Source: Methylacidiphilum caldifontis (lineage in GTDB: Bacteria; Verrucomicrobiota; Verrucomicrobiia; Methylacidiphilales; CAMAQI01). Taken from it: DNA of 64,000 nt. The position numbers and the translations under genes are program-made. Location of the stretch: NCBI GenBank assembly GCA_945877805.1, contig CAMCSM010000001.1, positions 10,221 to 74,220 of the forward strand, given 5' to 3'. The notes beneath the pieces are model-generated. The model worked only from the letters and a program-made list of their open reading frames with translations. It was not told the origin of the DNA and searched no databases. This document shows, in pieces, positions 1-64,000 of this stretch. Numbering within the stretch: the stretch's first letter is position 1; every line of letters begins with the position of its first letter.

Positions 1-394
<394 letters not shown>

Positions 395-466
395 AAGGCA
401 AAGATTCATCCTCAAACGCAATAGACCAATCGCAGTCCATAGTCCCTCACTCTTGAAATCTTTCGC

Positions 467-509
467 AATATTTTTCGTTCCGACGAAAAATATTCGTCAA
501 AGCCCGAAA
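467..509. repeat. REP-like hairpin repeat, copy in inverted orientation relative to 8223..8264
   Basis: Hairpin aatatttttcgt/tccg/acgaaaaatatt (467-494) followed by cgtcaaagcccgaaa. The reverse complement matches 8223-8264 at 41 of 42 positions. Confidence 0.8.
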
Positions 510-533
510 ACAAAAAAACAAAAGAAACTGTAT

Positions 534-560
534 TTTTAAAATTCATAAATCGGAATTCAA
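534..560. repeat. 27-nt dispersed repeat (reverse complement of 22672..22698)
   Basis: ttttaaaattcataaatcggaattcaa is the exact reverse complement of ttgaattccgatttatgaattttaaaa at 22672-22698. Confidence 0.8.
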
Positions 561-654
561 TGTGATGTAAGGTTGCCGCTTGTTTTTTTAATGCAGACCT
601 CAACATCGCAATGGTTTCCCGAGTATCCTTATTGTCGCTACCGCGACCAAAAAT

Positions 655-740
655 TGGACAGAGAGGGATTCGAACCCTCGGTACTTTTTAGGTACACACG
701 CTTTCCAAGCGAGCTCTTTAAACCACTCAGACATCTGTCC
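655..740 (-). tRNA. tRNA-Ser (anticodon GGA), long variable arm
   Basis: Minus-strand sequence GGACAGATGTCTGAGTGGTTTAAAGAGCTCGCTTGGAAAGCGTGTGTACCTAAAAAGTACCGAGGGTTCGAATCCCTCTCTGTCCA. Acceptor stem is GGACAGA/TCTGTCC, the T arm is GAGGG-TTCGAAT-CCCTC, the anticodon loop TTGGAAA gives GGA, and there is a stem-loop variable arm. One T-T mismatch sits in the anticodon stem. Confidence 0.85.
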
Positions 741-805
741 TGATCCGAAGCTCTCTAACTAAGCACGTTCTTTAAATAAAATCCACTACCGATTTCAATC
801 CCCTC

Positions 806-1561
806 TTATTTCGGTTTCTTAGCGACCACTAATATCGAGACTCCAAAGGGAAATCGGATTAATTTTTGAACCGCCAACGTTACAAATTGCCATTCTAAAA
901 TTCGATTCAACGGCCCGCAAGGAATCTTGTTCTCCGGGCGGTCTAAGGGGTCCTCACCCCCGCCAAAGCAATCCCGCCAACGCCGTAAACAAAAAACGAT
1001 CGGAAAGGCCAAGACGTTGATGTAATTCCAAAACGAGATCTCAAACCCCGCCCCTTTCAAGAGCGGAAGCAGGGAGGAGGCGGTATAGCGTCGAAAATGA
1101 TGGAGGGATCGATCCCAATCGCTCCAAAAAAACTGAAATGCAGGAACGGTAATCAACAAAACTCCCCCGCCTTTAAGACCCCGATACATCGAATCCAGAG
1201 CCACTCGATCCTCTTTCAAATGCTCCAAAACATCAAGCATGGTGATTAAATCGACGCTATTGTCCTGAAAAGGAAAAGCTTCCGCGCTTCCTTCCCGAAA
1301 GTTTTTCTCCCCCAATAAAAGTCGCGCTCGATCAATCGACTCCTGATGGTCATCGACTCCGATCATCGGATATCCTTTTTGAATCATCTGCTCAACAAAA
1401 CAGCCGGTTCCACATCCTAAATCGACGAATATTTTCTCTTTGGCAGAGGGAAACAACTCTCGAATCCATTGAGAGGCAATCTGACGTTTGCCGCGGTAAA
1501 ACCAATGATCCCGCTCCACGCGGGATAAAATCTCATATTCCTCGGGATTCATGACTCTCAA
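806..1561 (-). CDS. class I SAM-dependent methyltransferase
   Basis: 251-aa ORF with SAM-binding motif I (VDLGCGTGCF) and the following acidic loop (IGVDDH). It overlaps the 3' end of the upstream GT2 gene, suggesting an operon. Confidence 0.8.
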   Translation of the reverse strand: MRVMNPEEYEILSRVERDHWFYRGKRQIASQWIRELFPSAKEKIFVDLGCGTGCFVEQMIQKGYPMIGVDDHQESIDRARLLLGEKNFREGSAEAFPFQDNSVDLITMLDVLEHLKEDRVALDSMYRGLKGGGVLLITVPAFQFFWSDWDRSLHHFRRYTASSLLPLLKGAGFEISFWNYINVLAFPIVFCLRRWRDCFGGGEDPLDRPENKIPCGPLNRILEWQFVTLAVQKLIRFPFGVSILVVAKKPK

Positions 1562-2468
1562 TAATATAAGAAGGGCGTTGTTTTACCTCATGATAGACCC
1601 GGGCTAAATATTGGCCCAAAATTCCCGTGGCAATGAGTTGGACCCCTCCCAAACAGAGGACGGCGACCGATACCGTCGTAAACCCAGGAACCTCCAAGGA
1701 CTGAAGTTTGCCGAAAAACTGTAACCCTTTAATACCCAAAAGAAAAGCGGCGTAAAGAAAGCCAAATAATGAGATGATCACCCCCAAATTAGAAATCCAC
1801 TGTATCGGAAGCGTACTAAAGCTCGTGATCCCATCCCAAGCCTGAGTGAATAGCTTGGCATAGGTCTGTTTCACCTCACCGCCGATACGAGCAGAGCGAT
1901 GATACTCAATCGTCGATCTCGAATAGCCGACCCAACTTCTTAATGCTTGAAAAAGGACCGATCTCTCCGGCATTCGCTTCAACTCCTCGACGATCACCCG
2001 ATCAATCAATCCGAAGGTCCCGCTATTTTTAGGCATCACCGCATCAGTTAAATGATAAAAAACTTGATGAAAGGAGCGAAAAAGAAGCCCTCTTAATCCC
2101 CACTCCGCTCTTGAAAGACGAACTGCGACGACCGACTTAAATCCCTTTTTCCATTCCCCAATTAAATCAACGATTTTCTCAGGGGGATCTTGCAAATCGG
2201 CATCTAAAAAAACCACCGCCTTTCCCTTGGCAGCATTCAACCCCGCGCGAAAGGCATTCTGTTGCCCAAAATTACGCGAAAATCGAATCAGCTGCCAATT
2301 TCCCAAACGATCCAGCCACGGTCTTAATTTTTCTACGGTTTGATCTTGGCTCCCATCATCGATAAAGATCCACTCCCAATCGGGCTGAGAAACGTTGACG
2401 AGTCGTTGCGCCATCAAATCGATAATCGCCTCTTCATGATAAAGAGGGATGATAACGCTTATCTGCAT
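1533..2468 (-). CDS. family 2 glycosyltransferase, polyprenol-phosphate (ArnC/GtrB/DPM1-like) type
   Basis: 311 aa with GT2 blocks ISVIIPLYHEE, FIDDGSQDQT and FLDADLQDPPE, plus two C-terminal TM helices. Confidence 0.85.
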   Translation of the reverse strand: MQISVIIPLYHEEAIIDLMAQRLVNVSQPDWEWIFIDDGSQDQTVEKLRPWLDRLGNWQLIRFSRNFGQQNAFRAGLNAAKGKAVVFLDADLQDPPEKIVDLIGEWKKGFKSVVAVRLSRAEWGLRGLLFRSFHQVFYHLTDAVMPKNSGTFGLIDRVIVEELKRMPERSVLFQALRSWVGYSRSTIEYHRSARIGGEVKQTYAKLFTQAWDGITSFSTLPIQWISNLGVIISLFGFLYAAFLLGIKGLQFFGKLQSLEVPGFTTVSVAVLCLGGVQLIATGILGQYLARVYHEVKQRPSYIIESHESRGI

Positions 2469-2510
2469 TCCGTGAGATTAAAGAGAACTCTTTCAAAAAT
2501 CAAAAGAAAA

Positions 2511-3233
2511 CTAAAGCTTTCCAAACTCTTTGATAAATCGCTCGTTAATGATCTTTAACGTCTTTAACCGTGCATACCACTTATGCTCTCCCTCGATCAA
2601 ATGCCAAGGGGCCTTCGAGTTATCGGTTAAATCAAACATCTCATCTGCGGCCTCGATGTATTGACTCCATTTCTCGCGATTCCGCCAATCTTCATCGGTC
2701 ATTTTCCAACGTTTATAAGGATCTCCCTCACGTTTTTTAAATCGGCTCAGTTGCTCCGTCTTACTGATATGAACGTAGAACTTCATCAACATCGTTCCAC
2801 TATCGGTCAACGTTCGCTCAAACTCGTTAATCTCCTGAAAGGCACGTCCCCACTCCTCTTTTGTCGCAAACTTTTCAATTCGCTCGACCAAAATTCTTCC
2901 GTACCAAGAGCGATCAAAAATCGCGATCTCTCCCAAAGGGGGCAGCTTGTTCCAAAATCGCCACATATAATGATGCTTATATTCTTCGGAGGTCGGCTTA
3001 ACAACCGAGTAGACCTTCACAAATCGTGGATCTAATTTCTCGGTCACCCGCTTGATCACTCCCCCTTTTCCTGCGGCATCAGGCCCCTCAAAAACAAGGA
3101 TCACATTCCGCTGCTTTTCAATTAAAACGCGCTGGTAAAGGAGGAAGTTAAGCTGTAACTCCTCGAGCTTTTTTTCGTACTCTTTTTTACTTTCAATTTC
3201 TTTATCGAGATTGAGCTGATCGAGTTTTCCCAT
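2511..3233 (-). CDS. polyphosphate kinase 2 (PPK2) family protein
   Basis: 240 aa with a P-loop (FEGPDAAGKGG) and the WRFWNKLPPLGEIAIFDRSWY block typical of PPK2. Confidence 0.85.
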   Translation of the reverse strand: MGKLDQLNLDKEIESKKEYEKKLEELQLNFLLYQRVLIEKQRNVILVFEGPDAAGKGGVIKRVTEKLDPRFVKVYSVVKPTSEEYKHHYMWRFWNKLPPLGEIAIFDRSWYGRILVERIEKFATKEEWGRAFQEINEFERTLTDSGTMLMKFYVHISKTEQLSRFKKREGDPYKRWKMTDEDWRNREKWSQYIEAADEMFDLTDNSKAPWHLIEGEHKWYARLKTLKIINERFIKEFGKL

Positions 3234-3272
3234 AGAGCGTGGATTAAACCCGTCTGTTGCAACGTGGCAACC

Positions 3273-4166
3273 TCAAAAAACCTGCGGCTGGCCCTCAATC
3301 AAAAATCGAATCTGGTTCATCACCCCCAGCTCCACTGCCGCGCTTAAAAGTCGCTGCTCGGGCTCATGCATCGGCTCGTAACTCATCCGATAAGAGCCGT
3401 AATGCATCGGAATAAAGGTCTTGGCTCCTAAAATTTTGAAGACCTCCAAGGCCTGCTCCGGATTCATATGATGATCGCGCCCGGAAGGGGGATCGTAGGC
3501 TCCGATCGGTAAGAGGGCGATTTCTGGCTTCAGTTTTTTTCCGATCTCTTGAAATCCATCAAACATCGCCGAATCTCCACAATGATAAATCACTCGGTCT
3601 AAATACTCGATCGCAAACCCTCCATAGCCGCGAAACCGATCGGTGATCACCCGAGCCCCCCAATGCTTAGCCGGAGTAAACGTAATCTTTAAATCTTTAT
3701 AGGTCAGGCTCTCCCACCACTGCATCTCATGAACTCGCTCAAACCCCAAATCATGAACTAAATTGCCGACCCCTTGCGGAACAATGATCGGCTGTCTTGC
3801 CGCAATTTTTTTCAGTGATCGGCGGCTCAAATGATCAAAATGGGCGTGCGTGACCAAAACTAAATCGATGTTCGGCAAATCCTCAATCGCCATCCCCGCC
3901 TCCCGCAGTCGCTTGACCACAAAAACCCAATTATTCCAATTGGGATCAATAATCAAATGATGATGCGCTGTTTGAATTAAAAAAGAGGCGTGCCCAATCC
4001 ACGTAATTGAAATTTGATTTCCTGTAAGCTTCGGGAAAATAGGCCGTTGCTTTTGCCCCCCTCGCTTGATAAAAAAAGAGGGGAGTAATACTTCGGTAAT
4101 AAAGTTTCTTTTACTCCGAGAAGGTGACGAAGAGGACTTCACCTCCCCTTTCTGGCCTTTTTCCAT
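3273..4166 (-). CDS. MBL-fold metallo-hydrolase
   Basis: 297 aa with the HxHxDH motif (VTHAHFDHL) and later His/Asp ligands (HCGDS, PMHYG). Confidence 0.8.
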   Translation of the reverse strand: MEKGQKGEVKSSSSPSRSKRNFITEVLLPSFFIKRGGQKQRPIFPKLTGNQISITWIGHASFLIQTAHHHLIIDPNWNNWVFVVKRLREAGMAIEDLPNIDLVLVTHAHFDHLSRRSLKKIAARQPIIVPQGVGNLVHDLGFERVHEMQWWESLTYKDLKITFTPAKHWGARVITDRFRGYGGFAIEYLDRVIYHCGDSAMFDGFQEIGKKLKPEIALLPIGAYDPPSGRDHHMNPEQALEVFKILGAKTFIPMHYGSYRMSYEPMHEPEQRLLSAAVELGVMNQIRFLIEGQPQVF

Positions 4167-4231
4167 AAAAATAACATCATAAAATGAAACCTCCTCTTGT
4201 TGTTCTTCATTTACCCCGTTAAACTTTCCTC

Positions 4232-4930
4232 ATGAATCCGACCCGCATTTTCCTGATTCGACACGGTGCCACAACCCTCACCGCTGAAGATCGCTTTGCG
4301 GGAGCCACCAACGTCCCTCTCTCAGATGAAGGAAGAGCTCAAGTTCAACGGCTCTCCGAACGACTCAGCCGTGAAAAAATCGCCGCCATCTGGGCCTCCC
4401 CTCTCTCCAGAACCGTAGAAACAGCTCAAATTCTAGCCAAGCCACATGCTCTCGAAGTGAACCCCTGTGCCGATCTTCGAGAAATTTCCCATGGACATTG
4501 GGAGCAACTGACGCGCAAAGAGGTTGAAACCCAATTTCCTGAAGAGGCAAAGGCTTGGGATGAAGATCCTTATACCTTCGCCCCCATCGAGGGCGAAAGC
4601 GGTCTCGCGGTCACGGCACGAGCTCTCCCGGCTCTGCTCTCCATCGTCAAAAAACATCCCGGAGAAAACGTCCTCGTTGTCTCTCATAAAGCGACGATCC
4701 GACTCCTGCTCAGCTCGTTGCTCGGATTCGATCCCCGACGTTATCGCGATACTCTCGATCAAAGTCCTGCGGCTCTCAATATTATCGATTTCAAAAATTC
4801 CACCTGCGCTCGGCTCACTTTATTCAACGACACCTCTCACTACTCCGAAACAGGCCTTGCGATTCCCGCCCCGCCCACGGGACGACTTTCAAAATACTGG
4901 GACACTGGCTCTTCTGCCGCGAAGTCCTAA
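4232..4930 (+). CDS. histidine phosphatase family protein (phosphoglycerate mutase-like)
   Basis: 232 aa with the N-terminal RHG catalytic motif (IFLIRHGATT) and a second His block (VVSHKATIR). Confidence 0.85.
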   Translation: MNPTRIFLIRHGATTLTAEDRFAGATNVPLSDEGRAQVQRLSERLSREKIAAIWASPLSRTVETAQILAKPHALEVNPCADLREISHGHWEQLTRKEVETQFPEEAKAWDEDPYTFAPIEGESGLAVTARALPALLSIVKKHPGENVLVVSHKATIRLLLSSLLGFDPRRYRDTLDQSPAALNIIDFKNSTCARLTLFNDTSHYSETGLAIPAPPTGRLSKYWDTGSSAAKS

Positions 4931-4980
4931 CCCCGAGTTCTTCTTGCCCTTTTGATTTAATATTCTAAAGCTCTCTCTCT

Positions 4981-5646
4981 ATGACGACTCACACTTTTGA
5001 TTCTCGAGAGAGTTGGCTGGAATCCCTTCTCGAACGCTTTGAACTTCTTTTCAACCAAGCCCTCCTCAAACGAGGATCCTTTCATGTCGCTCTTTCTGGA
5101 GGAAGCACCCCAAAAGAGCTTTACGGCGCCCTCAACGCACGAGGGCTTGATTGGAGTAAAATCATCTGGTGGCTCGGCGATGAGCGTTGGGTCAAACCGG
5201 AACATGACGACAGTAATGAAAAAATGATTCGCTCCTCGCTTGGCCTCGGGATCTCCCCCTTTCTCTTTCAAAGCTGGCACACCGCCGAAGACCCTTCCGA
5301 AGCCGCAGCCCTCTACGAAACAGAACTCATCAAACAACTTGGACCGCAACCGGAGATCGATCTTGTTCTCCTCGGCATTGGCACCGACGGCCATACCGCC
5401 TCTCTCTTTCCAGGAACCGAGGCCCTCAAGGAAAAGAACCGATACGCGGTATCCAATCTCGTTCCCCAACTCAACACCACCCGTGTCACGTTGACTTATC
5501 CCGCACTTAATATCGCCCATGAAACTTGGTTCCTCGTGAAAGGAGCCGATAAAGCCGTCATGGTCGATCGACTTCTTCAGAGAGATCAAACCATCCCCTC
5601 CGCCTGCATCAAAGCAAAGAATCAGCAGCTCTTTTGGTGGAAATAG
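4981..5646 (+). CDS. pgl: 6-phosphogluconolactonase
   Basis: 221 aa with the ALSGGSTP, GDERWV and LLGIGTDGHTASLFP motifs. Confidence 0.9.
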   Translation: MTTHTFDSRESWLESLLERFELLFNQALLKRGSFHVALSGGSTPKELYGALNARGLDWSKIIWWLGDERWVKPEHDDSNEKMIRSSLGLGISPFLFQSWHTAEDPSEAAALYETELIKQLGPQPEIDLVLLGIGTDGHTASLFPGTEALKEKNRYAVSNLVPQLNTTRVTLTYPALNIAHETWFLVKGADKAVMVDRLLQRDQTIPSACIKAKNQQLFWWK

Positions 5647-5652
5647 AAATAA

Positions 5653-5891
5653 GGTTCCTTCCTGTTTTCCCCATTAAAACTGTATTTTTCATAACGACCT
5701 TATTACAAGATATTTATCCCATTTCTTGCATTAGAACTGGAGGGGCAGTGGCCCACTGCCTTCCCCGTCCGATGAGGCACAGAGCCTGTGCCCCTCCAGT
5801 TTTTATCACCATTTTGGTGATATCGTTTACGAGGTATATCCATTCCCAATGCAAGAAATGGGTTGAATTCCACTTAAAATGGGAAGGAACC
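5653..5891. repeat. nested palindromic element between convergent genes
   Basis: Perfect inverted pairs: ggttccttcc 5653-5662 with 5882-5891 (10 bp); cccatttcttgcatt 5718-5732 with 5848-5862 (15 bp); aactggaggggca 5735-5747 with 5789-5801 (13 bp). Inner hairpins are ggcagtg/cactgcc and atcacca/tggtgat. Confidence 0.75.
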
Positions 5892-5919
5892 GATTTTAAA
5901 TCCAAGAGTTCGCTCTCGA

Positions 5920-7461
5920 TTATCCTAAATGCAATTTCTTTTCGAGGGCTCGGTACTTGAGATCATCCTCAGGTCGATAGGTAAGCATCGATACCACAAT
6001 CCCAACGACAAAAGAAAGAGGGACGCTGACAAGGGCTGGATTTTTCCAAGGGAAAAAAGCGGAGGAGTGCTTCAAAATATCGATTTGAACGGTCGGTGAA
6101 AACCAAATCAATATCAGCGTCGTCACAGTTCCCACGATCATACTCGAGACCGCCCCTGCAGTGGTAAATCGACGCATAAAGATCGCCATCACGAGAACGG
6201 GGAAATTTCCACTGGCCGCGATCGCAAAGGCTAATCCGACCATGAAAGCAACATTTTGGCCTTGAAAAGAGATTCCCAAGATCATTGCTAAAACGCCTAA
6301 CCCCAAAGTCGCGACGCGCGCCACTTTCATTTGCTCTTTTTCATCAACCTTTCCCGCGCGGAGAACATGAACCCATAAATCGTGGGAGACAGCTGCCGCA
6401 CCGGATAAAGTCAATCCGGCCACAACCGCTAATATCGTCGCAAAGGCAACCGCTGAAATAAATCCCATCAACGGAGAGCCGCCCAAGGCATAAGAAAGAG
6501 CAATCGCCGCCATGTTACCCCCTTTATCGATTTGGAGAATTGCCTCCCGACCGACCACGACACAGGCTCCAAAGCCTAACACAAAGGTGACGAGATAAAA
6601 CCAACCGATGAGACCAGTGGCGTAAAAAACGGAAAGACGTGCGCACTTGGAACTTTTCACCGTATAAAAACGCATCAAAATATGAGGAAGTCCAGCCGTC
6701 CCAAAAATCAGCGCCATCCCGAGTGAAATCAGATCAAACGGTTTTGAAATAAGTTTGGCTCCGATTAATGGATTCGGATCGGGATATTTTTCGACCGCCT
6801 GAGCAAAGAGCGTAAATGGGGAGCCTCCCACCTTCCATAAAACGAGGGCGGCTAAAAAAGTGGCCCCTGCTAACAGTAAAACCGCCTTGATGATTTGAAC
6901 CCAAGTAGTCGCAATCATCCCACCAAAAAGAACGTAAAGAATCATCACCACGCCAACAATAAAGACCGCGGTTTGATAAGGAATTCCAAACATGAGTTGA
7001 ATCAAGCTTCCGGCTCCGACCATTTGAGCGATCAGATAAAAAGCAACGACACAGAGACCACTGAAGGCCGCCGAGACTCGAATCGGCACAGGGCTAAAAC
7101 GAACCGCAACAACGTCGGCAAATGTAAATTTTCCGAGATTTCGCAGAGGCTCGGCTAAGAAAAAAAGGACCACCGGCCAGCCGACTAAAAATCCGATCGA
7201 ATAGATTAGCCCATCAAATCCGGAAAGGGCGACCATCCCCGCGATCCCCAAAAAACTGGCCGCACTCATGTAATCTCCGGCTAAAGCAAAGCCGTTCTGC
7301 CAAGCAGAGATATTTCCTCCTGCAGTAAAAAACTCTGAGGCGGTCTTCGTTTTTCGTGCTGCAAAATAAGTCACCCCCATGGTCGCTGCGATAAACACTG
7401 CAAAAAAAGCAACGGCGACGGGGTTAATTTTTCCGAGAATATCAATAAACTGGTGTTCCAT
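5920..7461 (-). CDS. actP: sodium:solute symporter family transporter, cation/acetate symporter-like
   Basis: 513 aa, polytopic, with the SSS N-terminal block FFTAGGNISAWQNGFALAGDYMSAASFLG. It is preceded by a DUF485-type gene, the conserved yjcH-actP arrangement. Confidence 0.75.
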   Translation of the reverse strand: MEHQFIDILGKINPVAVAFFAVFIAATMGVTYFAARKTKTASEFFTAGGNISAWQNGFALAGDYMSAASFLGIAGMVALSGFDGLIYSIGFLVGWPVVLFFLAEPLRNLGKFTFADVVAVRFSPVPIRVSAAFSGLCVVAFYLIAQMVGAGSLIQLMFGIPYQTAVFIVGVVMILYVLFGGMIATTWVQIIKAVLLLAGATFLAALVLWKVGGSPFTLFAQAVEKYPDPNPLIGAKLISKPFDLISLGMALIFGTAGLPHILMRFYTVKSSKCARLSVFYATGLIGWFYLVTFVLGFGACVVVGREAILQIDKGGNMAAIALSYALGGSPLMGFISAVAFATILAVVAGLTLSGAAAVSHDLWVHVLRAGKVDEKEQMKVARVATLGLGVLAMILGISFQGQNVAFMVGLAFAIAASGNFPVLVMAIFMRRFTTAGAVSSMIVGTVTTLILIWFSPTVQIDILKHSSAFFPWKNPALVSVPLSFVVGIVVSMLTYRPEDDLKYRALEKKLHLG

Positions 7462-7464
7462 AAA

Positions 7465-7764
7465 CTACTCCTGATCTTTTTTCCGAAAAGCCGCAACGGC
7501 CGGATCATAATGGGCATTGGCCCACCAAACATAAATGCCGGTCGAAATCCATGCTAAGAAAATCATTCCCATTCCCAATGCGATACTTAAACTACAGCCA
7601 GGAAAAAGGATCGTCGCCATCCACTCCTTTTGAAACCCCAGAAGCAAAAGAAATCCGAAATAGGAGAATAAAATAAGCCCTGTCAAAAGACAGGAGATCC
7701 TCCAGCGCTGCTGCGAAAGTTTTTCAACCATGAGGAACCCTATGAAGAGAATCGAAAAATACAA
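7465..7764 (-). CDS. DUF485 (YjcH-like) small membrane protein
   Basis: 99 aa with two TM helices, ending 3 nt before the symporter start. The start may be the internal MVEKL. Confidence 0.65.
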   Translation of the reverse strand: MYFSILFIGFLMVEKLSQQRWRISCLLTGLILFSYFGFLLLLGFQKEWMATILFPGCSLSIALGMGMIFLAWISTGIYVWWANAHYDPAVAAFRKKDQE

Positions 7765-7838
7765 ACCTTAAAATTTTGATAACTCAATCGATCCTATTTT
7801 CAGATTGTTTCCTTGCCTGATTCCGACATGCTCCGTAA

Positions 7839-8222
7839 ATGATTTCAAAAGGTTATGTCGGACTTTTCTCAAAATCGATCGATCGAAATGTGATGCACAA
7901 GATCATCGAATGTTGGCTGGAGCGATTTGAAAAACTGGAACAACTTGTTCCGGGGGATGCCCAGGGAACCTCAGCTCTCTCGATTAAATCAACGACGGAT
8001 ATGATGTGGCATAAGAATATGGAGTTCAGGGCGATTCAAGGGGAGGAGTTTACCTGGATTTATGTCCAAGCCGATTCAAAGGTCATGGAGACAAGTGGAT
8101 TTCCCTCCGAGCAACTCTCTCTCAGTGTTGATGTCTTTGTTGATCTTCCAGGGATCATCGAAATCATCGATGATGAGGATGAAAAGCGTCTCAACGAGCT
8201 TGAGAAACAGGGAATTCTTTAG
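7839..8222 (+). CDS. hypothetical acidic protein
   Basis: 127-aa ORF with no recognisable motif. The start is uncertain (an alternative is MHKIIECW at about 7893). Confidence 0.4.
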   Translation: MISKGYVGLFSKSIDRNVMHKIIECWLERFEKLEQLVPGDAQGTSALSIKSTTDMMWHKNMEFRAIQGEEFTWIYVQADSKVMETSGFPSEQLSLSVDVFVDLPGIIEIIDDEDEKRLNELEKQGIL

Positions 8223-8264
8223 TTTCGGGCTTTGCCGAATATTTTTCGTCGGAACGAAAAATAT
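8223..8264. repeat. REP-like hairpin repeat (partner of 467..509)
   Basis: tttcgggctttgccgaatatttttcgtcggaacgaaaaatat begins immediately after the stop of the 127-aa ORF. The hairpin is gaatatttttcgt/cgga/acgaaaaatat, with no T-run after it. Confidence 0.8.
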
Positions 8265-8333
8265 GAACCTTCGGACAAAGGAGGGTTAATTCCATTTGTC
8301 ACATTCTGGTTAGGTGCTTAAATAAGGTGGATC

Positions 8334-9230
8334 ATGAGTGATTCAGCCCAACTTTCGATTTTTCTGATTACCGGTTTCTTAGGATCGGGGAAAACGACCC
8401 TTTTGAATCGGATTGTTTCCTCTCCTGAATTTAAAGCGAAGCATTCCGCACTTCTTATCAATGATGCGGGGCCGGTGAATATCGATGCCAAAATCTTTCG
8501 AGGAAAAGCGAAAGAGGTGAGGGCGGTCACGGGGGGATGTGTTTGCTGTGTCAATCCTGAGGAGATGAAAAGTACGCTGCTAGAGTTTTCTGCCAATCCG
8601 GAAATCCAGGAGGTTTGGATTGAGGCCTCGGGGATTGCGGAGACGGATGACATTTTAGATCGGCTGATGGATTATCCCCTTCCCCAGAAAACAGTCATCA
8701 AGGAGATCATCCATGTTCTTGATGCCGAAAGTTTTTCTGGATGGTTTAGCAATGGGGTCGGTCAAAAACAACAGATTGCACTGGCGAATCGAGTTTTGGT
8801 GAACAAAGTTGATCGGATTAAACCTGCGGCTCTTGAAAAAATGATTCAGGAGATACAGGCGTGGAATCCTCGCGCCTTGGTTCAACCGACCGTCCGTTGT
8901 GATGCCGATTTTTCGATCGCCCCCTCTTCGCCGCCGGTTGGATCGTCGTATCAGGAGAAAAAATGGAGTAGCCATGCGGTATGGAAAACCGTCTGGATTC
9001 CCCAGCCGGAACCACAATCGTTGAAATCTGTTGAACAATTTCTTCAGCAACTACCGAATGAAGTCTATCGCGCGAAAGGGTTTATCCGCAGCAACGAGAA
9101 AGGGAGTCCGACCTATTTTATTCAAAAGGTGGGGATCCATGCAGAGGTGATTTCTTGGAAATATGAAGGGGAAGTGAAGGAGTATGGTCTCGTCCTCCTC
9201 GGTCGCGGCGAAAAGATGAAGCTGGTATAA
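8334..9230 (+). CDS. COG0523-family (CobW/YjiA/ZigA-like) metallochaperone GTPase
   Basis: 298 aa with Walker A (GFLGSGKTTLLN), the CxCC metal motif (GGCVCC) and a C-terminal CobW_C-like region. Confidence 0.85.
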   Translation: MSDSAQLSIFLITGFLGSGKTTLLNRIVSSPEFKAKHSALLINDAGPVNIDAKIFRGKAKEVRAVTGGCVCCVNPEEMKSTLLEFSANPEIQEVWIEASGIAETDDILDRLMDYPLPQKTVIKEIIHVLDAESFSGWFSNGVGQKQQIALANRVLVNKVDRIKPAALEKMIQEIQAWNPRALVQPTVRCDADFSIAPSSPPVGSSYQEKKWSSHAVWKTVWIPQPEPQSLKSVEQFLQQLPNEVYRAKGFIRSNEKGSPTYFIQKVGIHAEVISWKYEGEVKEYGLVLLGRGEKMKLV

Positions 9231-9270
9231 TCTTAAAAACTCTGTGTCTCCGTGGTGAAGACTGTATTTT

Positions 9271-9390
9271 CGGTTCTGTTGCAAAAACCTGCAAATGACC
9301 ACAATTCCAATTTCTGGCTTATGTAAGTCCTTGATGATAAAGAATCGAAATTTGTAAATATGGAGGAAATATGATTTTTGCAACAGAACC
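9271..9390. repeat. 120-bp element bounded by a perfect 16-bp inverted repeat
   Basis: ggttctgttgcaaaaa (9271-9286) and tttttgcaacagaacc (9375-9390) lie in the intergenic region next to the hipA remnant. Confidence 0.7.
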
Positions 9391-9476
9391 TATATTTACC
9401 TCATGCCCTGGGATGAGCGCCATCGTAGACCTTCCTCATTGTTTGCGGGCTCACTTTTATGTAAACCTCCAAGCCC

Positions 9477-10062
9477 CTACTGTTTCTTTAAAATTGCACC
9501 TGCGCTCATTTCTTCAACTCTTTGAACGATAGCACTTTTTAGCAGCTCAATCTCATTATTCTCCTCTGGTTTTAGTGGTCCTAATAATGAATGAGCTTCA
9601 TCCACTTTTTTCTTTATATCGCCACTGACAGAAAGGTACCAGTTGCTAATTTCTTCATTTATCAGAGAACGGTTTTTCGTGCATGAGAGTATATCATTAA
9701 GCCCTAAGTCGAAGAGTGACAGATTTCTGTTTGCAATTGGCACTCCTAACTTTACGAGTGCCTTGTTCTGAGGAAAACTATTTAAAATGCCATGATATGA
9801 CACTAGGTCATAGAGGGGCGCCAGTGCAAATCCATGCCTTCCTCTAAGAATGCTAAAGTTTTTTGCGTGTGCGTCTCCACCCGCAATAATGATATTAAAA
9901 AGTTGGGCTTTCAAAAATTTGACCCCGTCTTTCTTATGATTAGAATTTGCCAAAAGCTTCAATGCCGCCACCAATGAAATCCAAGGCAGATTCGTGAGCA
10001 CTGTCCACAAAAGTAGAAATTTGGCCTCCTGCCAAATTCCTACTTTTGGGACACGCTCTAGG
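9477..10062 (-). pseudogene. 5'-truncated HipA-family kinase toxin remnant (C-terminal domain only)
   Basis: The catalytic-loop block IIAGGDAHAKNFSIL resembles the HipA GATDGHAKNFS motif. Only about 60 usable residues lie upstream of it, against roughly 300 in full-length HipA. The 5' part of the listed ORF overlaps the preceding gene in another frame. The segment is AT-rich and has no hipB. Confidence 0.6.
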
Positions 10063-12132
10063 TTACTCGTAGGTAAATTGCGCACTCGCTGTCGTCGGTT
10101 TTTCTGCAATAATTCGAAACCAGTATGAGGTAAACGCTTCTGGAAAGGTGTACTCGATGGTTTTACCGGCAGGAACGACAAAAGATTGGACGTTAGCCCA
10201 TTCTTTGTTGCCAGTGATATCCGCTTCGATTCGAAATTTCACACTTTCTTTACTGGTGTGAGAGAGGGCTAGACTCTTTTTATCATATCCCGTGGCGAGA
10301 TAAGGCTCGCTCGGTTTTTCTGCTTCGACGATGGTGTTGAGCCAAGGACCCCCATGGCCACGAGGTTTGCCGGCTTTCCAAATATCATCGATGGCTCCAA
10401 CCCAAAGGGCGGCCTTTCCATCGTTACTGCGAACAATATGTTCACTTGCAGGGGCGTCGGCGCGAACACCGGTCATGACAAACAGCCCTCGATAGGAACA
10501 ATAATCCATCACACCGAGATTGTGTGTGGAAATGGCCCGTGCCTTGATGAACCCTCCTGCGTTTTCTGCGGGCAGTTCGAAGAATGTTCCGTATGCGTTG
10601 AAAAGGTTGCGTTCAGTGGCTACTTCGCGGCAAACACGAATGGGAGCTGATTCAGGGAAGTTTGAGCTTCCTCGGGGAAGTCGCCAACGAGCGCCTTTGT
10701 CATCAGTATAGACGACAGAAGCGGCATCGGCGGTGAGAACTCCTGCCGGAATCGGATATTTGCGGGCAAACTCGAGGTCGGCGGATTCATTAACGGGATT
10801 AAGGTTAAGAGCGCTATCAAGCGAGTAGAGCCCCACTTCCTGTGCTGCAGTGTTCGCAAGAAAATGGAGATCCCTCTTGTCATTACCCCTAGCGAAAGCG
10901 ATGCCTCCTATTGCTTTATCATCTCCAAGTGCCGCAAGTCCTGAAAAAATCTCTGCGGGTTCTATACTGCGTTTATCTTCATTGGAAAAAGAGAATGCAG
11001 CCGTAACTTGATGGAGATCTTTTTCACAACGTAGGCGTACCCATTCTTGTTCAGCCTCAGGTCTTAATTCCAGCCAAGTCGCTTCGCCCGGTAGGACTGT
11101 TTTCTCACCTATCTTGACCCACCCATTGAGTTTAGCTGTGCTTGCTTCGATAATGATTGTGACAGGAGTGGAGCCGCCCTGTTTAAGGTGAAGACCGCGT
11201 CTTTGCCACCCAGCAATGCCAAATGGATCAGAGACGTTGCCTGCGGCGACCTCTTCATTCATCCAAACAGCACCGCGTCCGATAGCGGGACCGAGGTCAG
11301 ACAATCGCTCCCGTTTTACGAACCACAGGTTGGATTGCGACTGCGGCTCTGGAATTTTACCAGCCGCTTTTCGCTTATTGAGAAACTCTGCTTTTGCCGT
11401 GTCATCGCACCCAAGAACAACGCGATCCTTCCACCCACAAAAATCACCGATAACCTTTAAGTAACTCGACATCGGCGTAGGAGCATGAGCGTTTGTCGAG
11501 GAGAAATCACCAGGAAATTTCCAAAACATCCCGTGCATTGTCATGACATAATCCCCTTGACCGACATCGCGAATGCGCGGCCATTCTGTATTCCATCCAT
11601 GCGCACCGTCGTAACTATGGCTCGACTTGGGAAGACGAAAACTAGTCCATTTTCCACCATCGAGCACCTGCAAGATAAGCGATCGGTGATCCCAACCAAT
11701 GCTCCATAAGGGGTCGTTCGCCGGATCTTTTGCACCATAAATACCTCCGGGGCCGGTGACCTCCGTGAACTGGTTTCTGCGGACAACCGTCCATTTTTCC
11801 TCTTTACCGTTCCATTCAGCTAAAACGCCGCTCGGAACACTGGGGTTGATCAGCGCTTCTTTCGCATGATCTCCGTTATTTGAATAAACGATACGACCTT
11901 GTCCGCTGTAGAGTCCTTTACCGTGGTACCCAGGAAGATCGGAGTGACGTCCTTCCTTTTTGGCTTCATCCGCCCAAAGTTCGGTCACATTAAGTGTTTT
12001 AACATCCACCTCGTAAAGCCCTTCCTCCATCGTGGCGCAGTAAATTTTTCCTGCCGGATCCGTAAGATGCCTTGCATTACCGGTGGGACGGCCAAACATA
12101 TTGGAGTAAGGAATGGCGCGTACATTCCCCAT
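10063..12132 (-). CDS. conserved hypothetical protein, C-terminal 689 codons of an interrupted secreted protein
   Basis: Long ORF in the same frame as 12151..12486, separated from it by a single TGA plus 6 sense codons. Last gene of the esterase-GH95 operon. Confidence 0.7.
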   Translation of the reverse strand: MGNVRAIPYSNMFGRPTGNARHLTDPAGKIYCATMEEGLYEVDVKTLNVTELWADEAKKEGRHSDLPGYHGKGLYSGQGRIVYSNNGDHAKEALINPSVPSGVLAEWNGKEEKWTVVRRNQFTEVTGPGGIYGAKDPANDPLWSIGWDHRSLILQVLDGGKWTSFRLPKSSHSYDGAHGWNTEWPRIRDVGQGDYVMTMHGMFWKFPGDFSSTNAHAPTPMSSYLKVIGDFCGWKDRVVLGCDDTAKAEFLNKRKAAGKIPEPQSQSNLWFVKRERLSDLGPAIGRGAVWMNEEVAAGNVSDPFGIAGWQRRGLHLKQGGSTPVTIIIEASTAKLNGWVKIGEKTVLPGEATWLELRPEAEQEWVRLRCEKDLHQVTAAFSFSNEDKRSIEPAEIFSGLAALGDDKAIGGIAFARGNDKRDLHFLANTAAQEVGLYSLDSALNLNPVNESADLEFARKYPIPAGVLTADAASVVYTDDKGARWRLPRGSSNFPESAPIRVCREVATERNLFNAYGTFFELPAENAGGFIKARAISTHNLGVMDYCSYRGLFVMTGVRADAPASEHIVRSNDGKAALWVGAIDDIWKAGKPRGHGGPWLNTIVEAEKPSEPYLATGYDKKSLALSHTSKESVKFRIEADITGNKEWANVQSFVVPAGKTIEYTFPEAFTSYWFRIIAEKPTTASAQFTYE

Positions 12133-12150
12133 GAGGTCAATGGCGTAAGG

Positions 12151-12486
12151 TCAAATGAAAAGCTGATTAGACTCACGATGAATCATTCTGTTTGCAGGCG
12201 TTCCGCCAATACTCTCAGGCCGAATAATCTGCTCCAATCCCTCGGAAATCTCGTAGAGCTTGTCCGTCGAGCCCTTCGGCATATGGGGTGCATAAGTCAC
12301 GACCCAAAGACGCCCCGCCCAAGGAACGACCGCCCCCGTACCGCATTCGCCTTCTAAATTAAACATCGTAAGATGCGGATAGATCCCTGAGACGGAGCGA
12401 GGTTCATTTTCGGCAAAAGCCACACTCATCAAAGCGATCAGGGATATTGTCAATAACACTGAGCTTTTTTTCATAGTATTTTTCAT
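12151..12486 (-). CDS. N-terminal fragment (signal peptide plus 111 aa) of the same interrupted protein
   Basis: Signal peptide MKKSSVLLTISLIALMSVAFA. Ends at the TGA (12151-12153), which is in frame with the downstream 689-aa ORF. Confidence 0.6.
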   Translation of the reverse strand: MKNTMKKSSVLLTISLIALMSVAFAENEPRSVSGIYPHLTMFNLEGECGTGAVVPWAGRLWVVTYAPHMPKGSTDKLYEISEGLEQIIRPESIGGTPANRMIHRESNQLFI

Positions 12487-12488
12487 AA

Positions 12489-15176
12489 TTATATTTTTTC
12501 TGAGTTGATCGTTTTCTTTTCCCCATTGACCCGGATACTCACTTGTGACGGCTTAGAGGAGGAGATCCGGTAGGAGATGACCTTTCCATCCTTCCAATCG
12601 ATATCAACAATGAACCCCCCGCGGGCACGGAGCCCCTTAACGCTTCCTGTGGGCCAAGCTTTGGGGAGCGCGGGGAGTAGATGAATTTCATCAAGGTGGC
12701 TCTGGAGGAGCATTTCGCAGACCCCGGCGGTGTATCCAAAGTTACCATCAATCTGGAAAGGAGGACAGGTGTCGAACAGGTTAGGAAGAATGCCATGACG
12801 AAGAAGATCTGACACAAGTTTGTAAGCGCGATCTCCATCCTGTAGGCGAGCCCACAGATTGATCTTGTTAGCAATGCTCCAACCCGTGCTGATATCCCCT
12901 CGTGCATTCAATGAAATCCGTGCCGCTTCAGCAAGTGCCGGCGTCTTTTGCAAGGAGATCTGGCGGCCGGGATAAAGGGCAATTAAGTGGGAAATATGGC
13001 GATGCTTGTTTTCGGGAGTATCGAGGGTCCCCTCATGGGATTTAATCGATTTGAGCTCCTCCTGCCACTCCAGTAATTGCCCCCAGCTGCCGATCTTTGG
13101 TGGAAGGAGATGCGCTTTTTTGTCGACAAGCATCTTGCGGAACTCAGCGTCCACTCCAAGGGCTTCTGAAGCCTCAATGGTGCTATTAAAAAGATCCCAT
13201 ACCCACTGTTGATCAAATGAGATTCCCTCCTGTTTGGGGCCCTGCTCAGGAGAGAGACCCACAGGGGTGACAAGAGTTCCGTCCGGTTTGGTAATCAGGC
13301 TGGCGAGCCAGTATTCACAGACCTCTTTCATGGCGGGGTAGGCCCGGTTACGCAGATACTCTTTATCTCCCGTGTATCGATAATGATCGTAGCTATTTTG
13401 AAGCAGCCAAGCACTAGCGCCCGGCACCCAATCCCAAGTAGATCCGCCAAAAAGCCCGCTCTCACCCTTTATAATCCAACCAGGTTTATTAAATGTTTTC
13501 AGAGTTTCTGCAGTTCGTACTCCGCGGATGGAGTTAATCCAATCGGCATAGGGCTGGAAGCACTCGGAAAGATTCGCCACATCAGTAGGCCAGTAGTTCA
13601 TCTGAACGTTGATGTCGGTGTGATAATCACAGCGCCAAGGCGGCCGATTGGAATTATTCCATTTCCCTTGGAGATTCGCCGGCAAACTGCCTGGTCGTGA
13701 AGAGGAGATCATGAGGTATCGGCCATACTGGAAAAGCAGGGACTCCAAGCCATAGTCCACCGCCCCTGGCTTACCGAGATTGGCCAGTCGGACGTTCGTA
13801 GGCAGCGAGGAATCGCCCGGTCCAATGTCGAGCGTCACTCGTTTGAACAACGACTGATAATCGCGGATATGTTCGGTAAGCAGATCATCCCATGAACGTT
13901 TAAGGGCGGCATCAAGCCTCGCCGTGACTTTGGCGTGCGGAGCTTCGCCTTTCCATCCCTTTCCGCTATCTTGCACAAAATCCGTTCCTGCGCTGAGAAT
14001 AAACGTAATGGAGTCGGCGTTTTTGAAGAGAATATTTCCAGATTTGGTCTCGATGGTACCTCCCTGATTGAGTACCGCCAACTCCGCTTCATAGCTCAGA
14101 GCAATCTTGTACGGCTCAGGTTTTTTGACATACTGGTAACCTTCCAGTGAACCTGAACATACGATACGATTGCCGGATGAGGAAACCGTCCCCTTGTGCA
14201 GATCAAGTCCCTTGTGCGCATCTTGAATCTCCACCATTCCGCTGAGCGAACCAGGCTTGTTGGCGGTGAAACGAAAGACCATAACCTTGGCTGGATAACT
14301 CGCAAATGCCTCACGTTTATATTTTACTCCATCCTTTTCGTAGGTAACCGTATGCAGTGCCCGTTCGATATCAAGCTCACGTCGGTAAACGGACGGTGGT
14401 GATGGTTGTACCGGATTTTTGGGAAGCGAAATGTTTCCGAGTGCGATTTCGGCGATTTGAAAATAGGGATCACCTTGATTTTCCAGAAATTCAAAGCGAT
14501 AATAAGGATAGCTGATTTTATTTTCGAATTGAAAGGATTTCGCTAATTTTCTGGACTCCCACTCGGCGACACCCTTACGTTCATCCAAGATTTTCCAGTT
14601 TTTACCATCCTGCGATCCGAGAAAGCGCCAAGCCTTGGGGTCACGCTTGGGAACGTCTCCTGCTGATGTCAGGCTGTAGCTGGTGATGGCACTATTTTGA
14701 AGTTCCTCTGGAACTTTAGCCTGCCAGATGATAGGGAAAACCCGATTATGCCCGAAACACCATTTTGTATCGGGATTACCGTCGACAGAATCTTGGATCC
14801 CCTGATCGACCGAATCCTTATGATCACTTGTACAACTGACAAAATCCTCAAGCACATTTCCAACATGGACAAAGATATTGCCGAATGCCTGATAGGCCCC
14901 TGTGTCATTCTCATCACCGATCCAAAGGCTTTCTTCGTTAAATTGAATTTGTTCGCGGTCAGCACCGCCAAACAACATGGCCCCCATGAAACCGTTACCG
15001 ATAGGCAAAGCTTCCTGCTCCCATTGCGTGGCGGGCTGGTCATAGCGCAGAACCAATTCACTCGATCTGGCCGGACTGGCTATATCTGACGCTTTGGCCG
15101 TTGATAGGGCAATCAACCCTAAAAACATAAAACGTCTGAAATGGGAGGTTAACATAAAGGTTGAAGTTTCGTTCAT
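12489..15176 (-). CDS. GH95 alpha-L-fucosidase with an inserted F5/8 type C (CBM32-like) domain
   Basis: 895 aa with GH95 blocks EALPIGNGFMGAMLFGG, NLQGKWN and DYHTDINVQMNYWP. A discoidin-like insert (DGNPDTKWC...WRFLGSQDGKNWKILDER) spans about 14426-14864. Confidence 0.85.
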   Translation of the reverse strand: MNETSTFMLTSHFRRFMFLGLIALSTAKASDIASPARSSELVLRYDQPATQWEQEALPIGNGFMGAMLFGGADREQIQFNEESLWIGDENDTGAYQAFGNIFVHVGNVLEDFVSCTSDHKDSVDQGIQDSVDGNPDTKWCFGHNRVFPIIWQAKVPEELQNSAITSYSLTSAGDVPKRDPKAWRFLGSQDGKNWKILDERKGVAEWESRKLAKSFQFENKISYPYYRFEFLENQGDPYFQIAEIALGNISLPKNPVQPSPPSVYRRELDIERALHTVTYEKDGVKYKREAFASYPAKVMVFRFTANKPGSLSGMVEIQDAHKGLDLHKGTVSSSGNRIVCSGSLEGYQYVKKPEPYKIALSYEAELAVLNQGGTIETKSGNILFKNADSITFILSAGTDFVQDSGKGWKGEAPHAKVTARLDAALKRSWDDLLTEHIRDYQSLFKRVTLDIGPGDSSLPTNVRLANLGKPGAVDYGLESLLFQYGRYLMISSSRPGSLPANLQGKWNNSNRPPWRCDYHTDINVQMNYWPTDVANLSECFQPYADWINSIRGVRTAETLKTFNKPGWIIKGESGLFGGSTWDWVPGASAWLLQNSYDHYRYTGDKEYLRNRAYPAMKEVCEYWLASLITKPDGTLVTPVGLSPEQGPKQEGISFDQQWVWDLFNSTIEASEALGVDAEFRKMLVDKKAHLLPPKIGSWGQLLEWQEELKSIKSHEGTLDTPENKHRHISHLIALYPGRQISLQKTPALAEAARISLNARGDISTGWSIANKINLWARLQDGDRAYKLVSDLLRHGILPNLFDTCPPFQIDGNFGYTAGVCEMLLQSHLDEIHLLPALPKAWPTGSVKGLRARGGFIVDIDWKDGKVISYRISSSKPSQVSIRVNGEKKTINSEKI

Positions 15177-15229
15177 AGACTGGCTGCTTGGCTGGTGATC
15201 ACAGATAGTTGAGCTATTATCGATCGTCG

Positions 15230-16723
15230 CTATTTTATCTCGATGGTAAATGGTGAAGCAGGTAGGTTTTTTCGATTCGCTAAGTTAACATCCAGTTCTT
15301 TATGACCCATATCGCGTTCAGATCCATAGCGAACGTAACGGGGCTGAGCATCCCCCCAGGCGCTCAACCACACGTGATCCCCTTCGATCGTCGCCTCCGC
15401 TTTCGTGAATTTTTGATTCTCCCCCGCAACATAAAATCCTCGGAGCCCCTTTTCGTCTATTGATTTGAGACCACTTTTTGCAAAATCAAAATTCAATCGG
15501 ATTTTCCCCTCTTCAAGATGCCCTTCCTTGATCATCGGTCCCGAATAATCCTCCTCCCGATCAATTCCATAAACCAACGCTTTTGCGGCAAGCGCCAATC
15601 TTTCACCTACCGGCTGCTTCGTAGCAGGATGAATGGGGTGATATATGAGATGCGCATTCGTAGGTGGCTTTGGAAGCTCGGACTCCCTTGAAAGATCGAT
15701 GGTAACAGCCATAAAAGAGAATGGAATGGATTGAGCAATTTTTCGCTGCACATCTCGAAATTCGTGCCAAATCGTTTGTTCATAACGCGCCAGTTGAACA
15801 ATATAAAAGGGCATCTTCAAATCATCAAAAAGAGTCCGCCAATCTTCCACCATTGCAGTAAAGAGTTTTTCCTGCTCAGCCCAAGCCCCTGCATTTGCCT
15901 CCCCTTGATACCATATCACACCACGAATGGAGAAAGGGATCACTGTTGTTAACATCCGTTCATAGCAAAAACTCGGAGTAAGTTGATTCATCGCTTTCGC
16001 CGATTCTTGTTTAAAATAAAAAAGCTGATCATAATTAGGAATCTTTTGAAACATCTCGGCACGACACCATGACTCCGTGGTACTTGCACCGCGGGAACAA
16101 TGAATGATGGCGATGGGAATATTAAGCGATTGCCTGAGAGCGTAGGCAAAATGGTAACCAACCGCACTCCACTTTCCCAATACATCACTTTGAGCACTCT
16201 CCCAAGAAGTTCCTAAAGGCCCTCCTTTGGAATCTTTCGCTAAAAGAGCCGTTGATACAGTAAAAAAACGAAGGAGAGGATCAGAAGGCCTTAGCATCGA
16301 CTCCTCTCCCTCTTTCGTCATATCTAACCGCATCTCCATATTGGATTGCCCGGAAGCCAGCCAAACCTCTCCCACCAAGACATTTGAAATCTTCCGTACC
16401 AGCTTTCCTCCTGAAAAAATCTTAATTTCAAGCACTTGTCCCTCCGCTTTTTGAGGAGGAAACTCCACCATCCAACGATTCCCATTGAAAAGAGCGGCTT
16501 TTTTCTCCCCCAAAAACTCCACCTCCACCGACTTTTCGGGATTCCCCTCTCCAAAGACACGGACTGGTTTCTCCTGTTGAATCACCATCCCGTTCGAAAA
16601 TAGATCAGGAATAATAAGCCGATCTATTTCTTGACCTGCAGCAAACTCAAAATAAAAAAACGCTCCAATAACTAAAATCCGAAATAATAATAAAAAATAT
16701 TTACTCATTTGTGGAGACCTCAT
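15230..16723 (-). CDS. sialate O-acetylesterase (SASA family)
   Basis: Contains the VWLASGQSNMEM catalytic block and a signal or TM N-terminus. The track ORF begins at a TTG (16738); the ATG at 16723 or 16708 is more likely. Confidence 0.8.
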   Translation of the reverse strand: MRSPQMSKYFLLLFRILVIGAFFYFEFAAGQEIDRLIIPDLFSNGMVIQQEKPVRVFGEGNPEKSVEVEFLGEKKAALFNGNRWMVEFPPQKAEGQVLEIKIFSGGKLVRKISNVLVGEVWLASGQSNMEMRLDMTKEGEESMLRPSDPLLRFFTVSTALLAKDSKGGPLGTSWESAQSDVLGKWSAVGYHFAYALRQSLNIPIAIIHCSRGASTTESWCRAEMFQKIPNYDQLFYFKQESAKAMNQLTPSFCYERMLTTVIPFSIRGVIWYQGEANAGAWAEQEKLFTAMVEDWRTLFDDLKMPFYIVQLARYEQTIWHEFRDVQRKIAQSIPFSFMAVTIDLSRESELPKPPTNAHLIYHPIHPATKQPVGERLALAAKALVYGIDREEDYSGPMIKEGHLEEGKIRLNFDFAKSGLKSIDEKGLRGFYVAGENQKFTKAEATIEGDHVWLSAWGDAQPRYVRYGSERDMGHKELDVNLANRKNLPASPFTIEIK

Positions 16724-16727
16724 TAAA

Positions 16728-16753
16728 CAATAATACAAGAGCTTGTATTATTG
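16728..16753. promoter_or_regulatory. candidate operator, 26-bp palindrome containing TACAA-N4-TTGTA (site 1)
   Basis: caataatacaag-ag-cttgtattattg has 12-bp perfect arms and lies directly upstream of the esterase-GH95 operon start. Confidence 0.55.
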
Positions 16754-16810
16754 TCAAATTAAAACCGCCTTATCCGATTAATCTTAGAGTAGGCCAGACG
16801 AAGTGATGAG

Positions 16811-19800
16811 CTAATCTGCGACATGCTCAACCTCAAGATCGAGCACTTTTCCGGTCTGTCGATCGATACTCGCATGCACCCAAGCACGTCGCTCTCCATG
16901 AGTCGAGAATCGACCGGTCTCTTTTGATGTTTTTCCCGTCTGACTCACAATATCAACCATGATCTGCCATGTGGAGTTACTGTGACTCTCCACCCACGAT
17001 CTCAGGACCGACTCCGACTCCTGCTTCACTTGAGAAATTGCCCCCCCCTTCTCCTGATCCATTCCGGGAAGTTTTAAGATTTGACTAGCGAAGTCGGAGT
17101 TTCGTTCGATCGATACAATGGTTTTGCTCGACTGCTCCGTAAGCTCCCGGGCTTGTGTAGAACTTAAGACCATCGGCGCCTGAGAGCGATAGTTCATAAA
17201 GGCTCCGGAGAGAATCGCCTGACGAATAGGTAGAGGCGCCTGCACAAAATCAACCCGCCCCGAGGAGATCTCCCCCTCCTCCAAACAAAAGACATCAAGC
17301 AATGGAAGATCCCCGCTCTTGTTGGTGAAAAAATCAAGAGTCTTCCCGGGAAGGTCGCGAAAGACATACCCCAACTCTCCAATCGAACGAAACGGACGGT
17401 TGAGTACCGGCGTTCTTGTCAGAAAATTTCCGGGAATCGTTGGAAAATCAGCATCATTCAAATAAGCAGCATCCCCAGGCCGAAGGATCGACGCCCCACT
17501 GGAGTCAAGTTCTGTATAACGAACGGCACTTGTCGTTCGATTAATCCATACATCTGAAATAGGAGCATTTCTATACCCCGACTTTAAACTGGAATAACTC
17601 CAAGAATTTCGGTTATTGAGCAATCCACTAAAAATATTGTTAACTAGAAAGCCCCAATTGGGCCCCCCATATACCATATCCCAATTGCTGTTGAGATTAT
17701 TTACATCTTTAGTCCATTTAGCCTGACTACGGATCGAAACCCCGGGAGTCGCCCGCGAATCAATGGGTCCCCCACTTGTGGTATTAAGAAAATGCCTATA
17801 TTGAAAACCTAACCGGGATCCCCGAGGGTCTGCTCTCATATAGGAGGCTTTCGCACTTCCTCTTTGCCAAGCACTATAAAAATTTAAAGTCGTTATGTTA
17901 AGGTTATTCACCGCATACTGTGATGAATCTACCGTATCAAAGGTGAAGGCGGTTTGCGGAGAGTCGTGAGCAATTACGCAAAAGGAGTAGTTTGAAAGAG
18001 GTAAATTCGTGACCAGCTCAAATCGTTGATAAGGAACCCATAGTGTTCCTACATAAACACCAAGCTCCATCGTAAAAGGGGTATCACTCGATAAACCGGT
18101 AATCGGCGATATTCTTTGAAATAAGAGACTCGCATAATTTCGATTTTTTAATCCTAAATCTGTCCCTCCTGAGTACGCAACACTCGGAAATGCTCCTGCT
18201 CCAGTTGAGCAGTATCTTCCTATGGCATCTACGGGCTTTCCTGCATTGGGGGCCCCCACCTTGAGAGTAATTGCAGGATCGGGAGTCGTTCGACTGGAAA
18301 TTAAAATCTCATTTTGAGCGTTGGGCGCCGTGCTTGTAGGGAGGCCCGGAAGAGAGCCAAGAACAGCGGGCTCACCAAAGGACTTTGAGCTCGGTAAGGA
18401 AAATGAAACCTGCTTTCCGGCAAAAATTGTTGATGTCGGAACATTAGGGGTCATTCCTGCATTCACCGTTAGGTACCCCCCAGTAGGAAGATTTGCCATA
18501 GCTCCCAACTCCAAATAAGACTGACCCTCGAGTAACTTCACAGATCCCGATGAAATGCTCTCTCCGCGATATCCTTTTAAAACAGAGCATGGATTTTGAT
18601 GGGGATTCCAAAGCTCAAACTGCATCCACGCTTCTGCTGATGAATTATTATTGGGACGTAAAAAATTGTATACAATTTCATTCAGATAAGGAAGATTCTC
18701 CGTTCCAATCGCCAAATTTTGATTCACAGAAGAATAGGTCTGATACCCTGAAGGCCAATTAAGAGCAATCAAGGCCGTTGACGGTTTGATTAAATCCGAA
18801 AAACCAGTCTCCACTATTGTCGGTAAATCATCGGAATCCCATTGATCGATAATATTACATCCGATTTGGAGTAAGTGAAAATCGGTCGATTGATCAATTC
18901 CGTTTCTGAGGGTCACCGTCGTGCCACTCACATAATAACTACACGCAATCCCCCCCGAAACCCCGAGACTTCCGGGAACAATCGTCGCCTTGAGCCATTC
19001 GAAGAAATCGGGCTCTCTTCCTTGACTCATCACCTCCGTCAAACTTTTGATTTTCGTCGCCGGGGTCAAACCGTTCCCCTCGGGAGAAACATAGACAAAC
19101 CGATTTTTTTGGGAATCCCATTTCAATCCAAAATGTTTTAAAATTGCCTTCTCTTTTTTGGAATCGCTGAGGCTTCCATCCGCATTTCTGGAATTAAACC
19201 AATCGAGTCGTGCTAAAGGGAATTTTCGTGCGAAAAAGGGATCCCCCTCCTCCACAACATAAGAATCCAGTGTTCCATCCACACGATAATATTCAAAGGT
19301 CCTCTTTTTTGGCGCCAGATAGGAGGTTTGAGTCAAAAGAGCGAGTTCGGGACGATTCACCGCGCTCGAATGATGTCGAAAATAAGGTTCAACCCCTTCC
19401 CCTTCATTTTCATGAATGAAATTCAAAAGATCCTGACGTCCTAAAAAAATATTCTGACCCTCTTTTAATTTTTCCTGATCCTGATAAAGTACCCCCTGTG
19501 TCGGAGTCCCTGATGAAAAAGACTCTTTCCCATAAAGCCATTTTTCATATTTTTGAGGACTCGATTCATCCGGTAAACGCCACCGGACCGCTTGATCTCC
19601 GATTTTCGAGGCCCTCTCCGAAATTTGAGTTAAATCCGCGCAGATCGTCCGTCCTCTGTACATATCGTAGCGATAGCTTTTATTCGCTTCCGGGTAGTGA
19701 GGATCGGGTCCATCCCCAAGCCTGTTAAATCCTTCCGGTTTTCCGCAAATATTCAGATCCAAAAGCCCATTCACTTGGTAGGCTAAGTAAGCATAACGAC

Positions 19801-20365
19801 TTATGGAAGAGTTCTCTTTTTTATTATCCGCATCGATCCATTCCGGAAGTTCATCTTGCGATAACGGTTCTTTAAAAAAAAGGGGCTTGTTCCAGAGCTT
19901 TGCACTGACAGAGCGTCCATTCTCCTGATCATCTGAAATTCCTCCCTTTGCCTCTTTTCCCTGTTCCTCAAAAAAACCTCCCTCCAAGAAAGAATCAGAC
20001 GAATTCGGAATGATCGGTATCGGAAAAGAAGAACTGCGGCGTAGGTAACACAATTTATCGCTATTTTGAGTAGGACTCGATAGACTGTTCAACCCCCACT
20101 TGGCAGGAGAGAGCGAGAGCGATTCCCCTCTGTTTTTTCGCCGCGACACTTCTCTCGCCTCGTTCTGGAGTTCCGCAATGACTTGGTCCACCGCCATACG
20201 CTCCGATTCATACCCCACCACCTGATCAGAATACGAGTACGCCATTGAATAATCAGCTTGAGAGCGGATACTCCACAGCACCAAAGTTCCCGTCAATAGA
20301 GAACTAAAAATGAGAACAAGAATAAGGGCAAACCCTTTTCTTTTTAAATAATTATGCTTTCTCAT
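16811..20365 (-). CDS. giant GspK-like pseudopilin-family protein (resembles Verru_Chthon cassette protein A)
   Basis: 1184 aa. The N-terminus RKGFALILVLIFSSLLTGTL is a pseudopilin-type hydrophobic segment lacking the Glu at +5, as in GspK. The rest has no recognisable domain. Divergent from the prepilin-type genes. Confidence 0.6.
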   Translation of the reverse strand: MRKHNYLKRKGFALILVLIFSSLLTGTLVLWSIRSQADYSMAYSYSDQVVGYESERMAVDQVIAELQNEAREVSRRKNRGESLSLSPAKWGLNSLSSPTQNSDKLCYLRRSSSFPIPIIPNSSDSFLEGGFFEEQGKEAKGGISDDQENGRSVSAKLWNKPLFFKEPLSQDELPEWIDADNKKENSSISRYAYLAYQVNGLLDLNICGKPEGFNRLGDGPDPHYPEANKSYRYDMYRGRTICADLTQISERASKIGDQAVRWRLPDESSPQKYEKWLYGKESFSSGTPTQGVLYQDQEKLKEGQNIFLGRQDLLNFIHENEGEGVEPYFRHHSSAVNRPELALLTQTSYLAPKKRTFEYYRVDGTLDSYVVEEGDPFFARKFPLARLDWFNSRNADGSLSDSKKEKAILKHFGLKWDSQKNRFVYVSPEGNGLTPATKIKSLTEVMSQGREPDFFEWLKATIVPGSLGVSGGIACSYYVSGTTVTLRNGIDQSTDFHLLQIGCNIIDQWDSDDLPTIVETGFSDLIKPSTALIALNWPSGYQTYSSVNQNLAIGTENLPYLNEIVYNFLRPNNNSSAEAWMQFELWNPHQNPCSVLKGYRGESISSGSVKLLEGQSYLELGAMANLPTGGYLTVNAGMTPNVPTSTIFAGKQVSFSLPSSKSFGEPAVLGSLPGLPTSTAPNAQNEILISSRTTPDPAITLKVGAPNAGKPVDAIGRYCSTGAGAFPSVAYSGGTDLGLKNRNYASLLFQRISPITGLSSDTPFTMELGVYVGTLWVPYQRFELVTNLPLSNYSFCVIAHDSPQTAFTFDTVDSSQYAVNNLNITTLNFYSAWQRGSAKASYMRADPRGSRLGFQYRHFLNTTSGGPIDSRATPGVSIRSQAKWTKDVNNLNSNWDMVYGGPNWGFLVNNIFSGLLNNRNSWSYSSLKSGYRNAPISDVWINRTTSAVRYTELDSSGASILRPGDAAYLNDADFPTIPGNFLTRTPVLNRPFRSIGELGYVFRDLPGKTLDFFTNKSGDLPLLDVFCLEEGEISSGRVDFVQAPLPIRQAILSGAFMNYRSQAPMVLSSTQARELTEQSSKTIVSIERNSDFASQILKLPGMDQEKGGAISQVKQESESVLRSWVESHSNSTWQIMVDIVSQTGKTSKETGRFSTHGERRAWVHASIDRQTGKVLDLEVEHVAD

Positions 20366-20413
20366 TTTGAATTTATTGAATATAATCTAACTCCAAAAAT
20401 GTTCAAGCATCAA

Positions 20414-20431
20414 AATACAAGGGATTGTAAT
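20414..20431. promoter_or_regulatory. candidate operator TACAA-GGGA-TTGTA (site 2)
   Basis: aatacaagggattgtaat lies in the 113-bp divergent region between the 1184-aa gene and the pseudopilin operon. Confidence 0.5.
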
Positions 20432-20478
20432 ATTCATATTGATTCTTTTACAGAAAGCCTTATATTCTAAATCACACT

Positions 20479-20949
20479 ATGAAGGTAAGAAAAAATACCG
20501 CTTTTAGTCTCTTGGAATCGATATTTGCCATCGCCCTTCTCACCTTCATCCTGCCTGCACTATTGGTATTAATAACCCTCAATCTCAAATCGAACGAAGA
20601 TAGTAGTTCCAAGAAGGATGCCGCCAACATGACGACTCTTTTGATCACCGCGCGAAGGGTGATCCCCCTCGACCGTCACGCCCTCTGCCTGCCCGCACTC
20701 TCCACCCTCAGTCCCGGTCAAGAGCTTTCGGAGACGTTTAATATTGATTCAGATGGCCAGAAAATTCCAAATGAAAAAAAGTTCCGTCTCACCTACAATA
20801 TTCTCCGGGATGAGAAGTTGACCAATCTTTATCGGCTTCATCTGAAGCTCAAATGGCCTGCGACACCCCTTGAAAGTAAGCGTGATAAAAATGAATTTGA
20901 AATCAAGACCTCGATTCGTCTTGATGAGTGGACGGATTCCTCAACATGA
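20479..20949 (+). CDS. prepilin-type N-terminal domain protein (pseudopilin-like)
   Basis: 156 aa. The N-terminus KNTAFSLLESIFAIALLTF has the [AG]F[ST]LxE methylation-site pattern followed by a hydrophobic helix. Confidence 0.65.
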   Translation: MKVRKNTAFSLLESIFAIALLTFILPALLVLITLNLKSNEDSSSKKDAANMTTLLITARRVIPLDRHALCLPALSTLSPGQELSETFNIDSDGQKIPNEKKFRLTYNILRDEKLTNLYRLHLKLKWPATPLESKRDKNEFEIKTSIRLDEWTDSST

Positions 20950-21836
20950 GCTTCATCCATCACAATTCACGGACTTCATTTTGTAGACCATTTTTTACTC
21001 CAAATTGTCGATCCGGTTTTACTTTGATCGAACTGCTCGTCTCTTCCGTCATCGTCATGATTCTTGTCTTGATTTTGGGTGGAATTTCAAGCCTGGTGCT
21101 CCATCAGTCTTCACTTTCTTACAATAGGATCAGCAATTCTAGTAAAATGAGAATTATCTTTCAACTCATTGCCCGTGATCTTGAGAAGGCAGTGATTCGT
21201 CCGGATCTCGCAAAATTTGTCGATTCGAACGGGAACTCCTCACTGACTTTTTACTCTCAAATTCGATCCTATGAAAATAAACAAGTGAAAGGGGATCTGC
21301 GCAACTTGAGTCTGATCTCCTATTCTTGGAGTTCTGAGGATCAAAATCTCAAGAGGATCATCCAAGGGATTGGACGTGAAAACCAAGTGGATTTACTTCC
21401 CTTTAACCAAATAACTCGAACTCCCGACCTTGATCTTCAAAACACAGAGGAGATCGCCTCTGCGGTCATTGATTTTCAATGGTCTTTTTTAAATCCAACA
21501 GGAATGACTTCGGACTATTCTCTCAACCCCCTTTCCCGGGCAGTAAGAGTGACGGCGGCGGTCATCGATCAATCGATGCTTCAAAAAATTTCTCAGAACC
21601 CCTCTTTCGAAGAGCTCAAGACCAAGTTTCACGAAGCCACGCAGCGTAAAAGCAAGTCCAACGATCTGGATCATCTGAGCCTCCTTGCCGAATGGGAGAA
21701 AATAATCGATGACCCTTCCTTAATTCGCTCTTTTCCTGTCGATTTCAGAAGATCGATCACCCTCATGGAACGATTTTACGAGATTCCCTATAACCCAAAA
21801 TATAGCCAGACCGACTTTTCAAACTCCCAAAATTAA
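20946..21836 (+). CDS. prepilin-type N-terminal cleavage/methylation domain protein
   Basis: Carries the classic SGFTLIELLVSSVIVMILV motif. The ATG at 20946 overlaps the upstream TGA (ATGA coupling). The track ORF starts 18 nt earlier. Confidence 0.75.
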   Translation: MSFIHHNSRTSFCRPFFTPNCRSGFTLIELLVSSVIVMILVLILGGISSLVLHQSSLSYNRISNSSKMRIIFQLIARDLEKAVIRPDLAKFVDSNGNSSLTFYSQIRSYENKQVKGDLRNLSLISYSWSSEDQNLKRIIQGIGRENQVDLLPFNQITRTPDLDLQNTEEIASAVIDFQWSFLNPTGMTSDYSLNPLSRAVRVTAAVIDQSMLQKISQNPSFEELKTKFHEATQRKSKSNDLDHLSLLAEWEKIIDDPSLIRSFPVDFRRSITLMERFYEIPYNPKYSQTDFSNSQN

Positions 21837-21854
21837 CAATAGGAAAGACCTGTC

Positions 21855-22607
21855 ATGAAAACATCTCCAATTCAAATTTTATCCTTTTATTATTTAACCC
21901 TCCTTCTCCTTTGCTTTTCCTTACCAGTTCAAAGTCAGGAATGGCAAAAAGTCCTTATTCCCGACGATCAGTCCGTACAGAGACTTAATCAGAACCCGAA
22001 ACTCACTTCCTTGGAGTTAGTCGACGACCCCGAAGATCCCCTTGGAAAGTGTTTTCGTCTGAAAGCACTTCTAACAAGTTGGGGAATGATCAACGCCAGC
22101 TTTCCTGAGATTAAAAAAAATAGTGTCGGAACTCTTTGCTTTAAAATCAGAATAGAACCCGCTGAATCTACAGACAAAACCTTCATTCGATTCGCATTTA
22201 GTTCTAAACCAAATATGCAATGGGGAAACGCGGCAGATCAAGAGTTAGGCTTGCTGCTTACAAATGGCTCATTGGAGATATTAAAAATGAAAAAAAAGAT
22301 TTCCCTCCCCGTAAAGCATTGGATCCGAATGTGGTATGTCTTAAAAAACGGAGACGGCGAAAACCTTCCATTTATCTCCCATTTCACTTTTTTAACAGAT
22401 GAAGTCGATCTCCCTACGTCAAAACCGGAAGAGAAGATTCTCAATGACCCCCCTAGAGAAAAAGAAGGAGTCACAGGCTTCTCCATTCCGGAAATGGGCT
22501 TCTATGTACTCTCCCCTGAAATGGAGCCGTTTGAAGGGCGAGCCGCTCTTTATATCTCAGACCTCTATTTCTCGGATGGTGAAAACCTGACAGTGCCGCA
22601 AAAGTAG
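21855..22607 (+). CDS. secreted hypothetical protein, third gene of the pseudopilin operon
   Basis: 250 aa with a signal peptide (ILSFYYLTLLLLCFSLPVQSQ) and no known motif. Confidence 0.55.
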   Translation: MKTSPIQILSFYYLTLLLLCFSLPVQSQEWQKVLIPDDQSVQRLNQNPKLTSLELVDDPEDPLGKCFRLKALLTSWGMINASFPEIKKNSVGTLCFKIRIEPAESTDKTFIRFAFSSKPNMQWGNAADQELGLLLTNGSLEILKMKKKISLPVKHWIRMWYVLKNGDGENLPFISHFTFLTDEVDLPTSKPEEKILNDPPREKEGVTGFSIPEMGFYVLSPEMEPFEGRAALYISDLYFSDGENLTVPQK

Positions 22608-22671
22608 ATCCTCACGAATCTGCCTAGAATATATATTCAATGAAACCATTTTCTACTCTACTCAAATCGCT

Positions 22672-22698
22672 TTGAATTCCGATTTATGAATTTTAAAA
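22672..22698. repeat. 27-nt dispersed repeat (partner of 534..560)
   Basis: ttgaattccgatttatgaattttaaaa is an exact inverted copy of 534-560. Confidence 0.8.
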
Positions 22699-22716
22699 CG
22701 GGAAAAAACCGAAATC

Positions 22717-25700
22717 TCATACCCCCAACAATCGTTGATACCATCTCTTTAAAATTTGATTCGCCTCAGACTCCTGTTTTCGGGGGTCGGTCAAATTTCC
22801 GACCTCCTGCGGATTTTTTAAATCCGTCGTATTGATTTCATAGGTCTTTGTTTTGAGATCATAATCTTGACTCATCCGATATTGATATTGATCCAAACTC
22901 CCAGAGTCTAACGATGAATTTAAAACAAGAGGCGGACTCGCAGATAAATTCCCCGTGTTCACAAAAATCGGCTCCGGAAGCGTCTTGGAGAGTGTCGATT
23001 CCGAGGTACTTCCCCCACTCTTCGATTGAAGTTTTTGAAAAGCCGGGGAACTACTCGGATTAAAGATTGTCTTTAGGGTTCCGTTCACAAATTGAAAACG
23101 ATAGTTCAGGTCACTCGCTCCCGTTCCATTCGAGAGAACAATCGGTGAGGTGACACTATTTGCCGCAGAGAAGGTTCCCAAGGTTCCTTGAAAGGCATTC
23201 GCTTGGGTGTCTGTCCCAAGAAGTCCTGAGGGGTCGGAGTAGGTAAAGTTGGGGTTCGCCTCTCCATAATTTTTTTGTGCGTCATTCGCGGTGAAGGTCA
23301 AGGTCGCTGCGGTTGCAAAAACAAAGCGATTTCCTGTTTGCGTGATGCTTGTCGGGGCAAGGGTGTCGTAGGTTCCATTGTAAAGATACTTGGAACTCAA
23401 TCCGTTGAGGGTCGCTAAGGGAGTGGCTCCATTAACCGTAATATCTGTAGCGGTGCCATTGGCCGCATCAGGAACATAAACGAGCCATTTCCCCGTTCCG
23501 GAAACCGCTAGGGCTCCCGCCCCTACGGCGTTGGAAAAAGCCCCCGTCGCAAGAACAAGGTTTTTGTTCGCGCTCGCGGTTTGAATTCCATTCACCGTAA
23601 TTCCGGAAGCCCCGCTTCCGGTGTTGAGCACGGTGACGCCATCAGTCCAAGTCGTCGCCCGAAGATCGACTGCCCCAGTTCCCGTTGTTTTTCCGATCAC
23701 AATCCCTGAGTTACCGGCGGTGATCGTCGCCAGATCGGTCGAACTTAAATTAAAATCTCCCGTCGCTCCGGTATTGACTCCGATCGTCGTACTATTATTC
23801 ACCGGTTGAAGATTCACTTTACCGGTCGTTTGAATGCTTAGATTGGCAAGGGAGATCGAATCGTTCGCCGCTGTCGCCGTATTCGCAATTAAAGTGATAT
23901 CCCCTGTCGCAGAGGCCCCACCGATCACATTCGCCCCCGTAACCACTTGCAAACCCGGTGCCGTTCCCGCCGATCTTCCCGTGATGGCGATCGTTCCCGC
24001 TCCCGTCGAGCTCACCATTCCACCATTGTAGAGATTGAACCCATAATTATTCGTCGTCGATCCCCCCCCTGTCCCATCAATCGTCACCGCTCCTGTTGTC
24101 GTTGAAATAAAGGTCGTTGCTCCCCCATTGCCATCGATAAAGACCCCATAATTATCATTCGTTCCCGTGGTACTCCCCGCTCCCGTCAACGTTATTTTTG
24201 CCCCCGCCGTGGAGGTGATCTCCGCCCCATTATAAAGCCTAATTCCATGATTGCTTGTGGTTGCTCCCCCACCTGTTCCATTCAAGGCGATTGCTCCCGT
24301 TGCTGAAGTCACTAAAGTATTTGCCGATTCCAAGAAGATCCCCAAATTATTTGAGCTCGTGGCATTTCCTCCAGTTCCATTCAAAGTAATGGCACCCGTT
24401 CCTGAGGATTGAATTTTGGAGGCGCTGAGAAGATAAATACCATAATTTGTGCTAGTCCCTCTCCCACCTGTTCCATTAATCGTGATAGAAGCGGTTCCCG
24501 TCGAAAAAATCCCTTCATTTGACATCCAGATTCCCGGATTTTGAAAGGTCGCGCTAGTGTTTGTAGTTCCGGTACCATTAAGGGTAATATCCCCATTAAC
24601 TGAGGAGATAAGCGAACTCGCAGACCCACCTCCATTAAAATAAATCCCAAAATTATTAAAGGTGGTCCCAGCGGAGCCTGCAGTGCCGTTGAGAGTGATT
24701 TTAGCACTTCCTGTCGATGTGATCTGAACCGATGGATTAAAATTGATCCCTATTGCACTCCCTCCAGTTCCATTGCCAGTACCCTCAATTAAAATATTTC
24801 CCGTGACGGAGGTGATGATTGTCCCCGCAGATCCAATTTTAAACCCTACATTATCGGTACTTGATCCATTGCCTCCGGTTCCTCTTAAAGATATGGCTCC
24901 AGTTCCAGAAGACTGGATGAGACTGCTGCCAATCATATTGATTCCATAATTACTCGTCGTCCCCGCACCGCCGGTTCCTGTGATTGAAATCGCTCCGGTT
25001 CCTGTCGATATCACTTGAGAGCTAGCTCTAAGCTCAACGCCATATGCCGCCGTTGTCCCCGCAGCTCCCGTTCCCGTGATGTTGATCGTTCCATTGCTTG
25101 ACTGAACGGTCCCCTTATTGAGTCGGACTCCATACAAATTCGTCGTCGAAGGGGCAACCCCGGTCAACGTAATATTCCCCGCTCCAGTGCTCATCGTTGC
25201 TGTGGTGGTCCCCCCGCCGATCAGGATACTGCCAACAGTCGTTCCTCCATAAGCTCCCGCCGTGACACTGATCGCCCCCCCATTCGTGGTAATACTCGAT
25301 CCATCGCTCATCGTAAAAAGCGCATCCCCTGCCGTTCTCTGTCCTGCCTGCGCACCGACATCATTAATCGTTGCGATGTAACTTCCTCCATTGAGGGTCA
25401 ACGCAATATTGCTATTGAATGTGATACTTCGACCTGCATTCGTCGTCAGACTCCGATTCAGATACGTCGCCCCGCTGGCATCGACATTATTGACAAAGGT
25501 AATATCGGTATTGGCTTGAAGAGTCACATTTCCAGTTGAAAGCAGCGACAGGAGATCGGTTGAGGTGATATAACTATTTTCTGCCACGTTATCGGTAAAT
25601 TGATCCAGATCACTAGCCAGAGTCCGATTGGTATAGGCTCCAGGATTGGCATTACTAATTTGTAAATTCTGCGGATCTAGAAGCAAACTTCCGTTGCCCC

Positions 25701-26880
25701 CTAAATCGACGCTCCCTTGATAAACGAGGTTTCCTTTTCCGGAGATCTCCACATTCGAGCCCTTCGCCTCCATCGCTCCATAATACTCCGTCACTCCATC
25801 CGACCAAATCACCAGATTCTTCTCCTCGCTTTTCTCTCCATTGCCATTATTCGCAAAGAGCTTTGCCTCAGAGCTGATCTTCACCTGCTGCGCATTTTCA
25901 ATGCGGCTATCCTTCCCTTGAAATCCCCCCCCGATATTCAGCGTTCCGGCCTTCTCCCCACCACTGACATCGATCGTTCCCGCAACTCCGATTTGATTCC
26001 CCTCAATCACGACCTTTCCCCCCTTTTGATCCCCTGTAGCCGTGATCGTTCCCGTGTTCCTGACCTTTCCCTTTGGAGCCTTGAGATAAACCTCTCCGCC
26101 AATTCGTTCCACTTGGGTCGCTTGGATAAAACCCCCATTATTAATCGCTAAACTGGAAAGAGACCCTGCTGCTTTCAGCTCTGTTTGAATCGCCGAGATA
26201 TAACCTTGCTGCTCAATCGCGGTTCCCGAGGGAATGATTCCCGCTTTAACAAAGATTCGCTCAGCACCCACAGGTTTTAATAAAATCTCACTCCCTGAGG
26301 CTAGCCCGACACTTCCCTTCTCAGCGCGAATCTCTCCGTAATTCTCGATCTGGCGTGCGATTAAAAAAACATCGCCTCCTGAGGCGGTGATCTTGCCTAA
26401 GTTTGTGATCTTGGCACTCGAATCACCTGCAAAATTCAAATCTCCCCCCGTGAGAAAATTTTCATTCGTAAGATCAAGGGTACTGGCAATAAAGCTATTG
26501 CATTGGATATTCGCTCCGGCTCCCAATAATACCCCATTAGGATTTATTAGGTAAACATTTCCATTCCCTTGCAGCGTCCCTAAAATTGAACTCAGATTTC
26601 CCCCCGTCACCCGATTTAGGACTGAACTTGAGGCCGAGGGCATCACAAAACGGGTCGTCTCATCAGAGGCGATCGAAAAATCCCGCCAGTTGATAATCAA
26701 TTTATCGGAACTTTGATTAATCAGCGTCGTTTTTAAAATATCGGTGATTGTTGCTGAACCGGCAGCGACCGAGCCGTCGGTCGGATTCGAATACAAAAAA
26801 CTTCCCCGCATGAAAAAGAAGAGAAGCAGCAAGAATAAACCGGCTTTTTTTTTGGGGGGGGTGAGGAAGAATTCTTTCAT
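22717..26880 (-). CDS. TpsA-type exoprotein (filamentous haemagglutinin N-terminal domain, beta-helical repeats, MBG-like domain)
   Basis: 1387 aa. The TPS domain includes NPTDGSVAAGSATI...INWRDFSI...VLNRVTGG...LQGNGNVYLINPNGVLLGAGA. There are about a dozen repeats of roughly 30 aa of the form GTGAIxLxGTGGxxxxxNxGI, and a C-terminal block NYGEANPNFTYS...LNYRFQFVNGTL. Confidence 0.85.
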   Translation of the reverse strand: MKEFFLTPPKKKAGLFLLLLFFFMRGSFLYSNPTDGSVAAGSATITDILKTTLINQSSDKLIINWRDFSIASDETTRFVMPSASSSVLNRVTGGNLSSILGTLQGNGNVYLINPNGVLLGAGANIQCNSFIASTLDLTNENFLTGGDLNFAGDSSAKITNLGKITASGGDVFLIARQIENYGEIRAEKGSVGLASGSEILLKPVGAERIFVKAGIIPSGTAIEQQGYISAIQTELKAAGSLSSLAINNGGFIQATQVERIGGEVYLKAPKGKVRNTGTITATGDQKGGKVVIEGNQIGVAGTIDVSGGEKAGTLNIGGGFQGKDSRIENAQQVKISSEAKLFANNGNGEKSEEKNLVIWSDGVTEYYGAMEAKGSNVEISGKGNLVYQGSVDLGGNGSLLLDPQNLQISNANPGAYTNRTLASDLDQFTDNVAENSYITSTDLLSLLSTGNVTLQANTDITFVNNVDASGATYLNRSLTTNAGRSITFNSNIALTLNGGSYIATINDVGAQAGQRTAGDALFTMSDGSSITTNGGAISVTAGAYGGTTVGSILIGGGTTTATMSTGAGNITLTGVAPSTTNLYGVRLNKGTVQSSNGTINITGTGAAGTTAAYGVELRASSQVISTGTGAISITGTGGAGTTSNYGINMIGSSLIQSSGTGAISLRGTGGNGSSTDNVGFKIGSAGTIITSVTGNILIEGTGNGTGGSAIGINFNPSVQITSTGSAKITLNGTAGSAGTTFNNFGIYFNGGGSASSLISSVNGDITLNGTGTTNTSATFQNPGIWMSNEGIFSTGTASITINGTGGRGTSTNYGIYLLSASKIQSSGTGAITLNGTGGNATSSNNLGIFLESANTLVTSATGAIALNGTGGGATTSNHGIRLYNGAEITSTAGAKITLTGAGSTTGTNDNYGVFIDGNGGATTFISTTTGAVTIDGTGGGSTTNNYGFNLYNGGMVSSTGAGTIAITGRSAGTAPGLQVVTGANVIGGASATGDITLIANTATAANDSISLANLSIQTTGKVNLQPVNNSTTIGVNTGATGDFNLSSTDLATITAGNSGIVIGKTTGTGAVDLRATTWTDGVTVLNTGSGASGITVNGIQTASANKNLVLATGAFSNAVGAGALAVSGTGKWLVYVPDAANGTATDITVNGATPLATLNGLSSKYLYNGTYDTLAPTSITQTGNRFVFATAATLTFTANDAQKNYGEANPNFTYSDPSGLLGTDTQANAFQGTLGTFSAANSVTSPIVLSNGTGASDLNYRFQFVNGTLKTIFNPSSSPAFQKLQSKSGGSTSESTLSKTLPEPIFVNTGNLSASPPLVLNSSLDSGSLDQYQYRMSQDYDLKTKTYEINTTDLKNPQEVGNLTDPRKQESEANQILKRWYQRLLGV
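23970..25115 (-). repeat. intragenic tandem repeats of roughly 30 codons in tpsA (coordinates approximate)
   Basis: Repeated peptide pattern S/T-GTGAI-x-L/I-x-GTGG-x5-N-x-GI across about residues 590-970. This also explains the antisense shadow ORFs here. Confidence 0.6.
26845..26861 (-). repeat. C8A9 homopolymeric tract in codons 7-12 of tpsA
   Basis: The plus strand reads T9 (26845-26853) then G8 (26854-26861). On the coding strand this is ACC CCC CCC AAA AAA AAA (TPPKKK). Confidence 0.9.
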
Positions 26881-26957
26881 AAAAAAACTACCTAAATATA
26901 ATACATTTTTTCAGCTCGATTACAAGTATTTTCGCTATTGCGTAATAAAAATTTTGA

Positions 26958-28796
26958 ATGTATGGTTTTTCAATGGAATTAAAACTCCCATTCACGCAAA
27001 TTCAAAAGCCTGTTATTTATTTATATAAATTACTTGCTACCCCCTGCATTTTCTCTCGAAACCCTCTGGTTTTCGCCGTTTTATTAATTTTTAACCATTT
27101 TTTAATCGCACAAGACCTTTCACGAGTCGCACCAAAGATCCCTGCAGTTCAAGAGCAGGGAGAGATCAAGGACTCGAAGAATCCAAAGGACAGTACCTCA
27201 ATTCAAACCCCCAAGGCTCAAGTATTAATCGAACAGTTTAAGGGATTAGTCCTCTGGAAAAGCTCTTTAGAAATGCAATGGGCAGGGGTTGAGGCAGTTC
27301 AAGGGCTAAAGAGCGAACTGACGTTGAACTATCGAAAGGATCTGGACATACAGTTGGAGCCATTTTGGAACAAGCCGTTGACCGATGAGGGAGTCGTAAA
27401 ATTAGTTCAAGTTCTTGAGGGCTACTTCTTAACGAAAGAATCTCAATGGGTTCTGGCTCAGGTAGAGGAACAGAAGATTAAAAACGGCGTTCTTCAAATC
27501 GTGATTGTCCCAGGAAAAGTAGGACAGGTTAGAATTACTGGAAATCGATGGTTTAAAACCGAAAAACTTGAGGAACAGTTTGAACTCAAACCGGGAGAGC
27601 CACTCAATCAGAAGGAGATGACTCAGACATTAGAAAATTTTAATCAAAACCCTTTTCGTCAAGGAGATCTTTATATGAAGGCGAGCGATATCAAAGGGTG
27701 CAGTGATGTAGATTTAAAAATACAGGATCGCTTCCCCGCCCGTTTTTATTCTGGATACGAGAATAATGGAAATAATTTAACAGGAAATGACCGATGGTTT
27801 GCCGGATTTAATTGGGGAGATGCCTTTTGGCAAGGGCATTTGATGAGTTATCAATTCACGACCGATGGCTGGTTTGATCGCTTTAAATCCCATACGGGCA
27901 GTTACTCGATTTTCATGCCGTGGGGAGGACAACGGTTTGATCTCGTCGGTGGATATTCAGAGGCCCAGGGATCCGTTTCTGATTTCAATATTCAGGGAAA
28001 AAGCTGGCTCGTCGGAGGCCGCTATCGAATTCCTCTTCCGAAATTTAATGAAGTTCGGCAAGAAATCAGTTTCGGATATGAATTTAAGCAGAGTAACAAC
28101 AATTTGGAATTTGGTGGAGCCAATGTCTTTAACCATTTCAATGATGTCAGTCAATTTGTTGCCGAATACCAAGGAAGTCTTGCCGATCCCTGGGGCTCCA
28201 CTCGTTGGAGCGGTAAAGTCTATGGAAGTCCCGGAGGGATGACGGAGAATAATCTTAATTCCGTTTATCGTGAATCGCGAGCGAACGCCAAGGCCGATTA
28301 TCTTTATGCCCAGGTGGAGCTTGAGCGGAGATTTACCCTGCCTTGGGGAGTCAGTTCACGGCATCAGGCTCAAATTCAGTGGGCGAGCGGTAATCTCCTC
28401 GGCAGCGAACAGATCGGAGCAGGCGGTCGAGAGAGCGTTCGCGGTTATTCCGAACGAGAGGCCAATGGCGATGAGGGATTATTGATGCAAAACGAGCTCT
28501 GGAGCCCTACTGGGAGTCTGGGGGCACTCCTCAAAGATTTTGGAGTTCCTGAAGCAGGGCACTACCAAGATAAGCTTCAAGGACTCCTCTTCTGGGATTA
28601 CGGAGTTGTTCGCAATCGATTCCTCTTACGAGGGGAAGACCGCGAAAAAATCCTCTCCTCCGTCGGTCTCGGAGCCCGTTATTCCATTAACACCTACATG
28701 AGTTTTCGCGGTGATTATGGAGTTCAACTCACCGATTCAGGACAAAATAACCCTGACAGCTATTTTGTTCATTTGAGCATGACGCTCAGTTATTAA
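26958..28796 (+). CDS. ShlB/FhaC/HecB-family TpsB outer-membrane transporter
   Basis: 612 aa with a POTRA-like region (VLQIVIVPGKVGQVRITGNRWF) and a C-terminal beta-barrel ending in an aromatic residue (...HLSMTLSY). Divergent from tpsA. The start is uncertain. Confidence 0.8.
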   Translation: MYGFSMELKLPFTQIQKPVIYLYKLLATPCIFSRNPLVFAVLLIFNHFLIAQDLSRVAPKIPAVQEQGEIKDSKNPKDSTSIQTPKAQVLIEQFKGLVLWKSSLEMQWAGVEAVQGLKSELTLNYRKDLDIQLEPFWNKPLTDEGVVKLVQVLEGYFLTKESQWVLAQVEEQKIKNGVLQIVIVPGKVGQVRITGNRWFKTEKLEEQFELKPGEPLNQKEMTQTLENFNQNPFRQGDLYMKASDIKGCSDVDLKIQDRFPARFYSGYENNGNNLTGNDRWFAGFNWGDAFWQGHLMSYQFTTDGWFDRFKSHTGSYSIFMPWGGQRFDLVGGYSEAQGSVSDFNIQGKSWLVGGRYRIPLPKFNEVRQEISFGYEFKQSNNNLEFGGANVFNHFNDVSQFVAEYQGSLADPWGSTRWSGKVYGSPGGMTENNLNSVYRESRANAKADYLYAQVELERRFTLPWGVSSRHQAQIQWASGNLLGSEQIGAGGRESVRGYSEREANGDEGLLMQNELWSPTGSLGALLKDFGVPEAGHYQDKLQGLLFWDYGVVRNRFLLRGEDREKILSSVGLGARYSINTYMSFRGDYGVQLTDSGQNNPDSYFVHLSMTLSY

Positions 28797-28818
28797 TCCT
28801 AAATCCGGCAGTTGAAAT

Positions 28819-28948
28819 GGAGGGTAACGGAGGTTATGACTGCTTTAATTTCAATAATGATTTTTGTAATGTAAATCCATCTTTTTCAGATAGCCGTCGA
28901 CCCTTGAAACGACAACGGCAGAAATATTATGACCTCCGTTATCCTCCG
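28819..28948. repeat. 130-bp element with imperfect 22-bp inverted termini
   Basis: ggagggtaacggaggttatgac (28819-28840) matches the reverse complement of attatgacctccgttatcctcc (28927-28948) at 18 of 22 positions. Confidence 0.55.
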
Positions 28949-29012
28949 TCTTGTCCGCCATAGCCAGTGCGAAGGAGGATTACCCTGCGGTTAAAGTTGT
29001 ATTTTCTTTTCT

Positions 29013-29046
29013 CTTAAGTTGACGCCTATGCGATCTGCTTGACGGA
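29013..29046. repeat. dispersed intergenic repeat family, cttaagttgacgcc core copy
   Basis: cttaagttgacgcctatgcgatctgcttgacgga. Related copies lie at 34584-34605 (inverted), 61892-61923 (inverted), 62173-62204, and partially at 50533-50547. Confidence 0.7.
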
Positions 29047-29051
29047 CTACA

Positions 29052-30392
29052 TTAGCTGCGAGGCAGATCGTTCCGAGACTTTGAGAGGCACTCCGGATTC
29101 GGTGTAACGGGATGCGTTCCCTTCCATTCCGTAACCATTTTTTTGAGCCTCTCTGAAAGGGCACGGTTTTTATTGGCAACATTGCTTGTTTCATTTGGGT
29201 CCACAACAATGTCAAAGAGCTCGTCCGGTTCTTGATTATTTCCTGTCACATACTTCCATTGCCCATCACGAACCGCATATTGACCTCCGCCATACCAAAA
29301 GAGCGGCTTCGTTCTCGGCTTTGGATTTCCAAATAAAACATCGAGGCGACTCTCTCCATCTCCAAAATAATCCGAAGGAATCTGAATGCCAACGGCTTTA
29401 CAAACCGTGGGGAGATAATCCACCGCGGCCATCACACTCTCTTGATCAACCTTTCCCTCTGGGATATGGCCGGGCCACCGGGCAATAAAGGGCTGATGAA
29501 TTCCCCCTTCATACACTTGCCCTTTCCAACCCCGACGTCCTCCTGTGGAGCCTGCATTAAATCGCTCTCCATTTTTATCTTCTGGATCGTTTTTTGCCTT
29601 TGCCGGTCCGTTGTCACTTGAGAAAATAATGAGGGTATTGCCTTCAATTCTGCCTTCTTTAAGCGCCTCTAAAATTTGACCGATTCCACGATCAAGATCT
29701 GCGACTGAAGCTGCATATTTCTGTATCATCGGGTCTAATCCACTCGCTGCGTTCAGGGATTCCTTTGAAGGGAGATAGGGAACATGCGTTTCATGTAAGG
29801 TCACGGTTAGATAAAAAGGTCGATGCTTGTTATCTCGGATAAATTTCGTCGCCGTTGGATAAACTTGGTGGTTAAAGTCTTTATCTAAATCTGCCTCCCA
29901 TGGTCCACGCATCAGATGCCATTCATCAAATCCAAAGTCAGAGGGTTTAGGCGCATCCAGCATTCGTCCTTTAAATTCCTCTACCAAATGCCATTTACCA
30001 CAAATTCCTGTGTAATACCCCGCTTCCTTGAATATTCGAGCAACGGATGGAGCTTTGGGGTCAAGCCAATCGGACTGATTTCCCTTAATATTCGTCTCTA
30101 GGTAAAACGGACTATGGATTCCGTAGCGCATCGGAAATTGTCCTGTCAAGAAACCGGCTCGACTGGGCGAACAAATGGAAGCGGCTACATAAAACTGGTG
30201 AATATCAATTCCCTGACTGGCAAGTTTATCCAAATGGGGGGTTTTAAAATAGGGGTGACCATGAGAACTTAAATCTCCCCAGCCCATATCATCGGCCAAA
30301 ATAAAAATGACATTCGGCTTTTGAAATGAGGCTTCTACGACGCTTAAGAAACCCCAAAGGAGGAAAATAATTAAAAAATGTATCCTCATCAT
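29052..30392 (-). CDS. sulfatase (formylglycine-dependent, arylsulfatase A family)
   Basis: 446 aa with a signal peptide, NVIFILADDMGWGDL and the CSPSR formylglycine motif. Confidence 0.9.
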   Translation of the reverse strand: MMRIHFLIIFLLWGFLSVVEASFQKPNVIFILADDMGWGDLSSHGHPYFKTPHLDKLASQGIDIHQFYVAASICSPSRAGFLTGQFPMRYGIHSPFYLETNIKGNQSDWLDPKAPSVARIFKEAGYYTGICGKWHLVEEFKGRMLDAPKPSDFGFDEWHLMRGPWEADLDKDFNHQVYPTATKFIRDNKHRPFYLTVTLHETHVPYLPSKESLNAASGLDPMIQKYAASVADLDRGIGQILEALKEGRIEGNTLIIFSSDNGPAKAKNDPEDKNGERFNAGSTGGRRGWKGQVYEGGIHQPFIARWPGHIPEGKVDQESVMAAVDYLPTVCKAVGIQIPSDYFGDGESRLDVLFGNPKPRTKPLFWYGGGQYAVRDGQWKYVTGNNQEPDELFDIVVDPNETSNVANKNRALSERLKKMVTEWKGTHPVTPNPECLSKSRNDLPRS

Positions 30393-30393
30393 C

Positions 30394-33300
30394 TTATCTC
30401 TCCGTCACGACTCGTATCGCACCAACACAGAACCGTTCGTCCGCCGAGTTCACCCTCAAGACGGCCTTCAGATAAAAACGGCTTTTTCCTTGAACGTGAG
30501 GTGTTAGATCCAGAAACTGCCAAGGTAACCTCATGACCTTGCTATCAATACTCTGGGGATAGGCATTTTGCCAACTATTGTCAAAAACGCCTGCCCGTCT
30601 CCAACTCTTCTGATCCTCGCTCACCCAAAACTCAACCGAACTCGAATCTTCAAAGGCTCTTGCGGTAAACTCGACGACCGTTGTTTTTAACGGTTGTTCA
30701 GATAAGACCTGATAACAAATGAATCCAGGATTAAAATACTCCGTCGGCCTCAAAAGATTCATCACAATTTTATGGAGATAATTCGGCTCTGGTTTGTGCG
30801 GCTTGACGATTACTCCTTGATAAGTGGAAGCTGATTTTTTCCAATCATCTACTTGACTCATCTCGACATAGTTTTGATCCAAAAGAACCTTCCACGGTTG
30901 ATGAATCCGGATGATGCGCGGCTTTCCTCCTTTTTCCGCGTAAGGAGAGTAATCGATTTCAATCTCCTGACCCGGTTTAAAAGCCTCGATGAACATTTTG
31001 GACTCATAGTTTCGATAGGGTCCGTGCATCGCCACCGTGTCGATCACCGCATTGACATCAAACTCAAATCGCTTTCCGTTTTCGAGTTCGATGGCTCCAT
31101 TGCTGTAAGGGGGCATGACGGAAACGGGATCAACGGCTTTTATTTTTCCTTTTGCATAGCCGTAGAGGGCTTCGATCGAGACCACCTCGCCCTGATCATT
31201 TAAATCAAGCATCACCCGATCCTCTTTTTGAGGCCACTCGGAAGATTCACCTGGCTTTATTTCTCCCTCCGCTTGACGGGTCACTTTGACGGATGCGGAT
31301 AGGAAAAGAGTCATATTCTCTTCAAAGTTCATCCACTCCAAATTCTGTGTATCGACCCGAATTTTCTTGCGATCCCCCTCTAAAAATCGGGCGCTGAATT
31401 GACGCGGGAGCACCGGCTTCACGGGCCCCGTTTTTTCCGCATGGAATGGAACAACCGCTTTTCCTTCTTTGATATCGATTTCGCTTTGATTCGGATCCTT
31501 GGAGAAGAGGGCTTGAATTCTCTCCATGAATCCCCGTGATCCCTGAGATTTTGGCTCAATTTGGAGAGCGTATCGATTTTGCCCGGTCTCCCTCACGGTC
31601 GCCGTTTTCGCAACGTCGCCCACTTCCACGATCAGCTCTCCCTTTTGAAATTCCTTCTCCGGAGTCAATTCCAGTTCGAATTCATTTTTATTCAATTTCA
31701 GGATTGTCGCCAGAATCACTTCATTCGGATCCGCAAGTCTGACCTCGATCGGATATTTTCCAAGCTTCCCATGACTTCGAATCGCATAGCGGGCGGGAAG
31801 CACCTGCGAAAGTTCGCCATTTAAAAGATTTTGAACCGAGCGATAACGGGCTTCGGCATAAAGTTCCCCGGCCTTGCTCAAAATGTCTCGATCTCCCCCT
31901 TGCTCCTCGTATCTCTGAAGCAATCTCTTTGCGACCGAGCGATCCTGCACCCAAAGTTCCAAGGTTCGGTTCTCTTTCATCGTCCAAGGGCTACCCTGAA
32001 GATGACCGCTTTTCTTTTCCCATTCGCCTCCGATCTGGCAACTCAACAAAAACGTCGCATCCGTTGCCCCCTTGGCATGGAGAGCTAATTTTACGAAACA
32101 TTTCTTCTTTCCAACCATCGACTTTCCGAGACTACATTTATTCTTACTGGTCATGAAATGAGTCCAGTGATCGGGACAAGGCAACTCCTTTTCCGTCAAT
32201 TGTGAAACTTTTTTCATCGTTTCCGCCGTATCCCCTACCCAGACTTCGATTCGATTTTCTTTTCCGGGGGAGATACGACCATCGAGTTCCATCACCAGCT
32301 CAGAAGAAAAAGCCTCTCCGCCATTTTCTACGACATAAATCACCTCCCCGGGCTGGGAAAGATCGGTCACCGACAAACGGGAGCAGGATTGGGAATCGGC
32401 ATTATCCAAAACACGGGATTGCACTTCGATATTGCGATGAGAAATCACTTCATCGGGGGAACCTAAACTTCCCCTTAAGCGGTATGGCGCTTCAAAAAAA
32501 TAAGGGGAATAATGCTCAGGAGCAAACATCGGCATCGACTCAAATCCATCGGCTTTTCGAATAAAGGGGGTATCTGTCTCTAATTCGTTGTAAAGCGTCA
32601 CATATTGAAAACCTGTTGCATAAAGATTACGCAGGGGGGTGTAATCCTCTTTCAGGATTGTTGCCTCCAAATTGACGTGAGCTAGCTTTCCATTAGCCCT
32701 GAGGTAGTCGTAGTAAGTATACCCCGTCCAAAAAAGCTCCCCGCTACTCCAAAGTCCCTTCACCATCCCCGATTGACCTCCGAACCATCGGGAGTCCTTC
32801 ATCGGCCCCTCTGTCTTAAAGTAAGTCTGGGCATAGAGGTTTTCGGTCATTGGATCGGTGGGCAACCGCACCTCCCCGCGATCGACAATCACATAATTAC
32901 GGCCCACCGCCTTCACTGTTTCTTCTGCATAACCTTTCCAAAGGCAAACTCCGTCCTGGAAAACCCAAGCCTGCTCCTCGGAACTTAATCCATCCGAATA
33001 GTTGAGTATCACTCCCTCTTTTTTTGCCTCTGCCATCGTCGCCGCAGTGACCTCCCCAAGCGGAGGACCCATCTCCCGGACAAAGATCGCCTCACCCCTC
33101 ATTCCCCGTGCCTGATCAAATGCGATTTTTTCCGGAACATCGCGCATGACCTCAAAAAAACGCTTCCGCATTTGTTCATTCATGTAAGGATCACGAAACG
33201 TCGACCAAATGGAACTGCTCCACATATTCGGCCATGAGGGACGATAAGCTTTCCTCTGCGAGTCGTAGGAGACCTGACTGTAGCGGCTATCACAGAAGTA

Positions 33301-34110
33301 GCCCCCGAGACCATCCGGACCCTTGGGCGCTCCGCCCCAAGTCGCCCCGTTGATGACAATTTGGACCGGAGCCCCCGCTTGGTCCGCTTGGTCGATTGAC
33401 TTTAAAATATCAGCCCTTGTCTTTTCGAACGGTTTATTTTGATAGTTCGTCAAAAGCATCGTTCCCAAGGGAGAAAAACAGCTCATCGGTTTTTCATCCG
33501 GGGAGGGTTTTTTAAATTTCCCATTCAATCCCATTGGACGATAAACCGACTCAACGGCATCCACAGTCTTGAAAAAATCGGCATAAAGCCAGACTTGCCC
33601 GATTGAAAAAGGGGCACTTCCCCGGCTTTGAAGGGAGACCTCCATGCTTTTCCTTTTTTTTGCCACATCGGCTGGAACCGAGACAAAATAATGATTCGGT
33701 CCCGCTCCTAATTCCTGATAGGTTCTAAAATAGAGCTCCACCCCGTTGACAAAAAGGGAGTAGCCGTGAGCTTGAGGACGACGATCATGAATCTCCTGAA
33801 TTTCGAGAATAAACGACCCTTCATATCCCCCCTTGTCCATTTGAAATTCAAGCTTTGAACCTGTTCCCTTCAGGGTTCGTACAGGGGATTCCTCCTTCAA
33901 TCCTCCCATAACCGTCTTCAACAACTCCATCCCCGCATTTCCTTGTAACTGAACCCGGTGAGCTCGCTCACTCTGTTCATTTCCACAAAGGAGGTGATCG
34001 GCAAAAAGAGCCTCCCCGAAAACCCGTCGATCAAAAAGGAATGCGATTAAAAAAATAAGGAGTGGGATCAAAAGGTTTTTTTTCATATTTTTTATAAAGT
34101 CAAGATGCAT
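30394..34110 (-). CDS. giant secreted uncharacterised protein, paralog A (putative glycan-active enzyme)
   Basis: 1238 aa with a signal peptide. It is colinear with the 1093-aa ORF at 36556..39837 (shared blocks EIHxRR, VNGxExYFRxYxExGAGPNHYFV, PxGPDGLGGYFxD, LPARxAIRxxGKLGxYPI) and carries an extra C-terminal discoidin-like domain. Ends 1 nt before the sulfatase gene. Confidence 0.7.
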   Translation of the reverse strand: MHLDFIKNMKKNLLIPLLIFLIAFLFDRRVFGEALFADHLLCGNEQSERAHRVQLQGNAGMELLKTVMGGLKEESPVRTLKGTGSKLEFQMDKGGYEGSFILEIQEIHDRRPQAHGYSLFVNGVELYFRTYQELGAGPNHYFVSVPADVAKKRKSMEVSLQSRGSAPFSIGQVWLYADFFKTVDAVESVYRPMGLNGKFKKPSPDEKPMSCFSPLGTMLLTNYQNKPFEKTRADILKSIDQADQAGAPVQIVINGATWGGAPKGPDGLGGYFCDSRYSQVSYDSQRKAYRPSWPNMWSSSIWSTFRDPYMNEQMRKRFFEVMRDVPEKIAFDQARGMRGEAIFVREMGPPLGEVTAATMAEAKKEGVILNYSDGLSSEEQAWVFQDGVCLWKGYAEETVKAVGRNYVIVDRGEVRLPTDPMTENLYAQTYFKTEGPMKDSRWFGGQSGMVKGLWSSGELFWTGYTYYDYLRANGKLAHVNLEATILKEDYTPLRNLYATGFQYVTLYNELETDTPFIRKADGFESMPMFAPEHYSPYFFEAPYRLRGSLGSPDEVISHRNIEVQSRVLDNADSQSCSRLSVTDLSQPGEVIYVVENGGEAFSSELVMELDGRISPGKENRIEVWVGDTAETMKKVSQLTEKELPCPDHWTHFMTSKNKCSLGKSMVGKKKCFVKLALHAKGATDATFLLSCQIGGEWEKKSGHLQGSPWTMKENRTLELWVQDRSVAKRLLQRYEEQGGDRDILSKAGELYAEARYRSVQNLLNGELSQVLPARYAIRSHGKLGKYPIEVRLADPNEVILATILKLNKNEFELELTPEKEFQKGELIVEVGDVAKTATVRETGQNRYALQIEPKSQGSRGFMERIQALFSKDPNQSEIDIKEGKAVVPFHAEKTGPVKPVLPRQFSARFLEGDRKKIRVDTQNLEWMNFEENMTLFLSASVKVTRQAEGEIKPGESSEWPQKEDRVMLDLNDQGEVVSIEALYGYAKGKIKAVDPVSVMPPYSNGAIELENGKRFEFDVNAVIDTVAMHGPYRNYESKMFIEAFKPGQEIEIDYSPYAEKGGKPRIIRIHQPWKVLLDQNYVEMSQVDDWKKSASTYQGVIVKPHKPEPNYLHKIVMNLLRPTEYFNPGFICYQVLSEQPLKTTVVEFTARAFEDSSSVEFWVSEDQKSWRRAGVFDNSWQNAYPQSIDSKVMRLPWQFLDLTPHVQGKSRFYLKAVLRVNSADERFCVGAIRVVTER

Positions 34111-34174
34111 TGCTCATTTGAAATCCATATCGACGCAACGTTTTCGATGATTGTCACTGTAGATTAAAACCTAC

Positions 34175-34192
34175 AATACAATCGATTGTATT
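34175..34192. promoter_or_regulatory. candidate operator, perfect 18-bp palindrome aatacaatcgattgtatt (site 3)
   Basis: TACAA-TCGA-TTGTA with a central CG, about 65 nt upstream of the paralog A start codon. Confidence 0.6.
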
Positions 34193-34583
34193 TCAAGTGA
34201 AATGTGAATTCAGCCATCTTTTCCGAAAACCTTCGATCATTATTCGAGAAAATCGTGATTCTCGGATAAATAACAGACACAATTAGTTTAAATAATGAAC
34301 CTAATATCTCTTAGTGAAGTAAAGTCCAAGAGATTATGAAAAAATCATTTTTTGTATCGATAGGGAGGATGGGGAGGATAAATTCAAAAACAATTTTCTT
34401 TGGTCTTTATCCTGAAAATCCTCTCTATCGATGCAAAATTTTCCTGCCATGATAACTCATCCATTATGCAAGAATCAGAGGGTTACTCTCCAACTCCATG
34501 ATGACTCCGCCGAGTCCCCTCGGCTGCGGGTTGCGTCCCAGCCCCGATCCTTTTTCGGGGCTGCAATCTCTTCTCCCGCTGCT

Positions 34584-34605
34584 GCGCATAGGCGTCAACT
34601 TAAGG
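34584..34605. repeat. dispersed repeat copy (inverted cttaagttgacgcc core), preceded by a hairpin cluster at 34500-34585
   Basis: gcgcataggcgtcaacttaagg. Upstream of it are ctccgccgagtcccctcgg... and the 9-bp-stem hairpin cagccccga/tcggggctg. Confidence 0.65.
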
Positions 34606-34669
34606 GAAGAGAAAAGACTTCGTTTCAGCTCCTAAGCTTTCGTCTCAGGGAGCTGAACAGTAACTAATA

Positions 34670-35347
34670 TTATATGATTTCTTTTTTACGAGTGCTCGAT
34701 TTAAAGACCACAAACAACAGAGCACTTAGCCCTAAAAATAGATAGGTCGAAGGCTCAGGAACCGGGCTCACACTAAAGGCATCTAATTCAATCACAGTAG
34801 CCCCAAAAGAATCAGCACTATTCAGATTTAATCTAAAATATTGGGCGGTTGTATAAGCATTGAAAGTGTCAGTTATAGTAATTTGAAAATTTCCATATGT
34901 CCCGGAGTAATCAGGATTAATTGTCGAGGTGGAGACGATGTTGGAGTTTGTAAAACTTCCAGGACTAGAGCTCGCAAATAGAGTATATCTTGAGATCGAA
35001 CGGTATGAAGTTGCGGGATCAGCAGTACCTTCTTCACGAACAAAAAGTCTAATTTGACTAAAAGTAATTGGTGCGGAGGTATTAAATTCAATAAAATGAA
35101 CAGGAACGGTTGATACACCCCCATTAAAATACGTGATTCCGCTCCCAAAGTTTCCTGTGCCCCCAAAAATACCACTAGGGGTCGTATCGTCAGCAGTTGG
35201 TGTCGCCAATCTTGAACTAGAGGCTGTGACCGTGGCATTTTGAAATAAATCGGTCGTACTTTGTACTCCGCCTGCTGTAATAATTTGAGCGTTACTCATT
35301 GAAATGAATGCCAACCCAGAGAGGGCGATGATTAATATTTTTTTCAT
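34670..35347 (-). CDS. PEP-CTERM sorting-domain protein
   Basis: 225 aa with a signal peptide and a Thr/Ser-rich body. The C-terminus VPEPSTYLFLGLSALLFVVFKSSTRKK shows the PEP motif, a TM helix and a basic tail. Confidence 0.85.
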   Translation of the reverse strand: MKKILIIALSGLAFISMSNAQIITAGGVQSTTDLFQNATVTASSSRLATPTADDTTPSGIFGGTGNFGSGITYFNGGVSTVPVHFIEFNTSAPITFSQIRLFVREEGTADPATSYRSISRYTLFASSSPGSFTNSNIVSTSTINPDYSGTYGNFQITITDTFNAYTTAQYFRLNLNSADSFGATVIELDAFSVSPVPEPSTYLFLGLSALLFVVFKSSTRKKEII

Positions 35348-35654
35348 AAATTAATTTCCTTTTTTATTGAAGTTGAAATTAAACTAACATTAGTTATCAG
35401 TTCCGTCTTCCCCTCCAATCCTGTAAAATGATCTTCCATTGAGTGGAACGACGACAACCTCATCAGCATTGATCATGAGGGAGATTTAAGTTTCCATCTC
35501 ATTTACAGTGGAATAAAAAAATATCTGAGGAAAGCAGGTGACATAAGTCGGGATTCGAAGACTTTCTTGCATTAGGAATCGGTTTGCCTCTTAAAACATA
35601 TTACCAAAATGGTGAAATATAAAAATCCTCAAACATCAATTCATTTTAATGGAA

Positions 35655-36536
35655 TTAATCGTCACTCTTTTTTATGAAAGAAGCGATGCGACTTCTTCGG
35701 ACTTTTCCTGGTGCCATTCCAAAATGATATTTAAAGAGTCGATAAAAATGGGCGACGCTTTTAAAACGAAGTTCTTCAATAATATCAAGGATCGGCTTCT
35801 CCGTCTGTTCCATCATTATTTTCGCGTACAAAATCCGTTTCTTATTGATATAATTCGTCGGTGTCGTGGTCATATACGATTTAAAAATTTGAGAAAATCG
35901 AGAGGGGCTATATCCGGAGATTTTTTGTATTTCCGTGACCTCTTTGAGAAAGAACTCCGGGCTTTCGAGTTTCTCTAAAAGTAAGACCAGCCAGTCCGGA
36001 ATCGCATTTTTTCGTGATCCCATAATAATCGGCATATAAGGGGGAAAATAGGTCTCTATTTTTTCTTCCGGAACGATAATCGTCAGAAGCTCACTGAGGA
36101 TCCGATAAAGTTGTAGTGAGGTATTCGAGATCTCTCTGGCCTGAAGCAATAGATTGGTCAACTGTGTCGCCTGTGCTGCTGAAAACGATAACGCCCTATT
36201 TCGAACCCCCTTGCTTTTTAAGTAGTCCGTCGCCTTCGGCGTAATCCTTGAGAACACAGCATAATATTTTTTTGGAAAAGAAAAATTGAGAATAATTCCA
36301 GATCGCCCTTTAGGGATTGAAAAGCGATGAACATCCTTCGGACAGATCCACCATCCCTCCCCTACTTGCATTTCAACGGTTTTCCCATTGATATGATGAA
36401 GTACCACTCCAGCCTCAATGATAAAAAATTCGTAAAAGTCATGGTCATGCAAAAAGACTTCACTCGGATAGTTCAGCTCCAAACGATGAGACTGAAAGTG
36501 TTGATTGCAGACCTCGTTCCAAAGAATTGTTTTCAT
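35655..36536 (-). CDS. AraC family transcriptional regulator (cupin plus HTH)
   Basis: 293 aa. The N-terminal cupin-like part includes FLHDHDFYEFF. The C-terminal HTH_18 blocks are ISGYSPSRFSQIFK...YINKKRILYAKIMM...VAHFYRLFKYHFGMAPG. Confidence 0.85.
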   Translation of the reverse strand: MKTILWNEVCNQHFQSHRLELNYPSEVFLHDHDFYEFFIIEAGVVLHHINGKTVEMQVGEGWWICPKDVHRFSIPKGRSGIILNFSFPKKYYAVFSRITPKATDYLKSKGVRNRALSFSAAQATQLTNLLLQAREISNTSLQLYRILSELLTIIVPEEKIETYFPPYMPIIMGSRKNAIPDWLVLLLEKLESPEFFLKEVTEIQKISGYSPSRFSQIFKSYMTTTPTNYINKKRILYAKIMMEQTEKPILDIIEELRFKSVAHFYRLFKYHFGMAPGKVRRSRIASFIKKSDD

Positions 36537-36555
36537 TGAAGGAGGGGCTCGGTTC

Positions 36556-39500
36556 TTACTTTGACTGAACCTTTTTTTGACTCAAACTGACCATTCGTGG
36601 AAGCGTTCCGTTCACTCCATAAGGACTGTAAACAATATCAACTTCGGTTCCTGGAGCCAGTGCTGCCATTAACTGCTTTTCTGAATTAATCCGGATAAAT
36701 TCATTCAAGGGAGGAACGTCAATCTTGGTCCGTCCCCACATGCAGGAAAACTCATAGCGATTTCCGCTCTCCAACTCTATGATTCCGTTATGCGTTTTGC
36801 CTTTGACCGCCGCAGGAGTGAAGGATTTAATCTTTCCTCTCTCTTTTCCAGAGATCGAAACGATCGCTTCAGCAATTCCCGAGTCATTCACCAAAAGGTC
36901 CACTTGGTCCCATTTCTCTGGCAACGAACTCGCAATGACGGAGCCCCCTTTCTGACTTCGACTCAATTTAGTCTCTTTATTGATCGGAACAAAAATCGGG
37001 TTTTCCAACCAAAGCCGTGGGTCTTGCGTCTCGATCGTAATTCCTGAGGGATTTCGATCGATACAGAGACCGGAAAACTGTGAAGGAAGATTAACCCTCT
37101 CTTTTTCTTGTGGGCTTCCTTTAATTTCAAAATCTAATTTCCCCTCTTTTGCCACGATCGCCGTTTTTCCCGTCGACGGGAGGAGTTGATATCGATTCAT
37201 CGGAGAGCTTGTCAGCAAATATGTTTGCCCAGACTTCAATCCTTCCACATGCAACTTGCAGAGACTTTCCTTTTCTGTTTTCAGCAAAAACTCAACACCT
37301 TCGCTTCCGACCTTGAGCAAATCAATGACCGCAACCTCCTTTTCATCAGGAAGTTGAATGCTGATCGGATAGAAACCGAGTTTTCCGAACCCGCGAATAG
37401 CAAATCGTGCCGGCAGTTTTTGGGAGATTTCCCCAGAAAGATGTCGATGGGCACTGCGATATTTCCCTTGAGATATTAAGCTGTTTGCTTCTTGGAATGC
37501 AAGATCTGATCCTGATAAGTCGAGGTACCTTCTCTGCAACCTTTCCAGTACTGCGCGCTCCTGAATCCAAAGACTCATGATTCGTTTTTGATAAACGTTA
37601 GTCGATATCTCGCCAAGGGGGCCACTTGTTTTTCCCCAAGGAATCGTCACACGTAGTTTTTCAATCCCAAATTTTTCTTCGTTTTGCGCATTGAGTACCA
37701 ACTTGAGATAAACCTCATTTCCCTCTTTAAAATCATTACCTAAAGAGACTGTTGTCCATGTTTTCCATGGATGCCCATTCTCCCGGAAAAGATCTTTTTT
37801 ACTGATTTTTTTAACCATTTTTAAACTCTCTGGAGTCAAGCCCACCATAACATCAATCGAACTCTTGTTCGGCATATTAACGGTTAAGGTCAGATCGAGA
37901 GAGGAATTAAAAGGGCGATCTTGTTTTAAATGATAAACGACGGATGAGGAAATATTTCTATCTATCGGCCGCATCAATTCTGGATTATAGTTATAGGAAA
38001 CAGAACGCTCGACGTTTTCCTGTGAAAATAGAACTTCCTTAGAACCTAAATCGGAATCACGCCTGAACTGTCGATCAAACAAAAACGGATCCGCATGAAC
38101 GACGGGCCTTGCTACTTTTTGATCCAACGTCTCTCCTTGCGGAAGAAAAAGATCCCCCTCCCCCCATCGCGCATTAATCAAAGTGACACTTTGAAATCCC
38201 CGCTCGTAAAGAATTTGGAGATAGTCCCAGTTGGGCAAACAAGCCCGCTCCAAGTTCGAACAGGCGACTTTCCCTTGGGCCGCCATATATTCGTAATAAG
38301 GCTCAGGAAGCCCTGGGAGCAACTCTCCTGTGGTCCATGAGTTTTCACTCATTCCGTGTTGATAGCCCGCCCACGCATTATCAAAAAAGGGATCAACGGG
38401 ATCCGCCCACACATGAAAATAATTTTGATCGAAAGCTTGCTCTTGGGGAAGTTGGATTGATCCCTTATCGATAATAATTGGATTGCGTCCGACAGATTTA
38501 AAAAATCTCTCTGCGGTCCTCTTCGGCACTTGCACAATATTGCGATAGAGCCAGATTTTTTCCTCCTCATTATATCCATCTTCCGGGGTCAATTTTAATC
38601 CATTCTTCTCGGCGGCTTGCATCGTAAAATCATTGCAATCCTTTTCGACACTGATCCCCCAGTCATGATCGATCAAGGGAATAGGAAACGATTTTCCGTT
38701 CGCTTTATATAAATCACGACGGTCGACAAAATAGCGAACCGCCTGATCGAGGCGATGCTTCAAGTAGAGCATCAATTGGGGATTGTTAAAAGAAGGCCAT
38801 GTCGTTGATCCCGGGGTATTAAGCCACGTGGTACGATAAGATTGAGTCTGAGCGTCAAATGCAATCTTACTATATTTTACATCGGAAAAATAACCTCCTA
38901 ATCCATCAGGACCGTTGGGATGAGTCCCCCACTCCCCTGCAGAGAAGTTGATTTGCGATTCAAGAGGAAGATTATATTGAGAAAGTCTTTCAAAATATTG
39001 ATCTATTTTCTTTTCTATCTCAATTTCAGAGTGAATCGCGTATGGTATATCAAGCATGAATCCCTGAGAAAAAACGGTTTTGGAAAATCGATCCTCCATC
39101 TCTTTCCAATAGTCAATATCCTGCCTTATTTCCGGCTTCTTAATTCTCTCCGCCCAAGAGATTGTTTTATTATTCTTTTGTTTGTCATCTTGATTTCGAA
39201 GAATAAAAGCCTCTTCAATAACTGACATTTTTTTAGTGACCCCTTCTTTTTGAGCGAGAGTGAAGAAATCTTCATAAAGCCAGACCCTCGCCAAGCTAAA
39301 TGATTCCTCTCCCTCATTTCGAAAAGTGACTTTGATGGAGCTGGAAGTGAGATTCTCTTTGGGAATTGGAACAAAGTAATGATTGGGACCCGCTCCCATC
39401 TCTTCATAACTACGGAAATAAACCTCCTGACCGTTCACTAAAACGGTATACCCAAAAACTTGTTTTCGTCGTTGATGAATCTCCTCCACCTCCATCATCA

Positions 39501-39837
39501 GCCAATTCGAATTCTTATCCTGCGCAGCCGTTTCCACCCGAAATGGCAGTTTGATTTGAAACTCAATTGCGGATCCCTTCCCCGCGATCGTATGGGCTTC
39601 ATAAGTTTTTTGAATCGACCCCATCTCCGTGGCGATCTTTTCGAGTCGCACATTTCCCTTGGGTATAATCAAAAGATTAGGATCAGTGGAGGAAACCCCC
39701 AATGAAATCTCTTTAAATCCTACCCCTTGGCTTGATGCCACCGCCATGAGTCCGATGAACAAGAAAATGGCCTTATGTAAAACCAAAGCCTTAGAACGTG
39801 AAGTAATGCCGTTTTTTATAAAATTTAAAAAGATCAT
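36556..39837 (-). CDS. giant secreted uncharacterised protein, paralog B
   Basis: 1093 aa with a signal or TM N-terminus, colinear with paralog A (see 30394..34110). It is followed after 19 nt by the AraC gene. Confidence 0.7.
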   Translation of the reverse strand: MIFLNFIKNGITSRSKALVLHKAIFLFIGLMAVASSQGVGFKEISLGVSSTDPNLLIIPKGNVRLEKIATEMGSIQKTYEAHTIAGKGSAIEFQIKLPFRVETAAQDKNSNWLMMEVEEIHQRRKQVFGYTVLVNGQEVYFRSYEEMGAGPNHYFVPIPKENLTSSSIKVTFRNEGEESFSLARVWLYEDFFTLAQKEGVTKKMSVIEEAFILRNQDDKQKNNKTISWAERIKKPEIRQDIDYWKEMEDRFSKTVFSQGFMLDIPYAIHSEIEIEKKIDQYFERLSQYNLPLESQINFSAGEWGTHPNGPDGLGGYFSDVKYSKIAFDAQTQSYRTTWLNTPGSTTWPSFNNPQLMLYLKHRLDQAVRYFVDRRDLYKANGKSFPIPLIDHDWGISVEKDCNDFTMQAAEKNGLKLTPEDGYNEEEKIWLYRNIVQVPKRTAERFFKSVGRNPIIIDKGSIQLPQEQAFDQNYFHVWADPVDPFFDNAWAGYQHGMSENSWTTGELLPGLPEPYYEYMAAQGKVACSNLERACLPNWDYLQILYERGFQSVTLINARWGEGDLFLPQGETLDQKVARPVVHADPFLFDRQFRRDSDLGSKEVLFSQENVERSVSYNYNPELMRPIDRNISSSVVYHLKQDRPFNSSLDLTLTVNMPNKSSIDVMVGLTPESLKMVKKISKKDLFRENGHPWKTWTTVSLGNDFKEGNEVYLKLVLNAQNEEKFGIEKLRVTIPWGKTSGPLGEISTNVYQKRIMSLWIQERAVLERLQRRYLDLSGSDLAFQEANSLISQGKYRSAHRHLSGEISQKLPARFAIRGFGKLGFYPISIQLPDEKEVAVIDLLKVGSEGVEFLLKTEKESLCKLHVEGLKSGQTYLLTSSPMNRYQLLPSTGKTAIVAKEGKLDFEIKGSPQEKERVNLPSQFSGLCIDRNPSGITIETQDPRLWLENPIFVPINKETKLSRSQKGGSVIASSLPEKWDQVDLLVNDSGIAEAIVSISGKERGKIKSFTPAAVKGKTHNGIIELESGNRYEFSCMWGRTKIDVPPLNEFIRINSEKQLMAALAPGTEVDIVYSPYGVNGTLPRMVSLSQKKVQSK

Positions 39838-39872
39838 ATTTTTTTTTATTAAAGTATTGTTTTGGAGATTCT

Positions 39873-39890
39873 ATTACAAAGGCTTGTATA
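39873..39890. promoter_or_regulatory. candidate operator TACAA-AGGC-TTGTA (site 4)
   Basis: attacaaaggcttgtata lies about 36 nt upstream of the paralog B start. Confidence 0.5.
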
Positions 39891-39987
39891 AAATACCGAT
39901 TAATTTCGCTAAGTCAATAGCCGGAGTTTGAAAAAGGGAGGGAACCGATTCCCGTTTCCCTATAACAAATCCTTAATCGAATTCTCT

Positions 39988-42138
39988 CTAACGAGCCATA
40001 AGTCGATGCTGAATCGAAATTCGATCTCCTCCCTTCTGTTCCTCCAACAGAACGATCTCATTGACTCCCTCTTTCAACCATGAACGAGGAAGGACATAAT
40101 ACTGTTGGGAATACCGAACGTTTTCCTGGATATAAAGACCGCAATCTTTCGGATGCCAAACCTCATCCACACCATATCCATTCGCCTCCAGAAGCCAGTA
40201 ACGACCGATCATCCTTCCATTGACAAAGGCCATTCCTTTCCCCCAGAGCTCCAGATCCAGTCGCCAATCGAGCTCCTGCCTTAGATCCTCCGTGGAAAGC
40301 GTTATCGTGAATCGATGCCACGTCAATTTCTCCGAAGATGATTTTCCGGATCTCCATGGAATATTTTTTTGGTCAATATTTTCAAAGTTCAAAAACGGCC
40401 TGATTTTCCATTTTCGAAGCGGATTCTCGTTCCAGAACACTTCATCCCAAATCCCTTTTCGTTCGCAATGCATCGGACTGGAGATCGACCAATCCCCTTT
40501 CACCATTCCGATCGCCGTTGCGAGAATATCGATTTGATGATTACCCGGTTTGGCTTCAAAGACAAATTCGTGTAAATACCCATCCTCGAGCGGTTTCTCT
40601 GCTTGAACCGCCCAACTGTCCTCAAACGCCCCTGATTCTTTTCGGATCGCCTGTCTCAATATCGATCCGCGCCACTCCTTAAGGGGCGCCGAAGTTGAAC
40701 CGATTTTTTCACCATCACAATAGAGATAAAGGAAATCGGCTCCATAAGGGATCCGAATTCTCTGAATCCCTTCTTTTTCAACGAAAATTTCACAGCTATA
40801 CCAACAATAATCACTCCGGTCGTGAGTAAACTTTAATTGGTCCTCAGGCGTATCCACCTCGATCGGCGAGTCCTGGCGATCTTGTGGCATGGGCTCTGGA
40901 GCAGTTTCTATCGATTCGCAAATCTTACAAACGGTCCAGGGATTTTCCTGAATGTGAGTCGAAGCCCTTTCATAAAGGGCCAGAGAGTCGAAAATCACTC
41001 GTCCATTCGCGGAAAGAATCACTTCTGGAAGTCGTTGTCCATCCAGCCCCATCTTCTCTCCTTGGGATCGAAACGTAATTTGGACAACCTCTTCTTTCAA
41101 GGTAAATTGAACCTGCTCGACCTCTCCACTCTGGGTACAGGTACGCTCTCCCTCTATCAGCACTTGCTGTAAATCCTTGAGCACACGATGGAACTCGCAC
41201 AAATACAAGCCCACAGGGGTCACTCTCCCATACTCGTCCAAGCCCCAATCAAACCCATATGCGGTGCATTGTTGAAACATGGCGGTACGTCCAAAATTCG
41301 TTCCCCCGAACCACATGTAATAATTAAAGCCGCTTCCTCCCTGCGCGATAAACCGAAGAATCGCATAGGCGACATGTCGAACGTCCCTGTGATGGGGTGC
41401 AAAACCCCACGTATTATACCATCCCGGCCAAAGCTCAGTCCAAATCAAAGGGGCATCAGGCTGCTTCGCTCGCAATTTTTCAACAATCTCTTGTTTAATG
41501 TTAAAGCCATTCGCACATTCGATGGCCCCGGGAGTTCCCCCTTCGCACGTCATCAATGGGACATCGACTCCGCTCTTTTGAACGAGATCAACGATCCACG
41601 CATTGTATTTGACCCCCTCCTCGCCATACCACTTACCGACGACACTATATTCATTCTCGACCTGAACCATCGTCACCGCGCCTCCCCTCGTCGCCAAATG
41701 GGGGATAAAAACTTCAAAAAGTTTTTTAAAATAAATCTCAACCCTTTCCATAAAAGCGGGGTTAAAGGTTCTAAAAACAATCCCCGGTTCATCGCGAAGC
41801 CAGCAGGGAAATCCTCCGTAGTTCCATTCTCCACAGCTATAGGGTCCTATTCTTAAAAAGACCTTTAAGCCCTTCTTCCGACAGAGAGTCAAAAATCGTC
41901 CCAGATCACGATTTTCCGAAAAATTAAAAACCCCTTTTTCCTCTTCATGAAAATTCCAAAAAATATAGGTCGCAATCGTATTGATCCCCATCTTGACACA
42001 ATTCTCCAGCGCGCGATCCCAATCCTCTGCATCCAAGCGGGAATAATGAAACTCCCCACTGATCAGAATTTCACGCTGCCCATTAAAAATGAATGATTTC
42101 TGGTCGAATTCGATACTCTTCATTAATTCGCTTTTCAT
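39988..42138 (-). CDS. GH35 beta-galactosidase
   Basis: 716 aa with the blocks GEFHYSR, NTIATYIFWNFHE, GPYSCGEWNYGGFPCWL and VQVENEY. Confidence 0.9.
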   Translation of the reverse strand: MKSELMKSIEFDQKSFIFNGQREILISGEFHYSRLDAEDWDRALENCVKMGINTIATYIFWNFHEEEKGVFNFSENRDLGRFLTLCRKKGLKVFLRIGPYSCGEWNYGGFPCWLRDEPGIVFRTFNPAFMERVEIYFKKLFEVFIPHLATRGGAVTMVQVENEYSVVGKWYGEEGVKYNAWIVDLVQKSGVDVPLMTCEGGTPGAIECANGFNIKQEIVEKLRAKQPDAPLIWTELWPGWYNTWGFAPHHRDVRHVAYAILRFIAQGGSGFNYYMWFGGTNFGRTAMFQQCTAYGFDWGLDEYGRVTPVGLYLCEFHRVLKDLQQVLIEGERTCTQSGEVEQVQFTLKEEVVQITFRSQGEKMGLDGQRLPEVILSANGRVIFDSLALYERASTHIQENPWTVCKICESIETAPEPMPQDRQDSPIEVDTPEDQLKFTHDRSDYCWYSCEIFVEKEGIQRIRIPYGADFLYLYCDGEKIGSTSAPLKEWRGSILRQAIRKESGAFEDSWAVQAEKPLEDGYLHEFVFEAKPGNHQIDILATAIGMVKGDWSISSPMHCERKGIWDEVFWNENPLRKWKIRPFLNFENIDQKNIPWRSGKSSSEKLTWHRFTITLSTEDLRQELDWRLDLELWGKGMAFVNGRMIGRYWLLEANGYGVDEVWHPKDCGLYIQENVRYSQQYYVLPRSWLKEGVNEIVLLEEQKGGDRISIQHRLMAR

Positions 42139-42147
42139 ATACAGGTT

Positions 42148-42669
42148 TTACCTATTTTGCTCGGATTTAGGCTCAAAAAAAATCGACCAAAGACTTTTCT
42201 TTCTGAGTAAGATTATTGTACAACCGTTTGTATTATTTTCAAGCCTATTTTTTATAAAAAGGACAAGGGCACTCAGGATGACGGTGTCTCGTATGATCCA
42301 CCAGAGATACTGAGAGCGATTTTGAGCAGAGGATTTCCCAAAACAACCACAAGTGATATCAAGTCCTCTGATCCATGCCTGAAGCATCGCAGAGATGAAA
42401 AAAAGCATCATCAACAAGAGGATCATGGAGGCACCCAGATCTATTTTATTGAAGAGAATAGAAAGTCCGCAAAGAATTTCTAAAATCGGAATAAAATAAG
42501 CGAAAAAAACTGAAAATGAATAGGAGATCAGTTGATAGGATTCGATCGTTTGGATGAAATCCACTGGCGACAGAATTTTAACGACTCCTGCCCAAAGAAA
42601 GAGGAGTGCAAGTCCAAAGCGAAGGATTTGTTCGATGATCAGCGTCCGTTTAATTTCCATGATTCCCAA
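42148..42669 (-). CDS. MauE/DoxX-family membrane protein
   Basis: 173 aa with four TM helices and the N-terminal block RFGLALLFLWAGVVKILSPVDF, typical of MauE/DoxX. Overlaps the rhodanese gene's 3' end. Confidence 0.7.
   Translation of the reverse strand: MGIMEIKRTLIIEQILRFGLALLFLWAGVVKILSPVDFIQTIESYQLISYSFSVFFAYFIPILEILCGLSILFNKIDLGASMILLLMMLFFISAMLQAWIRGLDITCGCFGKSSAQNRSQYLWWIIRDTVILSALVLFIKNRLENNTNGCTIILLRKKSLWSIFFEPKSEQNR
42217..42234. promoter_or_regulatory. candidate operator TACAA-CCGT-TTGTA (site 5), embedded in the 3' end of the MauE-like ORF
   Basis: attattgTACAACCGTTTGTAttatt lies 81-94 nt upstream of the GH35 start. Its flanks resemble site 1. Confidence 0.5.
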
Positions 42670-43061
42670 CCTCCGTGTAACACATAAACATTCAAAAAAC
42701 CGGCTGACCTCATTTGATCTGCGATGACTTTACTCGTATGGCAGCTTTGACTGCTACAATAGACGACGATATTTTGAGTTCCATTCCAAGCATTAAAAAT
42801 AATCGGAAGCTGATCCTCCCAATGATCTTCGTTAAGAGGAAGCGCATGAGGGATATGCTCTTGAAAATAATCATTATCAGAACGAGAATCGACCCATAAC
42901 GGATTCAATAACAAAGCCTCTTTTAAATCGATCTCCTCTTTTAACAAAGAAGTCCGAGTAAGGAGGGGGCGATGGGGATCAATTTCATAATGCACAAGAG
43001 AAAGTACCAGCGCGATACAAAATAAGAGGGAGGACTGGGAAATTATTTTTTTAATTTCCAT
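42639..43061 (-). CDS. rhodanese-like domain protein
   Basis: 140 aa with an N-terminal TM or signal segment and the active-site loop VVYCSSQSCHTS followed by VLHGGWESW. Confidence 0.8.
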   Translation of the reverse strand: MEIKKIISQSSLLFCIALVLSLVHYEIDPHRPLLTRTSLLKEEIDLKEALLLNPLWVDSRSDNDYFQEHIPHALPLNEDHWEDQLPIIFNAWNGTQNIVVYCSSQSCHTSKVIADQMRSAGFLNVYVLHGGWESWKLNGR

Positions 43062-43064
43062 AAA

Positions 43065-43739
43065 TTAGGGAGATGATGAAGATTGTTTTGGATCTTTTAT
43101 TTCGATATAGATCGTCGCAGGCTTCGAGGGCTTGTCGTCAATCAGTATTGGAATTTCTACGGATATTGAATCGGCGTGTGATGTATCCGTTGCCTTGACT
43201 TCAAGCTCATATATTTCATCTTTTTTTATTTCATTCATTTTAATAAAGAAGTGATGAAAGGAGGCCTCCTGAAGTTCTAATTTAACATCGTAGGATTTAT
43301 CAATCGTAATCACAGACTTTTTTGAAGAGATTTTTTCTCCGAGAGTCCAAAAAACAAGACGGGGAGAAATTTTAAAGGGCTGAGGGATATCGACCTCGAA
43401 AGCGAGCGTGATAACTGGGGTTTTTGAGTCAGTGGATTCGACTAGAATCTCCTTTTTTTGGAGGCCGGTTCGAGTACTCATATCAAAAGAGACAGAAATT
43501 TCTCCGGACTCATTTGGCTTGTAGGTAGTCTTAGGGATTTTGGCAAACGTACAATCACAGGAGGGTTGGACTTTGGTGATCGTGATGCTTGTCTTTCCGA
43601 TATTTTTAAATTTATAAACAAAATCGACTTTGGCTTCGTTTATTCCAGCTTTATATTTTTGAAAAACATTTTCCCAAAGAAGTTCAGCTCGTAATGTCGT
43701 AAAAGTAAGTAGTGAAAGAATTAAAAGTTTAAAAATCAT
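43065..43739 (-). CDS. DUF1573 domain protein
   Basis: 224 aa with a signal peptide and the YKFKNIGKTSITITKVQPSCDCT block characteristic of DUF1573. Confidence 0.8.
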   Translation of the reverse strand: MIFKLLILSLLTFTTLRAELLWENVFQKYKAGINEAKVDFVYKFKNIGKTSITITKVQPSCDCTFAKIPKTTYKPNESGEISVSFDMSTRTGLQKKEILVESTDSKTPVITLAFEVDIPQPFKISPRLVFWTLGEKISSKKSVITIDKSYDVKLELQEASFHHFFIKMNEIKKDEIYELEVKATDTSHADSISVEIPILIDDKPSKPATIYIEIKDPKQSSSSP

Positions 43740-43821
43740 AGAATAAATTAGTTAAATTATACCTCAAATAAATAGAATAAATATTAAATGGTAGGTCGTA
43801 GTTTTGTTAGAATTGTCCAAG

Positions 43822-45312
43822 TCATTTTATCATCATTTTTTCGACGCCGGAGAGAAGTGCTATTCCCTGAACCCGATTGAGTTCAATAAGGGATTTATCA
43901 AGATCTGAAATGGCAAGATTTTCGCTGCTTTCCGCATTTGCTAAATCTCTCTGAATTTGGAGGAGATTAAAAGTAGTGCTAATGCCCTCTTTGAGTTTTA
44001 ACTCCTCAACATGTAGCGATTCTTCTGTAAATCTTCGAGCCTCTCTTGCACTTAATACCTTTTCTCGATTTACTGAGACTTGTCCGAGTGAGTTATCAAT
44101 CTCCGCATATATTTCTTGTTCTCGTTTTTTAAGTAGAATGACCGATTGCTGTTTTTTAAGTTTCGCCTCTGTTAATTTTCCATCCGCAACACGATTTTGG
44201 AACAAATAGGTGAATCTAAATCCAAACTGCCACGACTTTTTTTCAAACTCTAATGAATTTGAATAGCTTTTCTGTAATTCTTCATCCTGACCGGAATAAC
44301 CGTAGCTTCCTGTGAGATCAAAAGAAGGCAACTTTTGATTTTCCAGATATTTTATTTGAATGTGATTCTTTTCTAATTCCTGGTTGATTTGCCGATAATC
44401 TGGACGATTTACGAATGCGGTTTGAATCGCTTTCTCTAAGGGGGGAAGGGGTAATTCTATGGGATCAGTATGCGAGGGAATTATCGTTTTGCCAAACCAC
44501 GGAAAGATTTCCGAAGTGATTAAAAGAAGGAGTTTATTTTGCTGATCCTGTATTTGTCGAGTCGCGACAGATAAGGCCTGCTGTCGAGTTGCGACCTCCG
44601 CATGTGCTCGTGAAATATCGAGGGAAGTCATAACGCCGATTTCAACTCTTTTTTGATTATCCTCCAGGAGCCGAGTGGCGAGCGATAAAGACTTTTCCTT
44701 GGCTTTAAAATCCTGACGAGCGAATACCAGATCACTATAAGTAGTTGCGACCTCACTCACAATTCTATCGATTTGACCTTGATAGGCGGTTATTGAAATT
44801 TCCAAGGAACGACGGGAGGTGTTTATAAGCACCATATTCGTCTCCATTCCAAAATCCTTAAGAAGGGGCTGGATGACGCTCACACCGATAAACGAAGAGT
44901 ATAAACGATCGAAGTCATTTACATTCGAAGTAGAATTAAGGTAATTATTGCTAAGCCCAAAAGTAGTTCCAAGCGCTATTTTTTGACTCAGTTCACTCTG
45001 AAATTGCGTTGATCTTGATTGACTGATCGAATCTGAAAAAGAAGGGACTTGTGACTCTCCGTATTGTCCATTTGTTATTAATTTTAAATCATAATCGCCT
45101 TGGCTTTCGTTCAGGTTAGCCTTTGATATTTCCGGATTCAGGCGGTGAAATGCGAGGTCGATATTTTTATCCAATGCCATACGTACACATTCAGAAAGCG
45201 TTAACGAGACCTCCTCAGCACCAAGAAATGAAACTAAAAAATAGAGAATTAATATAATATTTCTTGCTTTAATCCGGAACGACAAAATAAATCGAGACAG
45301 TAATTTATTCAT
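43822..45312 (-). CDS. TolC-family outer membrane efflux protein
   Basis: The N-terminus after the signal peptide reads LTLSECVRMALDKNIDLAF, and two coiled repeat halves follow. The track ORF extends to 45336; MNKLLSRF at 45312 is the more likely start. Confidence 0.8.
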   Translation of the reverse strand: MNKLLSRFILSFRIKARNIILILYFLVSFLGAEEVSLTLSECVRMALDKNIDLAFHRLNPEISKANLNESQGDYDLKLITNGQYGESQVPSFSDSISQSRSTQFQSELSQKIALGTTFGLSNNYLNSTSNVNDFDRLYSSFIGVSVIQPLLKDFGMETNMVLINTSRRSLEISITAYQGQIDRIVSEVATTYSDLVFARQDFKAKEKSLSLATRLLEDNQKRVEIGVMTSLDISRAHAEVATRQQALSVATRQIQDQQNKLLLLITSEIFPWFGKTIIPSHTDPIELPLPPLEKAIQTAFVNRPDYRQINQELEKNHIQIKYLENQKLPSFDLTGSYGYSGQDEELQKSYSNSLEFEKKSWQFGFRFTYLFQNRVADGKLTEAKLKKQQSVILLKKREQEIYAEIDNSLGQVSVNREKVLSAREARRFTEESLHVEELKLKEGISTTFNLLQIQRDLANAESSENLAISDLDKSLIELNRVQGIALLSGVEKMMIK

Positions 45313-46540
45313 ATCGCAAAGCCTCAATGGGATCAAGATAGGTGGCTTTTAAGGCGGGATAAATCCCCGCTAACACTCCCATTATAATACTAAAGCTAAA
45401 CCCGATAACTAATGTGCTATAATTTAAAATAGGCGGATATTCTACGATTATTTTTTTTAATAAATCAATCAAGTAAATACTAAGAATGAGTCCCAATCCC
45501 CCCCCCAACACACTGAGCATAATCGATTCGGAAATAAACTGGATAAAGATGTCGGAATCCCAGGCCCCGAGGGCCTTACGTACCCCAATTTCTCGAATTC
45601 TTTCTGTGATCGAGGCCAACATAAGATTCATGATTCCTATCCCTCCGATGACAAGAGTTATTCCTCCAATAGAAAATCCTGCGATCATGAATCCCTTTTT
45701 TATTTTTTCAAATTGGCGAACGTATTCCTCAAGAGTTTCGATATTAAAATTATGAATTCCTTTATGAGTGATTTTCATGATATTTTCGATCGCTTTAACC
45801 GTTTCACGGATTTGAGTGATATCTCGTATTTGAATCTGAATAGAGGTTAAATCATTTTTGGAGGTCAATTTTCGTCTGACAGTCGTTAATGGAATATAAA
45901 CAATCTTATTTTTTTTAGGAAGGGATCCGCCATACGGATCCTCTTCCTCTTCTGGATAGACTTTATAGTACTTACTTTTTCCGACTACCTCAAAGGGGAT
46001 TCCATTGACGTTTACAAACGATCCTTCGATGCTTTCTCTTGGAGAAAAAAGATCTCGATAAGCAAGAGCTCCTAAAAAAATTACATTTCCTGAGCTTTCA
46101 ATATCGAATGACTTTAAAAGTCGACCCTTATCTTCCTGTACACGCTCGACCTCAAAAATTTCAGGAGTGCACCCTAAAGCTTTCCCACGAAACACCTTCC
46201 CATTTCGAGTAATCACCGTATCCAGGCTGATTTCTGGAGAAACTCGTATCACCTCCGGTTTAAATGAGGAAAGAGCATGAACATCTTCTAGATTACATTG
46301 AGGCGCGATCCCTCTGAAGAAACGTTGAGATTCAGGAACATCATCATTAAAAATAGTAATTTTATTAAGCCCCCCCAACTCCCTCATCATCACGGAGTAG
46401 CTTTCAAATAGTCCTTCCATAAAGCTGAGAGTGAGAATCAGCGAACAGACCCCGATCATAACGCAAAATAGAGAAAGAAAGGAGCGTAGTTTATGCGCCC
46501 TAATTTCACGAATTCCGCTTCCGATTCTGCACCAGAACAT
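45305..46540 (-). CDS. ABC transporter permease (MacB/FtsX type)
   Basis: Begins IREIRAHKLRSFLSLFCVMIGV, has a large periplasmic domain and a C-terminal FtsX 3-TM bundle (RKALGAW...). The ATG at 46540 overlaps the ATPase stop by 1 nt (TAATG). Confidence 0.85.
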   Translation of the reverse strand: MFWCRIGSGIREIRAHKLRSFLSLFCVMIGVCSLILTLSFMEGLFESYSVMMRELGGLNKITIFNDDVPESQRFFRGIAPQCNLEDVHALSSFKPEVIRVSPEISLDTVITRNGKVFRGKALGCTPEIFEVERVQEDKGRLLKSFDIESSGNVIFLGALAYRDLFSPRESIEGSFVNVNGIPFEVVGKSKYYKVYPEEEEDPYGGSLPKKNKIVYIPLTTVRRKLTSKNDLTSIQIQIRDITQIRETVKAIENIMKITHKGIHNFNIETLEEYVRQFEKIKKGFMIAGFSIGGITLVIGGIGIMNLMLASITERIREIGVRKALGAWDSDIFIQFISESIMLSVLGGGLGLILSIYLIDLLKKIIVEYPPILNYSTLVIGFSFSIIMGVLAGIYPALKATYLDPIEALRYE

Positions 46541-47220
46541 TATCGTAACTCCATCGATTCTATTTTTCCATCCTTCACAATCATCTGCCGATGGCAATGA
46601 CCTGCGACCAGGGGATCATGTGTCACTAAAACAATCGTACGACCTTCATGATGGAGCGATTCAAAAATCTCCAAAATCATGGCTGCCGTCTTACTGTCAA
46701 GATTTCCAGTGGGTTCATCCGCAAGGATGATTTTAGGATTATTCAAGAGGGCACGAGCAATCGCCGCTCTTTGTTTTTGGCCTCCGGAAAGCTGATTGGG
46801 GAGATGATTTAGACGATTCCCCATTCCTACTTTATTCAAAGCGGTATGGGCTCTCTCTAATACTTTTGACTCAGGATGACGCTGATACACATAAGGCAAA
46901 AGCGTATTTTCCAAAACAGAGAGGCGGGGGAGAAGGTTGAAGGATTGGAAAACAAAACCGATTTTTTCAGAGCGAATCACGGCTCTTTCTCGAGAATTCA
47001 AACTTGAAAATTCAGTTCCTTCAAATTGAATTGAACCAGAGCTGGGTTGATCTAAAAAACCAAGGAGATGCATGATCGTTGATTTCCCCGATCCGGATGA
47101 GCCTCGAATAGCGATAGAGTCTCCTTCCTCGATTAAAAAGGAGACTTCATCGAGCGCTTTTATCCTCTCTGAACCCATCTTATAAATCTTGCTTACTTTT
47201 TTAAATTCAATGAGGGGCAT
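46540..47220 (-). CDS. ABC transporter ATP-binding protein (MacB/LolD type)
   Basis: 226 aa with Walker A (GSSGSGKST), the signature LSGGQKQR and Walker B (ILADEPTGNLD). Confidence 0.9.
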   Translation of the reverse strand: MPLIEFKKVSKIYKMGSERIKALDEVSFLIEEGDSIAIRGSSGSGKSTIMHLLGFLDQPSSGSIQFEGTEFSSLNSRERAVIRSEKIGFVFQSFNLLPRLSVLENTLLPYVYQRHPESKVLERAHTALNKVGMGNRLNHLPNQLSGGQKQRAAIARALLNNPKIILADEPTGNLDSKTAAMILEIFESLHHEGRTIVLVTHDPLVAGHCHRQMIVKDGKIESMELR

Positions 47221-47221
47221 C

Positions 47222-48334
47222 TTATTTTCCTAAAAATTCAGGAGGGATGATTAACGATACCGTTTCGGTATCCTTCAATCCCTCACGGATCTCAATGAGG
47301 TTAGCATTATGAACGCCTGTTATTACTGAGCGTTGTTCGTACTTCCCTTCTAAATTTAAGACATAAACAGAGGAATTTCCCTCCTCTTGAAAAACGGCGG
47401 CGAGCGGCAATGTTAATATATTTTTAAATTCTGCGATTTTAATCAAGACTTGGACTCCCATTCCAGGCCGGACAAGCGGATTTTCTGTCGTAAAATGGAT
47501 TCGAATTGGAAAACTGCGAATCTCCTGATCACTTCCTTTCGCTGTGGCGTAGGGATAAATATAAGAGATATTTCCTATTATATTAACTCCTGGAATTCCA
47601 TAGAATGAGAGTTCCACGGGAAGTCCGGACTGAAGTTTCGTGACATCTATTTCGCTCACATCCGCTTTGACCTCCAGCGAATTTACATTCCCTAAATACA
47701 TCAGGGTTGTACCTGATGATATTCCATCTGCGCCAACAACAACCGCCCCAACCATAACGGGTAGACTCAAAACCTCTGCATCAAAAGGAGCTCGAATCGA
47801 GGTCTTAAGAAGATCTTGTTGTAGGGTTTTAAGACGTACTTTTTGAAGTTGATAATCATTTTCTGCGATACGTGAGTCAATGCTCGTATCCTCAAATTCT
47901 TTTTTAGAAATTAAATCCTGCTTATAAAGGGCTTTTTTTCGAACGATTTCTTGCTGAATTTTTTCTGATTGAAGCCTGGTTGATTCAATGCTTAGGAGCG
48001 ATTCATTCACCTGGCTCTCTAATTTTCCCCGATCCAATTCAATTAAAATCTGATCCTTGACCACTTTTGCGCTCGGTTTTACGAGGATTTTATCGATCTG
48101 TCCCCTAATTTCTGACTTAAGTTCCACACTTTGAATGCAAGCCACTTCACCATTACATACCAAGGTCTGAATGATCTCTTTATATTCTGCTTTTACGGAT
48201 GGAATGGCCAATATTGCCTCTTGTTTTTTTAAAATTAACTTATCTTTTTGATAGAGATAAATAAATCCACTTAATAGAACAATGATCCCAAAGATAATTC
48301 CTATCTTTATTATTTTTTGTATTCGATTGCTCAT
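47222..48334 (-). CDS. efflux periplasmic adaptor (MacA/HlyD_D23 family)
   Basis: 370 aa with an N-terminal TM helix, a lipoyl-like block (ILVKPSAKVVKDQILIELD), a coiled-coil hairpin and a beta-barrel. Confidence 0.8.
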   Translation of the reverse strand: MSNRIQKIIKIGIIFGIIVLLSGFIYLYQKDKLILKKQEAILAIPSVKAEYKEIIQTLVCNGEVACIQSVELKSEIRGQIDKILVKPSAKVVKDQILIELDRGKLESQVNESLLSIESTRLQSEKIQQEIVRKKALYKQDLISKKEFEDTSIDSRIAENDYQLQKVRLKTLQQDLLKTSIRAPFDAEVLSLPVMVGAVVVGADGISSGTTLMYLGNVNSLEVKADVSEIDVTKLQSGLPVELSFYGIPGVNIIGNISYIYPYATAKGSDQEIRSFPIRIHFTTENPLVRPGMGVQVLIKIAEFKNILTLPLAAVFQEEGNSSVYVLNLEGKYEQRSVITGVHNANLIEIREGLKDTETVSLIIPPEFLGK

Positions 48335-48419
48335 TATGAATTATTTATCGAAATTATTTCTAAGCATTTATTTTAATTCTTAGATTTTAATTTAAACGAC
48401 AGAAATGATTTAAACTGAA

Positions 48420-48450
48420 CTCCTCTGCGCATTGCGCAGAGGAGTTTTTT
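48420..48450. terminator. strong GC hairpin between the peptide gene and macA (terminator or attenuator candidate)
   Basis: ctcctctgcgc-att-gcgcagaggag (11-bp perfect stem) followed by T6 on the plus strand. For minus-strand transcripts the stem is followed by UUCAGUUUAAAU, which is only moderately U-rich. Confidence 0.55.
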
Positions 48451-48542
48451 ATGCCTGAGTAGAATAATCAAGCATCCAAGTATGATTTTAAATCTTTAAA
48501 CTCGTTTCTTCTCATGAAAAAACGAGGGAAAAGTAAAAATCT

Positions 48543-48737
48543 TTACTTAACGTCATTGCCTAATGGGCGGTTAACAGGACATCCTCTGCAAGCTCCTGTT
48601 ACAGTGAATGTAAATGGTTTTTTAAATCTATCACTATAATAACTTTTACTGTTTCCGCTTCCAGATGCCTGAGCCTCGGTTGTAGGAAGGAGATTTAACA
48701 CTGTTCCTACAATTGTAAGAATTAACATTTTTTTCAT
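48543..48737 (-). CDS. small secreted CxxC peptide (64-aa precursor)
   Basis: Signal peptide MKKMLILTIVGTVLNLLPTTEAQA followed by a basic 40-aa tail SGSGNSKSYYSDRFKKPFTFTVTGACRGCPVNRPLGNDVK. First gene upstream of the MacAB-TolC genes. Confidence 0.5.
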   Translation of the reverse strand: MKKMLILTIVGTVLNLLPTTEAQASGSGNSKSYYSDRFKKPFTFTVTGACRGCPVNRPLGNDVK

Positions 48738-48750
48738 TTATTATCCTTTT

Positions 48751-48768
48751 GTGATATTTCTATCACAC
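48751..48768. promoter_or_regulatory. inverted repeat tgtgata-tttc-tatcaca just upstream of the peptide gene
   Basis: 7-bp perfect arms, 14-31 nt upstream of the start codon at 48737. Confidence 0.4.
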
Positions 48769-49067
48769 TTTATTTATTAATATTTCCGTATTTTTCGGCG
48801 CATTTCTTTCTTAGAAATGCTATCAACCTAAAATAGAAGAAATATTAAATTGTCTTTATTTGATAAAAAATACACTCCCTGTATTTCCCTCATAAGAGAC
48901 TTAAGGTATTATTTTATTCCCATTTTTTTCTGCCTACTGAGATTTGAGGTGGCCCCCGAAATTCAGGCCAGAGGTTAAGCTGTCGAATGGAGGTCAAGGG
49001 AGGAACAAAAGTTCAAAATGGAGTCACTAAAATGAGTACAAAGAAATACTTTTCATCTTCTAAAAGA

Positions 49068-50465
49068 CTATCTAAGATCTTTGATTTTTTCAGGACTGAG
49101 CGGAAATCGAATCGTGAAATAAGCGCATAAGACTAAAAAAGGGATCGGAAAGATCGAACAGGCCAAAAGCAATATTTTTACCGTCTGCTCACTTTGCATT
49201 GGCAAATCAGGTTTAAAATGGGAGAGATCAATGATGATCCCCAAGATCAAGGAGAAGGCAGAAATCGCCGCTTTCCCTCCCCAATTGAACATCGCCGTAA
49301 AAAGCCCCTCTCGACGCTTTCCCGTCTGAATTTCATCAAAATCACAGACATCCCCCAGCATCGGAATTGTTAAGACCCAGACACAGGAGACTGAAACTGT
49401 GACAAGTGTTTGAAAAATAATCTGTAAGTAAGGGTACTGCTGTGAAAATAAGAGAGGGGAGGAGATAAAGGCGATCATCAATCCAAAAATGCCGCAAAGG
49501 AGAAGTCGCTGGCGTCCTATTTTTTTTGCAAGTGGATTCACCAGGGGACAAAAGCAGAGCCCAATGACGTTGGAGACTGTTTGGCAGATTCCATTCAATC
49601 GTGTTGCGGCCTCTTTATCGGCCAAAGTCCCTCCTGGAAAAACAACAGAGAGATTGATGTAGTAAACTAAAGAGGTCGCCACACAAAACCCGATGATCGT
49701 AAAAGCGACGATTCCCGTCACCATTAAAAACGGCTTGTTTTTTAAACAGTTTTTAAATCCCTCAACAACCCCCTCTTTGTCCGAAGTCACCAGAACCACT
49801 TTTTCCTTACAAACAAAGGCCGCCAAAAGCCCCAAAACCAAAATAACGACCGCTAAAAGGATTCCGACAATACGCATCGACTCCGCGGGACTGCTCCCGA
49901 ACGACCTATTGGTCACTAAAACCGGCGCCCATGGCATGATGGCAATATAAGCCAAGGGAACCGCCGCCGCCCGAAACCCCATCAGGCTCGTCCGATCGGA
50001 ATCATTCGTCGAAAGCTCCAGCCCTAAAGCCAGATAAGGGACATTAAAAAAGGCATAGGCGGTAAAGTAGAGGATTGAGATGACTAAAAAGAAAGACAGC
50101 AACCCTTCATGACCCCATCCTCGAGGAGGCATCCACATCACGGCCGCCAAAATCGATGCGGCAATCACGCCGCCAACAATAAAAGGACGTCGTCTTCCCC
50201 ATCTCGTTCTTATATTATCCGAGAGATTACCAATCAAAGGATCCGTGAAGGCCTCCCAGATCCGCGGAAGGGCGATCGCAATCCCGAGCCATGTCGCCGG
50301 AACCCCGTACTCGACATTATAAATCATCATCGCGAAGGTGCCGATTAAATTATTCATGATCACATCGGGAACATAGCCGATCCCATAAAAGAATTTGGTC
50401 CAAAACGAAAGAGATTCCGTTGAGACCTCAGGGAGTGACTCTTTTGCGGGGGTCGTACGATTCAT
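49068..50465 (-). CDS. MFS transporter, glycoside-pentoside-hexuronide (GPH):cation symporter family
   Basis: 465 aa with 12 TM helices and the loop DPLIGNLSDNIRTRWGRRRPF, typical of MelB/GPH. Confidence 0.85.
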   Translation of the reverse strand: MNRTTPAKESLPEVSTESLSFWTKFFYGIGYVPDVIMNNLIGTFAMMIYNVEYGVPATWLGIAIALPRIWEAFTDPLIGNLSDNIRTRWGRRRPFIVGGVIAASILAAVMWMPPRGWGHEGLLSFFLVISILYFTAYAFFNVPYLALGLELSTNDSDRTSLMGFRAAAVPLAYIAIMPWAPVLVTNRSFGSSPAESMRIVGILLAVVILVLGLLAAFVCKEKVVLVTSDKEGVVEGFKNCLKNKPFLMVTGIVAFTIIGFCVATSLVYYINLSVVFPGGTLADKEAATRLNGICQTVSNVIGLCFCPLVNPLAKKIGRQRLLLCGIFGLMIAFISSPLLFSQQYPYLQIIFQTLVTVSVSCVWVLTIPMLGDVCDFDEIQTGKRREGLFTAMFNWGGKAAISAFSLILGIIIDLSHFKPDLPMQSEQTVKILLLACSIFPIPFLVLCAYFTIRFPLSPEKIKDLR

Positions 50466-50700
50466 GAAGATTCCTTGGCTTTTTTTATGCTAAATATAGA
50501 AGTTGTTTAACCTTGTGAACCCCTATAAAATCGCATAGGCGTCAAGATAAGCGAAAGACACAAACAAAAATGAATCCAAAGAAATAGATTTATAGAGGGA
50601 CGGAGAAACACGAAGGTGAAAACTTTTTTTAATAGGGAACTCAGGAAAAAAGGAAAAAATATTCCTGATTTCCTGCTTTCCCTATTAAATTGTATTTTTC

Positions 50701-53700
50701 TCATAAATTTTTAGTGATCAAAATCGTTTTCACTTGAAAGGGCTTCAAGTCGATCCCCTCCGAAGAGATCTCTCCCCTTGGTCGCTCCATCAGATCGGTT
50801 TCACAGACTTCGCTCCCATTTCCATCCCATTGGAAGCGACTGTTTCTTCCCTCGACTTCTACCACGCGAACCACAATTCCCTTTCCTGATTCCGCACGTT
50901 TGACCGCGTCGACTGAAATTCCCTTTCCTTCGATGGTCATCCATGGTTTTAATCCGGAGCCATCGCGTCCCTCAAAAAGCAGAGGAGTAACATTGAGTTG
51001 CGCCGCCTCAGCGACCACGCAGGAAAACTCACCTTCATTCCGTAGCGGGAGATAGGAGTAGGTGAATCGATGATTGCCCAAGTCCGCTGAGTGATCCGGA
51101 TATGTGGGAGCACGTAACAGGGCCAGCTCCATTAAATTGCCTTCCAATCGAACCCCATATTTGGAGTCATTGAGAAGAGCCGCTCCTCCCGAACGATCCA
51201 ACAGACAAGCATAACGATGACAGGGAACTTCGAAACGTCCTTTCTCAAAAGCGGTATTTAAATGCGTCGCCCGATCATAGAACCCATGCTGAATTTCACA
51301 GCGTGCGGTGGCATGATGAACATTGGCATCAAAAGCGACTCGAAGCATCTTATGACGCTCCGACCACTCGACCTCGGTTTCAAAATCGACCCGGCGGGAA
51401 TCACTTTCCAAAATACACCGTTGATGAATTGTCGAATTTCCAATTTTTAATTGAAAGACAAGAACACTCCGAACAGGCCCCGTCCACCCTTCCCAATTTC
51501 CGCTGGAAACCGCCGTTTCTATCCGCTCCTTTTTGTAGTGCGGATCGATATCCCAAGCGTCGAAATCAATGGGGCGATCGATATAAAGATTGAATCGATT
51601 GCCGACTCCATCCCGAGGGAGCATCTCCCGTTTTAATTCCTTGTCATAGACCGAAATTAAATTTCCATCCCGATTAAAAGTACAGCGAAGATGGCAGTTC
51701 TCTAAAGCCGGCTCCGTAAGAGGGAGGGTCGTCGGAACTTCATCAGAAACAGAAAGCGAGGTAAACCCAAACGGTTTGAGTTCAATTTTGGAAATGATTT
51801 TTCCATCCGGCTCCCGTTGTGCTCGTCGCTCAGCGCCTTCAACGTTTAAAGCATACGTTAGACTTTGGATTCCCTTCCACATCCCAATAAGAGAATTGAA
51901 TGCCGTCACTTTTCCCTCATGACGTGGAAGTTGTTCACTGAATTCTGTAATCAAAGCTTTTGCCTTCTCTGAGATCCAAGCATACTTTTCATGAGCCTCC
52001 CGAATCACCTCAGGGATCCCTGATCCCGGAAGAATATCATGAAATTGATTTAAAAGGAGGTACTGCCACATCTTTCTAAATTCATCCCTGGGATATGATT
52101 TCTCCGGAAGATAACAATAAAGATGCTCTAATTGCGTTAAGAGGATTTCAAGTTTTCGATTTTGCTTCTTAAGCTCTGCCTGAGTCGTATAGGTTCCCCG
52201 ATGGCCTTCGACGTAAAGATCCCCCCGAATCGTTTCCAACTCTTCCCGCTTTTTTTCAAACTGCTCAAATACCTCGACCGATTTTCCAAAGCGAACACGG
52301 GGAACCCCCTCAAGTGAACTCATCCGATTCGCCCTTTCCAACATCTCCTCCATCGGGCCTCCCCCTCCATCCCCAATTCCACAGGTATAGACAAATTGAT
52401 CGAAAATCCCTTTTTCCGCGAATCCATTTTCCGCCTTAATCAAATCCTCTACCCTCATTCTTCCATTATAATCACGGGCCTGTGGCAGAAGATGGACAAG
52501 GACCTCCGATCCATCATTTCCCTCCCAACGAAAGGTCGTCCTCGAAAATACTGTGAAACGACTCCACTGTGGTTTTTTCGTCAGTAAATAATCGATTCCT
52601 GATTCCTTCAAAATCTGAGGAAGTGCCGCCGAGAGTCCGAAGATATCCGGCAACCAAGCCACGGAACACTCCTGTCCGAATTCGCGAAGAAAAAATTCAC
52701 GGCCATAAAGCAACTGACGGATGAGCGACTCCCCGGAAGGGAGATTGGTATCGGGCTCAATCCACATTCCGCCCTGAAGATCCCAGGAGCCGCTCTGAAC
52801 CCGATCCTTCACTTTTTGGTAAACTTCAGGATAGTGCTCTTTGACCATTTCATAGTGTTGGGCCGAAGAGGCGCCGAAAATATAGCCGGGATACTTTTCC
52901 ATGAGCTCGATCTGACTTGCAAAGGTTCGTCCACATTTCCCGATCGAATCCTCGACCGTCCAGAGCCATCCCGTATCAATGTGAGCATGACCGATCGTCA
53001 CCGCTTCAAGACTGGAAGGAACCGCCTTCATTTGTAAAAGAGGAGCCAGAGTCCTGCGAGCCTCAGCGGAGCGAGCAGGATCATCCTGCCAGGAGAAGAG
53101 CGCCTTCATCAGAGTCTGGATGATTTTCGAACGACGGGTCGAATGGGCGGGAGAGCCATGAATAATCCCCATCAAAACATCCAGATCGTGAAATAACGCC
53201 TGTACCTCAGTTTGAGGAACCGAAAGCGAAGCGCGATTGACCCGAGCAGGGTGATAGCCATGCCGACGTTCATCCTGAGGGAGGGGATCTTCGGGACGTT
53301 CCAGCCCGACAATCGAACTCGCCCACGCCTGCACTAAAATCTCAACTTTTTCTCCCCCCTCACAGGAGGGGTACAACGGAATGTGATCGACCTCACAATG
53401 AACGTCGAAAGCACTCCCCGCCGTCAGTCGTCGAACAAGCAGTCCTTTAGCATCAAAAACAGAGATCTCCCCATCCAGATGAATCCGGGCATCAACAGGA
53501 AGGCCTGACCATTCTTGGGGAATTTCCCCTTTGAACCGAAACCATGCGTAGTCCCCCCCCTTACTCCACTGCTCCTGAAGGGAAATGGAATGAAACTTTT
53601 TTGAAGAGGAGATCAAAGAGAGATCGTCCATCTCCTGACGAGAAGTAATCAACGCAATCTCAATCTCTAAGGGGGAGGTCTTTAAGTAAAAGAGGCTTCG

Positions 53701-53826
53701 AAGCTGTTTCATCCAGCGATCAAGTCGCTCCAAATTCCATTGCTCATCCGTCAGAAAAAATTCACGATGCGGCTCTCCCATGGGTAACTTCATATTTCCT
53801 CTCTTCCCTTTTTTGTCATGATTCAT
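50701..53826 (-). CDS. GH38 alpha-mannosidase
   Basis: 1041 aa with the blocks GHAHIDTGWLW and WIEPDTNLPSGESLIRQLLYGREFF, and C-terminal GH38 beta-domains. Confidence 0.9.
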   Translation of the reverse strand: MNHDKKGKRGNMKLPMGEPHREFFLTDEQWNLERLDRWMKQLRSLFYLKTSPLEIEIALITSRQEMDDLSLISSSKKFHSISLQEQWSKGGDYAWFRFKGEIPQEWSGLPVDARIHLDGEISVFDAKGLLVRRLTAGSAFDVHCEVDHIPLYPSCEGGEKVEILVQAWASSIVGLERPEDPLPQDERRHGYHPARVNRASLSVPQTEVQALFHDLDVLMGIIHGSPAHSTRRSKIIQTLMKALFSWQDDPARSAEARRTLAPLLQMKAVPSSLEAVTIGHAHIDTGWLWTVEDSIGKCGRTFASQIELMEKYPGYIFGASSAQHYEMVKEHYPEVYQKVKDRVQSGSWDLQGGMWIEPDTNLPSGESLIRQLLYGREFFLREFGQECSVAWLPDIFGLSAALPQILKESGIDYLLTKKPQWSRFTVFSRTTFRWEGNDGSEVLVHLLPQARDYNGRMRVEDLIKAENGFAEKGIFDQFVYTCGIGDGGGGPMEEMLERANRMSSLEGVPRVRFGKSVEVFEQFEKKREELETIRGDLYVEGHRGTYTTQAELKKQNRKLEILLTQLEHLYCYLPEKSYPRDEFRKMWQYLLLNQFHDILPGSGIPEVIREAHEKYAWISEKAKALITEFSEQLPRHEGKVTAFNSLIGMWKGIQSLTYALNVEGAERRAQREPDGKIISKIELKPFGFTSLSVSDEVPTTLPLTEPALENCHLRCTFNRDGNLISVYDKELKREMLPRDGVGNRFNLYIDRPIDFDAWDIDPHYKKERIETAVSSGNWEGWTGPVRSVLVFQLKIGNSTIHQRCILESDSRRVDFETEVEWSERHKMLRVAFDANVHHATARCEIQHGFYDRATHLNTAFEKGRFEVPCHRYACLLDRSGGAALLNDSKYGVRLEGNLMELALLRAPTYPDHSADLGNHRFTYSYLPLRNEGEFSCVVAEAAQLNVTPLLFEGRDGSGLKPWMTIEGKGISVDAVKRAESGKGIVVRVVEVEGRNSRFQWDGNGSEVCETDLMERPRGEISSEGIDLKPFQVKTILITKNL

Positions 53827-53848
53827 TAATTTAGCATATCGCCATTAA

Positions 53849-53866
53849 ATTACAAGCGTTTGCAAT
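53849..53866. promoter_or_regulatory. degenerate operator TACAA-GCGT-TTGCA (site 6) in the GH38/lacI divergent promoter
   Basis: attacaagcgtttgcaat matches 9 of 10 core positions and has a central CG. Confidence 0.45.
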
Positions 53867-53912
53867 TAAAAGGATTGAGTTTCTGACTTAGTGGGCTTAA
53901 AATACAACCGCT

Positions 53913-54920
53913 ATGAATAAAATTACTCTCATTGATGTTGCCCGTTTTTGTCATGTGGACATCTCCACCGCATCACGGGCGCTACGCTCCGATCCCCGAG
54001 TAAAATCAAAAACCCAGGAGCTTGTCAAAAAAGCCGCAAACCGATTGGGGTATCGGCCCAATCTTCTCGCCAAAAGTCTTGCGGGCGGAAAAACCAATAC
54101 CTTATGGGTCATCCTCCCCTCGATCGATTCCATCGTCGATGCCAAACTCGTTCACGAGATCAGTCGTTACGCCAATTCTCTGGATTACTCCCTCTTTGCC
54201 GCATTTCACGACTCTGAGGAATTTGGAGTATCCAAAGGAAATCCGATCGACCACTACGTAAAAATTGTTGACTCCGCCTGCCAGGGCCTTGTCGATGGGG
54301 CAATCGTTCTTCCGCGTCGATTCGCCGATGATTCGGATATTTTAAACACCTTTGTCAAAAATGAATTCCCCTTTGTCTTCGTTGATAACTATCTGGAGGG
54401 TGTTCCAACCTCGGTTGCGATGACCGATCAGAAACAGGCCACGGAAAGCTTGATCCAACACTGTCTGCAGGCAGGAGCCAAAGAGTTCATCCTTCTTTTT
54501 GGAAACGACACTAATCCCGTGGAGTCGCGGCGCCTAACCTCTTCTCGCGATTATCTGATTCGCCAACGAATTCCCTTCACGGAGATCTGCGAAATCCAAA
54601 AAACGTGGAAACCGAAAAAAAAGGGTTCCCCCGCCCTGGCCGTCCTCGGTTCTTCACAAGCGATCTTTCATACCTATCTTGCTGAACACTTCTCACCATT
54701 TCTTCAACATAAACTCGTTTTTGGGGTCTTTGATGAGTGGATCGGAGAACCGTCCCCCGCCCAAAAAGTTTTTGTCGGAATTCAAAACAGTGAAAAGTTG
54801 GCAAAGGAGGCCGTCGATCTTTTGATTAAAAAAATCCAAAGAAAGAACAAATCCCCAAAAGAGATCAAACGAATCCCCTTGGTCGAATGTCGCGCCATTC
54901 TCCCCTCCATTCGGTGCTAA
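53913..54920 (+). CDS. LacI family transcriptional regulator
   Basis: 335 aa with the N-terminal HTH ITLIDVARFCHVDISTASRALR and a periplasmic-binding-protein-like C-terminal domain. Confidence 0.9.
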   Translation: MNKITLIDVARFCHVDISTASRALRSDPRVKSKTQELVKKAANRLGYRPNLLAKSLAGGKTNTLWVILPSIDSIVDAKLVHEISRYANSLDYSLFAAFHDSEEFGVSKGNPIDHYVKIVDSACQGLVDGAIVLPRRFADDSDILNTFVKNEFPFVFVDNYLEGVPTSVAMTDQKQATESLIQHCLQAGAKEFILLFGNDTNPVESRRLTSSRDYLIRQRIPFTEICEIQKTWKPKKKGSPALAVLGSSQAIFHTYLAEHFSPFLQHKLVFGVFDEWIGEPSPAQKVFVGIQNSEKLAKEAVDLLIKKIQRKNKSPKEIKRIPLVECRAILPSIRC

Positions 54921-55134
54921 TTCACCATAGCATGTAAGTTCCTCATAAGGAAAATGATATGCAATTCACGATGACCTCCTGTTGAAATCCTCATTAATTT
55001 CGCTGACTCGCTGCGCCGCGGCGGGAAACTGTGACTTTCAAATTCCGTTCATCTGTATTTTATCGATAGAATAAGTTGTCTTTGCTCTCATTTTTGCCCT
55101 TGCACTCAACCTCAACGCAAATTATCTTAAAGGC

Positions 55135-55350
55135 ATGAGTATCGCAGAGATTAGACAACTGCCTCAAAAGGAGAAATTCCTCATCATGGAGGCTCTCTGG
55201 TCTGATTTGATTTCCCCAGAAGAAAATTTTGAAGCCCCATCATGGCACGCCCTCGAACTCCAAAAAACGGAGCAGGAGTTAAAACAAGGTCTTATCCAAT
55301 CCATGGATTGGGACCTCGCCAAAAAGAACCTCTTGAAACGTTTTGAGTGA
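55135..55350 (+). CDS. addiction-module antitoxin (putative addiction module component family)
   Basis: 71 aa beginning MSIAEIRQLPQKEKFLIMEALWSDL. Its stop overlaps the toxin start (GTGA). Confidence 0.75.
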   Translation: MSIAEIRQLPQKEKFLIMEALWSDLISPEENFEAPSWHALELQKTEQELKQGLIQSMDWDLAKKNLLKRFE

Positions 55351-55637
55351 AAATTCGAATCCTTTCTCCCGCCATTGAAGATCTGGCTCATGGGAGAATT
55401 TTCTACGAAAAGCAAAGCCTCGGCCTCGGGAGTTATTTCTTTACCAGCCTCTTCTCTGAAATCGACTCCCTTATTTTATATGCAGGAATCCATCCGATAC
55501 GGTCAGGTCATCATCGCCTTTTAGCAAAGCGATTTCCGTACGCAATCTACTATAAAATTCATCGCCAAGAAATTCTTATTCACCGTGTTCTCGATTGCCG
55601 CCGTGATCCCCAATGGATTTTAAACGAATTAGGCTAA
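55347..55637 (+). CDS. type II toxin, RelE/ParE family
   Basis: 96 aa with the blocks ...RFPYAIYYKIHRQEILIHRVLDCRRDP, typical of ParE/RelE plasmid-stabilisation toxins. GTG start. Confidence 0.75.
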   Translation: MKIRILSPAIEDLAHGRIFYEKQSLGLGSYFFTSLFSEIDSLILYAGIHPIRSGHHRLLAKRFPYAIYYKIHRQEILIHRVLDCRRDPQWILNELG

Positions 55638-55916
55638 CAGTTTCTAAAACTCCTCTTTTTGCCTCACCCCACTTTTAACAAAAACGAAATGTCTCAAAAA
55701 AACCGCAGCCAATTCACCAAAGAGCAAAAAGAGTGACCCTAACCATCTCCAATTGGAACCAAATCACCGAATGGCTCCAAGAGGTCAAATCCTTCAGGGA
55801 AAGCCTCCCTCCAGAGACGCTTTTCTCCTTAAAGGGGCGAAATCCAGCCATAAATCCCTCCTCTCAAAGAGAGCCTTATAGGTCTAAAACCAAGATAGAA
55901 AGCCCCACTTCACCTA

Positions 55917-56903
55917 CTATCCAAATAACCGTTTAATTGAAAATGGTTGAAACTTTGAAGAAACCTTTTCGATACTCTCTTTTTCGCTGTTACCTGCATC
56001 AATAAGAGAAAAAACCTGATTAATACCGTTCAGCAAAGCGATCTGAGAATACTTGCGAGACTGTAACGTAACATACCCAAGATCAAAGAAAACCGTTCCT
56101 ACTTCATTGTTTTTCTTCACTCGATGTTCAGAAAGATCCCCTCCATTAGATATATTACTTTTATGGTAATAACGTATGTAAACCTCACTCTCATTCCAAG
56201 TGTAGGTTCCATTCCCGAAAATCGCGTCAATTGAAGCCGCCTGCAACGGTGTGGAAAGAAAGCAATATTCTTTTTTAATAACAAATGGGTTATTTTTTGA
56301 ACCAATTCCATCTACATAATTTTTATAGTTTTCAATTAAGTACAAAAAAAGTTTTTGTTTCCCATCCAATTTCTTTTCAACGCTCATATTTTTCTCCTCC
56401 ACAGATCCTTCATTATTGGTGGAACGTATATCGCTATATGCCTTTAAAGCACATTGCATCTTAACAACGGCTGAAATCAAATTTGACCATACTTCATCTG
56501 TAAATGATTTAGAGATCGATTTTTCCGAACCGTGAATTGCAGCTTCTAAATCTATTTCCTCTCCTTTCGCCCATTTTTCCCGCAATGAGAGTCCAATGAA
56601 ATAATTTATTGTTGAAGCCTCTTCTAAAGTTATTTGAGAATCAGAAACATCTCTAAGGGATTGAAAATATTTACTGCGGATCTCTTCGTTTTCAGGGAAA
56701 CAAGCTAGAGTTTTTTTCGCCATAATCTTCTCGCATTTTGCAGAATCTTCATCGAGATGAGCTCGTAAAAATTCCTTTCCTAAAAAAAGCATTTCCTCGG
56801 ATTTAATAATATATTCAGGCTTTATTGTAATCCTAAAATCGCTCCCATTTTTCAGAACTTCTTCTGGTATATTGATATTAAGACGCCTCATTTTATGCTC
56901 CAT
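55917..56903 (-). CDS. hypothetical protein, second gene of the nuclease cassette
   Basis: 328 aa with no recognisable motif. AT-rich. Starts 7 nt after the upstream nuclease gene ends. Confidence 0.55.
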   Translation of the reverse strand: MEHKMRRLNINIPEEVLKNGSDFRITIKPEYIIKSEEMLFLGKEFLRAHLDEDSAKCEKIMAKKTLACFPENEEIRSKYFQSLRDVSDSQITLEEASTINYFIGLSLREKWAKGEEIDLEAAIHGSEKSISKSFTDEVWSNLISAVVKMQCALKAYSDIRSTNNEGSVEEKNMSVEKKLDGKQKLFLYLIENYKNYVDGIGSKNNPFVIKKEYCFLSTPLQAASIDAIFGNGTYTWNESEVYIRYYHKSNISNGGDLSEHRVKKNNEVGTVFFDLGYVTLQSRKYSQIALLNGINQVFSLIDAGNSEKESIEKVSSKFQPFSIKRLFG

Positions 56904-56910
56904 TGTATGT

Positions 56911-57834
56911 TCACACAGATTTTTCTATAATCCAATCTACCAATCCGAGCCTAATCACCTTCTCTGCAATTTGATCCTCAAACCAAAACTCCACGGTAAA
57001 GTGCTTATCGTCGGGCTTAAATCTCAGATTCATTACCTTCAAATCAGACTTCGGCTGATGAACGATGTAAAAGAAAGTTTTGATCTTCTCGAACTCATCC
57101 ATCTGATCCAAGTCGGATTCAAAATCAGCCTTGGATGCCATTGATTTCACCTGAACAGCCGAAAAATCGTCCGTGATAGGATTGGAAACCTGAAAGTCGA
57201 TAGTTTTAAGACTCCCTCCGAGCTCTCCAGAGCGAAATAATCCAGATTGCCTAAAGATGAGGTCGATGAGGATCTCGAAGTCTCTCCAATGAAGCTGGAG
57301 GATTAGGGGCTTGATTCGCTGAATGAGTGCTTTTTTAGCTTCCTTCAAAGCGATCAACTCCTGAGAGGTATTCCCTTCGATGATATTTTCAATCAATTGA
57401 TGTCGATAATCCTTAATCCTGCAAATCGTTCCCCTAAACCCCCGAACCATCTCGATTGATCCCGGAACAGGATTATAGTTTTGATTTTGCAGATTAACAC
57501 TCTTCCAGCCAATACAGGATCGAGTTTTGCGTCCTTGGACATCATCGAAGAGCGTTTTTCCATTGATTCTAGTCCAATACATCTGGTTACCCGAAAAAGT
57601 GATCCAGAGATCCTTTTCGTCCGATTCACAGAAAGCCGCAATTTGATTGGAGTGAGAGGTCGCCGCCCCCTGTGTTGCTCCATTGACAATGTACCATCCT
57701 TTAATCTCCTCCCATTTTCTCTCTTTAATCAGAGCTGGGGGAACATTTCGGTAGTCCAAAATTATAATACTTTGGGACTCCGCTTCTTGAAAATACCCTC
57801 CACCTTTGCCCAACTTGACATAGTAAATCGCCAT
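56911..57834 (-). CDS. Mrr-like PD-(D/E)xK restriction endonuclease domain protein with an unknown N-terminal domain
   Basis: 307 aa. The C-terminal block WRDFEILIDLIFRQSGL...LKTIDFQV...FSAVQVKS fits the Mrr_cat pattern (FE..L, D, QxK). The N-terminal ~170 aa are unassigned. Confidence 0.6.
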   Translation of the reverse strand: MAIYYVKLGKGGGYFQEAESQSIIILDYRNVPPALIKERKWEEIKGWYIVNGATQGAATSHSNQIAAFCESDEKDLWITFSGNQMYWTRINGKTLFDDVQGRKTRSCIGWKSVNLQNQNYNPVPGSIEMVRGFRGTICRIKDYRHQLIENIIEGNTSQELIALKEAKKALIQRIKPLILQLHWRDFEILIDLIFRQSGLFRSGELGGSLKTIDFQVSNPITDDFSAVQVKSMASKADFESDLDQMDEFEKIKTFFYIVHQPKSDLKVMNLRFKPDDKHFTVEFWFEDQIAEKVIRLGLVDWIIEKSV

Positions 57835-57893
57835 AGCTTAGATAGAGCATTGGTGCGGCGTTAGTCCAGTAGCATTTATGCTCCCTTAGGGAG

Positions 57894-58184
57894 GTGGATA
57901 AGGAATTCCTCAAATCTTTGGGACTGAGCCTAAAAAAGGCACGGCAAGAGATGGGCTTTACCCAAGAATGTTTAGCGGAAATGGTCGGGATTCATTGGAA
58001 GACGTTGGGCTATATCGAATCAGGAAAACGGGACTTCAGCGTTCTCACTTTATCTAAATTGATCGAATGCCTGAAACGAACCCCATCAGAGATCATCGTT
58101 AAATTGCCGAAAACAGACTCCAGAGCCTTGAAAACGATTGCCAAGGCAAAAGCCCGCCAAAGAAAACCTCGGACGCTCCAATAA
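57894..58184 (+). CDS. XRE-family helix-turn-helix regulator (controller-protein-like)
   Basis: 96 aa with LKKARQEMGFTQECLAEMVGIHWKTLGYIESGKRDFSVLTLSKL. Divergent from the nuclease cassette. GTG start. Confidence 0.8.
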   Translation: MDKEFLKSLGLSLKKARQEMGFTQECLAEMVGIHWKTLGYIESGKRDFSVLTLSKLIECLKRTPSEIIVKLPKTDSRALKTIAKAKARQRKPRTLQ

Positions 58185-58418
58185 GCGTTTTTTAAGCCAT
58201 CTGCGTAATACGATAAGGCTATTCCTTTTTTGCTCTTTTACATGAGAGCTAAAATATTGAATATGAGCTACTTACAACCTGAGAGGCTCTGCTCTTTCAA
58301 AACAACAAAAAACAAACTCTAACAAACTTTTTAAGACAATATAAAAAACTTAAATTTCACTCTTTTTTGAGATTAAATCAAACTCAGAGCTATCTAAAAG
58401 CTATAATGGAAAATTGAT

Positions 58419-58748
58419 TTAACCCTTCTTCAATTGCTGATCGTCATAACGAGCCGATTCAATTCGATAGTCAGTCGGTACGCTCTCCAGATGAGGAAAC
58501 TTTATCCAATACTGGCCTCCAAATATCTTGAGCATAGCCCAATGCCACGCCTCATCATGAAACACAAGCCCTCGAAGTTCTCCAACATCTGCGGGTTCAT
58601 AATAATAGAATTCCTCCGCAAGTTTTTTGGCATCGTCCTCTGATGATTTACCGTAAGCAACAAAACACCACGCAAACATATGCCTCTCGTGATGGAGATA
58701 TTGAATATATTCGCTCTCCTTCCAATTGGATTGATTATTTAAACTCAT
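58419..58748 (-). CDS. hypothetical protein
   Basis: 109 aa, Trp/Tyr-rich, with no known motif. Lies 14 nt downstream of the 131-aa gene. Confidence 0.45.
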   Translation of the reverse strand: MSLNNQSNWKESEYIQYLHHERHMFAWCFVAYGKSSEDDAKKLAEEFYYYEPADVGELRGLVFHDEAWHWAMLKIFGGQYWIKFPHLESVPTDYRIESARYDDQQLKKG

Positions 58749-58762
58749 TTAAATTTCCAAAA

Positions 58763-59158
58763 TTACACTTGTTCATAAAATTCACTGATTTTCTTGAAAA
58801 CCAAACCATCACCTTCTGCGATAACTGACCTTATCTGCCCGATATATTTCCCCTCTTTAAAGAAGGCAAGACATCCATCCCCTTTAAATGAAATATCAGG
58901 AACACCTAAAGCGCAAACTTCTGCTGCAAGATAAACAAGATCCTCCTCAAATACTCCAAAATAGAAATGAACATCTTGTTGGCTAGCTTGGAAATGAGTC
59001 TCTATATTTTCTACCAACTCTTTGCTTTCTCTGCAATACCGAGACCATGGAGAGTGCAAAAAAAGAAGCCCGTATTTTCTTCGTAAGAACTCTCTCAAAC
59101 TCTCTTTATTAGTAATCTCAATCATCTTATTTAATTGTGTGACATGAATCTTACCCAT
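58763..59158 (-). CDS. thioredoxin-fold-like protein lacking a CxxC motif
   Basis: 131 aa. LLFLHSPWSRYCRESKELVENI aligns by eye with the thioredoxin WCGPC region, and GVPDISFKGDG with the cis-Pro loop. Only one Cys sits at the active-site position. Confidence 0.4.
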   Translation of the reverse strand: MGKIHVTQLNKMIEITNKESLREFLRRKYGLLFLHSPWSRYCRESKELVENIETHFQASQQDVHFYFGVFEEDLVYLAAEVCALGVPDISFKGDGCLAFFKEGKYIGQIRSVIAEGDGLVFKKISEFYEQV

Positions 59159-59253
59159 TCAAATATATTCTCCATCCATATCTTTCGATAATTTTGGTCT
59201 TTTCTTAAATTGAACGTTGACGTATATTTTAATTAAAGTAAGATAACATAACG

Positions 59254-60039
59254 ATGGAAACCGAAAATAGCCTTCGAGCGAATGACCTTTTAAAGATCGC
59301 TGGACTCACGTATCGCCAATTAAATGATTGGGACGAGCGAGCGGGCATATTATCCTCCGATCGTTCCTCTAAAGCGGGCTGGAGGCGTTTTACGGGTGAC
59401 GAAGCCCTTGCTCTTTGCATTTGCGCCAAGCTACGGAATCAATTCTCCATTCCCCTTGAAAAGCTTCACCCTGTCCTGAAATGGCTTCTCGGAAAAACAG
59501 AGGATAATGCTCTTCAAAAAATGAAAAAAGAAGCGGATCGGTACATTCGGAATGCGGAAAAACAGCATCACACATTTTTGAACCTTGATGAAGAGTCCCT
59601 TCAAAAAGCACTGAAGGACGAGTCCAATCGACTCCTTCTTAGTGAGTACCGATTTGCCAAGATCAAATCCCTAGCCAACCTTCCTGTACGCTATGCCTAT
59701 GCCTTAGTGAATGTTGGGACAAAGATTAATCTTGTTACCGATTTTAATGAGATTTTCAGGATTTATACCTTTGATCAAACCCATTTATTGATTTCGTTTG
59801 ATCTTCATAATCCCCTGATTGTTCTTCCTTTGAGTCCGATTATTACCGAATTCAAGAAGGTCTTGGAAACCAAGACACCCAAACCCGATTTCTCTGAAAA
59901 GGCGTCAGAAGGTTCTGAGCCTAAAACGAAAGTAAACCCTCGTCGTTCCGCAAACCGAAAATTGAAGATCGTGAGTCACCAGGGCAAAAGCCCTCCTGAA
60001 CTTAATGTTATCTCTTCAAGAAATTCGGGAAATCCTTAA
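59254..60039 (+). CDS. MerR-type HTH domain protein (possible excisionase or regulator of the island)
   Basis: 261 aa. The N-terminus LLKIAGLTYRQLNDWDERAGIL matches the MerR/excisionase HTH pattern. Directly upstream of the recombinase. Confidence 0.5.
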   Translation: METENSLRANDLLKIAGLTYRQLNDWDERAGILSSDRSSKAGWRRFTGDEALALCICAKLRNQFSIPLEKLHPVLKWLLGKTEDNALQKMKKEADRYIRNAEKQHHTFLNLDEESLQKALKDESNRLLLSEYRFAKIKSLANLPVRYAYALVNVGTKINLVTDFNEIFRIYTFDQTHLLISFDLHNPLIVLPLSPIITEFKKVLETKTPKPDFSEKASEGSEPKTKVNPRRSANRKLKIVSHQGKSPPELNVISSRNSGNP

Positions 60040-60220
60040 TAATCCAGATTTAGATGACACAGAAATCTCTGCACTAAGAGATGACGCTTATCTTCTGGCG
60101 AATGTTTTTATTGATATGTTTATTGAAAATAAAAAAAAATCCAAACGGGCGACTGAGCCCGCAGCATTCGATCAAAAAAACACTTTTAAAGATGAAACCC
60201 CCTTTAATTCCCTCCGTTAA
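60005..60220 (+). CDS. small acidic hypothetical protein
   Basis: 71-aa ORF bridging the MerR-like and recombinase genes. It looks more protein-like than the alternative N-terminal extension of the recombinase ORF. Confidence 0.35.
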   Translation: MLSLQEIREILNNPDLDDTEISALRDDAYLLANVFIDMFIENKKKSKRATEPAAFDQKNTFKDETPFNSLR

Positions 60221-61742
60221 AAATAAAGCCGTCATTTACTGCCGTGTTTCTACGAAAGATCAGGTTGAAAATAACAGCCTCGAATCTCAAGAAAAAGAGT
60301 GCCGGAAGTATTGCGTTGCTCATGAGCTAGATATTGTCGAAGTATTTGTTGAGCCTGGAGAAAGCGCCAAAACAGTTAATCGTCACGAGTTTCAGAGGAT
60401 GCTTGGTTTTTGTCAAAAAAATAAAGGTCGAATCTCGCATCTTATTACTTACAGCACGAGTAGGTTTAGTCGAAATAACGATGATTACTACGCAGTTAAG
60501 GCATATCTCACTAAAATGGGCATCGTCTTAAGATGTACTTCTGAGCCATTTGATGAAACTCCTCAAGGTAAATTTATGGCAGGAGTTTATGCTTTAACGT
60601 CACAGCTCGATAATGATTTAAAATCCGTGAGGACGATCGATACAATGAATGAAGCCCGAGCCAAAGGACATTGGCTTTCTAAACCTCCCTTAGGATATCG
60701 AGCTGGAGATAAAAATTTCGGTGCAAGTCTAATTCCCGATCCCGAAAGAGCAGAGCATGTTCAAAAAGCTTTTTCAATGATGGCCACTGGAATATTTTCA
60801 ATCCAAGAGGTGCTTAAAAAATTAAATCTTGAGGGATTTAAAACCCGTGGAGGAAAACCTGTTTCCATTCAGACATTTCGCCAACTTCTAAGGAAAAAAG
60901 CCTACATAGGAAAAATTGTCTCACAGCGAACCTCTGATATTTTTCAAGGAGACTTTATTCCTCTTATTGACGAAAACCCTTTCTTCCGAGTTCAAGAGAT
61001 TTTAGATGGAAAAACAAAACTCGTTAAAACATATCAAAAAATAAACCCTGACTTTCCCTTGCGAAACTTTGTGATCTGCGCGCACTGTCAAAAAGGCTTC
61101 TCAGGAAGCCACTCCAAGGGAAGAAACAGCTCCTATGCGTACTATACACCCGTTTGTCGTTGCTCTGGAGGAAATTCACCGAGTATCCGCAAAGAACGAT
61201 TAGAGAGCGACTTCTTCGCAGAACTCGAATTTTTAAAGCCAAAACAGCATCTCTTTCAAATGGTCAATAAGGTGATTCGGGACGCCACAAAAATGAGACA
61301 AAAAGGAAATCTCGATCGAAAAACTACCCTCAAAAAGAAAATGGATGATCTTCGTAAAAAACGAATGACTCTTGATGAGCGGTTTGCGTTTGAAAAAGCC
61401 ATCGATCAAGAAACATACGACCGTTTAAAAATTCAGATTCAAAATGATGAAGGGGAGATAAAGGCTGCACTCTATGAAATCGAGAGCGAGCTTTTCCATC
61501 CTGATGAGGTAATTCAATTCGCAGAAGTGGCGATGACAAATGCAGCAAGCCTCTGGAAGGATCTTCCCATGCCGCATAAACATCGCTTCCAATACCTTCT
61601 TTTTCCCCGTGGAGTCGAATATTCGGATGGGAAATTAAAAACCGCTGATAAAAGCCTCATCTTCAGTCTCTTAGAAAAGAAAAATGAGAGCGAAGATGGT
61701 TTGGTGACCCTAACGGGACTCGAACCCGTGCGTCAGCCTTGA
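60192..61742 (+). CDS. large serine recombinase (integrase)
   Basis: Catalytic block AVIYCRVSTKDQ, resolvase and recombinase domains, a Cys-rich zinc-ribbon region (CAHCQKGF...CRC) and a C-terminal coiled coil. The start is chosen at MKPPLIPS. The last 41 nt overlap tRNA-Glu on the opposite strand. Confidence 0.85.
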   Translation: MKPPLIPSVKNKAVIYCRVSTKDQVENNSLESQEKECRKYCVAHELDIVEVFVEPGESAKTVNRHEFQRMLGFCQKNKGRISHLITYSTSRFSRNNDDYYAVKAYLTKMGIVLRCTSEPFDETPQGKFMAGVYALTSQLDNDLKSVRTIDTMNEARAKGHWLSKPPLGYRAGDKNFGASLIPDPERAEHVQKAFSMMATGIFSIQEVLKKLNLEGFKTRGGKPVSIQTFRQLLRKKAYIGKIVSQRTSDIFQGDFIPLIDENPFFRVQEILDGKTKLVKTYQKINPDFPLRNFVICAHCQKGFSGSHSKGRNSSYAYYTPVCRCSGGNSPSIRKERLESDFFAELEFLKPKQHLFQMVNKVIRDATKMRQKGNLDRKTTLKKKMDDLRKKRMTLDERFAFEKAIDQETYDRLKIQIQNDEGEIKAALYEIESELFHPDEVIQFAEVAMTNAASLWKDLPMPHKHRFQYLLFPRGVEYSDGKLKTADKSLIFSLLEKKNESEDGLVTLTGLEPVRQP

Positions 61743-61777
61743 GAGGGCTGTGTCCTAACCGACTAGACGATAGGGCC
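61702..61777 (-). tRNA. tRNA-Glu (anticodon CUC), CCA encoded
   Basis: Minus-strand sequence GGCCCTATCGTCTAGTCGGTTAGGACACAGCCCTCTCAAGGCTGACGCACGGGTTCGAGTCCCGTTAGGGTCACCA. Anticodon stem is CAGCC/GGCTG, and the loop CTCTCAA gives CTC. Confidence 0.9.
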
Positions 61778-61891
61778 TTTTGTGGAATCCACAGATATAT
61801 CGAAAAACGAAATCCCTGCAATCGAAATAATTACTCACCTTTATTCCTCTACTCGATCATTGTCTGGAGTTGCCCATTGAATTTGTTTGTG

Positions 61892-62226
61892 TCCATCAGC
61901 TGACCATGCGCATCAACCTAAGGAATTCATTCAAAGGCATTTTCTCACACGAAGGCGCGAAGAACACGAAGTGAGAAATAGAAAGACTCTTCGAGGTGAT
62001 TCACCTGTTTTTAAAAAGCTCTCGAAAGCTCGTTTTCGAGAGCTTTTTAAAAATAGGGAGGAGGCTCGCAAGAGCCGTGGTCAGAACAAGGGGTAGGGAG
62101 GCATTTAACTTCGTGTCGTTGTGCCTTCGTGTGAGACAAGGTTTTTTTGAAAGTTCGCCCCATAATAAAGAGCCTTAAGTTGACGCCCATGGTCAGCTGA
62201 CGGATCGTGGCTTCGTGTGAAAATGG
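61892..62226. repeat. 335-bp imperfect palindrome built from two inverted copies of a dispersed repeat
   Basis: tccatcagctgaccatgcgcatcaacctaagg (61892-61923) pairs with the reverse complement of 62173-62204. The ctcacacgaaggc...acgaagt blocks are also mirrored. The centre is a 20-bp perfect hairpin. Confidence 0.75.
62008..62053. repeat. perfect 20-bp-stem hairpin at the centre of the palindrome
   Basis: tttttaaaaagctctcgaaa (62008-62027), loop gctcgt, then tttcgagagctttttaaaaa (62034-62053). Confidence 0.9.
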
Positions 62227-62313
62227 TTTTAAATCTATTTTGGACACTAGCAGTGTGATTTATCCGAACGGATAGGGTTTGCTTTTCGATTTAAATTTTG
62301 GGTTAATTCCTCC

Positions 62314-62721
62314 ATGTCCTCTCGTAAAGAAAAGATCAACACTACTGGGGCGACTCCCTCTCTCGCCTTTAATGCTTTTGAAGCCCTCGCCTCGCTCGAC
62401 ACCTCCGCGCTTCCCCCAGGGGAATTTCGACCGATCCCCGCCAGTAAAACGGCGCCGGTCGATAAGCCGAAAAAAGGACGACTCATTTTACGCCGTGAAA
62501 AAAAGGATCGTGGCGGAAAAACGGTCGTTGTTGTTTACGGATTTGATCAACTCCCCGGATGGGGGTTCGATAAAATGGATGCCCTCTGCCGAGAGATCCG
62601 GAAGAAGATCGGATGCGGGGGGACCGTTGAGGGAAAAGAGATCATGATCCAAGGAGATCAGGCGGCGAGAGTCGCCGAATATCTCGAAGCCCAAGGTTTT
62701 CGCGTCGATGGAGTCCGGTAA
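62314..62721 (+). CDS. yciH: translation initiation factor SUI1/YciH family protein
   Basis: 135 aa with RREKKDRGGKTVVVVYGF and CGGTVEGKEIMIQGDQAARVAEYLEAQGF, typical SUI1 blocks. Confidence 0.85.
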   Translation: MSSRKEKINTTGATPSLAFNAFEALASLDTSALPPGEFRPIPASKTAPVDKPKKGRLILRREKKDRGGKTVVVVYGFDQLPGWGFDKMDALCREIRKKIGCGGTVEGKEIMIQGDQAARVAEYLEAQGFRVDGVR

Positions 62722-63073
62722 GCACGTGAGCCGCTAAGGGGAGCCTGATAGCTGGATAGCTGAATAGCGAAGGAAATACTGTCTTGAACCACGAATGGAC
62801 ACGAATGCGCACGAATTTAAAGACATTCAAAACAGGGCAGTTTCGCCCGGCGGCCGGAACAAATCCAAAGCCATGAGAAAAACAATCTTCACAAACGCGT
62901 TTGTAAGAGTCGTTTTTTTCATGGTTTGAATTCCGATTCTGATCGGAAATTTCCCTGTTTTGGGGTTGGGGATTAATATCAGTGTCGATAAGTGAAGATA
63001 AGCGGTTAAAAATTGCCTTTAACCCTAACGGTTAATTTCTTCCTTCCCCATCAGCCCCACAGTCTACGCTTAG

Positions 63074-63108
63074 TCCGCCGTAGTCCCGCAGTGCGGGACG
63101 AAGGTGGA
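63074..63108. repeat. hairpin repeat tccgccgtagtcccgca-g-tgcgggacgaaggtgga
   Basis: Imperfect 17-bp arms with a perfect inner stem gtcccgca/tgcgggac. Related strings occur at 28954-28980 and 34505-34540. Confidence 0.6.
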
Positions 63109-63250
63109 TCAGCCGATTAGCCTCTCTTTCTCTGCGTCTCAGCGACTCCGCGCGAGGCACTCCCCTGAATTTGAAATGGATTCAGCTATTCAGCTCACAG
63201 GCCTCTGAGAGGAACGATCCGTCAGTGGACGGACAGGAGAATAAGCGGGT

Positions 63251-63283
63251 AAAAAAAGGGGGGCGCCGCACACGCGACGCCCC
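63251..63283 (-). terminator. rho-independent terminator of the 136-aa gene
   Basis: The minus-strand RNA is GGGGCGUCGCGUGUGCGGCGCCCC followed by CCUUUUUUU, 35 nt downstream of the stop at 63318. Confidence 0.75.
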
Positions 63284-63317
63284 GATGATGTTAGGTTACC
63301 GAAACCGTTCGAATAAT

Positions 63318-63728
63318 CTATTTTGCGGCATATCCAATAACCGATTCATCACCATAATGACAAACCACTTTATTGACTGTTCCCTTAGAGAAAAAATTCA
63401 CCCATTGCTCCGGTTTATTCCCCGATAACCACATCGGCTGTTTCAACCGATTATCCATTCCATAGTAACGACCTTTCTCATCTTTGTAGACAACAAAGGC
63501 GTGACGTCCTTGAGTACGATTTTCATCTTTCCACTCGTAAATAATAAAATGAGCCTCATGACCATTCTTCGCCATTTTTCCAAAAAGATCTTTCGAATAA
63601 TTTAAACAGGTAAACCATCCCCCTTTTCCCTTAACATCGGTCGATATCGCCGTTTCCCAAGCACTCTCAGCATTCAATACCCCAGTGATCAGCAACCCCA
63701 CCATCAGTAATCCTTTAATCATCTTCAT
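63318..63728 (-). CDS. secreted hypothetical protein
   Basis: 136 aa with a signal peptide (MKMIKGLLMVGLLITGVLNA). Conserved-looking Cys, His and Asp spacing (TCLNY...GRHAFVVY...GMDN) could suggest a papain-like fold, but this is unverified. Confidence 0.5.
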   Translation of the reverse strand: MKMIKGLLMVGLLITGVLNAESAWETAISTDVKGKGGWFTCLNYSKDLFGKMAKNGHEAHFIIYEWKDENRTQGRHAFVVYKDEKGRYYGMDNRLKQPMWLSGNKPEQWVNFFSKGTVNKVVCHYGDESVIGYAAK

Positions 63729-63893
63729 ACGAAAAGAGCTGCTTACCCCATGCCAAAAGATTTCCTTTGTTCGTTAAGTACTTGCTATCAATAAGATGTA
63801 ATTATTTTTAATTTATTTAATGTTATATTTATACTGACATTTGGAACTAAATCTGATAAGAAACTTACCAGTTAGGAACATAAACTATCCCTT

Positions 63894-64000
63894 GTGAACC
63901 ATTCTCAGTATAAAATATTGGTCATTGAAGATGATCCGCTCGAATCGGCGCTTTTCCACAAGCTGCTGACCCAGAAAAATTTTCAAGCCACTCTCCTTTC
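63894..64000 (+). CDS. response regulator receiver domain, N-terminal fragment (runs off the window)
   Basis: Hand translation from the GTG at 63894 gives VNHSQYKILVIEDDPLESALFHKLLTQKNFQATLL, the classic start of a receiver domain (ILVIEDD). Confidence 0.6.
   Translation, partial: MNHSQYKILVIEDDPLESALFHKLLTQKNFQATLL

What the first reader, a model, noticed from the sequence alone, without database searches (positions are those of the whole stretch)
55917..58184. Candidate two-gene defence cassette: Mrr-like PD-(D/E)xK nuclease with an unknown N-terminal domain, a 328-aa unknown partner and a divergent controller-like XRE regulator
The 307-aa protein ends in a restriction-endonuclease-type core (FEILIDLIF...TIDFQV...AVQVKS). 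Its first ~170 residues (MAIYYVKLGKGGGYF...) match nothing I recognise and could be a sensor or modified-base reader. Seven nucleotides downstream lies a 328-aa ORF with no recognisable domain. There is no methyltransferase, ATPase or helicase motif in the cassette. A 96-aa XRE HTH gene is transcribed divergently 59 nt away, like the C-proteins of restriction systems. The cassette sits on an integrase-bounded island next to a toxin-antitoxin pair, the typical neighbourhood of defence systems. A nuclease plus an unknown partner and no methylase points to a type IV-like or novel abortive-infection or defence system.
Basis: inference. Interest (0 to 1): 0.6.

Follow-up and report, generated by a model that had tools for sequence, protein, structure and literature searches.

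The report
Solitary modification-reader nuclease, not a two-gene system
The 307-aa gene looks like a stand-alone restriction enzyme that cuts chemically modified foreign DNA, carried with its own small regulator on a mobile island, while the neighbouring 328-aa gene is a lineage-specific orphan and not a conserved partner.

Summary
All three ORFs, their spacing and the quoted motifs are real. The 307-aa protein (A) belongs to a widespread family of ~308-aa proteins, found in more than 300 protein clusters and 204 loci in species-representative genomes of bacteria and archaea, plus a phage look-alike. The nuclease residues D185, E187, D213 and Q228 are invariant and K230 nearly so. This is the Mrr-type PD-QxK core, and several relatives pass Pfam Mrr_cat. 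The N-terminal ~155 residues have no Pfam family. Their confident AF2 model resembles YTH and ASCH (PUA-like) modified-base readers. The full-length model's best PDB match is MspJI, which has a reader plus an Mrr-like nuclease. Half of the relatives sampled weakly hit PADLOC's untested single-gene candidate PDC-S02. The two-gene idea fails. The 328-aa protein (B) has no full-length relative among 5.8 billion clusters or 1.84 billion representatives. A 92%-identical A is followed by an unrelated gene, and ~75 diverse loci share no partner. The unit that travels together in this lineage is XRE plus A (1.28 kb, with a near-invariant 59-nt intergenic region). My verdict is an ordinary candidate type IV enzyme with a lineage-specific regulator. 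It is a new member of a known kind and of modest interest.

The parts
56911..57834 (-). Gene A, 307 aa: single-chain candidate modification-dependent (type IV-like) endonuclease
   Evidence: ORF. There are 315 homologues, mostly ~308 aa and full length. dN/dS is 0.05-0.18. The AF2 model has pLDDT 87.4. The best PDB fold match is MspJI 4f0p, E 3.5e-5.
57370..57834 (-). A residues 1-155: family-specific N-terminal domain with a predicted PUA-like (YTH/ASCH-like) fold, the putative modified-base reader. Invariant residues are K7 L8 G9, L76 W77 T79 F80, W87, R105, W110, G125, T136 and C138.
   Evidence: Invariant columns. The domain model has pLDDT 87.1 and pTM 0.81. Foldseek against PDB gives YTH domains as the top 17 hits (E 2e-3 to 6e-2, TM 0.32-0.49), followed by ASCH. 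Against BFVD it finds a Myoviridae protein at TMq 0.76, E 3e-7, and an ASCH protein. No Pfam family matches, and there is no sequence-level similarity to YTH.
57298..57363 (-). A residues ~158-179: long linker helix between reader and nuclease. A recombination breakpoint between element variants falls at its nuclease-proximal (C-terminal) end, at about window 57300.
   Evidence: Secondary structure.
56914..57297 (-). A residues 180-307: Mrr-type PD-(D/E)xK nuclease domain. D185 (57280-57282), E187 (57274-57276), D213 (57196-57198), Q228 (57151-57153), K230 (57145-57147).
   Evidence: D185, E187, D213 and Q228 are invariant and K230 is conserved in at least 90% of 32 sequences at 30-40% identity. 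Relatives P0002, P0047 and P0024 pass Pfam Mrr_cat at E 1e-6, 3.7e-7 and 1.7e-5. Fold hits include MspJI, EcoT38I, NucS and the Avs4 nuclease.
57835..57893 (.). 59-nt divergent intergenic region, presumably carrying both promoters and the XRE operator. It holds short inverted repeats AGCAT(57871-75)-N2-ATGCT(57878-82) and a third half-site GAGCAT (57845-50).
   Evidence: Only 3 variable sites across four variants, although the flanking codons have dS 0.25-0.46. Repeats listed; they are short and not statistically compelling. The sigma-70 scan found nothing informative.
57894..58184 (+). XRE-family HTH regulator, 96 aa, the lineage-specific companion of A
   Evidence: HTH_3 at E 3.7e-11. PADLOC HTH_VI at 1.4e-8 and Control_protein at 1.4e-6. 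It is present upstream of A in all five related loci, including L001 where B is absent. An HTH_3 gene occurs in only 2 of 137 immediate neighbours, one of them in L001, which belongs to this lineage.
55917..56903 (-). Gene B, 328 aa: an orphan, probably co-transcribed with A, and not a conserved partner
   Evidence: The only match is itself in 5.8e9 clusters. In 1.84e9 representatives there is only an ~85-residue local match to one 217-aa protein. No Pfam, PADLOC, NCBIfam, PHROG or PDB match. Five synonymous and no nonsynonymous differences between copies.
59254..61777 (+). Context, the mobility end of the ~6.2-kb island: MerR-like HTH protein (59254-60039), large serine recombinase (60081-61742) and tRNA-Glu(CTC) (61702-61777, minus strand)
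   Evidence: Pfam Resolvase, Recombinase and Zn_ribbon_recom, and MerR_1. tRNA. Homology with other insertions of the element ends at about 55642 and about 61832.

Best explanation
Gene A encodes a stand-alone, single-chain, modification-dependent (type IV-like) restriction endonuclease. Its N-terminal PUA-like domain, closest in predicted fold to YTH and ASCH readers, would recognise a modified base in incoming DNA, probably by flipping it into a pocket lined by the invariant tryptophans W77, W87 and W110. A long helix connects this domain to an Mrr-type PD-QxK nuclease (D185, E187, D213, Q228-x-K230) that would cut nearby, probably as an oligomer as MspJI and Mrr do. The divergently transcribed XRE repressor would bind the conserved 59-nt intergenic region and hold A (and itself) at a safe level. 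XRE plus A is the unit that moves between genomes in this Akkermansia-related lineage. Gene B is a real, lineage-restricted passenger gene occupying a variable slot downstream of A. It is probably co-transcribed but not needed for A's activity. Shown here: the gene anatomy, family membership, conserved catalytic residues, predicted folds, lack of a conserved partner, and XRE-A co-mobility. Inferred: modification dependence, which base is read, the tryptophan pocket, oligomerisation, repression by XRE, and any anti-phage effect.
For: Family and catalytic core: 315 homologues, mostly full length. D185, E187, D213 and Q228 are invariant and K230 nearly so. Relatives pass Pfam Mrr_cat.
Architecture: the full-length model (pLDDT 87) best matches MspJI, which review PMC12707154 describes as an SRA-like reader plus an Mrr-like PD-QxK domain.
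Reader domain: the N-domain model (pLDDT 87, pTM 0.81) matches YTH domains in its top 17 PDB hits, then ASCH, and an ASCH protein among viral models. PUA-superfamily readers fused to nucleases are the commonest design of modification-dependent enzymes (PMC6765204, PMC12707154).
Single-gene nature: there is no conserved neighbour in about 75 diverse loci. 16 of 32 relatives hit the PADLOC single-gene candidate PDC-S02.
Defence-type surroundings: immediate neighbours include type I and type III R-M genes, DrmD/Hma-like helicases, PD-Lambda-1, PDC-S14, relaxases and integrases.
No methyltransferase lies on the island.
XRE-A as the mobile unit: homology with L001 runs from XRE's 3' end (about 58193) to within 5 nt of the start of A's stop codon (56918), the intergenic region is nearly invariant, and A is under purifying selection.
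Confidence: 0.55

Rival explanations
1. One reading: A and B form an obligate two-gene defence or abortive-infection system (nuclease plus an unknown sensor or effector partner) controlled by a C-protein-like XRE.
For: A and B lie on the same strand 7 nt apart. They co-occur on at least three different contigs or insertion sites. B is under purifying selection. B and A's nuclease half lie in one near-identical recombination block.
Against: B has no full-length homologue anywhere. All A-B co-occurrences are near-identical copies of one element. A 92%-identical A in L001 and L002 is followed by an unrelated 275-aa protein, with homology ending at A's stop codon. No family member outside this lineage has a B-like neighbour. 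Relatives match a single-gene PADLOC candidate.
Confidence: 0.1
2. A variable-slot model: A is a constant sensor-nuclease, and the gene immediately downstream (B here, a two-TM protein in L001/L002) is an exchangeable accessory, for example an effector, an immunity factor or an inhibitor of A.
For: Two unrelated genes occupy the same position directly after nearly identical A genes. The alternative occupant has predicted N-terminal membrane segments, as many abortive-infection effectors do (read from the translation). Many family loci have a same-strand gene within 100 nt downstream.
Against: The downstream genes in other loci are heterogeneous and include housekeeping-type enzymes and oppositely oriented genes. 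None of them hit PADLOC. Replacement at a gene boundary is also what plain island shuffling produces.
Confidence: 0.12
3. A serves the mobile element rather than host defence. It could act as an addiction-type or exclusion nuclease, or as a recombination or repair nuclease of the NucS/EndoMS kind, with XRE as the island's own repressor.
For: A sits on a serine-recombinase island next to a tRNA. NucS/EndoMS and Bax1 appear among the fold hits. XRE repressors commonly control mobile-element genes (general knowledge).
Against: The NucS and Bax1 matches have low TM (0.20-0.28) and reflect the shared nuclease core. XRE and A also occur together in L001 with no recombinase visible on that 5-kb contig. 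Most family loci are not on recognisable mobile elements, and the gene's neighbours vary.
Confidence: 0.08
4. A targets modified RNA rather than DNA. The closest reader fold, YTH, is an m6A-RNA binder in eukaryotes, so A could degrade RNA as a toxin-like response.
For: YTH domains give the best fold matches. Some type IV-related systems with PUA-like readers have been predicted to target RNA (PMC11090510, abstract).
Against: [quoted passage not shown] Mrr_cat enzymes characterised so far act on DNA. There is no direct evidence either way here.
Confidence: 0.07

Closest known systems
[quoted passage not shown]
   Same: [quoted passage not shown] MspJI is the best PDB fold match for the full-length model. 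The architecture is as described in PMC12707154.
   Different: There is no detectable sequence similarity: profile A1 finds nothing in PDB sequences at E <= 1. A is about 140 residues shorter than MspJI. A's specificity and oligomeric state are unknown.
PADLOC candidate single-gene system PDC-S02
   Same: 16 of 32 family members match PDC-S02 HMMs. In the two printed alignments the match covers the N-domain and reaches the start of the nuclease domain or runs nearly full length. The HMM lengths (299-346) are similar to A. It is a single-gene candidate.
   Different: The matches are weak (best 9e-10, most 1e-4 to 1e-2), and the window protein itself scores nothing at E <= 0.1. This is therefore a divergent sister branch that PADLOC would not call. 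PDC-S02 has no demonstrated function, and one tested representative was negative.
E. coli Mrr (EcoKMrr) and other Mrr_cat enzymes
   Same: The same catalytic domain type (PD-QxK) with an N-terminal DNA-reading domain.
   Different: Mrr's reader is a winged helix. Here the N-domain is predicted to be PUA-like. The window protein does not reach the Pfam Mrr_cat threshold on its own.
YTH-McrB (Thermococcus gammatolerans) and EVE-HNH or SRA-HNH enzymes (VcaM4I, TagI)
   Same: All use a PUA-superfamily reader for modified bases in a restriction context (PMC12707154, PMC6765204). T. gammatolerans McrB appears among the fold hits.
   Different: PMC6765204 lists PUA readers fused to an Mrr-like catalytic domain plus McrB GTPase among combinations not yet investigated.
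C (controller) proteins of type II R-M systems
   Same: A small XRE/HTH_3 protein next to a restriction gene, with weak matches to PADLOC Control_protein models.
   Different: It is divergent rather than co-oriented and upstream. There is no methyltransferase to coordinate with. Generic HTH models score better. The operator is not demonstrated.

Membership tests
Mrr_cat / PD-(D/E)xK (PD-QxK) nuclease superfamily | Match to the curated family model (Pfam PF04471) | tested here: inconclusive
   The window protein has no hit at E <= 0.1. Full-length relatives at 34-39% identity pass the model: P0002 at 1e-6, P0047 at 3.7e-7 and P0024 at 1.7e-5. Many others carry a precomputed PF04471 assignment.
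Mrr_cat / PD-(D/E)xK (PD-QxK) nuclease superfamily | Conserved acidic residues and the QxK motif in the right order | tested here: met
   D185, E187, D213 and Q228 are invariant and K230 is conserved in at least 90% of 32 sequences. All five are present in the window protein (DFE...TIDFQV...VQVKS).
Mrr_cat / PD-(D/E)xK (PD-QxK) nuclease superfamily | Alpha-beta-beta-beta-alpha-beta restriction-endonuclease-like fold | tested here: met
   The AF2 C-domain has pLDDT mostly 90-97. Foldseek hits include MspJI, EcoT38I, NucS, the Rpb5 N-domain, and the DdmD and Avs4 nuclease domains.
Type IV / modification-dependent restriction endonuclease (MspJI-like design) | Modified-base reader domain of the PUA superfamily (SRA/EVE/YTH/ASCH) fused to the nuclease | tested here: inconclusive
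Type IV / modification-dependent restriction endonuclease (MspJI-like design) | No cognate methyltransferase | tested here: met
   No MTase domain occurs in any ORF of the island, 55.6-61.8 kb. There is no conserved MTase neighbour across the family.
Type IV / modification-dependent restriction endonuclease (MspJI-like design) | Cleavage requires modified DNA | not testable with these tools
   This needs biochemistry or in vivo restriction assays.
PADLOC PDC-S02 candidate | Match to the PDC-S02 HMMs | tested here: not met
   The window protein has no hit at E <= 0.1 or <= 0.01. 16 of 32 relatives do hit, best 9.2e-10. The window protein is homologous to the family but is not itself a callable member.
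Two-gene defence system (A+B) | Conserved co-occurrence of both genes across diverged genomes | tested here: not met
   B is found only as 100%-identical protein copies. It is replaced in L001 and L002. No recurrent neighbour appears in about 75 loci.
R-M controller (C) protein | Small HTH_3 protein | tested here: met
   96 aa, HTH_3 at E 3.7e-11.
R-M controller (C) protein | Part of an R-M unit with a methyltransferase, usually co-oriented upstream of the R gene | tested here: not met
   The orientation is divergent and there is no MTase.
R-M controller (C) protein | Palindromic C-box operators upstream | tested here: inconclusive
   The repeat finder found none. Only 5-6-nt inverted repeats turned up in a custom scan. 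The region is strongly conserved.

The most novel reading that the evidence does not exclude
The ~308-aa family is a large, uncharacterised clade of single-chain type IV restriction enzymes spanning bacteria, archaea and phages. Its reader is a new PUA-superfamily domain family, YTH-like, with three invariant tryptophans and no Pfam model. It might have a specificity not yet available among modification-dependent enzymes, for example 6mA or a hypermodified base. In the Akkermansia lineage it would be kept in check by a dedicated XRE repressor, with the downstream slot (B or the two-TM protein) carrying exchangeable accessory factors that modulate it.
Probability: 0.2. Interest if true: 0.55.

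Novelty: new member of a known kind. Interest (0 to 1): 0.32.

Why it matters
If A is active, it would add a YTH-like reader fused directly to an Mrr-type nuclease to the set of modification-dependent enzymes. Such enzymes are useful for epigenome mapping, as MspJI is, and they shape which phages and plasmids can enter gut Akkermansia-like bacteria. For the genome scan, the practical lesson is that tight spacing next to a nuclease does not make a system. The conserved unit here is regulator plus nuclease.

Tried and rejected
Pfam, NCBIfam, PHROGs and PADLOC scans of A and B gave nothing usable for either window protein.

For B, I ran a word-indexed search, an exhaustive phmmer search on 1.84e9 representatives, split-domain Pfam scans at E <= 10 and a PDB sequence search. 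The only result was an ~85-residue local match to one 217-aa protein.

Profile searches of the PDB with the family alignment and with the N-domain alignment returned no hit and only spurious Atg5 hits, respectively.

hhalign of the N-domain profile against YTHDF2 and YTHDC1 YTH sequences gave no alignment.

An N-domain profile search for other architectures found only the same family and fragments. There were no HNH or McrB fusions.

I looked for att-type direct repeats flanking the island and found none. That is expected for a serine recombinase. Island limits were therefore taken from homology breakpoints.

The promoter and terminator scan of the cassette gave counts no higher than in shuffled sequence. 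The inverted-repeat tool found nothing in the intergenic region.

I considered diversifying selection on the reader domain as the cause of the uneven identity along A. I rejected it because dN/dS is 0.12 there and dS jumps from 0.00 to 0.46, which indicates recombination.
Full report
**1. The observation**

The ORF list reproduces the finding exactly. Gene A is 56911..57834 (-), 307 aa. Gene B is 55917..56903 (-), 328 aa, and its ATG lies 7 nt after A's TGA. An XRE-type ORF sits at 57894..58184 (+), 96 aa, 59 nt from A's start. The quoted motifs are present.

The neighbours are an Unstab_antitox antitoxin with a weak ParE-like toxin (55135..55637), two unknown small ORFs, a MerR-like protein, and a large serine recombinase (60081..61742). 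The recombinase's 3' end overlaps tRNA-Glu(CTC) at 61702..61777. No methyltransferase, ATPase or helicase domain occurs in the island.

Neither A nor B reaches any threshold in Pfam, NCBIfam, PHROGs or PADLOC.

**2. Gene A belongs to a large family**

A has 315 homologues at E <= 1e-3 among 5.8 billion protein clusters. Most are ~308 aa, cover 98-100% of A and share 30-40% identity. One is 92% identical. In one-genome-per-species contigs, 204 loci encode relatives. They span Bacteroidota, Chloroflexota, Patescibacteria, Pseudomonas, Nitrososphaera, Woesearchaeota and others. The closest is an Akkermansia muciniphila MAG at 93%, which suggests an Akkermansia-like source for the window.

In a 32-sequence alignment, D185, E187, D213 and Q228 are invariant and K230 nearly so. 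This is the Mrr-type PD-QxK arrangement. Three relatives scanned directly pass Pfam Mrr_cat, and many others carry a precomputed PF04471 assignment.

The N-terminal half is equally conserved, with invariant K7 L8 G9, L76 W77 T79 F80, W87, R105, W110, G125, T136 and C138. It has no Pfam family.

**3. Predicted structure**

The AF2 model built with the family alignment is confident (pLDDT 87.4). It shows an N-domain (about residues 1-155), a long helix (158-179) and a C-terminal alpha/beta nuclease domain.

Foldseek against the PDB ranks MspJI first (E 3.5e-5). EcoT38I, NucS/EndoMS, YTH domains and T. gammatolerans McrB follow.

The N-domain modelled alone (pLDDT 87.1, pTM 0.81) gives YTH domains as its top 17 PDB hits (E 2e-3 to 6e-2, probability up to 0.99, TM 0.32-0.49), followed by ASCH. 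Among viral models it matches a 336-aa Myoviridae protein closely (TMq 0.76, E 3e-7) and an ASCH protein.

According to the 2025 EcoSal review (PMC12707154) and Lutz et al. 2019 (PMC6765204), PUA-superfamily readers (SRA, EVE, YTH, ASCH) fused to nucleases are the standard design of modification-dependent enzymes. MspJI is exactly an SRA-like reader plus an Mrr-like PD-QxK domain.

A therefore works like an MspJI-type enzyme but is not a sequence-level member of that family.

**4. Link to a catalogued candidate**

Sixteen of 32 family members weakly match PADLOC's single-gene phage-defence candidate PDC-S02 (best E 9.2e-10). In the two printed alignments the match covers the N-domain and reaches the start of the nuclease domain or runs nearly full length. 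The window protein itself does not match.

PDC-S02 has no demonstrated function. One representative gave no protection against T4, T5 or T7 in E. coli B (bioRxiv 10.1101/2024.09.26.614923).

**5. Gene B is not a partner**

- B's only match in 5.8e9 clusters is itself.
- An exhaustive phmmer search over 1.84e9 representatives adds only one 217-aa protein, which shares ~85 residues at 38% identity.
- Domain and PDB searches are empty.
- B is nevertheless a real gene. Its copies differ at five sites, all synonymous.
- All A-B pairs (L003-L006) are near-identical copies of one element.
- In L001 and L002, a 92%-identical A is followed by an unrelated 275-aa protein with N-terminal hydrophobic segments. 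DNA homology to the window stops 5 nt short of the start of A's stop codon.
- In about 75 diverse loci, clustering of the four genes on either side finds no recurrent neighbour beyond trivially related contigs. The downstream genes scanned include a relaxase, an amidohydrolase, a DUF4357 protein and unknowns.

**6. What does travel with A**

The block shared with L001 runs from window 56918 to 58193, which is exactly XRE plus A. The 59-nt intergenic region has only 3 variable sites among four variants, while neighbouring codons have dS of 0.25-0.46. This implies constrained promoters or operators.

The region contains short inverted repeats, AGCAT-N2-ATGCT plus a third GAGCAT. These are too short to be convincing, and the repeat tool found none.

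An HTH_3 neighbour is rare elsewhere in the family, occurring in 2 of 137 immediate neighbours. The regulator is therefore a lineage-specific addition. It scores better with generic HTH models than with C-protein models, and there is no methylase to coordinate. I call it an XRE repressor of A by inference, not a C protein.

**7. Context**

Homology to other insertions of the element ends at about 55642 and about 61832. This gives a ~6.2-kb island comprising the recombinase, the MerR-like gene, variable small cargo, XRE, A and B. In L004 and L006 the recombinase is only 71-84% identical and the small cargo differs (a MauJ-like gene), yet XRE-A-B is 93-94% identical.

Across the family, immediate neighbours include type I and type III R-M genes, DrmD/Hma/ZorD-like helicases, PD-Lambda-1, PDC-S14, relaxases and integrases, alongside housekeeping genes. 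This is compatible with variable or defence islands. I did not quantify enrichment against a baseline.

**8. Mechanism proposed**

The PUA-like domain reads a modified base, the helix couples it to the PD-QxK nuclease, and the nuclease cuts nearby. XRE limits expression. B is a passenger. My confidence is about 0.55. The rivals are an obligate A+B system (0.10), an exchangeable accessory slot (0.12), a mobile-element or repair nuclease (0.08) and an RNA target (0.07).

**9. Verdict**

This is a new, divergent member of a known kind of enzyme, related to an already catalogued but unvalidated candidate. Interest is modest.

Noticed in passing
Against L004 and L006, XRE plus A codons 1-175 have dS 0.46 (82-95% DNA identity). 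A codons 176-307 plus all of B are 99-100% identical (dS 0.00). dN/dS in the diverged half is 0.12, so this is mosaicism and not diversifying selection.
   Followed up: yes
window 55642-55901; L005 1100-1370, 2387-2494, 5276-5533, 6211-6355; L006 9217-9324, 12106-12363: The non-coding stretch between the ParE-like gene and B recurs at 75-83% identity several times in related contigs. At least two of the copies lie next to small toxin-antitoxin-like gene pairs (DUF433/DUF5615, Unstab_antitox). This resembles a repeated cassette boundary or promoter module. There is only one copy in this window.
   Followed up: partly
L005 2572-2624 and L006 9402-9454 (equivalent to window 57173-57225): A 53-nt fragment of A's nuclease domain (90.6% identity) sits alone beside one of those repeat copies. 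It is probably a relic of a decayed second copy of the gene.
   Followed up: no
window 60081-61777: The last ~40 nt of the large serine recombinase ORF overlap the 3' half of tRNA-Glu(CTC) on the opposite strand. This suggests the island integrated into, and rebuilt, the tRNA end. No flanking direct repeat was found.
   Followed up: partly
L001 2592-3137 and 4489-5079; L002 984-1811: In the contigs where B is absent, a 181-aa ORF with a weak Mrr_cat_2-like match (GIDLLI...LQVKFSK; E 0.022, below the Pfam cut-off) lies beyond the XRE gene, on the side away from A. A 275-aa protein with two N-terminal hydrophobic segments takes B's place. Neither matches PADLOC.
   Followed up: partly
No paper in the library mentions DUF6508.
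   Followed up: partly
BFVD model A0A8S5NVT7 (Myoviridae sp. ctEBR14, 336 aa): A phage-encoded protein has the same N-domain fold (TMq 0.76, rmsd 3.6, E 3e-7), so the family or its reader also occurs in phages.
   Followed up: no
window 58419-58748 (-) and 58763-59158 (-): Two small island cargo ORFs (109 and 131 aa) have no match in Pfam, NCBIfam or PADLOC and no credible match in PHROGs (one hit at E 0.25). In L004 and L006 a MauJ-like 240-aa gene replaces them, so this is a second variable slot of the island.
   Followed up: no
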